Part shown: piece after piece, positions 1-39,272 of the stretch
Layout: every line of letters begins with the position of its first letter
Position numbering within the stretch: the stretch's first letter is position 1
Origin: Craspedostauros australis
Taxonomy: Eukaryota
Assembly: GCA_030167865.1 (NCBI GenBank)
Contig: JALAGF010005571.1
Location: 1 to 39,272, forward strand
Direction: 5' to 3'
DNA: 39,272 bases
The notes under the pieces: model-generated
Databases searched by the model: none
The model's input: the letters and a program-made list of their open reading frames with translations, nothing else
What the model was told of the DNA's origin: nothing
Translations under genes and position numbers: made by a program

Positions 1-254
1 CACTTGTGGCTGGTTGGGTGGGATTCGACGTAGAGGTCGCGGTCGACTGGTGGGAGACCGACGAGAGAACCCTGTCCTCCCTCCACCATGTTGAGCCAGA
101 CGAGGGCCGTGATCATGATGACGACGGCGACCACTGGGTGGACCTCGGACGAGACCTTGGTCTGCTCATTGAAGATGAGTCCGCAGACGATGGTGATCGA
201 GAAGATGAGGAGTCCGGTGGAGTACACCGACTTGATGAGCTGAATGGGATCCAT
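1..254 (-). CDS. SIT: Diatom silicon transporter (SIT), 5' part; runs off the window's left edge
   Basis: Manual translation from ATG at 254: MDPIQLIKSVYSTGLLIFSITIVCGLIFNEQTKVSSEVHPVVAVVIMITALVWLNMVEGGQGSLVGLPPVDRDLYVESHPTSHK. Two hydrophobic helices followed by the SIT EGGQ (GXQ) motif and LVGL-P-V...LY-ESH. Absent from the ORF track because there is no stop in the window. Confidence 0.95.
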   Translation of the reverse strand, partial: MDPIQLIKSVYSTGLLIFSITIVCGLIFNEQTKVSSEVHPVVAVVIMITALVWLNMVEGGQGSLVGLPPVDRDLYVESHPTSHK

Positions 255-1320
255 CTTGGTTGTCTGTCTGTTGTGTTGTTTGTTGCTTTTGCTCTGATTG
301 TCGCTTCTTGTTGCTGTGATGCGTTGCAGAACTCGCAATGGTTGAAATTTGTGAGTGATGCAAAGTCAGGTTCGATGGATGCAAGGCATGCGCTGTTGTG
401 TTAACTTGTACGTGATGGTGATGGTGATGGTGATGTTTGTTCTCACAATTTCGTTTGTTTCGTGTTGGGCTTCGTTTGGTGGTTGTTGTTGACGTTTGTG
501 CGCAAAAAATGAGCGAAAATCAGTCCGTGAAAGCTGGAAAGGCGCGATGGAGTTGTGTGACAAAGCCACGACAAGTTCGCATCTTCATACGTTTCTATTC
601 AGCTATGAATGTAATTAATTAACAGCCAATGATGGAGACATTGGCGAGCACAGGCAATCCAAACATAACATTTCATAACGTCAAAAGGAAGGAGGGGATA
701 ATCCAGTTCACTATTCTGGCGAACTTGGGAGGAGAGGTGGAAACTAATTTATCAAACATAATTTGGAAGAAACCGAAAATGAATCGGCACGATGCTCTCG
801 GGAGACTCCATCAGTGAGGACACCATGTTTCATGAATTCGAGTCTCCCAATCACAGCATAGTACAGAAGTGCCAACTTGGTGCTGCGATGAAAGAGAAAT
901 ACTGTTCTAAGAGTACAATATGCAAAGCAGTGAGGTTTCGTGCGCAAAATCTGGGAAAACACAGCAAAGGAGATGGAGGGCTCTGCGTGATCTCTCTCAG
1001 CAATTGCGCATTGCTCTCTACCCGCGTGCATACATTTTCGACATGATCGCATGGATGACAAAGACTGTTACATCTTGTACATTGAGCTTCTATTGAAGGT
1101 CTGACTTGCCTTTTGATAGTCCAAAGCACGGAGCTACAATCGGAGTGGAGTATCTGGTGTGATGAATTCGGTGCACTGTTGGGACATGCCTGTGCTGAAA
1201 GATATCCCAGCACGGCTTTGAACGAGCGCAGGTATCATGACGCATCGACGCACCGACCGGTGCTCATTTGGTGCAATAGCAGCCCGATTTGAAGTCTACG
1301 ATCCCATGCATTGTGCGCAC

Positions 1321-2124
1321 TTACTGCCATTCAGAAACGGCTTCTCCCAGCCCATCGACGTAGTCGTCATTATCGTCGTCGTCGTCGTCGTCATCGTCAT
1401 CGTCATCTTCTTCTTCTGTATTCGCTTCGAAGGTTGCAGCCAACCGTTCCCGCTCCTCCCTGAGCTCCTGCTCTTCCTCCAACTCCTTCGCAACCTCTGC
1501 CGGCGGACGAAGGTTGGTGCCCTTCGGTACAACTCGGAATTCCTGGCCCATCGAGTTGCAAAATTGCCGGAAAGGTTCAAAGTCCGATTCGGCAGGCTCC
1601 GGATCGAAGATTGCCATGGCGTCTTGCCGCAGCAAGGCGGCGAATTGTTCACATTCTTCCTCCGATTCGAATGCCAGAAGGATATTGTTGCCGGATCCCT
1701 TGGGGAATTCGACGCTGTAGGCACCCTGATCAGGCTGGCCGACATTGAATGCGATGATGTGAATCGACTCAGGCTGCAGATCATCATCCACAGGCCTTGA
1801 GAAGAATTCGAAGTACTGGTTCTGCTGATCTTCCATGCGTTGCCTCAGTGAATCCATGTCGAACTTGCTTTCGCCGTCGATGTCGTCATCGCTTGTGGGG
1901 CTTGAGCAAAGGGAGGTCGTGATGTGTCCATGCTTTAGCAATGCCGCTTGATGAATGAAGGTCGGCGGCAATGGACCGCGATGTGCCGGATGCATTCCAA
2001 TCCGTTCGCCGCATCCCACCGTTCGGTGTTGAAATCCAGCACACGGTGGTGGGAACAAGGTGCACGAGTATTGCAAAAGAGCTGCGGCGAGCAACGCGTG
2101 AAGTCGTTTGGTTTCCAGCATCAT
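1321..2124 (-). CDS. Probably plastid-targeted DUF3110-like protein with acidic C-terminal tail
   Basis: Likely start is MMLETKR at 2124, not the ORF-track start at 2331. Hydrophobic signal peptide ending CAG-F, then a transit-like stretch. The core IHIIAFNVGQPDQGAYSV...ILLAFESEEECEQFAALL...FC...VVPKGTNLRPP resembles cyanobacterial/plastid DUF3110. Poly-D/E tail. Confidence 0.7.
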   Translation of the reverse strand: MMLETKRLHALLAAALLQYSCTLFPPPCAGFQHRTVGCGERIGMHPAHRGPLPPTFIHQAALLKHGHITTSLCSSPTSDDDIDGESKFDMDSLRQRMEDQQNQYFEFFSRPVDDDLQPESIHIIAFNVGQPDQGAYSVEFPKGSGNNILLAFESEEECEQFAALLRQDAMAIFDPEPAESDFEPFRQFCNSMGQEFRVVPKGTNLRPPAEVAKELEEEQELREERERLAATFEANTEEEDDDDDDDDDDDDNDDYVDGLGEAVSEWQ

Positions 2125-2695
2125 GAATACGCTCGCTGTCGTTCTCTTCTTGGCTGTTTCGATGTGTCGCGGTATGCTTGGTGCTTGCTGGTTGGATTCT
2201 TGTGATGTGATGTGATGTGATGAGTGACGAGTGATGATTGTTCCGTCGCAGTGATTGGCTTGTCGATGTTGATGTTTGTGTTTTGTGTTGTTTGGTTGGT
2301 GACGTGCGGGTTCTGGTTGATTCTGGGCCAACCAAATCTGCCGATCGACTCGTTGGATCTAACTTTTGGCGCGCAACAGCACGTGTTCGTTGTTGTGTGT
2401 TCTCACTGTTGACACTGAAAGACGTCGAACCCAAAACGCACGGATGATCATTGGAATCTTCCTCTCTTTGGGAACAATGACACAAAGGAGACTTCACCTC
2501 TTCTTCTGCTGAACCTCATGCCATACAGGCCATACAAACCATACTACTACAGACCATACACACAGCTGCATACCTGCACGTCAATACTCATATCACAGTA
2601 GCATTTCCGCTTGGTACAAATCCAAGAACGGTTCCAATTGCAGCACTGCGAGCAAAGCACACGAAGGAGAAAGCACGCTACTATACGAAGACACC

Positions 2696-4186
2696 ATGCC
2701 TCCCGTCGTTCCGGCCGGCAAGGAAAATGATACGAGCTCTGCGTCCAATTCGCAGTGCGTGCAACTGGGATTCTCAGTGGAGTACGAAGACCAGGAGCAT
2801 CGCATGTTCGTGGGCCACAAGCTCGCATCATGGCGCGATTGGGATGGTGGGCAGATCGGGGGGAGGCCCTCGTGGCTGCAGCCGAAGGATCTGCCGAAGG
2901 GTTACGTGAAATGCAACAACTGCGAAGAACCCATGTCCTTCATCTGTCAGCTTTACGCACCGGCTGATGATGTTCGCCAATCTGCATTCCATCGATCGCT
3001 CTACGTCTTCGTTTGCGCATCGAGACAGTGCGCCACTGCCACGACGGGATCCGTGCGCGTACTGAGAACGCAGCTGCCCAAGGACAATCCCTACCTTCCC
3101 TCCGTGGATGATGACGATGTCGAGACATGGGCAATGCATCTGCCGGAGGCTCACGACATCAACCTCTGCCACGTCTGCGGCCAACGAAGCCAAGGCAAGT
3201 GCCCCGTCCAGGGGTACCATTTCTGTGGCAAGCACCATCAGAAAGAGCACAAAAAGCACGTATTCGACAAGCAGTTATTGTCCAAGTCCGGCGACTTCAG
3301 CTTTCTACCGTCTGTGTACCACGAATCCGAGCTGGTGGTTGAAGAAGAGCCGGCCGAAAAGATAAAGATCGAAGTCGATTTGGAGACGGGCAAGTCCAAG
3401 ACGCCGCTGTTTGCATCATCGGCGGATGCAAAAGATGGCGAAAAGAAACCAGCAGCGAACGCTGACACCAAAATTAGTGACAACGATGATATCGACGATG
3501 AAGACTTGGAACAGAAGGACCTCAACGAGATGATCGGTGCCGGCACTGCCACGACGGCCGCCGCCGTCACGGATGACGAGACGACGATGCAGTTTTACGC
3601 GCGCATCAATGGACCCAAGAATGTGCAAGATCAATGCTTGCGGTACTTGCGATGGCCCAGCCACGAGCTGGCGGCGCAAACGGATACGCCGTTGTGGATC
3701 CATTCCGACGCGCAGCCCACGACGGTGCCCGACTGTTCTATTTGCGGCGCGCAGCGCAAATTCGAATTTCAGATCATGCCACAGATGATCCATCGGTTGC
3801 TCAAGGATCATCGCACGCAGCATGCGCACGCTGCCGTGCGGACGAGCTTGAACACGGAGGAGCGCAAGAAGGCCATCATGGCGGCCGCCAACATCATCGA
3901 GTCAACGCCGCCGGAACAGGTCTCGCCGCACCTGGTGGATGCCAACAAGAAGGCCATCCATGATATGCAAAGCGAGCTGCTCAAGACGGAGGAAGATTTG
4001 GAGTGGGGTGTCATATCGGTCTACACGTGCACGGGAAGCTGCGGCGATTTGGCTGTTGTGGACGAGGCGAAGGATAATGGTGGTGGTAGTGGTGGTGACG
4101 ATGGCAGCAATGCTGCAAATGCAAATGACCTGGGAGCCTACCGAGAAGAGTTTGCCTGGAGGCAACCGTCGCTGGATTCAAGGTAG
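2696..4186 (+). CDS. PDCD2: PDCD2/PDCD2L (Tsr4-like, uS5 chaperone) protein
   Basis: GGQIGGRPSWL, CNNCEEPMSFICQLYAP, FHRSLYVFVC, VRVLRTQL, a MYND-like finger, and C-terminal QCLRY...CSICGAQRKFEFQIMPQ...EWGVISVYTC..SC...YREEFAWRQ. Single 496-aa ORF. Confidence 0.9.
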   Translation: MPPVVPAGKENDTSSASNSQCVQLGFSVEYEDQEHRMFVGHKLASWRDWDGGQIGGRPSWLQPKDLPKGYVKCNNCEEPMSFICQLYAPADDVRQSAFHRSLYVFVCASRQCATATTGSVRVLRTQLPKDNPYLPSVDDDDVETWAMHLPEAHDINLCHVCGQRSQGKCPVQGYHFCGKHHQKEHKKHVFDKQLLSKSGDFSFLPSVYHESELVVEEEPAEKIKIEVDLETGKSKTPLFASSADAKDGEKKPAANADTKISDNDDIDDEDLEQKDLNEMIGAGTATTAAAVTDDETTMQFYARINGPKNVQDQCLRYLRWPSHELAAQTDTPLWIHSDAQPTTVPDCSICGAQRKFEFQIMPQMIHRLLKDHRTQHAHAAVRTSLNTEERKKAIMAAANIIESTPPEQVSPHLVDANKKAIHDMQSELLKTEEDLEWGVISVYTCTGSCGDLAVVDEAKDNGGGSGGDDGSNAANANDLGAYREEFAWRQPSLDSR

Positions 4187-4487
4187 CCGAAGAGTATGGA
4201 GTAACAGCAAATGTAGTAGAGACGTGGGCTCTCTTGGGGAAGTCAATTCTTGATACCTTCGTTATTGCGGCTGTTATTGCTGCTTGGGTCACCGCGCCAA
4301 CGATACAGTTGGAAGAACAATCGTACTACAACGAAAGAGCTTGTTTGTCTCTCCAGAGTATGCTTTTGCTCGTGCACACGTGCTTTCAAGCACAAGTAGA
4401 TGTGCCCACATAGACTAGATACTGTGCAACTGATTACTCTACCCCATCATCATACAATTACTACAATTTGACACTGGCAGCTCTTGC

Positions 4488-6718
4488 TCAAATAAAGCAC
4501 ATGGCGTACTCGTCGGGTTCCGAACACATGGGGACAAGTCGATCTGCGAAGGTCTCTTCCAATCCCTGCCAACTATTTTGGAGCGTCCTTGTTGTACTGC
4601 CTCCATTGCGCAGGTACACACCCAGATTGTCCTGTGCGAGCGAGAGTATGGCAGTTGATTCCATTCAAACATCGTTGACGTGTATGGTAAGCAGCAAATG
4701 GCAAACAGCAAGTCGATTCGTAAGATGTGTATACATGCCACATACGACCAATGCTCTCAATAACGTCGCCCAAGATCGGAAGCGGTACGTTGGCGTCACA
4801 ACGTCCACAAACACGCCACAAGGCGACACAAAGCGGCACAACCTCATCAACTGCTTGTTTCGTTTCCGTTTAATCGAGCATCGCACAACGCAGCCACCGC
4901 GTCCATAACGACTTACCAGTGCCACCTGTTGACACATTTGCAACTCCAACCTCGCTTCGAGGTTCTGCGTCTTTTCCAACTCTTCCTCCCATTGCCTCCA
5001 ATACCCCAACACCAGAGGCAGGAGGAACGCGTCGATCGCCTTTGGACCAAACAGCATGATTCCCACGAAGCCTCCGTAGATTGTCGTCTTTGCTTGTGGC
5101 TTGCCCGCTGAATCGTATGGAGACGCCGCACCACAGAGGGTCTTGAGCACCTGCGCCTTGAGTGTGACGTACTCATCACCGAACCTACAAAGCACCAGTG
5201 GTCCAAATTCGAGTAGAGTAATGCAGAGTAGAGCACAGCATCGTGCAAGCGGCGAAATCGACGAAAATAATCAACGAATGTGGTGATGGTGTGAGAAGTT
5301 GATGCTGTTGCGTCACTTCGCTGACCGATTGGCCGAATGGCAAAGCAGATACGATTGCACATGCACACATACTACGAGTATCGAAGAAATGAACGTACAG
5401 GCAATGCGAGCAAGGCATCTCATCCATTCACTCACAGATTGCAGGCCTTTGCCAACGTTTTGGCAGCGTCTGCTCGGAGCGCCCAATGGTTCTCATGCTG
5501 TTTCGACGACAATGACTTTGCCACAATGCAAGTGAAAAGCACTGGCAACAGTTGATGCAGCTGATAGTTGGTGAGTGGTGAGTGGCCAGTCGTGGGTTTC
5601 GTATTGATGGGTGTGGAGACAATTTGGAAAATGAGAAAATGAAATGAGTTCGTAGGCGGATGTTGGAGGGTGAAACAAGGAAAGTCATAGGTGAGACACA
5701 CAGGGAGGCGAAGGATCGTGGAGATCTCTGGATCGAGCGGTCCTATTCATTGTGTCGGCTGATTGGCCACGTTGCAGCGCCAATCGAAACCTCCAACGTC
5801 GATGTATGCACGATACGGTGAGGTACCGTTCCAACTTACGTGGAGCTCCAAATGCATGTTTGGATTGACGAGAAGGGAATGCGTAAGTCGCACCAACGTG
5901 CGGCAATGCTCCGAATGACCCAGATGCTTGTACATCGAGTTACAAACGTAATCCACAAAGAACGGCACCAGTTCTTGCAGCCCAGAATCTGATGCCACGC
6001 TGGACAGCGCAGCATCCTGCTGCCTTCGCGCCAACGGCGTCGGACCGCCCTGTTCAATCGCTGTCGTGACGCGCGAGAAGTAGAGCTGCAAATCTTCGCT
6101 GAGCAAGCGCGGCAGCAGTTGGTTGACGTGGATGCCTGACTTGCTGGCGCCATCCTCGTCGTCATCATCGTTGTTGGCAATCTCGGCGTCGATGTCGTCA
6201 TCATCCACGCGCTGCCTCTGAAGACTGCTGCCGATGCTGCCTGCAATGTCCGCACGGGCACCATCTTCCCCGGCCCTGTCACCGGACGCTTTGCGCTTCT
6301 TCATGAGGTGAACTGGGTTCTGAGGTATCTCCGGCTGCATGCCGTCCACCGCCAGCCAATGTATCGTCAATCCCACCTCGTGGGGCGACGTGGTCTCCAT
6401 CTTGGACTTCAAATAATCCTCCAGAACCACCTTCTTCGTCGCCTCCGATCCCAGGACCGAACCGCCCGTTGTGCCTGTCGCGTACAGCTTCTCGCTGCCG
6501 CGCCATTTCAGAGCCATGTTGACATCGTCCGCATGCAAGCGTCGTCGCACGATGTCGCCATCGGGATCGTTGGGGTTGACGCAGTGGATCCGCGCTCGCT
6601 TGCAATGTCTCTGCACGGCCAGCGCCTCCTGCACCAAACCCGTGATGTTCTTTTCGATCAACGAGATGAACGTAGGCCGCGATGCTGACTGCAGGTTGTA
6701 CGAAGGAGTTCCAGTCAT
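4488..6718 (-). CDS. TAF6: TFIID subunit 6 (TAF6); exons 6718-5840, 5560-5436, 5184-4917, 4631-4488 (about 471 aa)
   Basis: Histone-fold part (VQEALAVQRHCKR...LHADDVNMAL), HWLAVDGMQPEIPQNP, LSEDLQLYF, DSGLQELVPFF, SLLVNPNMHLELH|LHQLLPVLFTCIV, NHWALR. Three GT..AG introns give consistent reading phases (0,2,0) and end at TGA 4490-4488. Confidence 0.92.
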
Positions 6719-7851
6719 GATCGTGCGTTGCGTATTGTGCGTTGTGCGTCTTGCCGCGATGCTTGCTGCTGGGGTGCTCTTCTGTAAGTGTTCGTGAGTA
6801 CTTGTGCGTATGAGCATGCGCTGATGCTGCAAGTATGGAATGCCCTGTGCTGTCCGTCTGTTCTGTTGTGGTTTGGAGCAGGTTGTTTGGATTTCAGCGC
6901 ATTTGTTTGTGGCGAACAATCATCACCGCCATGGTCGATCTTTCATGTTTTTGCTCTGTGTTTCTTTCTTTCTTGTTTTTCAGAAGCAAAGCGATATCTA
7001 CGATTTGGTATACCATATTTGGCAACAACAGGATAGTACCTGAGGTACTCATTCGAACACATCGATTAAAATACTCCTTACCACCATACTATTGCCTTGT
7101 TCAAACCGGACAGGTAAGCGACTCCTTCGACTAAGAATTGCTTTGGTTTTGGTTTGGTTTGGAGTTGGTGACTGCGTAGCGTTTGTCTTCCTTGTGGTGT
7201 TGGTGTTTGTGGATGGCGATGGCGGTTTGCTGCTGAACGAATACCATCGTAGACCAGGAAGTGAGTTGGAGATGTTGACCATGGCGGTGTGAATGGCGAT
7301 GATGACAGCGGCGGTGACGATGACACGCAGACGGAATGACGCGGCACCGTGATGCTTCTGAATCCACGCCTTTGCAATGGCGTTGGAAGCAGTCGAATCG
7401 GTGCAGGAATGCCATTTTGGCGACGATGTTCGTGATGGCTGTCAGAATCGGCGGTATTTGCGGTGGAGTGCGCGACAGCGCATCTTGCATCAGGCACCAA
7501 TACGCATGCAAGCACACAGACGGATAGACGCCGACCCACATCCATCAGCAACCGTCACTGTATTAGCATCAGCAACAGGGTTACGTCCAGAGCAAGAACA
7601 TGAGTCGGTTTGGTGAAATCAGTGGCATCGTTGCGTCCAAGTCTTTTCTTGCGATAAACCTCATCCATCGCCTTGCCTTGCCTGCTCCATCTGTTTTGCA
7701 TTCGTCTCTCTTTCGATCGACGTGGTTGTCGCATCCACTGTTCCTTCATCAAATGTCGATCGGTATCGTCCTCATCAATGCTTTCTCAACGCCTCCGCGT
7801 GCGCAGTCGACTCCACCTTTCAAACGAAGTATCTTGAATTGAATTGCAAAG

Positions 7852-8166
7852 ATGGTGAACGTACCAAAGGAACGCAGAACCTACTGCGCTGGGAAGAAGT
7901 GCAAGAAGCACCAACTTCACAAGGTCACACAGTACAAGGCCGGCAAGGCCTCCAACTTCGCGCAGGGAAAGAGACGTTACGACTCCAAGCAGATGGGTTT
8001 CGGAGGACAGACCAAGCCAGTTTTCCACAAGAAGGCCAAGACCACACGTAAGGTCGTGCTCCGTCTTGAATGCAAGAAGTGTAAGACAAAGAAGCAGCTG
8101 TGCATCAAGCGAACCAAGCACTTCGAACTCGGACAGAAGAGCGCACAGTCGGGTCACAAGTACTAA
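7852..8166 (+). CDS. RPL36A: 60S ribosomal protein eL42 (L36a/L44)
   Basis: [12 protein letters not shown]...[12 protein letters not shown]...[37 protein letters not shown]; intronless. Confidence 0.99.
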
Positions 8167-8444
8167 GCAAACCAAACGTAATCTGTTGCCAGACGCAATA
8201 CACGAGCAATGAAGTAAAGCAATAGACCAATCCCATACAAACAGCGCTAGTTTGTCCAAGATGGCTGGTATGAGTGTTGGCGGTGCTGGAAATGCAGATG
8301 CGAAAGGAAGATTGAGCACTCTGCTTCAGAGTACACTTAACTCGCGGTGCAGACTTCTTCATCGTTCGGCATCTGCATAATCACACATATGACCTCAGTT
8401 GCGGACAAGAACAGAGGAGCATCTGATGTCCCAACAGCACACTG

Positions 8445-8464
8445 GAGAGAGAGAGAGAGAGAGA
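8445..8464. repeat. (GA)10 microsatellite
   Basis: Read directly: gagagagagagagagagaga. Confidence 0.9.
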
Positions 8465-8770
8465 GGGAGTGCAATGCACAAGTACGAGCTACTCGTACAA
8501 GCCACCATCATCGCTCGGCGGTGTATTTGTACCATGGTCTGTTTCCCATCCCCTGTACTCGTTCATGTTGTATGAACTCAACGAAAACGGATCTCAGTGT
8601 AGGATCAAATGACACATTCGAGTACTTTGCTTACTTTGGGATCCAGTAGATTGCTGTTGCCATCGGTATCCGTCTGATGGAGCTTACCCGACTGGAACTG
8701 TTGTCCTCTCTCTCTAGCGAGCATTCTGCTCTTCTTCTCACCTCATCAGAGAACACAATCCACCTTCAAG

Positions 8771-9808
8771 TCACCTTGGCTCTGCTCCGCTCCGCATCAT
8801 GATCTGGATGACTTCGCTGTCCATCGGCATGTCAATGCACTCCTTCGCATCCACGAGTGCGTTGTTGTCAGTATCAATCTCATCGTCAAGGTCGTTGGCA
8901 TCGCTTTGAGGAGAACCAACAGGTACGACGAGTGCAATCTCGGAGCCTCGTTTCGGGATTCGTTCCAGGCGCAGGACACGTTGCAAGCCATCAGTTTTCT
9001 GACCATCTGCACCTTGTGGTGCATCACCAGCATCATTGCTTGACTCGCGTTTCGCCCTCCTCGTTCTCAGCATGGCGACGATCCAAAGGTTGGCGGTCGT
9101 CTCCACCACGACGGCTCGTTGTCCAACCAACTCTCTGCGCTGGGAACACGTGACGACGTGAACATGGGCACCCAACAGATCCATGCGATGCAACAAAGCA
9201 GGGTGCGTCTTCAGCTCCAGGATCTGAAGCGCGTACGCATTCCATCGATGGTTGAGTCTTCTCAGTAGCTTGAGTTCCCGATGCACGGATCGAGCATCGT
9301 ACTGCGCCCATTTGGCATTGATCTCATCGACAGTTGCCTTGTTCGCGAAGACGCACTTGGATCGTCGTCTTTTGCGTTGACCCTTCGCTGCATGTTGATG
9401 GGTGGCAGCAGCAGCAGAGGGACCGCCAAGACTGGATGTGATCCCACCACCGATCAGCGTGACGCCGCGATGACGCACCCTGTTGTCCATGTCGGAGACC
9501 TGCAGTGGCTTGGAACCGCCATTCTTACTGCCGTTGTTGGTGACATGGCAGTACTCCCGATGCAGGTTGTGGCTGACCGACGCCAAGAGCTGCACCAGAC
9601 CCGACTCTTGGATGTTCTTGGGGGTGGATCCTTTCTTCTTGGAGAGCAGGAACAGATGTGGCTCCACCTTCGTTTGCGTCAAGGCCTGAAACGGCGCGTA
9701 CAGCGCATTGCGCGACAGGGTCTTTCCCGAAGCTGTCGAAGCAGCTGCAGCAGCTGATGATGCCGATGCTGATGCCGATGTCGAGGTTAAGGTTGGGGTG
9801 GCGTCCAT
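8771..9808 (-). CDS. POP4: RNase P/MRP subunit POP4/Rpp29-like protein
   Basis: LNHRWNAYALQIL...LHRMDLLGAHVHVVTCSQRRELVGQRAVVVETTANLWIV...RIPKRGS matches the Rpp29 pattern (L.W..Y...DL.GA.V.V......VG..G.VV.ET.N......IPK..S), with divergent flanks. Confidence 0.75.
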   Translation of the reverse strand: MDATPTLTSTSASASASSAAAAASTASGKTLSRNALYAPFQALTQTKVEPHLFLLSKKKGSTPKNIQESGLVQLLASVSHNLHREYCHVTNNGSKNGGSKPLQVSDMDNRVRHRGVTLIGGGITSSLGGPSAAAATHQHAAKGQRKRRRSKCVFANKATVDEINAKWAQYDARSVHRELKLLRRLNHRWNAYALQILELKTHPALLHRMDLLGAHVHVVTCSQRRELVGQRAVVVETTANLWIVAMLRTRRAKRESSNDAGDAPQGADGQKTDGLQRVLRLERIPKRGSEIALVVPVGSPQSDANDLDDEIDTDNNALVDAKECIDMPMDSEVIQIMMRSGAEPR

Positions 9809-11011
9809 CTTTGATTTGATGGATTGGCGTTCTGTTCCTCTTTGCTTCTTTCTTCGGTTTGATGTGTTTGTTCACCTCAACGACGGCCTGGAATCTCACG
9901 GGCAACCTGAAGTCCTTCGATGTGCGCTGCCTTGGGAACAAATCCAGGCCAATCAGATCAAAGCGCTGCTATGCATTCGGAACCTGATCCTCGGTGTGGT
10001 GCTCATTTTAGGAGCGACGGGTGCGGAGGACTTGGAAGTCAGTTGGTCATCGTCTCTGTCTCCATCTGCCACCACAACAAGGGAGTGAGGCGTGTAGGGG
10101 GAGAACCAGAAATCCACGAGAATCTTCGGACCGCGAAGAAATGGATTCGTGGTTTGGCGCCAACTTCGCCGCCACGACCCAACTGACTACATTTGCCAGC
10201 ACAAACACAGTGCGACAAGGATGACGTCTGCACGTCATCACACAGGCCGTCGTCCACATCGACCACAAATCGTCCAATGAGATGTGAGAGAGAAAATGGC
10301 CAATAAGTTTTCCTCCACTTTCTCTCCAGCGACGAACCACGCGAAATCGTGTGACGCGCTCATCGCCAGCGTTGGCCACGTAGAAAATGAGTACGGGAAG
10401 TACTGTGTGTGGCCGAAGATGCAAGAACAACCGCATTTGCAAGAGATCTTCGAGCCAACCACTCACCCAATTTTCTGTGAGAGATGAGAACAACTCTGGT
10501 ACTGCCACAACCACCAAAAACAAACCCATGCGCACACACCACACCACTCAACAACTGCAAAACGAACAACAAGAGCAAGAACACAAACACAAATACACAT
10601 CTGAAAAAGAAGGTCCATCTTCCTTTGCGATTGAACCCTTTGCAGACACAACACAACCAACACGCAGACCGAGCTGAACCGAAGTGAAGCAAAGGCAAAC
10701 GATCCATCGCATTCATACTCGAGAACGACGAGACTTCGCCTCTGGTCATAAAACCAACCTCACGAGCAAACGGAAGATACCACCACAAAGACACAGAGCT
10801 TGCATTGCCTTCCGCAATCTTCCAACAGGAATAGCAACAGTCCCAATCGCAACAGCGTGACCCAGCAAGAGAATACGAACGCAAACCTCTGGCAGAAACG
10901 AACCCACACGTCTTCCAATCGAGAAGCCGACTGTTCCCACCCAATCCAGCATACACAAAGAGTCTCGCATCCACATTTCCGTCAACATCCAAATTCACAA
11001 TCACATTCACG

Positions 11012-12811
11012 ATGAGGTCAATACTGTTCGCCCTTTCCGCGCTCGCGACTGCTGATGGTGAGTTCAGCAGAGTGCTGCAATATCATGCCTGCAGTATTGC
11101 ATGGTGCTCCAGCACCTTTCAACTACGAATGCCAATTGAGGAGTCGACCAATTGAGAGATGGAAAGGATGCAGCATCTCGGTTCGCCGCGAATTCAATTC
11201 CGTTTGTTTGACAGGAAATGAAGTGGCGCGACAAGTTTGCGACTGCCTGATTTCCAACCATGTCATGTGTTCGTTCGTTATAGCAACTTTGCGCTCACCA
11301 ATGCGCGACGATCTCCATTCGATTGCCACACTTCTTCCTGCTCTACTTCTTGTTGCTGCATCAACATTCTCGATTGTGAAACCACAGCCTTCTCGGCATC
11401 GACATATGGACGTGGACAGAGGATTTCAACCACGCTCCATGCTGGAATCAACGGCAAGGCTAATGATTTGGTACGAACTTGTGTACTCTTCAGGGTATTC
11501 CACCCACAAACGCAAAGTGGACAGATCACTTCGACAACGTCGTCGATGTGACAATTCCATGCATTCAATCAGCCAAATGTGATGGTGTTTCTTGCTGACG
11601 TTGGCAATAACATGGTTGAAGAAAATCTGCAGACTTTCTCATTGTCTGATCCGTGAGAAGTCTCTCCTCGCTTATCTGAAGTACTCCACTCGATCTGGTT
11701 CGCATATTGTCTCTCACATACACACACGCCCATTCTGCACCACCATACTTCGATTGTTTCTCACTTTGCATCACTCCATTCGGGTTGGTTGGCATCGGTT
11801 CACTGCGATAATCATGAAACAACACTGTCAACTCGGCCAATTCTGACAACATCTCGACAATAACACACCCTCAAAACACACACACACATACACGCCACGC
11901 ATTCCTCGTCACAGGTCCCACTCAGAGCCGGGTCCACATGCGCTCTCATCACCCCATTCACGGACTCTGGCGACATCGATGTGGCCAACTTGGAAAGACT
12001 GTTGCAGATGCATGTGGAGCAAGGAACTGACAATCTTTGCGTTCTGGGCACCACAGCTGAAGCGTCCACCATGTCCATGGAGGAACGCGAGATCGTGCTC
12101 AAGAAAGTCGTCGAAGTTGTCAAGGGCAAGATACCTATCATGGTCGGAACCGGCACCATCAACCCCAACTCCATCAAGGCCATGACGCAGCAGGCGATCG
12201 ACCTCGGCGCAGATGCCAATCTCCTAGTCAGCCCGTACTATGTCAAACCACCACAGAGGGCCCTCGTCAAGCTGTTTACAGAAACGGCGGACATGGGACT
12301 GCCTGTCGTGCTCTACAACGTCCCTGGCCGCACCAGCGTCGATATTTCGGATGAGACCCTCGCGCTCTGCGCCAGCCACAAGAATATTGTCGCCGTCAAG
12401 GATGCCACTGGCGATCTTTCCAGAGTTGCTTCCCTCCGCGCCAAGCTTCAGGCTGCTGGCAATGACGACTTCCTCTTGTACAGCGGCGATGACGGCACCA
12501 CCATGGACTTTGTGCTGAGCGGCGGAGATGGATGCATATCGGTCACTGCCAACCTCGCGCCACGCACAATGCACGACATGGTCGCCGCCGCATTGGAAGG
12601 AGACAAGGCCACGGCCACCGAACTCAACAAGCCGCTGCTCGATCTTCACTCCAAGCTCTTCGTCGAGAGCAACCCAATCCCAGCAAAGTGGGCTGCCATG
12701 AAGATGGGTTTGATAAACAATGCCCTGTGCCGCGCGCCGCTCGATACCATGGACCCCAGCTTCGAACCCATTGTCGAGGCTGCCTTGGCTGAAGCAGGAC
12801 TGCTCGAGTGA
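11012..12811 (+). CDS. dapA: Plastid 4-hydroxy-tetrahydrodipicolinate synthase (DHDPS); exons 11012-11057, 11388-11470, 11915-12811 (341 aa)
   Basis: ALITPF, GTTAE, PYYVKP, LYNVPGRT, VKDATG (Schiff-base Lys), SGDD, GCISVTAN, SNPIPAK. Two short upstream exons rebuilt by hand give MRSILFALSALATADA-FSASTYGRGQRISTTLHAGINGKANDL, with GT-AG junctions in phase. Confidence 0.95.
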
Positions 12812-14121
12812 GTCCAGCATTGTCGCCTTTCAAGATTCTTCAAGCATTTTGTGGGAGATTGATGACCTGAATGCGTGGTGCTGAATTTGGCATTTGTGAT
12901 TTTGGAAACCTCTGCTGTGACGCATTGATGAATCTCGTGCAAAATCAATTCCGTATTCTCTCACCTTTTCTTTCCTACCTGCCGCTCCTCGCACCTGCGC
13001 CATTGTTCCAATCAACTCGCATTATACAGGCTCGCTCATTCCACCGTGTAATGTGTAATTCTGACACCGAAATGTAGCCGAACTGTGGCTACTGCCCGGA
13101 TATGCAAACGCACCATCCGGATGAAGCAACAAACAAACGCGTGCGCTGCTGCGAACCTTCGACCACTGAGATACTCAATGGAGTGCTCGTGGGCAACTAC
13201 GCACTCGATCAATCACAGGGCAGCAATCGCAAAGTAAGCCAAAGCAAAAAGGTGTCGAAACACCCGAAGTAGCTCTGCACGCAACATTTTCAATCATCCA
13301 CTCTTTCCCACATTAGGATGGCGCCGACGGCTTCGTGTCATTTGTGAGGCACCTTGCTTTGAGACGCCGCGGCTATGCTCAACAGAAATACCTTGATACA
13401 GACGGACATCCATGAGTGCACAATCCTTACAGACGAATCATCAATCCAATACCATACCATACACCGTACTACTAAAAACATCATTCACTCATCGTCATAC
13501 ATGCTCGGACCCATCTGCTGTTGGAGCTGCTGCTTCGTCGATGGTGATTCCTCCACGAATGCTTTGCAATGCCACCAAGAAGATTCAATTCCTCATCAAC
13601 TGCGAAAGATGGATGGATGAATGAGCCAAGGACATGCTGCTGTCCTATCTGGCGGCGATGATGACCCAAGAGGACACTGCACCATGCATCAATAACGAAG
13701 TCATCAACCACTCCATGCTTATTCTTGTGCAATGCCACATGATGCAATTCTCTACGTATAATACATGAATGACTACCTGCTCGTATGACGCTGCTGCCTT
13801 GACAAATGTAAATGAGACTTATTCCACGGTCTTCCCTCTCGCTCACTCTCACTCTCTCATTTGCTCTGATGCTGTTGATGTCTTGCACACTCGTACGAGT
13901 ACAACGGCTCTAATCCCTTTTGATCTTCTGATGCGTCCCATCCTTCCCCCGGTCTGTTTGCATTTCGTCGATGATGTCCTCCCTGCATCCGTGCTCCAGA
14001 GACAGTATCGTACTTTTGTACTTTCTCACATGTACATGAACTACTCGTAGTACAGATGGTACTCCTGATCTGAGTATCCATCAATCTGACCACACTTCTC
14101 TTACATACCCCGGCACGGCCA

Positions 14122-16036
14122 TCATTTTTGTCGTTGGATGGCCTTCAATTCCACACCATAACTTTGGTCTTCCAATGCGGCCTTTGAATCAGCAAACAGA
14201 ACACGGTAGGAGACAGGACAATTGTGAGTGATACAGGACGGGCAACCATGTCAGAGGAAATGGACCTCAAGCATATCGAATGAACCGATGAGCTGACGAA
14301 TCCAAATCCATACCGGTCCGCAAGTGCATGGGCATGCGTATTTTCACTTGTGCCGGCCAGTTCTCCGTGAAAACATAGCAAACATGCACAGAACGCAGCG
14401 CCATTCACAAAATGAGCATCGCCGCGCACTTACATTGTAGATATCTGCCGCCAGGACCGACTTTGTCGCAATGGCCGGCGGTTTGGCATGCACCACGGGT
14501 TTCTTCGAGGCCGCGCCAGCTGTCGCATGCAACGGCGGCTTGACGACGCTCTCACCTGCCGGAGGATCCATCTTCTGCCTCGATGCAGCGTCGTTGTTGC
14601 CGACACCACGCATTCGAAAGCCGATTGGTTTGCCGCCCTCGTTGACATTGACCTTGATGCTGATCTGTCCGGCCCGCAGCTTGCTGTGTTCCGTCACCGC
14701 CACATCCGACATTTCCTTGTCCCATTCCTTGTCCTCCTTTGCGGAATGCAACGCTCGCTTCAGCTCCCAGTCCGCCAGTTCAAGGTAGCTGCGCACGTGA
14801 GAGCGGGCGAGGAAGGTGACGCGGGTGCGCATGTGGGTCGTTGCAGAGATGGTCGAAGGCAATGGCAAAAAGACGGAGACATAGTATTGTTGGAGACGTA
14901 GGAAGGCACAAGAATGCAAGGTTGCAGCATGAGGGACTGTATTGCACAGGAGGATGAAGAAAGGCAGGCACTCTACAGACGCTCGCGGCCGTTCAGGGGC
15001 ACTCGCATCCACTTACACCCACTATTACACACCCACACTTACACCCACACTTACACACACACACTTACACACACACTTACACACACACACACACATCGAC
15101 ATACAACTGCAGACACGCATGGATTCGAATGACTTACACCTTGGCTTCGCCCATGCTGAGATCCGGATGCTCGGCTTGGAAGTAATGCAGCTTGTACTCT
15201 TTGGTGTCCGTGTCCTGCACGCGGATGAATCCCGTGCGCAGAGCCTGCTTGGACAGAGGGATGAGAAGCTTCTTGGGCGCCGAGTGCAAGGAATGCCCCG
15301 TGAAGTGATTGGCACGTCGCAGGCTCGACGCGCTGACCTTGTAGGCGATGCAGATGCCCTGCACCGTGTCCGTGGGCAGGACGATGTGCTCGACGTAATC
15401 AACGCCAAGCACGCCCTTGCCGGATGGTCCCAGGACGTTGTCGTGGGAGTCGATGGTGGACGATGAGTTGGTCCTCTGGATCTTGTAGGGAACGGAGAGC
15501 GTGGTGTTGGAAGAGTTGTCGTGCTCCAGGGATGCGATGGAACGCACCGATCCCGCCCGGGCAACGAAGATGGCTTCGGCGTTGTTCGAGGAGCAGAAGG
15601 ATCCCCTCTCGGACAGCAGCTCCCAGTCGTTCTCGTGCGCATATCCGGTCGATGACGTTGCCAGCGCCCCTGCTTTGGTCTTTGAGACGATCGCTCCCTT
15701 GGGCAGTACCACGATGGTCCTTTGCGGGATCTCATCGACCAACTCTGGTTCTCGTGCCGGCGTTCCTTCTTTGTGTTGTTGGTTGCTGTTGTTGCAGCTG
15801 CTACTGCTCTTGGTGACATCGTTGCCGCCCTTTTCTCTCTTCATTTGCTTCCCTTCATCATTGTTGCTTCGGGATGCTGGAGCTGGCAGGGGTTCCAATC
15901 TCTCCGCTTTCGCTTTCGCTTTCGCCGCAGTTGCTGCCGCAGGTTGCTCCTGGATCGTCTCTTCAGTCGTCGTCAACGGAAGCGCTGATGAGATGAACTG
16001 GTGCAGCTTGAAGGTGAACCGATTCCCAGATGCCAT
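14122..16036 (-). CDS. LysM-domain protein with UBA-like motif; exons 16036-15138, 14788-14434, 14181-14122 (about 437 aa)
   Basis: LysM pattern YVEHIVLPTDTVQGICIAYKVSASSLRRANHFTGHSLHSAPKKLLIP, followed by FQAEHPDLSMGEAKVYLELADWELKRAL (UBA-like) across intron 1. The last exon (AALEDQSYGVELKAIQRQK*) uses an AAG acceptor and is less certain. Confidence 0.75.
15010..15095. repeat. Compound (CA)n / ACACCCACACTT simple repeat in LysM gene intron 1
   Basis: Read directly: acttacacccactattacacacccacacttacacccacacttacacacacacacttacac... Confidence 0.85.
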
Positions 16037-18037
16037 CGTTGTGGTTGACGTCCTTGCGTAGCTCGCACTGGTGATTGTGGGGGTACTCGTATCCTCAGGG
16101 TGGTAAGATGGTGTCAGCTGCCGTTGTTGCTTCCACGTTTCTTGTCAGATGGAGATGATCCTTTCGTGTCCCACCAACTGGTGTCTGTAATAGATCGCAC
16201 TATGTATTATTATATGTTATGTGTGTGTGCTTGGTTATGATTCGTTACCTTCGCTTGTTCAGCAAAGCATCAGCACAACACTGGTGCAGAATAGAATAAT
16301 AGAATAGCAGTGCTGTATTGTGCGACTGCTCCGCTCGACGATTATGTGACCGCCTCACAAGCCATTCTCGTTTGATTTCTCATCGTCTCTTTGTCTTTCT
16401 GCCTCCTCTTGCCAGCTTCGTGGCTGCTCTCTCTCTCATGTTGCTCAGGCGGTGAGCAAGAAACAAGGTCCCGCACGTTGGAAGGCAGAAGAGGGGAGAT
16501 TGCGGATCAGCAAGAACGACAGAGCACCGCGAATGACTGGAACGGGCGAAACATCCCCATGAAGATGGTCGCGATGTCTCTTTCTGCGCGCGTATTCTTG
16601 CTGCGGATGCCTGTTGATGTTTTTATTTTGGCCGAATGCAAAGAATTTATCTGTGTCGCGTTGATGTGTCCCACAAAGACCATTTTTGTGAAGATCATCG
16701 TGACGCAACTGTTCTTTCTTGGTTGCCGTTCGACGCACTCACATGGATGAAACTGTTCAAAAACAACGGCTCCAACGCCTTATGTTAATCGTGCTTTTTT
16801 CATCCAAGTCCCGTAAATGCGCTTCTATTCAGACATGAATGCAACATTTGGCTTAATTACCGAGCACCAAATTTGGCCAAGACACTGGTGACAAACAAGT
16901 TCACGATTTCACCTCACGCCAGAACAATTGGCCAAGAGAGGGTGCCACGCAGAGTTCCTGCATACGAATCGCTTTGACGGGAGCAGATGGCTTGTTCGGC
17001 GTCATGTTAGGCGACCTGATGATGGTCATTCCGCCCACTCTGTGATCAGCACCGAGTAGCTCGTATAGTACTCTGGAGAGGCGCTGCTGTCCCTGCCCTC
17101 TCTGGCCCCGAGAGTGTTGTCTAGTGAGCAGGTGCGCAGTTGGTGCCCAAGAGAGGAATGATGGATCTTGAACCACCTCATGCGCACATCGTTGGCCTCT
17201 GGTGTTGGAATCCCTCGAGTAGTCGTACGCAGAGCAGTGCTGTACAAACTACCTACTCTGCAGAAAGTACTCTCTCCTGTCTTCCACGATCACACGAACA
17301 TCAAGATCGTGTTGGGAATCATATAATACGAACAACATGGCAACAGACACCGATGCCGAGCGAGGGAGGCATCCATGCGTGGCCCCATAGCTATCCGCAC
17401 ACGTCACAACCTCTGCCGGTGTCTGTACCATACGACCCACTGTCCATGCTCCGCCACACACTACACTCGCGGTCATGGTCCGATCCTGAATCATTCGACT
17501 CTTCGATGTGGTCTGCGCCATTTCGCAGGCGTTCTGGTTGGTTCACTAATTTGGTCGTGGGTTTGGCGCCATAAATTTGAACGCAACGCACACGTGAGGA
17601 GCAACCATTCTCCTCTCGGTTCGGATTGGGTGGCCTCTGGTCTTCTCGTTGGGATGTGACTGCTGGGCGGACTTCGGGTCACATCTCCTATCTGCGACGG
17701 TTGAGGATGTTGTTTCGCTTTTGATTTCCGTTTGCTATTGTATGATCTATTGTGTATGGTATTCTACTACACATCTTCCAGTTGCATCGCGCTTGGTTGT
17801 GGGCAATGCGCTTTGTTGCGGCGTGGAGCCGTCATGGTAGCATCGCGCGACGTTGATTGCCGAAGACTCCTTCCCCATGGCTCGCACACATAACCCAGCG
17901 GACCCAAGCGCTACATTGCACCAGCAGAAGACAAAGAGGAAACGATACCGAACATCGGCCACAGAAACCGTTGCTGCATCCAACAAAAAAGCAAGAGCAG
18001 TAGAAGGCATAGAAGCAACAGAAGCAACAAGACAAAG

Positions 18038-19759
18038 ATGAAGGTCCGAGGAGTCCGCAAGGCCGGTCTGGGCATGTTGGGTATTGTCAGCATCGTGCTG
18101 TACGAACTATCGACAGCTCACGTAGGTGCAGCCAAGACACGACCAGAAGGCAGGACCATCCGCATCGTCAACCAAAGCGGCCGAAAAATCGTGGTGGATT
18201 GGGTGGACCCATCGACGGGAGATCTCATCACGGTGTCTTCCCCCGACGTGGACAACGGGAAGACAATCGCCTTCGATTCGTACGTGGACCACGCCTTCAT
18301 GATCCATGAGCCATCGAACGGAACAGAATGCACGGCTGGCAGCCAATTGAGTTCCGATGATGCATCGTGCATCGGGTCGATGATCGTGGTCACTGACGAT
18401 GAAGATCAAGGTATGTGTGCACGTGTGTGATACAAGCGTGTGTATGTGTGGCACATATCATCTGTAGTACGTGTATTCATCGTCCTCTGACGAAGAATGA
18501 CGCGCATGGCATTCCATACCATACAATGCCATCCCATTGCGTAGCACAGAATGCACGCATTGATTGTTGGATGATCCATGTCATCATCAAGTTCGATGTT
18601 TCCTAACTTACCGTTCCGTTCCGTTCCGTATCGCCAACCTTGACTTGGATCTTGCGCATGCTCCTCAATGCTTGTACTCCATGAACTGTGCCATCGTACT
18701 CGTACTGCAGTTGCGTTGGTGGGAGAGGATATGGATGTTGTCTTCCCCAAGGAATCTCCAGCCTACGGCGGAGACTACGAGGAAGAGGAAGGAGAAGAAG
18801 TCGAGGACTGCAAGGAATACGTGCAGGAGAAGGTGGATGAAGGTAGCATCACATCCACCCAGGCATTCGATGAATTGGCGAACTGCCTCGAGAGCAAGGC
18901 ATCGAACCAACTGTTCGAAGGCAACAACGAGGTCGAATTCCAGGCCGAGCTTCGGATGGACATCTCGGATCGGATGGAAAATCACACCTGCGGAGACCCA
19001 GCCGCCGAAACCTCAGCACCGATCCGAACGCAGACCTGGGAGTATCTGGGCACGACGCGTAACGTCAAGATTCTGCACGATCGGCCGTCAAGCCAAATCC
19101 ATGCCATCGAGGACTTCATCTCGCCCGAGGAATGCAAGGCCATCCAGGATGCCGCGGAGAAGAAACTGCATCGTGGCACAGTCGCTGACGGATCTGGCGG
19201 AAGTCGATTGTCCGATGTCCGCAAGGCCATGCAAGCTGGTGTGCGTGTTCCATGGGACAAAGAACATCAGGGCGATCCGATCGCCGCCGTGATGAGGCGG
19301 CTGTACAACTACACCAACGACGCCGTTGGCTACAACCTGCAAGTCGAAGGACAGGAGGATATCATGTCCATCCAGTACTTTGGACGTGGGTTGAACGCCA
19401 CGGAATCGCCGGATCAGTACCGTCCGCATTGCGACGGAAGCTGCGCAGGTCTCCCCCACGTCCATGGCAGCCGCGTAGCCACGATGGTCATGTACTGCGA
19501 CGTCCCGGAGCTTGGCGGTGGCACCAACTTCCAGCATTCCAACGTGTTCGTCAAGCCGCAGCTTGGTGCAGCAGCATTCTTCTCGTACATGAACAACGAA
19601 ACTCGACACATGGAGGAAGGATTCACAACGCACAGCGGATGCCCCGTCATCGAGGGTACCAAGCGCATCGCTGTGCACTGGATGCGGATTGGCGTCGACA
19701 AGGTCAACACGTGGTCCAGCTTCAACACGCTGACAATCAAGAGAGGTGAAAGCGACTGA
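18038..19759 (+). CDS. Secretory-pathway prolyl 4-hydroxylase-like 2OG-Fe(II) oxygenase with N-terminal VHL-beta-like domain; exons 18038-18410, 18711-19759 (473 aa)
   Basis: Signal peptide, then IEDFISPEEC, YRPHCDG (HxD), RVATMVMYC, GGGTNF, and HSGCPVIEGTK (distal His and 2OG-binding Lys). Phase-1 intron GTATGT...CTGCAG joins the two ORF-track pieces in frame. Confidence 0.88.
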
Positions 19760-20232
19760 GCGGAGAATTTGAAGCATCGTTGCCGCACCACCGGCAGAGA
19801 ATTATTACCATCACTACGACACAATAGATTGTATACATGAAGTACGAGAAATCCACTTCCTATTATATTTTCATTCATTGTCGACCGCTTGCATCGCGTT
19901 GCGTTGTCCTTGCGCATGCTTTGACCTATGCGTTCTCTTATGTGCAGTCTCTTTGCCGTTGCTCTATCAACACCATACGTGCGAGTACAAGCAATCATCA
20001 GGCTTCGATTCCTTGCGCTACTTTGCTTGCTTTTGTGTTTACTTTGTTCATTTTGTGCATGGCCATTCCAACCAGTACTGGACTACGAATGCGCACTGTG
20101 TCTTGGCACTTGCTGTCATCCATCTACGGACATGTGTCCTGCTTGACCTTCATGAAGTCTGTCTACCTGCTTTCTTTCCTTCCCTCCATTAGCCATCGCA
20201 TTCTTTGCCTACTCGTATTCTCGATTCTGCTC

Positions 20233-23200
20233 CTATTTTTCGCACTCCCTGACGATCTGCTTGGCAAGATCAATCGTCACGTTGAAAATGTTGCGATCGG
20301 CCTCACCGAAGCCAAGTTCCTTGGCCTTGTCGCCGTCGTTGTACGACTGGATGTAAATCTCGCAGAAGGCCTTCAAACCATGCTCCTCCAGCGCTTCGCG
20401 GTACTTGCTTCCTGACTCGGCAAGGTTCAGCAGGATGACCAGCACACGGTGCATAATCTCCGGCCTTCCGCTCTGCAGCAGCTGGTCCATGCGTTCCTTG
20501 AAATTGGGGAGCTCGATGAGGACGTCCAGGATCGCAGGGTCCTGCGTCGACATGGCCAACCCGCCAGCAGCAGCACGCGCGCATTCGTAGTTGTCATCAA
20601 AATCCGTGGACAGCGCGAGCCATAACCGCAGCGTGTCCACCTCGCGCAGATGCAGCAGCATCTTTTCATGCGGCACAAGGTTGCACATGGCCTCGGTGGC
20701 GGCACGTTTGACCATCTCGTGTTCCGAAAACATGGCAAAGTTGAATGATGGGATGCCCTTTTCTGTGATGATCTTGTTCTTGGCATCGTCACCGGACGCT
20801 CCAAGATTGGTCAACGCCATGAGCGCCTCGAAGTGCTGCAAGTCCTTGGCGTGGATATCGCGCACCAGATTCACCAACGGCTTGATTGAGCCCAATCGCT
20901 GCGCCGCGGTCAGCAGGCTTGGGTTGGTCGTGACCAGCAGCTTCGACAGACAATGGCGTCCGATGCGAATTATCTTCTTCTTTTGATCGCTTGGTGACTT
21001 CTCCTCGCGATCGATCTTGATGAGCGCCGACAGGACACCCTGCTGGATCATAGTTCCGCGCACAGATGGTTCGTTGGCCATTCTCGACATGGCCAGCAGA
21101 ATCTGCTCCTGCGTTTGGTCGCTCGCACCGTTCATGAGCTGCACGAGCGCTGTGGGGACGTTGCCCTTTGCCATCTTGCGGATGCGCTCCGCACAATTCT
21201 CGGGCGTGTCGTCGTACTCTTCCTTCTTCTCCTCCATGTCCTTTTCTTCATCCGTCTTTTGCATGTTCTGAATTTCGTCGTACTGCTCCATGGTGACCTG
21301 CTTGCCCTCGAAGGATTCCTTGCGCAGTGTCTGGATGGTGACGGCCATGTGCTGGAAGATGGATGCCAATCCGAATCCCACCAGGGCTTCGCCTGCCTCC
21401 GGTTCGCCTGCGACCTTCACCAGCAGCTCCAACGCTGTGTGATCAGAGTCCGGCGAGGCTTCGATTCCATGAGCGAGCTCCTCCTTCATTTGTGTCTTGG
21501 ACACGAGGTAGGTCATGACCTCGATACCACGCTCGATGGATGTGTTGGCGACGGAGCTGGTGGTGTCGAGCTTCTTGGAAATGAGGGCATCCGTCTTGCT
21601 GTTGGCTTCCTGCGTGATGGGTGCATCCTCGAGCATGTGGCATGCAGCCTCCAGGAGATGCAGCAGTTCAGCCTCATCCTCGCCCTTCTCTGCCAGTCCG
21701 ATCTTGGCGATGGCTGACGCCGCGGCCGTGCGAATATCACGATCCGGATGTCCCACCAGCGTCTTCATCGCGGTCTCCGTCAGCAACGTGGCCACGACAG
21801 GACGCGTTTCCTTGACAGACGCGGCCGATGCCAGAACCTCACCGGCAAGGCACATGGCGCTCTTGTCGTTGGACAGAACGAGGGAATCCAGATCCGGGCG
21901 GCAATCCGGCCAACCTTGTCCCATGGCCCACGCACCCACCTCGGGTGTTGCGAGCAGCAGCGCAGAAGCGATCCCTGCACGTTCCTTCTGTCTGTACAAC
22001 GTGACTGGTCCCGACTCCTTCAATGCGAGCGCATCATCTTCGACCGTCTCCACACCGTCCTTCTCTTCGTCGTAATCATCCGGCAGTTCTTCGATGACGA
22101 CACCGAGCTTGTTGTCGTCACCGTCGCCGCCTGCGTTTGCCTTTTTCGCCTTGTCCGCTTCACCTCGGAATCCCAAGTACGGGCCGACGACCTTCTGGAT
22201 GCGTTCCGATTCGTCCATGCCGCCGAACAGCTTGCCGATCAGCACGGTGATTTCGCGTCGCAACGATGCATCGTCCTGCGCGGTGTCGATGACGCACCGC
22301 AGCACGACATCCAGCCCACCCTTCTCGCAGAACTGAATGCAGCGTTCAAAGGCCCAGGCTCGGTCTCGCGTGCGCGATTCGCGTTCCCGAGCACGGTAGT
22401 CGGAGAGCTGCTTGGGGTTGAGTTGGCGCAGTTCGGCCTGCGTCTTGGCAGGCGGAATGTCGGCGACGCCCGGTTCGAGGGAGGCGCGGATGATGGCCTG
22501 GCGATCGCTGCCGGCGATGAAGGTGGAGAGGACATCCAGCGCCGCGCGAATGCACTTGATGCTCTGCGTGGAGAAGGACGCGATCAGGGCCTTGTGGATG
22601 CAATCATACTGCAGCAGAGTCTTTCCGGTGACCTCCTTGGTGAGATCTGGATCGTCCCTGTCGAAGTGGAGGATGCAGCGCAGCACGATCGCCAGCGCGG
22701 CAATGACAATGTCCTCGTCGCCTTGCGGCGTGGCCGTGTTCTCGAGGATGAAATCGCAGATGACGACCTGCAGGTCCGGCAGAAATTGGCGGCAGAATGG
22801 TGGATGGATCGCGGCGCACGCAACGCACTGCAACGCCAAAGAACGCATCTTGGTCGCATCCTGGGCTGTCTTGTCGTCCTTTCCGCCGGCATCCGCCGCA
22901 TTCGCAGATGGCGGTGACTGCAGAATGTCGAGCATGGTCTGAACACCCTTGAGTCGACCGAATTCCATGGACGCCGAGCTGCTGTCGTTGGTGAGCAGAC
23001 CGAGGATGACCTTGACGCTCTGCAGGGCTTTCTTGACGTCCTCTGGCGTGGCACTAGCGGCGTTGTCGGTGGTCGCGGCACGCAGCTGGTCCAGGGTCTT
23101 GCCCATGGGCGAATGGCTGGCCTTGTTCTTGGATTGGACGGCGTGCTGCGAACGGATGGTGTTGAGGAGGATGGTGGCGTCCTTGTTGGTGGAGTCGATG

Positions 23201-23628
23201 CTGAGCACCTGCAGGAGGTCCTTGGCGGCGAGGTTGAGCATGTCCTCCGTCTTGTTGTGCGCGTTGAAGGGCATGTTGTACTGCAGGTAGCGGGCCTTGG
23301 CACGTCGGAAGAGGATCTTGGGACGCAGCTTGGTGGCCGTGGCGTTGGCCTCCGAGCTGCTGCTGCCATCCATGAGAAGCACGGCGGCGTCGCAGTCCTC
23401 GATGCATTCCTGCAGCTTGGGCGTCTTGACGTAGCACGCCGCCCTGTTGGAGAGCAGCGAGATCTTGATGGACGCGCCTTCCGCGGACAGCGCGACCACG
23501 CGGTCCATCAGGACCAAGCCCTGGGAGTAGGAGCTGACGGCATCTTCCACGTTGGACTTGCCGAAGGCCGTGTTGCCCTTCTGCTTCCACTCATTCGCCT
23601 CTGCTTCGTATTCCTTGTCAGACGGCAT
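20233..23628 (-). CDS. UNC45: UNC-45 myosin chaperone (TPR + armadillo/UCS), 1131 aa
   Basis: N-terminal TPR (KQKGNTAF...YSQGL...LLSNRAACY...CIEDCD...KILFRRAKA); UCS domain (RGTMIQQG, LSKLLVTTNP, LQHFEALMALTNL, VKRAATEAMCNL, RAAAGGLAM, IMHR). Confidence 0.93.
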   Translation of the reverse strand: MPSDKEYEAEANEWKQKGNTAFGKSNVEDAVSSYSQGLVLMDRVVALSAEGASIKISLLSNRAACYVKTPKLQECIEDCDAAVLLMDGSSSSEANATATKLRPKILFRRAKARYLQYNMPFNAHNKTEDMLNLAAKDLLQVLSIDSTNKDATILLNTIRSQHAVQSKNKASHSPMGKTLDQLRAATTDNAASATPEDVKKALQSVKVILGLLTNDSSSASMEFGRLKGVQTMLDILQSPPSANAADAGGKDDKTAQDATKMRSLALQCVACAAIHPPFCRQFLPDLQVVICDFILENTATPQGDEDIVIAALAIVLRCILHFDRDDPDLTKEVTGKTLLQYDCIHKALIASFSTQSIKCIRAALDVLSTFIAGSDRQAIIRASLEPGVADIPPAKTQAELRQLNPKQLSDYRARERESRTRDRAWAFERCIQFCEKGGLDVVLRCVIDTAQDDASLRREITVLIGKLFGGMDESERIQKVVGPYLGFRGEADKAKKANAGGDGDDNKLGVVIEELPDDYDEEKDGVETVEDDALALKESGPVTLYRQKERAGIASALLLATPEVGAWAMGQGWPDCRPDLDSLVLSNDKSAMCLAGEVLASAASVKETRPVVATLLTETAMKTLVGHPDRDIRTAAASAIAKIGLAEKGEDEAELLHLLEAACHMLEDAPITQEANSKTDALISKKLDTTSSVANTSIERGIEVMTYLVSKTQMKEELAHGIEASPDSDHTALELLVKVAGEPEAGEALVGFGLASIFQHMAVTIQTLRKESFEGKQVTMEQYDEIQNMQKTDEEKDMEEKKEEYDDTPENCAERIRKMAKGNVPTALVQLMNGASDQTQEQILLAMSRMANEPSVRGTMIQQGVLSALIKIDREEKSPSDQKKKIIRIGRHCLSKLLVTTNPSLLTAAQRLGSIKPLVNLVRDIHAKDLQHFEALMALTNLGASGDDAKNKIITEKGIPSFNFAMFSEHEMVKRAATEAMCNLVPHEKMLLHLREVDTLRLWLALSTDFDDNYECARAAAGGLAMSTQDPAILDVLIELPNFKERMDQLLQSGRPEIMHRVLVILLNLAESGSKYREALEEHGLKAFCEIYIQSYNDGDKAKELGFGEADRNIFNVTIDLAKQIVRECEK

Positions 23629-24371
23629 CTTCCTGTCGTTATTATTCTTGTTGCTCTTGGGTTGATATTGCTATAGTTGTTGCTATTGCTATTGTTGTTG
23701 CTATTGTTGTGGGTTTGGTGCTTGCACTCACGCTCGCACTCGTGTTGCAATTATGATTGCAGTTGTGACGATGGACCTGTCGATGCAAGAGACCGGAATG
23801 CAATGTCCCTTCGTCCTGAGGAAGTGAATGGGAATCCGTGAAGATCTCTCTTCCATGTGTCTGCTTGCACCATCATAGTCGCCGCACATAGGCATAGGCA
23901 TAGCACAAGTGTCGTTTTCAGAGGCGAAGCACATCAACGAAGGGTTGGTCGTCGCCACATTTGTGGTCGTGTGACGGTCATGGTCACAAAGTCTCCTCTC
24001 TCCTTTTCTGTTCGGATCTGTGTCGGTGTTTGTGTCCGGAATCATTTGGATGAGACGCACAGACGAAGGATTGTATTCTTCCATTTAATCCATCTAGTCG
24101 GTCGTCCTCATCGAATTCAATCAAAGAGATCGAATGAATCGACAAGCTGGTTGAAGAAAGAAAATTGAGGTGTCAGATCTGTGATTGGCATCATCGCAAA
24201 AACGCCACGCGTGTGGTCCACACTTGTCGACGAAAGACGAACGCAGACTACAACAAGCAGGATCGATGTCGCGAAACAGATGATCCCAATCGCACAAAGC
24301 AATCTCTCATGTTTCTCGCTGTGACTGAAGTCTCACACTAGCACGATCCAAGCAACCTTCACAAGACCACG

Positions 24372-25595
24372 ATGATGAATTTGAGTTCGAGTGCGAGTAC
24401 GAAGCATAATACAAAGATGACGGCGCAGACAAGGGCCAAGTCCAGCACAGCAAGGCGAGCAATGGTGCTCGCCCTCATGGCTTGCTGCTTGTGTTCATCT
24501 CCACCAACAACATCGGCATTTGTGTCTGCGGCGTCCCAATTCAGCGCAAGACAGATGAAAGCAACATCGGGAGCAACACTAGCAACAACATCAGGAGCAA
24601 CATCAGGAGCAACATCAGGAGCAACATCAGGAGCAACATCAGCAGCGACGACGACGATGATGGTGCAGGTGAATGAAGGGCCCAGGCGGAGATCCCACTC
24701 GACCACGCAACTTCATGACTCGTCGTCATCGTCGTCAACAACAACATCGTCGACCAGAAGCAAACTTGCCTTGCTCAAGATCTTTGCGGGTGGAATAAGC
24801 ATCACGGCTCTCTTCGCGAAGCTGGGTGTGCTGGGAACGCCATACACCAACCAGATGATCGGACAGGACATCCTGGCCGCCCTCTTTTGCGCCACCGGTG
24901 CCTACGTCGTCACGCAGCTGGTCTCTGTGGCACACAATCGACACGGTCTGTCCTCCATCATTGCGCGCAAATTGATCCACACTCTGACCGGTCCTCTCTT
25001 CACCATGAGCTGGGTTCTGTTCTCTACCAACGACGTTGGCGCCAGGGTCTTTGCCGGACTGGTCACCATGATCAATGCGTACAAACTGTACAAGCAAGCG
25101 ACGGACACCGACGACGGTGGCAACGACATATCGCTGGCCAAGGCCGTGAGCCGGTCCGGCGACGTCAAGGAAGCCCTGGGTGGGCCCTTCATCTACATCG
25201 GCGTCCTGCAGTTCCTCATCTGGGCCTTCTGGCGCGACAGCATGGCGGCCGTTGTTTCCATCTGCACCATGTGCGTCGGAGACGGATTGGCGGATCTCGT
25301 GGGCCGCAAGTACGGCAAGAACAACGCCTGGTTCTTTGCGTCCAAGGACAATCGCAAATCCATGGTCGGGACGTTGGCCTTCGCGGTGGGATCGTTCGTC
25401 GCGTCAGTGGGCATCATCCAGCTCTTCGCGGCGACGGGATGCGTCACGGCCGGCGTGGCGGTCACAGCGATTTGGGACAAGCTGCTGCTCATCTGCGTCG
25501 CATGTTCCATCGTGGAATTGATTCCCTTCGGCGATGACAATTACACAGTTCCAATCGCCGCGCTCATCCTTGGGAAATTGCTGCTGCCCTCTTGA
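24372..25595 (+). CDS. VTE5: Plastid phytol/farnesol kinase (VTE5 family); true start may be a later ATG (24417 or 24462)
   Basis: ARKLIHTLTGPLF, AVSRSGDVKEALGGPFIY, GDGLADLVGRKYG, KSMVGTLAF, VELIPFGDDNYTVP. Presequence with TSA-F motif. Confidence 0.88.
   Translation: MMNLSSSASTKHNTKMTAQTRAKSSTARRAMVLALMACCLCSSPPTTSAFVSAASQFSARQMKATSGATLATTSGATSGATSGATSGATSAATTTMMVQVNEGPRRRSHSTTQLHDSSSSSSTTTSSTRSKLALLKIFAGGISITALFAKLGVLGTPYTNQMIGQDILAALFCATGAYVVTQLVSVAHNRHGLSSIIARKLIHTLTGPLFTMSWVLFSTNDVGARVFAGLVTMINAYKLYKQATDTDDGGNDISLAKAVSRSGDVKEALGGPFIYIGVLQFLIWAFWRDSMAAVVSICTMCVGDGLADLVGRKYGKNNAWFFASKDNRKSMVGTLAFAVGSFVASVGIIQLFAATGCVTAGVAVTAIWDKLLLICVACSIVELIPFGDDNYTVPIAALILGKLLLPS
24561..24644 (+). repeat. 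12-bp coding tandem repeat GCAACATCAGGA (ATSG)n in the transit peptide
   Basis: Three perfect copies at 24597-24632 plus near-perfect copies at 24561, 24585 and 24633. Confidence 0.9.
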
Positions 25596-26058
25596 GCGAT
25601 GTTGAGGGGGCGCGTGCTTGGAGGACAGTGCAGCGCAGTGCAGTGCTCGTATGGTGCATTGTTGCAGAGGATGGCACACGAAACCATAGAGTACATAGTC
25701 GAGAACTTTGACATTCCTACTTCCTGTCTCTATATCTGCATCTCCAGAGTTCATTACGTGGTAGTACAAGCCTGAAGTCATGTTGGTGCACTGTATGGTA
25801 CGTCGTGCTCTGATGATTCGGACTCGAACGCACACAATGAACGCAGGAACTGTTTGAACACAACAAGTATCTTCCATCACAACGGTCACCCTCAGTCATT
25901 CAAACAAACAAGCAAACAAACTACGGCTGCTCCACCCGCACAATGACTGCGTTTCCTCTCCTTCGATACAAGAAAGTGCGTCGCGTGTTGCACGAGTATA
26001 CGTAACGATCGTGCTTATTAGAATAAAATACTCTTACTCTGTTCGTTTCTTATGCTGA

Positions 26059-26082
26059 GTTGTTGTTGTTGTTGTTGTTGTT
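26059..26082. repeat. (GTT)8 microsatellite immediately 3' of the SECIS (minus-strand sense)
   Basis: Read directly. Confidence 0.9.
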
Positions 26083-26085
26083 TGT

Positions 26086-26164
26086 CAATTCCAGAATGGT
26101 ATTTCTGTCGAAAGTTCAGCCTCCATCGTTAGATGGTTCGGCAAAACTCTGTCATTCTGCATTG
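26086..26164 (-). promoter_or_regulatory. Eukaryotic type II SECIS element in the 3' UTR of the 27643-26519 gene
   Basis: Minus strand: A-UGAC (26155-26151) / AGAGUUUUGCC / GAA / CCAUC-UAAC-GAUGG / A / GGCUGAACUUU / CGAC (26110-26107). This gives a tandem GA/GA quartet, an 11-bp helix II with one U-U mismatch, unpaired AA at the base of the apical region and a 5-bp mini-helix. Plausible helix I: CAAU-G-CAGA / UCUG-GA-AUUG. Confidence 0.85.
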
Positions 26165-26518
26165 CGACGATGATGATCGTGATGATGTCCTCTCATGTTG
26201 ATACATGGAGAGTACCATACCATGTCATACGTCGCATGCATTGAATACCAATTTCATGAACTTGACGGTGCGAGAGATGTCCCCATGCAAACCCTCCATT
26301 CGTGTCGCAATGGTCGAAAGTCAGAATGCAACAGATTCGTTTCTGTTGGTTCAGTTCTCATCGTGCGAGGATGGATTTGCATTTCATGGTGTTGCTGGAT
26401 GTGCTGTTTGTGTCGGTGCCGTTGCTGTGTTGCGTTTTGGCTTCAATCTTAAATACTGGAAGCGACGGCAGTAACATTACAATCCGCAACTACCATGTGG
26501 CATTGGGCATCTCTTTCT

Positions 26519-27643
26519 TTAACCTCAGGTGTTGAGCTGTGGGAGGTCAGAAATAGTCTTGGCCTGGCCCGGCCTCATCTTTCGCTTGCCGCGCTTTGGT
26601 GGTTTGCCAAAATTCTTGGCCTTCTCCTCCAGCGCAGTTCTCAGCGTTTGTGAGACTTCGGTCTTCTGCAATGCAATGTATCGCGTTGTGTTGTATTGTG
26701 TTGTATTGTATTGAGTTTGGTTGATTTTCGGGGTGTTGCCGTTTGTGAGGTGTGAAATGGGAGTGTTCGAGTGATTGGAACAATGCGATGCGTCAGATGA
26801 TTAGAATCCACATCGTATTCTTGTGTACGCAATGGTCTCGAGTTGATCCAGCATGCAATGCAAACGAGATGACACCTGATGCAACCCCAAGCAAGTGAAC
26901 CGATTGAGTTCTTTTGATCCACCCGAATTCTCAAGACACGCAGGCAAACATCCCACTCCAACGGTCAACTCATGGGCTATCCATTCATCCATTCGTTGCT
27001 TCTTCATCCGTTGCTTCATCCATCAATTGTATTTGGAATTCATTCGATAACGGCGACCAACCATGGTTCCATTGCTGAATAGGACACTCACTCTGCCGTA
27101 GTCCAAGTTGAACAAGGATTTGAAGTATCCCCGTGTCATCTTCATGACGGTGAAGGGGTTGAGGCAGGCACGGATGATGTAGGGGATGAACTTGAAGAGC
27201 GACTTGTTCTTTCTGCTCTTGGGTTGCGTGCTGAGCTCGGCATTGACCGCCGCCTTGGCTTCCTGCTTCACGGCCTGCTTGGCCTTTCTGGCGGACTTGA
27301 TGGTGGATCTAGCCAATTTGATGTCCACTTCATCTTCCTCCTCCTCTTCATCGTATTCGTCATCGATATCCTTCATGCTGGCGGCCACAGACGCGCCTCC
27401 TCTGGTGCTCAGTGCCGCAGATTCGGAAGACAGCTGCGACGTCAGCCTGGTAGTTGATGTAGATGACGTTGCGACAAATGCGGGAGATCCGCCTTGCTGT
27501 GTGAGCTGCGATGCCTTGAGGAATGCATCGCTGCGCTGCACGAGGGCCAGCAACAGAAGGCCAACGAACACCATCGTGCAGGAAGGGCCCTGGCGCAGCG
27601 ACATCCTTGGCGCGCTCGTAGGAGCACGGATGCTATTGCTCAT
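26519..27643 (-). CDS. Candidate selenoprotein (SelK/SelS-like C-terminus) with signal peptide; exons 27643-27092 and 26665-26519; UGA at 26527-26525 read as Sec (up to 232 aa)
   Basis: Exon 1 ends ...GYFKSLFNLDYGR|GTGAGT. Exon 2 after TTGCAG reads KTEVSQTLRTALEEKAKNFGKPPKRGKRKMRPGQAKTISDLPQLNT-TGA-GGT-TAA. SECIS about 370 nt downstream. Alternative starts at 27604 and 27574. Confidence 0.8.
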
Positions 27644-28351
27644 GGTGTATGGAGCCTGTTTCCTCGACTCAACTCAACTCGAATTCAATTGATTGATGAT
27701 CAGTGGCTGAGTTTGGGATCAGCAGCGGCGTCTTCAAAGAATTGTGTTGTGATGGGATGGGATGCGGTGTGGTGTGATGTTGGGCACGACACGTGCACAA
27801 CAGTCAACATCGTGGACATTCGTCCGTTCGTTTGTTGTCGATCGTGTTGTTTGTGGCTTGTTGTCCACGTTGTTGTTGGAGGCAATAGCGAGTCTGTCCT
27901 TCCACCGTTTGCGACGTGGAAGTCAACTCAAGAGGTTTTCGTTCGCGTTCTTTTCGTATCGAGCATTGATTTGGTCTGTACTTCAGTACGGTATCGGCGA
28001 GGTTCTTGAGCACGTTTCAAACGTTTATCATGATTAGATGGATGTGCTAAATCGCGATCATCATTTTTCTTCGATGCACGACACAGCCATTCATTCGAAT
28101 TCCGCAACCGCAGAAACAACACCAAGAAAAGCAACAACAACAGGATTGGCCACAGGCTGACATCAACTGCCTCCATCACAAGTGCCACAAAAGAGATTGG
28201 TGCAGCTGGCTCCACCACAAGTGCCACAAATCTCCAACACAACGCAACACAAAGCAGATATTATACCAGATACCAGACAACAGACAACAGACAACAGATA
28301 GAGAAAAGAGAGCAAACGATCTATTACATTGTATAGTATTATACGAACAGG

Positions 28352-30511
28352 ATGCCACGCAACAAGGGAACCTCCCGCAAGGGCAAGCCGAAGAAGCATG
28401 AGCGCGCCGCAGGAATGGGCCGAGCGCTGATCAGAGCGCAGCCCAATCGCCACCGATCCAAGGCGAGCACGGGAGGCATGGCCATGCGCAACGGCGTGGA
28501 CTCGATCAACGTGCAGGAGGAGGATCACCGGATCTCCGTGCTGGAGATGAACGATCTCGACGACTTCCTGGTGCAGGCCGAGATGGCCAACCGCGAGTTC
28601 TCGTCCGAGAAGGAGCAGATGGTCATCCTGGACGAGACCACGCAGGCGGTGCAAGACATGCGCGACGAGCGGCCCAACTCCATCTCCTGGTCGGACCAGC
28701 CCGCCAACGTCACGGCATCGCAGGATACCTTCGCCTTCCAGGAGCTCAGCGTTCCAAGGCGCCCGGCATGGGACGAGAACACCACGCCGGAGGACCTCGA
28801 CGTCAAGGAGAAGGAGTCCTTCCTGGAGTGGCGTCGCCAGATCGCCAAGAACGAGGAGAAGATCGCGGCCCGAAATCTCGGCGTCACGCCCTTCGAAAAG
28901 AACATTGAGATTTGGCGTCAGCTGTGGAGAGTCATGGAGCGGTGCTCCTGCATCGTGCAGATCGTCGACGCCCGCAACCCGCTCTTCTACTTGTCCAAGG
29001 ACCTCAAGAAGTACGCCACGCAAGAGCTCGGCAGGCCCATGCTCCTGCTCATCAACAAGAGCGACTTCCTGACGCCGGCGCAGCGGCAGGCGTGGCACGA
29101 GTATTTTTCGGATCCGGAGCATCCCTGGGATCACATCTTCTTCTCCGCGCACATCGAGCAGAAGAAGCTGGATGAGCACCCGTCGATGGATGTAGTGGAC
29201 GAGAATAACGCCGTCAACTCTGCGCTCATCGCCGATGCCTTGAAGGATGGTAGTCAAGCCGACGAAGCTGACGACGACGACGACGACGACGATGACGATG
29301 AGGAGGATGCAAGCGATAATGACACCAAAGATGAAGCAGATGCCACAGAAGATGCGAATGGTGAGAACGATGACGCCAACGACGCGACTGATGCACAGCA
29401 AACAACAAAGAAGAACGCGTTGGATGACCTCGGCATCGACGTCCCACTGACACGCGAGGCATTGCTGGAATGGTTGCACGCGTATGCGACGCAGCACAAC
29501 TGCGCCACAGACAAGCACCACGACAGGATTCCGTTTGGCATGGTGGGATTCCCCAACGTCGGAAAATCTTCCGTCATCAACGTCCTCATGGGCAACGCCA
29601 AGCACAGCCACAACGTCGTGCGCGTGGGAGTCGCCGCCCAACCAGGCAAGACCAAGCACTTTCAGACGCTGCTGCTGCCGTCGCGCGACGACATGCTCCT
29701 CTGCGATTGTCCGGGTTTGGTCTTCCCATCCTTCGTCAATCACACTGCAGACCTGCTGGCCGCAGGGGTCTACCCCATCTCGCAGATGAGAGACCCGTGG
29801 CCAGTTCTCAATCTGCTGTGCAAACGCATTCCGCGCGACGTCCTCAATGCGCAGTACGGCATCCAAATACCACAACCGGCACCCGATGCGTACTTGAATT
29901 ACACCGGCGAGCACGGCTCCGTCCCTCCTCCCACCGCCGAAGAATTCCTCTCCACCTACTGCATCGCGCGCGGAATGCTGGCCGCGTCCAGCGGTGTGCC
30001 GGACCACACGCGTGCCTCGCGCATCGTCATCAAGGACTACGCCACGGGCAAGCTTCTGTTCTGCCACCCTCCGCCGACGTGCGAGGACGCAAAGGCTTTC
30101 TACGACGAGACCTTGCAAAATGCGATGCAAAACACGAGAAGGTTGCGCGAAAAGTTGGCAATCGAACAGCAGCATCAGGCGGACGCCAAGGCATCCAAAG
30201 GAGGGCACGGTGCGGATGACGACGGCGATGTCGGCATCGACGACGAGGATGACATGCTGCTCGAACTGATGGGAGGCGCCGGCATATCGTTGGCATCCAC
30301 TCCCGTTCCCAAGAAGACACGCACCAAGAAATGGGGAAAGAAGGGTCGCAAACTCCGCAACAAGGATCCCTACGGTTGCCACACCAACCCAGACGAGGGT
30401 CTTGCCGACGATGCCTCACCCGTGGGTGTCCACGTCAAGACCGGCAAGAAGAATCGAAAGAAGGGTTACACAAGGCCAGTGGGCTATGGCGGTGTCCGTG
30501 CGATCAGTTAA
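28352..30511 (+). CDS. LSG1: Large subunit GTPase 1 (circularly permuted GTPase, 60S maturation)
   Basis: TPFEKNIEIWRQLWRV, QIVDARNPLFY, G4 NKSD, G5 FFSA, G1 GFPNVGKSS, G2 PGKTKHFQT, G3 DCPGLVFP. Confidence 0.96.
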   Translation: MPRNKGTSRKGKPKKHERAAGMGRALIRAQPNRHRSKASTGGMAMRNGVDSINVQEEDHRISVLEMNDLDDFLVQAEMANREFSSEKEQMVILDETTQAVQDMRDERPNSISWSDQPANVTASQDTFAFQELSVPRRPAWDENTTPEDLDVKEKESFLEWRRQIAKNEEKIAARNLGVTPFEKNIEIWRQLWRVMERCSCIVQIVDARNPLFYLSKDLKKYATQELGRPMLLLINKSDFLTPAQRQAWHEYFSDPEHPWDHIFFSAHIEQKKLDEHPSMDVVDENNAVNSALIADALKDGSQADEADDDDDDDDDDEEDASDNDTKDEADATEDANGENDDANDATDAQQTTKKNALDDLGIDVPLTREALLEWLHAYATQHNCATDKHHDRIPFGMVGFPNVGKSSVINVLMGNAKHSHNVVRVGVAAQPGKTKHFQTLLLPSRDDMLLCDCPGLVFPSFVNHTADLLAAGVYPISQMRDPWPVLNLLCKRIPRDVLNAQYGIQIPQPAPDAYLNYTGEHGSVPPPTAEEFLSTYCIARGMLAASSGVPDHTRASRIVIKDYATGKLLFCHPPPTCEDAKAFYDETLQNAMQNTRRLREKLAIEQQHQADAKASKGGHGADDDGDVGIDDEDDMLLELMGGAGISLASTPVPKKTRTKKWGKKGRKLRNKDPYGCHTNPDEGLADDASPVGVHVKTGKKNRKKGYTRPVGYGGVRAIS

Positions 30512-30868
30512 ACAGAACGTTCACGCAATGCGCTAGTCCACCCAAAATGAAGTCATCCCACCACGATACAATGCAGCAAGATGATTTTCTCTACCTGCTC
30601 TGTTGAAGTCTCAGATCTCTTTGGTGCTGCCTGCCTATTATTATAGAATAGTTGTTGTGAGTTGTACGTACATAGCTGTGCATCGTGGAGTGCGTCGCGT
30701 CCTCTCGATTGGATCGTAGACTATCTCTAGAGAGGAATTGTTCTGTTCGCTCACTGTCGTTGTTCTGCCACCAACAAAAGAGCAAACATGTTCACATCAA
30801 ACAACTCCCGATCACCACCATACGTACGACTAGTCGCACACAAACAGACATCACTCGTACGCTGATGA

Positions 30869-32467
30869 ATGAGTGCATGGCACATGGCCTCGCAAGCACA
30901 AGGAGTGTCACGATCGGCATACGTGGGGCAGCTTCGCAGGGCCTTCTTGCTGCGCGTCCATCCCGATCGGTTCCGAAGCCATGGCGCTGCGATTCAATCT
31001 CAGCAGGCCAAGCTCGTGGTGGCCATCGGCGAGCGTCTCAATGACCTGGACTTCCAGAGCTACGTCGGCAACGCCAATCCCCATTCGAGGCAAGCGCTGA
31101 TGCACAACCGCGGCAGCGCCAGCGCCCAAGCAGCCATCGATGACTTCATGTACTTCCTCGAACGGCGAGACGGATCGCTGCTGACGAACCAGCTGCGTCT
31201 CAGCGCGGCCAGCACTCCGTTTGAAATCCTCACGGATATTGCCAAGGCATTGAAAGCGTGCGGCGCTGCCGTGTCCATGCCACCGCCTCCATCAACGATC
31301 GAAGAAGCGGCCAGCGAGTTCTCTCCGACGCACGCAGGCTTCGGTCCGAACGGCGCCTCCGATCCCTTCCGAGACTTCATGGAGCAGCATTCGAGGCACC
31401 GAACACGCGGTGTGAACACTGAGAAAGGCAGGGACATCGTCCACTTCCTCAGCAACTTGGACCGCGACTACATCGAGCAATGCAAGGCATCTCGATTGGC
31501 CGCGTCGACAGCAGCTCTCGTAGCGCGCCGCATGTTTTCGTTCCAATCCATCGACGGCACGAGGACGGGATGGTCCTCCGAATCATTCTGCAAGATCCTC
31601 AAGTCCCTGATCCATTTGCACGACGAGCACGGTGATGGGTTGACGCAGTCCTTCTACCCCTTGCGCCTCGTCTTCACATCGGACGACATGCAAGGCTCGT
31701 ACGACCTGTACGGCGGCGAAGTCCTGTTGCATCCCGGAATGACGCCCAACCAGTGGCTTCCCATCTTGAAGGCGATCACCTCCAACGACATTGATGTCTT
31801 TCGACGCAACCGGCAGCTCTTGAATGATCGACAGGCCCTGCTGCAGCAGATGCTCGGCATTCGAATCTCCAAGGGCCACAGCTGCAGCTCCTTGGAATTT
31901 CATCGTTGCTTGGACAAATATGCATCCGCGTTGGTCACCATGTCGGCAGCAACAACCCTACCGGCACCCTACCAGTACACTGCCAGCACATTCCTGGGCG
32001 TCGGCAAAGGCAAGGGCAACGCAAACATCGAGCGAACAGGCATGGGAGTACAACGGTCCTTTTCCAATGTCCACATCGTCGTCGAATCACCTCAGGCATC
32101 GCGAGCACCGCGCGTCGCGAAGACGGGAAGCATCCAGATCAACTACCAGCTGGACCTGGAGCGACTCATCGCGTCCATTCAACGACTCGAAGAGGCGGCG
32201 ACAGCGGCCGCTGTCAAGCATCAAGACAGCGTCGCCAGATACAAGCAACTCATCAAGCAAGCGCAATGGGATCTGGGAATCCAAACTGTTCGCAAGGTTG
32301 GTCATGTCGATCATGAGGACTGTTGCCGATGCTTGATGAGGCTGCTGCAACGCAAGGATGACATGCGCGGCATGCTGTCGGGCATGTCCATCAAGATTGC
32401 GAGCCCTGGCAATTTTTGTTCCATTGGCGATGATGGCAGCTTGCTCCTTCCTTGCGATTTTGCATGA
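30869..32467 (+). CDS. TCAIM-like protein (DUF4460/DUF4461) with J-domain-like HPD motif
   Basis: N-terminal LRRAFLLRVHPDRF, central GWSSESF...L..L, and C-terminal SIGDDGSLLLPCDF resemble the TCAIM family ends (recalled similarity, not searched). Confidence 0.6.
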   Translation: MSAWHMASQAQGVSRSAYVGQLRRAFLLRVHPDRFRSHGAAIQSQQAKLVVAIGERLNDLDFQSYVGNANPHSRQALMHNRGSASAQAAIDDFMYFLERRDGSLLTNQLRLSAASTPFEILTDIAKALKACGAAVSMPPPPSTIEEAASEFSPTHAGFGPNGASDPFRDFMEQHSRHRTRGVNTEKGRDIVHFLSNLDRDYIEQCKASRLAASTAALVARRMFSFQSIDGTRTGWSSESFCKILKSLIHLHDEHGDGLTQSFYPLRLVFTSDDMQGSYDLYGGEVLLHPGMTPNQWLPILKAITSNDIDVFRRNRQLLNDRQALLQQMLGIRISKGHSCSSLEFHRCLDKYASALVTMSAATTLPAPYQYTASTFLGVGKGKGNANIERTGMGVQRSFSNVHIVVESPQASRAPRVAKTGSIQINYQLDLERLIASIQRLEEAATAAAVKHQDSVARYKQLIKQAQWDLGIQTVRKVGHVDHEDCCRCLMRLLQRKDDMRGMLSGMSIKIASPGNFCSIGDDGSLLLPCDFA

Positions 32468-32636
32468 CCGCAGAACAAGGTGGGGAGATGGGTCGAGCGC
32501 AATCCAAGAACAACAAACACTCTCCCTCTATATGCTAGAGCATTTCATAATGCATACGAACACACTAGAGAGAAAGAAGAGGAAGAAGAACAGCCTGGAT
32601 TTTCTTTGCATTTATGGTGCACTTGCGTACTCTATC

Positions 32637-35600
32637 TTAGCATTCTCCTTCACACCAACAACACGAACAGTTTACTTCGGGGATCTTCCCCTCAGCGGAG
32701 CTGCAGTCAGCTGAAATCCAGATGCATGCCGTTTCCGAGAGACAAAATAGTGGATCAAGGTCGCCCGTGATTTCAGTCTCGTGCATCCACAATGAACCAA
32801 GGAATGCCAAGTTTGCGATTTCTGCTGGGATGGTTCCTTCGAGCTCGTTCGAGGCGAAATTGAGATACCCCAGAGAATCCAAGTGCCCGATTTCAGATGG
32901 CACTGTTCCATTGATGTGGTTGCTGCTCATGTCAAATTCTTCCAGCAGTGTCATGTTGCCGACTTCCGTTGGAATGCTTCCTTCCAACTCGTTGGCATCG
33001 ATGTAAAGTTGGATCAGGGACGTCAGACGTCCCAGCTCGGATGGCACATTTCCAGTGATATGGTTGGAATTGATGAGAAGCGCTTTCAAATTCACCATCA
33101 AGCCAACTTCCGTCGGAATGCTTCCTCCAAACTCGTTGTTGTCGAGATAGACCTGAGTCAGGGACATCATACGCGCCATTTCAGATGGAATAGTTCCATT
33201 CAATTGATTTGAGCTCAAGAATAAAGTCTGCAACGACTCTAACATACCCACTTCAGTCGGTACAGATCCAGTGAGCCGATTGTAGCCAAGCTGCAACGTT
33301 GTCAATGATGCGAGATTGCCCATCTCTGACGGGAGAGACCCATCGATTTGTGCGAATTCGATCGTCATTTCCTCCAATCGGGAGCATTCGCCGATTTCCG
33401 ATGGGATGGTTCCTGATAAATACGAACCGGAAACTCTGAAGATTCGTAGATTCTTCATAGATCCAATTTCGGTGGGCACTGTCCCCTCCGCCCTAGGGCC
33501 CGTCAGGCTGAGAGCCTTAATGTTGAGAACATTGAGCTGGTCTAACATTCCGATGTAAGAAGAGAGACTAAAGGAGAGTGTCTCCGAGTCCATCTCCAAC
33601 TCCACCATATTTGATAGGTGGTATACAGCCGGATCCACCACCGTTGGGCCTCCTTGAGAAATCACGAAACGGTCAACGTGTCGATCTTCATCGCAGCGTA
33701 AACTCAAATGGATGCCTGACCAGTCACAAAGATGCGAGGTCGATAGAAATTCGCCCTCGTCTTCCCACCATGGTCCATTCGTGGACCAGTACAAGCTGAC
33801 GAGTGCATAAAACTCCAGCAACTCAGTCACGTTGTGTTGTGGATCATTCTGGACCAGTTCCATCACGAATGGATTGTCTCCATTCGCCATCCAATCCAGT
33901 GTTTGATGGGCGACGCGGTTGGGGTTGCTCCAGTCTGTTCGATTGATGAGCGTCGGTTCTCCTTCGAGAATCGGGGCCAAAAGGTCCACGAGATCGAAAA
34001 AGGCATCGGTCTGTTCGAAGCCATAGGTTGGATCTTCGGAAGGAATGGTGGATACAGTGGGATAGCCACTTGGCGATTGCGATGGTATGGTGGATGGAAT
34101 TCCAGATAGTTGTGATTTGTCCGTCGCAGGATTCTGTCGGTCGTTGTTAATTGACCCGCTGGAGTTGGTTGAGCCATCGCGGGTGAGGACGACACCCAAC
34201 ACAACGGCGACGACAACGGCAATCAACACGATGAGAGTCATCAACGTTACCCACGACCATCTTCGTTTTGCCACTGGTGCTTGCTCGCGCGTGCTGGATA
34301 CAGCGAGCGGCTCTGCGATGGGGATATTGGTTTCGTTGCCCATCTCACGTTGGTCTTCTGTTTCCATCTGCCGTCGTAGGGCGAGGCGCATCTCTTCTTC
34401 AGATATGACACGCTCAGCAAGCACTACTGAAGAAGTGTGGGTTGGATCCTCCGACGTGGATCCATCTTGCGACATAGGTGCCAGCCCACTTCGGATGCGT
34501 CGAGCATTCGATGCTGATGCTTGCGCTGGCGGTGATACTGCCAATTCTGGTGCTGATGCGGACGTCGCTCGTGATGTTCTCAGCGGCCGCCCTTGTCTTC
34601 CTCCTGCCTCTCCTACGCTTGGTGACTCCATGTCATCGATGTGCTCCAGCAGCGACGATGTGCTCATCTGCGGGCTGGTGCTGCCGAGCCGGGGAAGCGG
34701 TTGCGTCATCACCGAGCCCATATCTGCAGCGACATCAGCACCAGCCCGGGCAGCTGTACCGAGTGCGTCGTTTTCTTCCGCAGAGCCTGGACCCAAGGCC
34801 AATTTATCGTTCCTCTTCTGAACGAGCGTGTCGATCTCCTGTTGCAACGGCGCCTTGTCCTTCGCTTGGCTCTTCTTGTCATTAGCGTGTTGCTGTTTGA
34901 GACTGTCTTGATCATCGCAGTGAATTAGTGGCGCCGAGTCTCCTTTCGAACCGCTGATCGAGACCGCACCTGGGGTCATCGATGACTGTCTCTGCTGTGA
35001 GTCATCCGTTAGCGATGGTGCTTCTGGATCTGCTTGCGGTGACACCACAGGATCAGTTGGTGGCGATTGTGATGGTTGGTCTGACGTTAACTTCCTCTGC
35101 AGCGCATCGTACCCCTCTCGAGACGACTGGTGGACCATAGAAGCGTTGCTTCCATCGGTCCCCACCAAGTTGCTAGCGAGAGAAGCTACGTCGGATGAAA
35201 GCTCAGAACCGGGCGCCTCGGGCATTCCTGGGTCGGTCGCCTCCTTTGATTTTGCAGACGGGTCCACGGTAGAAACAACAGGAACATGATTTGCCGTGAC
35301 ACCACCTTCTCCGCCTGTGCCACTTGCTCCACTCGATGAGAACTCTTGGCTGGGGCGCGGGCTCGATGCAGTGGTGGCAGCATCCGCCGTCACGGTGTCG
35401 GTAGCAGCAGCAGCAGCAGGCGGTTTAGAGTGCGGTTGCAGTTTGCTGGATGGAGATTCCACGTCTGGTGTCGATGCTGCGGGAGGCGTGATGGCTGGGC
35501 TGTCAGGGTGGAGATCTTCGCCGCCCCTCTCCATGCGGTTGATGGCTTCGTCCGATTTGCCTTCCTTCAGATTGGTGTTCCCATCCTCATTGGTCGCCTC

Positions 35601-35711
35601 GTCGTTTCCGATGAGCTGAGATGTGTTGTCCCGATCGTTCTCCTGATGGTTCTCTTCACCCTTTGGAGTGTCATCGCTTGCGCTGCTGATGCGGCTGTTG
35701 TTGTCGCTCAT
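32637..35711 (-). CDS. Single-pass (type II) membrane leucine-rich-repeat protein of the diatom-expanded type, 1024 aa
   Basis: Disordered N-terminus with PGAVSI motif, TM helix WVTLMTLIVLIAVVVAVVLGVVL, PSxxPS linker, LRR N-cap (YALVSLYWSTNG..W...HLCDWSGI..C), about 10 plant-type LRRs (LxxNxLxGxIPxExGxL), and C-terminal ISADC...CSCC. No kinase domain. Confidence 0.9.
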   Translation of the reverse strand: MSDNNSRISSASDDTPKGEENHQENDRDNTSQLIGNDEATNEDGNTNLKEGKSDEAINRMERGGEDLHPDSPAITPPAASTPDVESPSSKLQPHSKPPAAAAATDTVTADAATTASSPRPSQEFSSSGASGTGGEGGVTANHVPVVSTVDPSAKSKEATDPGMPEAPGSELSSDVASLASNLVGTDGSNASMVHQSSREGYDALQRKLTSDQPSQSPPTDPVVSPQADPEAPSLTDDSQQRQSSMTPGAVSISGSKGDSAPLIHCDDQDSLKQQHANDKKSQAKDKAPLQQEIDTLVQKRNDKLALGPGSAEENDALGTAARAGADVAADMGSVMTQPLPRLGSTSPQMSTSSLLEHIDDMESPSVGEAGGRQGRPLRTSRATSASAPELAVSPPAQASASNARRIRSGLAPMSQDGSTSEDPTHTSSVVLAERVISEEEMRLALRRQMETEDQREMGNETNIPIAEPLAVSSTREQAPVAKRRWSWVTLMTLIVLIAVVVAVVLGVVLTRDGSTNSSGSINNDRQNPATDKSQLSGIPSTIPSQSPSGYPTVSTIPSEDPTYGFEQTDAFFDLVDLLAPILEGEPTLINRTDWSNPNRVAHQTLDWMANGDNPFVMELVQNDPQHNVTELLEFYALVSLYWSTNGPWWEDEGEFLSTSHLCDWSGIHLSLRCDEDRHVDRFVISQGGPTVVDPAVYHLSNMVELEMDSETLSFSLSSYIGMLDQLNVLNIKALSLTGPRAEGTVPTEIGSMKNLRIFRVSGSYLSGTIPSEIGECSRLEEMTIEFAQIDGSLPSEMGNLASLTTLQLGYNRLTGSVPTEVGMLESLQTLFLSSNQLNGTIPSEMARMMSLTQVYLDNNEFGGSIPTEVGLMVNLKALLINSNHITGNVPSELGRLTSLIQLYIDANELEGSIPTEVGNMTLLEEFDMSSNHINGTVPSEIGHLDSLGYLNFASNELEGTIPAEIANLAFLGSLWMHETEITGDLDPLFCLSETACIWISADCSSAEGKIPEVNCSCCWCEGEC

Positions 35712-36330
35712 TGTTCCTGGTGATCGATGCCTGTGTATGCGTGTTTATGTGTGTTTATGTGTGAGTGTGTTGGAACAGGAGGGTCGGTGGGAGTTGATTG
35801 ATTGATTGATTGTCCTCTCGTTTTGTGGTGATTAGGCGATGCTGTTGCCTTTGCCTTGTTGCCTTTGCGTTGTTGCCTTTGTGCTGTGACCGCAACCTCA
35901 TCCTGGGTGCTGTGTTACTCGCACGGTTGCTGGTGTTGCTGCATTTTCGCGCATTGGTGTTTGCTCAGCAACCTCGTGACGAACAAGGGGAGGCTTTTCC
36001 GTCGCACAGCGGTGTTTCTAAGTTTTTCCGTTGGCTACGACGGAGTATCTTCCCGTTTTGGTCATCTTAGTTGTTTCACGAATCACTCTCGTTGGCGTAG
36101 TTGCGACCTCAAGGAGTCTTGACCTCCGTCCAAGGCAGGATGTTCAACCAGTGCGACTGCGACTATGAGACAAATCCAAACAGAGAGAATTAAATTATAT
36201 CCTTCAGCCACCTCTGTCAGGGATCACATGAAAAGCGAAGTACGCGTACTCGTGTTTTGCTCCTCGGTGACGAGATTGCACCACCATTCTAGAGGATGAT
36301 GCTGTCAATAGGACTGAGTGAGTGAATCAA

Positions 36331-36490
36331 TGTTGTTCGCTAATATTTATGAGAGATTGTATTGATTAGCGCTGGAGTTGCGGAAAGGATTCCTGATCGT
36401 AGCTTGCCTGTCTCTAGCAGAAAAGTGGGCGCGAGGTGCATAGCGTTCTGGCGATGGACAGGCGAGTCACGGGCGGGACTGGAATCAACA
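36331..36490 (-). repeat. Putative 3' LTR (about 160 bp; alternatively 188 bp ending at 36303)
   Basis: Starts TGTTG directly after the purine-rich GCGAGGGTG and ends CAACA at 36331 (5-bp inverted termini). An alternative ...TTGACA end lies at 36303. The 5' LTR is not in the window to confirm. Confidence 0.6.
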
Positions 36491-39272
36491 CACCCTCGCG
36501 GAACTCCCAGCATGCTCTGTCCTGTTGTCTTGCCACTGTCTGGAGTGGGCTTGAGGTAGACTTCGCGCATTTTGCGATGGTGAGCTGCCGGATGATGTTT
36601 GGTGAAGTAGTCGGCGAGGTTGTCGGCTCCTGGGGCCCAATATATGATGAACTGGCCCTGCTGGACGCGGTCGCGTACCCAGTAGAATCGCATGTCCATG
36701 GCCCGTGTGCGTCGTTGTTTCATCGTGTTGTTCACAATTCCGGATGCTGTGGAATTGTCTGTTTTGATGGGCGTAGGTGGTTGGGGATGCCCCAACTCGT
36801 CGAGCGTTGTGCGAAGTGCTGTGGCTGCTGTGCAGTTCAAGTACAGGGCGCCCACTTCGGCTTCGGCCGCGGAGCTCATCACATTTTGTATTTTGTTGCA
36901 TACAGTGTGGATGGCGCCATTGTTGGGTGGCTCGGTGCTCGGTGCCTTGGTGGCTTCGGTGGACCGTTTGCTGAGGTACATGTGGCCTCCGGCCCGGCTT
37001 CTCGCTTTTGGTAAGCTGAGGTAGGATGCGTCGCTGTCGACATGCAAGATCATGTCGCTGGCATGATACACCAGNATGGCGTTGGGATGTGTGGCGCAGT
37101 AGTCCATGAGTTGGTTCACGCGCCGTTCGGTGTCTTGTGTCGCGTGCGCCTGCTGTGTGGCGATGTCGCTTACTGCTGGCAGGATGGTTGGGTCCACTGC
37201 TCTGGCGTAGTACAGTAGTGTCCCCACCACTTGTCGAATGCGGATGATTTGTTCTGCCGGGAGTTTGGGCGATGTGTCGTCGTGTTTGGGCTCTTGTGTC
37301 TTCGCCCCGTAGGTTGGCGCGTCCCATGGTGCCGGCGCATGTTGTGGTCGAGTGGGGATGGGGTGCTGAAACTTGTGAAGTGCTTTTTGCACGTATCCTG
37401 GCATGGAGAGCTCCACTGTTCGCNNNNNNNNNNNNNNNNNNNNNNNNNNNNNNNNNNNNNNNNNNNNNNNNNNNNNNNNNNTACACTTGTAGATGGTTTG
37501 CAAAGCGCCGATGAGGTGCTTCGCGTGTTCTTCGCCCACATATTTCACACCGAAATCGTCGACGACCAGGGTGAAAGTGATGGGTCTGCAATCGTGTTTC
37601 CACAGTCCAGGTGTGTGCACGACTGGGCGGTATCCGAATTTTGCGAGGTGTTTCTGGAGTTTCACATTCGCTATTTTGCCGGCTTGTGGGAGGCCGTACA
37701 TGCCCTTGCGTACTTCCACATATACGTTGCCTTTGTGTTCGAGGTCGTGGAGTTTGTACTGTTCGACAACTTCCGGTGGCATCATGGCGATGGGCATTCG
37801 CATGTACTCGTATCTCTCCATCTCGATGTTGAGGTAAAAATCCTTGATGTCGATGGTCATGAATTTGGCTGCTGTTGTGGAGACCACGCTGTTGAAGAGA
37901 CACTTGGCCGTCGTCAGCTCGGCGGTTGGCGTGTGTACGTCGAAGGGGTAGTCGATGAGGTTGCCGCCCACGGTGAGGCGCGTGCGGTGGGTTTCTGCCT
38001 TCTGTGGTCGCACGGCGCATACGATGCGTCCGTATGTGATGGTGCGATCCTTGGGGACTTTGTTTCTCGGGATGAAGAAGATGGTGTTTGTGGCCGCTGT
38101 CGCTGGTATGCGCGTGCCGATGCCTTGTGCCAGGCGTCCGATTTCGTTGGCGAACGATCGGTACCACTGCTCGGGTGTGTGGCCATGCACTTTGCCTGCG
38201 ACGAGATGTCGGTACTCGTACGCGGTTCCGGTGCGTTCGTCGATGACGGCGTTGGCCTTCGGGGCGTTGGTGTCCCATCGTCGTCGCTGGATTGCGCCCG
38301 TGCGCAGTCTCGTGCGGGCTGCGGCGGTCGTCTCGCTCGGCGGTGTTTCCTCGTGGTCGTCGTCGTCTTCGTCGCCGGAGTCTTCGTCGTCCGTCACTGC
38401 CGGGGCCGTCTCTGGCACCCTCGGAGGTGCTGGCGTGTGCTTGTTGGTAGCGTGAGGTTGGCTGGTTCGAGTGTTTGTTGTTGCCGTTGTCGCTGGGACT
38501 GTGGCGCGCTCCGGCACCCTCGGAAGTGGTGCATCTCGTTTGGTTGGGGCGACTGTTTGAAAGATTCGGCTGAGCTCCTCCAACGCGCCTAGCTGCTGGT
38601 CGCCGACTGCTTGTATTGGTGGGCAGGGCGTTTTGAGTGCCTCGGCCAGGTCGCCTGCGGCTTTGATGGCTAGCTCTGCGTTGGTTGGCATCGGTGTTGC
38701 ACAACGACTTGGCTTGAGTTCGACGGTGTCGGTGATGCGGACTTTCCGCGTGTTGGTGCAGTAGATTTGGTAGCATCGGTAGTGTTCCATGGCTGGTGCG
38801 ATGTACCATCCTTTGGTTCCGTGCGGTGCCCATGTGGCTCGTTTTGCTGGTTTGTCGTGCGCGATGGCTTTCGTGCCCGGTGGTGCGAGGGGTGTTGCGT
38901 TGAAATCGAAGTTTCCATGGAGGACGTGATACGTGGAGATGTGTGGGTTCACTCGTGATGGCCGGAGCAGATTGAGTGTGATGTCGCACTGAGGTAGCAT
39001 TCTGCACCATAGATGCAGTGGGAAGTCGTCGTCGGCTGTTGCCAGACCTGCGATGAAGTGATCTTTCCATGTTGATATTGCTCTCTCGGCTGCGTTGCGT
39101 CGATGGATGCCTGGTGGAACTAGTTGGTATTCCATGTTTTTGGCTTGGATGAGTTGCTTGAGCTCTGCAGGGGCCTCGTTGTCCATTTGGTGGAAACGTG
39201 GCTTGAGACCCGCTCGTAGGAGAACATCCAGTAATTCGCCGCATGCTCGCGTGAGCTCTGATGCGTGGCGAC
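36340..39272 (-). CDS. pol: Copia pol polyprotein (integrase core, RT, RNase H); 5'-partial, frame open to the window edge
   Basis: Integrase MDNEA...HRRNAAERAI; RT RLTVGGN, IDIKDFYL, KGMYGLPQAG, TLVVDDFGVKY; RNase H HVDSDASYLS, SSAAEAEVGAL, KTDNSTA, NLADYFTKHH. No stops or frameshifts in the sequenced part. Confidence 0.95.
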   Translation of the reverse strand, partial: RHASELTRACGELLDVLLRAGLKPRFHQMDNEAPAELKQLIQAKNMEYQLVPPGIHRRNAAERAISTWKDHFIAGLATADDDFPLHLWCRMLPQCDITLNLLRPSRVNPHISTYHVLHGNFDFNATPLAPPGTKAIAHDKPAKRATWAPHGTKGWYIAPAMEHYRCYQIYCTNTRKVRITDTVELKPSRCATPMPTNAELAIKAAGDLAEALKTPCPPIQAVGDQQLGALEELSRIFQTVAPTKRDAPLPRVPERATVPATTATTNTRTSQPHATNKHTPAPPRVPETAPAVTDDEDSGDEDDDDHEETPPSETTAAARTRLRTGAIQRRRWDTNAPKANAVIDERTGTAYEYRHLVAGKVHGHTPEQWYRSFANEIGRLAQGIGTRIPATAATNTIFFIPRNKVPKDRTITYGRIVCAVRPQKAETHRTRLTVGGNLIDYPFDVHTPTAELTTAKCLFNSVVSTTAAKFMTIDIKDFYLNIEMERYEYMRMPIAMMPPEVVEQYKLHDLEHKGNVYVEVRKGMYGLPQAGKIANVKLQKHLAKFGYRPVVHTPGLWKHDCRPITFTLVVDDFGVKYVGEEHAKHLIGALQTIYKCXXXXXXXXXXXXXXXXXXXXRTVELSMPGYVQKALHKFQHPIPTRPQHAPAPWDAPTYGAKTQEPKHDDTSPKLPAEQIIRIRQVVGTLLYYARAVDPTILPAVSDIATQQAHATQDTERRVNQLMDYCATHPNAXLVYHASDMILHVDSDASYLSLPKARSRAGGHMYLSKRSTEATKAPSTEPPNNGAIHTVCNKIQNVMSSAAEAEVGALYLNCTAATALRTTLDELGHPQPPTPIKTDNSTASGIVNNTMKQRRTRAMDMRFYWVRDRVQQGQFIIYWAPGADNLADYFTKHHPAAHHRKMREVYLKPTPDSGKTTGQSMLGVPRGCVDSSPARDSPVHRQNAMHLAPTFLLETGKLRSGILSATPALINTISHKY
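36491..36499 (-). other. Putative polypurine tract (plus-strand primer site)
   Basis: GCGAGGGTG directly abutting TGTTG, downstream of the RNase H domain. Confidence 0.55.
37424..37481. other. Assembly gap (58 N) inside RT; single N at 37075
   Basis: Seen directly; the reading frame is preserved across it. Confidence 0.99.

What the first reader, a model, noticed from the sequence alone, without database searches (positions are those of the whole stretch)
26086..27643. Hidden selenoprotein: penultimate UGA (Thr-Sec-Gly-stop) paired with a type II SECIS
Seen: after splicing a 426-nt GT-AG intron, the frame ends ...GQAKTISDLPQLNT-TGA-GGT-TAA. About 370 nt further 3' on the same strand is AUGAC-[11-bp helix]-GAA-[5-bp ministem]-[helix]-CGAC. 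Established: eukaryotic Sec insertion needs this 3' UTR structure, and SelK/SelS-type proteins carry Sec 2-3 residues from the C-terminus, after a hydrophobic segment and a Gly/Pro/basic region. Here those are YFKSLF and GKPPKRGKRKMRPG. Inference: UGA is recoded as Sec, so standard annotation would truncate this protein by two residues and call it hypothetical. The two signals were found independently, which makes coincidence unlikely. The ORF track shows neither exon 2 nor the recoding.
Basis: partly seen in the sequence, partly recalled or inferred. Interest (0 to 1): 0.92.

Follow-up and report, generated by a model that had tools for sequence, protein, structure and literature searches.

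The report
Hidden SelK-like selenoprotein gene in diatom
This diatom gene really does encode a selenium-containing protein whose last-but-one amino acid is selenocysteine, and it belongs to a widespread diatom family that public databases cut short and label hypothetical.

Summary

- **Gene:** a two-exon minus-strand gene (ATG 27643; 426-nt GT..AG intron 27091-26666) ends ...DLPQLNT-TGA-GGT-TAA.
- **Hairpin:** a type II SECIS-shaped hairpin lies 372 nt downstream (26169-26094).
- **Transcript:** a contig from a public run joins the two exons exactly and runs through the hairpin. An MMETSP transcript ORF equals the spliced product up to the TGA.
- **Conservation:** all 80 of 80 related metagenome loci keep TGA, then one Gly codon (all four synonymous codons occur), then TAA or TAG.
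- **SECIS:** a covariance model built from 18 orthologous hairpins, without the window, gives one significant hit in the window, at the predicted site (40.3 bits). It also hits 70 of 80 loci, 73-358 nt after their TGA.
- **Cys forms:** two relatives carry Cys where the others have TGA.
- **Annotation:** named members are all from diatom records except one ciliate-transcriptome record. Descriptive labels are hypothetical, uncharacterized or transmembrane; none says selenoprotein.
- **Family:** Pfam gives no hit above threshold. SelK_SelG recurs below threshold (11 of 81 members, best 20.3 against 23.3 bits), and a language-model search also points to SelK.

I read it as a divergent SelK-like selenoprotein with a long N-terminal extension, possibly plastid-targeted. 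Its function is inferred, not shown.

The parts
27644..27730 (-). 5' untranslated part covered by the spliced contig
   Evidence: Contig record 1 of run X1 begins at 27730. The ATG at 27643 is the first Met of the MMETSP ORF P0176.
27092..27643 (-). Exon 1 coding sequence, 184 codons (MSNSIR...FNLDYGR)
   Evidence: Translation. Identical to residues 1-184 of P0176.
27524..27643 (-). Predicted N-terminal signal peptide, residues 1-40, ending ...QRSDA|F. The Phe after the putative cleavage site resembles the diatom plastid-import motif.
   Evidence: Kyte-Doolittle 19-residue mean 1.78 at residues 24-42. By a crude rule, 27 of 45 N-complete relatives have a small residue followed by an aromatic one just after the hydrophobic core. 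The cleavage site and the targeting are inferred; no predictor was available.
26666..27091 (-). Intron, 426 nt, GTGAGT...CAG, phase 0
   Evidence: Sequence. A contig of run X1 skips exactly 426 nt between 27092 and 26665, with CT..AC on the + strand.
26519..26665 (-). Exon 2 coding sequence: KTEV...DLPQLNT-Sec-Gly-stop
   Evidence: Translation with TGA=U. Residues up to T equal P0176 and P0004.
26525..26527 (-). Sec codon UGA, in the penultimate position
   Evidence: TGA in 80 of 80 related loci. Cys at this position in P0084/P0178 and P0115.
26519..26524 (-). Gly codon GGT and the true stop TAA
   Evidence: Gly is kept in 80 of 80 loci with all four synonymous codons. The stop is TAA in 76 and TAG in 4, never TGA.
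26522..27187 (-). Conserved C-terminal, SelK-like domain (residues 153-232, interrupted by the intron): moderately hydrophobic block, helix, Gly/basic linker, GQAKTISDLPQLNT-U-G
   Evidence: Alignments A4 and A5. PF10961 is sub-threshold in relatives. AF2 gives helices and a disordered tail.
26091..26518 (-). 3' UTR as far as the spliced contig lies on the window
   Evidence: Contig record 1 runs to 26091 with no differences. Its last 29 letters fall in a repeat that the tool skipped.
26094..26169 (-). SECIS element, type II form (AUGA 26155-26152; GA 26109-26108; unpaired GAA 26139-26137; ministem 26136-26132 with 26127-26123)
   Evidence: Model R1, built without the window, scores 40.3 bits, E 2e-7. 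Fold; pairing; covariation across orthologues.

Best explanation
The locus is a real, expressed selenoprotein gene.

**How Sec is inserted.** The spliced mRNA carries UGA-GGU-UAA at the end of its reading frame and a type II SECIS 372 nt downstream in the 3' UTR. By the standard eukaryotic mechanism (established knowledge, not tested here), SBP2 binds the SECIS kink-turn core. It recruits eEFSec with Sec-tRNA[Ser]Sec, so the UGA is read as selenocysteine. Gly is then added and translation stops at UAA. The product is 232 residues ending ...DLPQLNT-Sec-Gly.

**Protein layout.**
- An N-terminal signal peptide.
- A Ser/Thr-rich stretch ending in a conserved RGG.
- A long acidic run, then a Lys/Ala-rich helix.
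- A conserved C-terminal domain of about 80 residues. It has a moderately hydrophobic block, a short helix, a Gly/basic linker and the invariant GQAKT(L/I)SDLPxLxx-U-G tail.

**What the domain resembles.** The C-terminal domain is most like selenoprotein K: a hydrophobic segment followed by a disordered basic/Gly-rich tail with Sec next to the end and no conserved partner Cys. I think it works as SelK-type proteins are thought to (recalled). That is, it would be anchored or docked through the hydrophobic block, with the exposed selenolate reacting with a partner protein or with another copy.

**My odds.**
- Sec-encoding gene: about 0.95.
- True distant homology to SelK rather than convergence: about 0.55.
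- Plastid rather than ER or other location: about 0.4.
For: **Shown**

1. Sequence anatomy.
2. Spliced transcript.
   - A contig of run X1 at depth 95 joins 27092 to 26665 and runs to 26091, through the SECIS.
   - The MMETSP transcript ORF P0176 (230 aa) equals exon 1 plus exon 2 up to the UGA.
3. Codon-level conservation.
   - 80 of 80 loci have TGA, a Gly codon and a stop.
   - All four Gly codons are used.
   - The 74 loci plus the window tabulated give 64 distinct 57-nt C-terminal segments. Their wobble positions vary freely while TGA never changes.
4. SECIS.
   - RNAalifold on 18 orthologous hairpins gives 11 pairs, 10 of them with compensatory changes.
   - Model R1 from these hits the window only at 26169-26094 (40.3 bits).
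   - It also hits 70 of 80 loci downstream on the coding strand.
   - On the 72 aligned matches (65 distinct rows), 86.9% of cells pair, against 18-58% when the partners are slid. 0 of 500 shuffles reach the covariation score.
5. Family search.
   - An exhaustive HMMER search with the C-terminal domain profile found 278 cluster representatives at E<=1e-3.
   - Of the 145 I tabulated, 123 contain the DLP motif.
   - 115 of those end exactly where the UGA lies.
   - 4 end in ...WG, meaning TGA was called as Trp.
   - 2 are Cys forms (...NTCGG, ...NTCSG).
6. SelK link.
   - PF10961 SelK_SelG matches 3 of 35 domain sequences at E<=10 (best E 0.0096).
   - It matches 11 of 81 full-length members. 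The best is P0081: E 8.7e-4, 20.3 bits, residues 140-211 on profile positions 9-71 of 86.
   - In the member tally of the 81-member scan (first 25 of 199 families shown), most of the other families are, by my reading, ones hit through the acidic tract.
   - The Atlas feature search with the Cys form's domain gave SelK_SelG clusters as its top three named hits, scoring 0.80, 0.78 and 0.77.
7. Structure and Cys.
   - The AF2 model is helical with an unstructured tail.
   - The only Cys column besides the Sec position that is at all common is occupied in 18 of 35 members.
Against: - Rfam's own SECIS models do not match the window. There were 0 matches at gathering score over the whole window. None of the 4 matches at E<=10 in 25950-26560 is a SECIS. 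The same models also found none of the SECIS elements in 20 orthologous loci, so this says more about the models than about the hairpin.
- SelK membership is not established.
  - No member reaches Pfam's gathering score (best 20.3 against 23.3 bits).
  - 70 of 81 members, including the window's own product P0176, give no PF10961 match at E<=10.
  - The Gly-rich and basic composition could inflate these scores.
  - Atlas scores below 0.9 are, by the tool's own statement, leads only. A third of shuffled proteins get a first hit of 0.8.
- The conserved hydrophobic block scores 1.1-1.4 on a 19-residue Kyte-Doolittle window and contains conserved Arg/Lys, Asn-Pro and Thr-Lys. It may not span a membrane.
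- Ten of 80 loci have no model hit.
  - Five have divergent ATGAC...[T/C]GA hairpins by eye.
  - Four have only 60-223 nt after the TGA.
  - One is a chimeric contig.
- Two tabulated relatives end oddly: P0142 runs on 13 residues past the usual end, and P0116 ends ...DLPKLG. I did not explain them.
- Selenium incorporation, the Sec machinery of this organism, localisation and function were not tested. No genome is held for the window.
Confidence: 0.9

Rival explanations
1. It is a real selenoprotein but an independent, diatom-specific family. The resemblance to SelK (a hydrophobic segment plus a basic/Gly-rich tail with near-terminal Sec) would then be convergent or compositional, not homologous.
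For: - No Pfam family reaches its threshold in any of the scans.
- 70 of 81 members, including the window's protein, give no PF10961 match.
- The full-length Atlas search gave no usable hit, and the PDB profile search gave nothing relevant.
- The architecture differs from the SelK I recall: 190-370 residues, a cleavable-looking signal peptide, an acidic tract, and a distinct invariant motif GQAKTLSDLPxLxxUG.
Against: The best hmmscan match covers profile positions 9-71 of 86, not just a low-complexity patch.
Confidence: 0.35
2. It is a divergent selenoprotein S (SELENOS/VIMP) relative rather than SelK-like. This rests on the shared ...U-G-stop ending and a Lys/Ala-rich helical region.
For: Sec is penultimate and followed by Gly, as in SelS (Sec188 of 189; PMC3628699, abstract seen in the search listing). 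AF2 predicts a long helix at P0004 residues 20-53, before the hydrophobic block.
Against: - No match to the SelS Pfam family appeared in any scan I could read in full. It is also not among the 25 families shown of 199.
- The Cys about 14 residues upstream, which pairs with Sec in SelS, has no counterpart. No Cys column in the tail is conserved.
- All Atlas hits point to SelK_SelG.
Confidence: 0.03
3. The UGA is an ordinary stop codon, the protein ends at ...LNT, and the downstream hairpin is a chance or unrelated 3' UTR structure.
For: - Gene callers and public annotation end the protein there.
- Rfam SECIS models do not match.
- A second stop two codons after a stop is not rare by chance.
Against: - TGA is kept in 80 of 80 loci while synonymous sites around it vary.
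- The next codon is always Gly, through four different codons.
- The second stop is never TGA.
- Cys homologues exist at the position.
- A covarying hairpin with an invariant ATGAC...GA core sits downstream in 70 of 80 loci.
Confidence: 0.02
4. The UGA is read through without selenium, for example by near-cognate Trp or Cys insertion, and the hairpin is a read-through stimulator rather than a SECIS.
For: The comparative data alone show that the UGA and the following Gly are translated, not which residue is inserted.
Against: - The hairpin has the SECIS-specific features: an AUGA/GA core, a helix of about 11 positions, unpaired GAA and a ministem.
- It lies 73-372 nt downstream, not immediately after the stop (window distance).
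- The only natural replacement seen is Cys, the usual Sec counterpart.
- Diatoms are documented Sec users (PMC2375036, passages read).
Confidence: 0.02

Closest known systems
Selenoprotein K (SELENOK; Pfam PF10961 SelK_SelG)
   Same: - Sec lies within 2-3 residues of the C-terminus, at the end of a basic/Gly-rich region that AF2 leaves unstructured.
- That region is preceded by a hydrophobic segment.
- There is no conserved intramolecular Cys partner (18 of 35 at best).
- PF10961 is the only recurring Pfam match that does not, by my reading, come from the acidic tract (11 of 81 members, best 20.3 bits).
- It is the top named family in the Atlas search.
   Different: - No member reaches the Pfam gathering score, and the window's protein gives no match.
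- The family is 190-370 residues long, not about 94 (SelK size recalled).
- It has an N-terminal signal peptide, a Ser/Thr-rich stretch, a conserved RGG, an acidic run and a Lys-rich helix in front of the SelK-like part.
- The tail motif is GQAKTLSDLPxLxx-U-G rather than ...GG-U-GR (recalled).
- The hydrophobic block is weak for a membrane span.
Selenoprotein S (SELENOS/VIMP; Pfam PF06936)
   Same: It ends ...U-G-stop, with Sec penultimate (SelS Sec188 of 189; PMC3628699 abstract). A helical Lys/Ala-rich region lies upstream of a flexible tail.
   Different: There is no sequence match in any scan and no counterpart of SelS Cys174. Here the hydrophobic segment sits next to the tail, not at the N-terminus of the mature protein.
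Thioredoxin reductase C-terminal redox centre (-Gly-Cys-Sec-Gly; recalled)
   Same: Penultimate Sec followed by Gly on a mobile C-terminal arm.
   Different: There is no adjacent Cys and no flavoprotein domain. The protein is small and mostly non-globular.
Published diatom and algal selenoproteomes (Lobanov et al. 2007, PMC2375036; Jiang et al. 2020, PMC7539508)
   Same: The organism group and the recoding system are the same. Diatoms are reported with 16 (T. pseudonana, 2007) and 20-44 (2020) selenoprotein genes.
   Different: - The 2007 T. pseudonana list has no SelK, SelS or MSP entry (passages read).
- The 2020 text names 42 families, three of them new, and none is described as this one (passages and section 5 read).
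- So I cannot exclude that the gene is in that database under SELENOK, SELENOS or 'Hypo'.

Membership tests
Eukaryotic selenoprotein gene (UGA-Sec with 3' UTR SECIS) | The in-frame UGA is conserved among orthologues and never replaced by another stop codon | tested here: met
   TGA in 80 of 80 related loci and in the window.
Eukaryotic selenoprotein gene (UGA-Sec with 3' UTR SECIS) | Sequence after the UGA is under protein-level constraint up to a true stop | tested here: met
   One Gly codon in 80 of 80 loci (GGT 65, GGC 8, GGA 4, GGG 3), then TAA in 76 or TAG in 4.
Eukaryotic selenoprotein gene (UGA-Sec with 3' UTR SECIS) | A SECIS lies in the 3' UTR of the same transcript and is conserved in orthologues | tested here: met
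   - Model built without the window: 40.3 bits at 26169-26094.
- 70 of 80 loci are hit 73-358 nt downstream.
- 11 of 11 pairs covary.
- The contig covers the element.
Eukaryotic selenoprotein gene (UGA-Sec with 3' UTR SECIS) | Homologues exist with Cys at the Sec position | tested here: met
   P0084/P0178 end ...NTCGG and P0115 ends ...NTCSG: 2 of the 123 tabulated hits that contain the DLP motif. Their DNA could not be fetched.
Eukaryotic selenoprotein gene (UGA-Sec with 3' UTR SECIS) | The organism has the Sec machinery (tRNA-Sec, SBP2, eEFSec, PSTK, SecS, SPS2) | not testable with these tools
   No genome is held for the window, and there is no tRNA in the window. Sec tRNA and selenoproteins are documented for the diatom T. 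pseudonana (PMC2375036, passages).
Eukaryotic selenoprotein gene (UGA-Sec with 3' UTR SECIS) | Selenium is actually incorporated | not testable with these tools
   Needs 75Se labelling or mass spectrometry.
Type II SECIS element | AUGA...GA core, a helix of about 9-12 pairs, unpaired AA, and an extra ministem below the apical loop (criteria recalled) | tested here: met
   AUGA-C, 11 positions (10 paired), GAA, a 5-bp ministem with a 4-nt loop, then C-GA.
Type II SECIS element | Match to the Rfam SECIS covariance models | tested here: not met
   No SECIS match at gathering score or at E<=10. The same models also found none in 20 orthologous loci, so the test has no power here.
SELENOK (PF10961 SelK_SelG) | Pfam HMM score at or above the gathering score (23.3 bits) | tested here: not met
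   - Best 20.3 bits (P0081), then 18.8 (P0079) and 17.0 (L065 domain).
- 11 of 81 full-length members and 3 of 35 domain sequences match at E<=10.
- The window's product P0176 has no match.
SELENOK (PF10961 SelK_SelG) | Sec 2-3 residues from the C-terminus in a disordered basic/Gly-rich tail | tested here: met
   Sec is penultimate. The tail carries no regular secondary structure apart from one 3-residue helix, and pLDDT is 59-69 over residues 101-145 of P0004.
SELENOK (PF10961 SelK_SelG) | A small protein of about 90-100 aa with one N-terminal membrane helix (recalled) | tested here: not met
   The product is 232 aa with an extension of about 150 aa. The hydrophobic block scores 1.1-1.4 on a 19-residue Kyte-Doolittle window.
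SELENOS (PF06936) | Pfam HMM match | tested here: not met
   Not listed, nor among the 25 families shown of 199.
SELENOS (PF06936) | A Cys about 14 residues upstream that forms a selenenylsulfide with the penultimate Sec (PMC3628699 abstract) | tested here: not met
   There is no Cys column in the tail. The only frequent Cys column is in the hydrophobic block, in 18 of 35 members.
Diatom bipartite plastid presequence (ASAFAP-type; criteria recalled) | A signal peptide whose cleavage site is followed by Phe, Trp, Tyr or Leu, then a transit-peptide-like stretch | tested here: inconclusive
   - The window has ...QRSDA|FLKAS.
- My crude rule found a small residue followed by an aromatic one after the core in 27 of 45 N-complete members.
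- The stretch up to the conserved RGG has 0-3 acidic and 2-12 Ser/Thr residues.
- No SignalP, ASAFind or HECTAR was available, and some subgroups lack the motif.

The most novel reading that the evidence does not exclude
This may be the founding example of a diatom-wide selenoprotein family that almost always uses Sec and has gone unrecognised. It would be a SelK-like Sec tail fused behind a bipartite plastid-type presequence and an acidic/basic extension. That would make it a SelK-type selenoprotein working inside, or at the envelope of, the complex plastid rather than at the ER. I recall no plastid selenoprotein of the SelK/SelS type.
Probability: 0.3. Interest if true: 0.75.

Novelty: new variant of a known kind. 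Interest (0 to 1): 0.6.

Why it matters
Diatoms are major marine primary producers, and they are documented selenoprotein users (PMC2375036, PMC7539508).

- **An uncounted family.** It has at least 278 sequence clusters at 50% identity. Every record that carries a descriptive label calls it hypothetical, uncharacterized or 'transmembrane protein' and cuts it two residues short, so the catalytic residue is missing from the databases.
- **Strong dependence on selenium.** Sec is replaced by Cys in only 2 of 123 tabulated members. Adding the family to diatom selenoproteomes bears on how selenium limitation acts on these algae.
- **A possible missing SelK.** The early T. pseudonana survey lists no SelK or SelS (PMC2375036). 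This family may be the diatom counterpart in a new architecture.
- **A practical lesson.** Penultimate-Sec genes escape both gene callers and the Rfam SECIS models. They were recovered here from stop-codon conservation plus a lineage-specific SECIS model.

Tried and rejected
- **Rfam.** No SECIS match in the window or in 20 orthologous loci. I treat this as lack of sensitivity, not as evidence against the element.
- **Whole-genome search.** No genome is held for this window, so the Sec machinery and paralogues could not be sought. There is no tRNA gene in the window.
- **Pfam on the window's exon products and on 9 full-length relatives.** Only low-complexity noise from the acidic tract.
- **Atlas with a full-length member.** No usable hit.
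- **PDB profile search.** One irrelevant match at E 0.56.
- **AF2 model.** pLDDT 67.6 and pTM 0.27. I judged this too weak for a fold search, so none was run.
- **Earlier findings of this scan.** Nothing for this genome or this sequence. One unrelated archaeal note came up.
- **Sequencing runs.** No RNA holder is listed. The one holder, X1, is labelled RNA only as a guess.
- **3' end of the transcript.** It could not be placed. The contig's last 29 letters fall in a repeat (26050-26090) that the tool skipped, and nothing lies beyond 26091.
- **Supplementary tables of PMC7539508.** Closed. They may list this gene under some family name.
- **Literature searches.** Searches for the tail motif strings and for diatom SelK or new selenoprotein families found nothing describing this family. 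Only the open-access library was searched.
- **The two other weak R1 matches in the window** (34896-34866 minus strand; 16519-16551 plus strand). On reading them they share only the GC(G/U)AAUGAC motif and have no hairpin.
- **DNA of the Cys homologues.** It could not be fetched.
Full report
**1. Observation**

On the minus strand an ORF starts at ATG 27643 and runs 184 codons to 27092. It is followed by GTGAGT...CAG, exactly 426 nt (27091-26666). Joining in phase 0 continues the frame as KTEVSQTLRTALEEKAKNFGKPPKRGKRKMRPGQAKTISDLPQLNT. Then come TGA (26527-26525), GGT and TAA.

The hairpin starts 372 nt after the T of TGA:
- AUGA (26155-26152), C, and an 11-nt arm.
- GAA, then a 5-bp ministem with a 4-nt loop.
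- The return arm, C, and GA (26109-26108).
- 10 of the 11 helix positions pair.

The MFE fold of 26185-26080 shows the same helix and ministem. It is -27.4 kcal/mol against -19.0 +/- 3.1 for shuffles, z = -2.69, and 2 of 200 shuffles fold as well. The description is accurate.

**2. Is the gene model real?**

A protein search with exon 1 returned 27 relatives at E<=0.01 among 341 candidates.
- One, P0004, is identical to the spliced product across the exon junction (DYGR|KTEV).
- Its cluster mate P0176 is a 230-residue ORF from an MMETSP transcript. It equals exon 1 plus exon 2 up to the residue before the TGA.

One public run, X1, holds 73% of the sampled words of 25900-27750. Laid on the window, it gives these results:
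- A 1243-nt contig at depth 95 covers 27730-27092.
- It skips exactly 426 nt (CT..AC on the + strand, so GT..AG on the gene's strand).
- It continues 26665-26091 without a single difference.
- A second, low-depth contig (11.4) lies inside the intron (26840-27080).

The run is labelled RNA only as a guess. However, a molecule with the intron removed exists, and it contains the whole hairpin.

**3. Is the UGA a Sec codon?**

All 11 full-length relatives first aligned end in the same column, after a highly conserved block. I scanned JGI metagenome contigs with that alignment.
- 172 stretches matched the patterns.
- 102 encoded relatives.
- The best 80 were kept.

In 74 of the 80 my first motif pattern located the tail. 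The other 6 have GQSKT or GRSKS variants and were found with a wider pattern.

The result covers all 80 of 80 loci:
- The first stop is TGA.
- It is followed by exactly one Gly codon (GGT 65, GGC 8, GGA 4, GGG 3).
- Then comes TAA (76) or TAG (4), never a second TGA.

The 74 loci plus the window give 64 distinct 57-nt C-terminal segments. Their third-codon positions vary freely, yet TGA is invariant. An ordinary stop codon would drift among TAA, TAG and TGA, and the codon behind it would not be held to Gly through four synonymous codons.

An exhaustive HMMER search of 1.84 billion cluster representatives used a profile of the C-terminal domain, with TGA read as U (alignment A4, 35 loci). It found 278 proteins at E<=1e-3, 129 at <=1e-10 and 45 at <=1e-30.

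I tabulated 145 of the 150 listed; the other five were already in hand. Of these, 123 contain the DLP motif:
- 115 end exactly seven residues from the D, which is at the UGA.
- 4 end ...WG, a caller having read TGA as Trp and then Gly.
- 2 are Cys forms: P0084, with its cluster mate P0178, ends ...DLPQLNTCGG, and P0115 ends ...DLPRLNTCSG.
- 2 are unexplained: P0142 runs on, and P0116 ends ...DLPKLG.

A Sec/Cys pair at one position is the classical signature of a selenoprotein family.

**4. Is the hairpin a SECIS?**

Rfam says nothing.
- There were no matches at gathering score in the window.
- No SECIS appears among the 4 matches at E<=10 in 25950-26560.
- The same search on 20 orthologous loci also found no SECIS, so these models are blind to this set.

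I therefore built my own test.
- A strict pattern-and-pairing scan found ATGAC-helix-AA-ministem-helix-(U/C)GA hairpins downstream of the TGA in about 30 of the loci scanned.
- I aligned 18 non-redundant ones, leaving the window out.
- RNAalifold gave 11 pairs, 10 of them with compensatory changes.
- These 18 had been selected for pairing, so that count is partly built in.

The covariance model R1 made from them is the independent test.
- Over both strands of the window it gives one significant match, 26169-26094 on the minus strand, at 40.3 bits and E 2e-7.
- The next two matches (11.8 and 10.4 bits) are partial and have no hairpin on inspection.
- Over the 80 loci it gives 72 matches at E<=1. 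That puts a hit on the coding strand downstream of the TGA in 70 loci: 69 at E<=0.002, and L041 at 0.045, or 0.0074 with the filters off.
- The core lies 73-358 nt after the TGA, median 234. In the window it is 372 nt.

The ten loci without a hit are accounted for as follows:
- L065, L066, L067, L068 and L079 have divergent ATGAC...(U/C)GA hairpins by eye.
- L033, L056, L069 and L078 hold only 175, 223, 82 and 60 nt after the TGA.
- L049 turns into unrelated sequence about 105 nt after the TGA.

Pair counts on the aligned matches (65 distinct rows) are as follows:
- 86.9% of cells form standard pairs, against 18-58% with the partners slid by 1-3 columns.
- All 11 pairs have double changes.
- 0 of 500 shuffles reach the covariation score.

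One caveat applies: that alignment was fitted to the model.

**5. What is the protein?**

Layout, from 46 aligned members:
- A hydrophobic N-terminal segment. The 19-residue Kyte-Doolittle mean is 1.8-2.6.
- Often a small residue then Phe. The window has QRSDA|F, and a crude rule finds this in 27 of 45 N-complete members.
- A stretch of 15-43 residues rich in Ser/Thr and poor in acidic residues, ending at a nearly invariant RGG.
- An acidic run, then a Lys/Ala-rich helix.
- The conserved block (I/V)PYI(I/V)(R/K)AxLNPxTxxxMTxxYxxSLxNxxY, with a Kyte-Doolittle mean of 1.1-1.4.
- SQxLRSALEEKAK, a Gly/Ser linker, basic residues, and GQAKT(L/I)SDLPxLxx-U-G.

AF2 on this alignment gives helices, a tail without regular structure apart from one 3-residue helix, and no compact fold (pLDDT 67.6, pTM 0.27). 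No Cys is conserved apart from the Sec position; the RAC Cys is present in 18 of 35.

Family searches:
- Pfam gives nothing above threshold.
- When the C-terminal domain is scanned alone, PF10961 SelK_SelG appears in 3 of 35 members. The best is the L065 domain: E 0.0096, 17.0 bits, residues 14-72 on profile positions 28-75 of 86.
- Among 81 full-length members it appears in 11. The best is P0081 (E 8.7e-4, 20.3 bits, residues 140-211 on profile positions 9-71), followed by P0079 at 18.8 bits. The gathering score is 23.3 bits.
- Most other recurring families in that tally are, by my reading, ones hit through the acidic tract.
- These E-values are for a library of 24,736 models. SelK was one of two families named in advance, which makes the coincidence harder to dismiss.
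- Independently, the Atlas feature search with the domain of the Cys form (P0178, residues 172-260) gave SelK_SelG clusters as its three best named hits (0.80, 0.78, 0.77). All ten best family-bearing hits agreed.
- The tool warns that scores under 0.9 are leads only, and that shuffled proteins often do as well.
- SelS never appears, and the window's own product gives no PF10961 match.

I conclude that the domain works like SelK and is probably (about 0.55) a distant relative. Membership is not shown.

**6. Distribution and annotation**

Sources that name their sequences give these organisms:
- Thalassiosira species, Conticribra weissflogii and Skeletonema marinoi and S. dohrnii.
- Chaetoceros, Seminavis robusta and Mayamaea pseudoterrestris.
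- One ciliate transcriptome record (Tiarina).

The descriptive labels are 'hypothetical protein', 'expressed unknown protein', 'Uncharacterized protein' and 'Transmembrane protein'. None says selenoprotein.

**7. Literature**

- Lobanov et al. 2007 (PMC2375036, passages read) list 16 selenoproteins for T. pseudonana. None is SelK, SelS or MSP. A 2020 review repeats that list (PMC7238072, passages read).
- Jiang et al. 2020 (PMC7539508, passages and section 5 read) report 20-44 selenoprotein genes per diatom genome and 42 algal families. SELENOK and SELENOS are among the least widespread. [quoted passage not shown]
- Which families the diatoms carry is shown only in figures and a supplement that I could not open.
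- Full-text searches for the tail motifs and for diatom SelK or new selenoprotein families found no description of this family.

I therefore rate the family as probably undescribed as such. I cannot rule out that it sits in that database under another label.

**8. Mechanism and verdict**

Shown:
- A spliced mRNA with UGA-GGU-UAA and a SECIS.
- Translation past the UGA, inferred from codon-level conservation.
- Cys replacement at the position.
- A conserved, covarying SECIS.

Inferred from the established eukaryotic pathway:
- SBP2 and eEFSec-dependent insertion of Sec.

Inferred from the anatomy:
- A non-globular protein that presents a C-terminal selenolate on a flexible basic tail, next to a hydrophobic docking or anchoring block, acting on a partner or dimerising as I recall for SelK.
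- Entry into the secretory route through a signal peptide. The conserved Phe after the likely cleavage site, followed by a transit-peptide-like stretch, suggests onward import into the complex plastid (about 0.4).

It is a real hidden selenoprotein, representing a diatom-wide family with a SelK-like Sec tail in a new architecture.

Noticed in passing
window 26050-26090 (minus strand): A (CAA)n-type run (acaacaacaacaacaacaacaac) lies directly 3' of the SECIS. The read-laying tool skipped it as a repeat, and the last 29 letters of the spliced contig fall there. The transcript's 3' end could therefore not be placed.
   Followed up: partly
window 26840-27080: A separate low-depth contig (11.4, against 95 for the spliced one) of run X1 lies wholly inside the 426-nt intron. 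It could be unspliced precursor or DNA carry-over.
   Followed up: no
P0005, P0006, P0010-P0012, P0014, P0015, P0026-P0028 and P0156-P0175: Many relatives predicted from genomic contigs leave the family alignment a few residues after the ...N(L/I)xY motif and read on as ...EV(R/S)... This is what reading into a GT intron would give. The intron position seen in the window therefore looks conserved across diatoms. A second subgroup (P0107, P0111, P0117, P0125) diverges after ...PGQAKV, which suggests another intron just before the tail.
   Followed up: no
L049:570 onward: This contig matches its relative L065 for about 105 nt after the TGA. It then turns into an unrelated GC-rich coding-like sequence, so it is probably a chimeric assembly.
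   Followed up: partly
window 28346-30508 (+): The divergent upstream neighbour is a 721-residue GTPase (MMR_HSR1, E 6e-13). From recall it resembles the LSG1-type ribosome-export GTPases.
   Followed up: partly
window 24372-25592 (+): The convergent downstream neighbour is a multi-pass membrane protein of about 407 residues with a repeated TSGA motif near its N-terminus. It has no Pfam match at E<=0.001. Its stop lies about 500 nt from the last base covered by the selenoprotein transcript.
   Followed up: partly
L-loci, 4-8 nt in front of the SECIS core: A conserved GCGA or GC(U/A)A precedes AUGAC in most orthologous SECIS elements. The same short word caused the two spurious partial model hits in the window (34896-34866 and 16519-16551).
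   Followed up: yes
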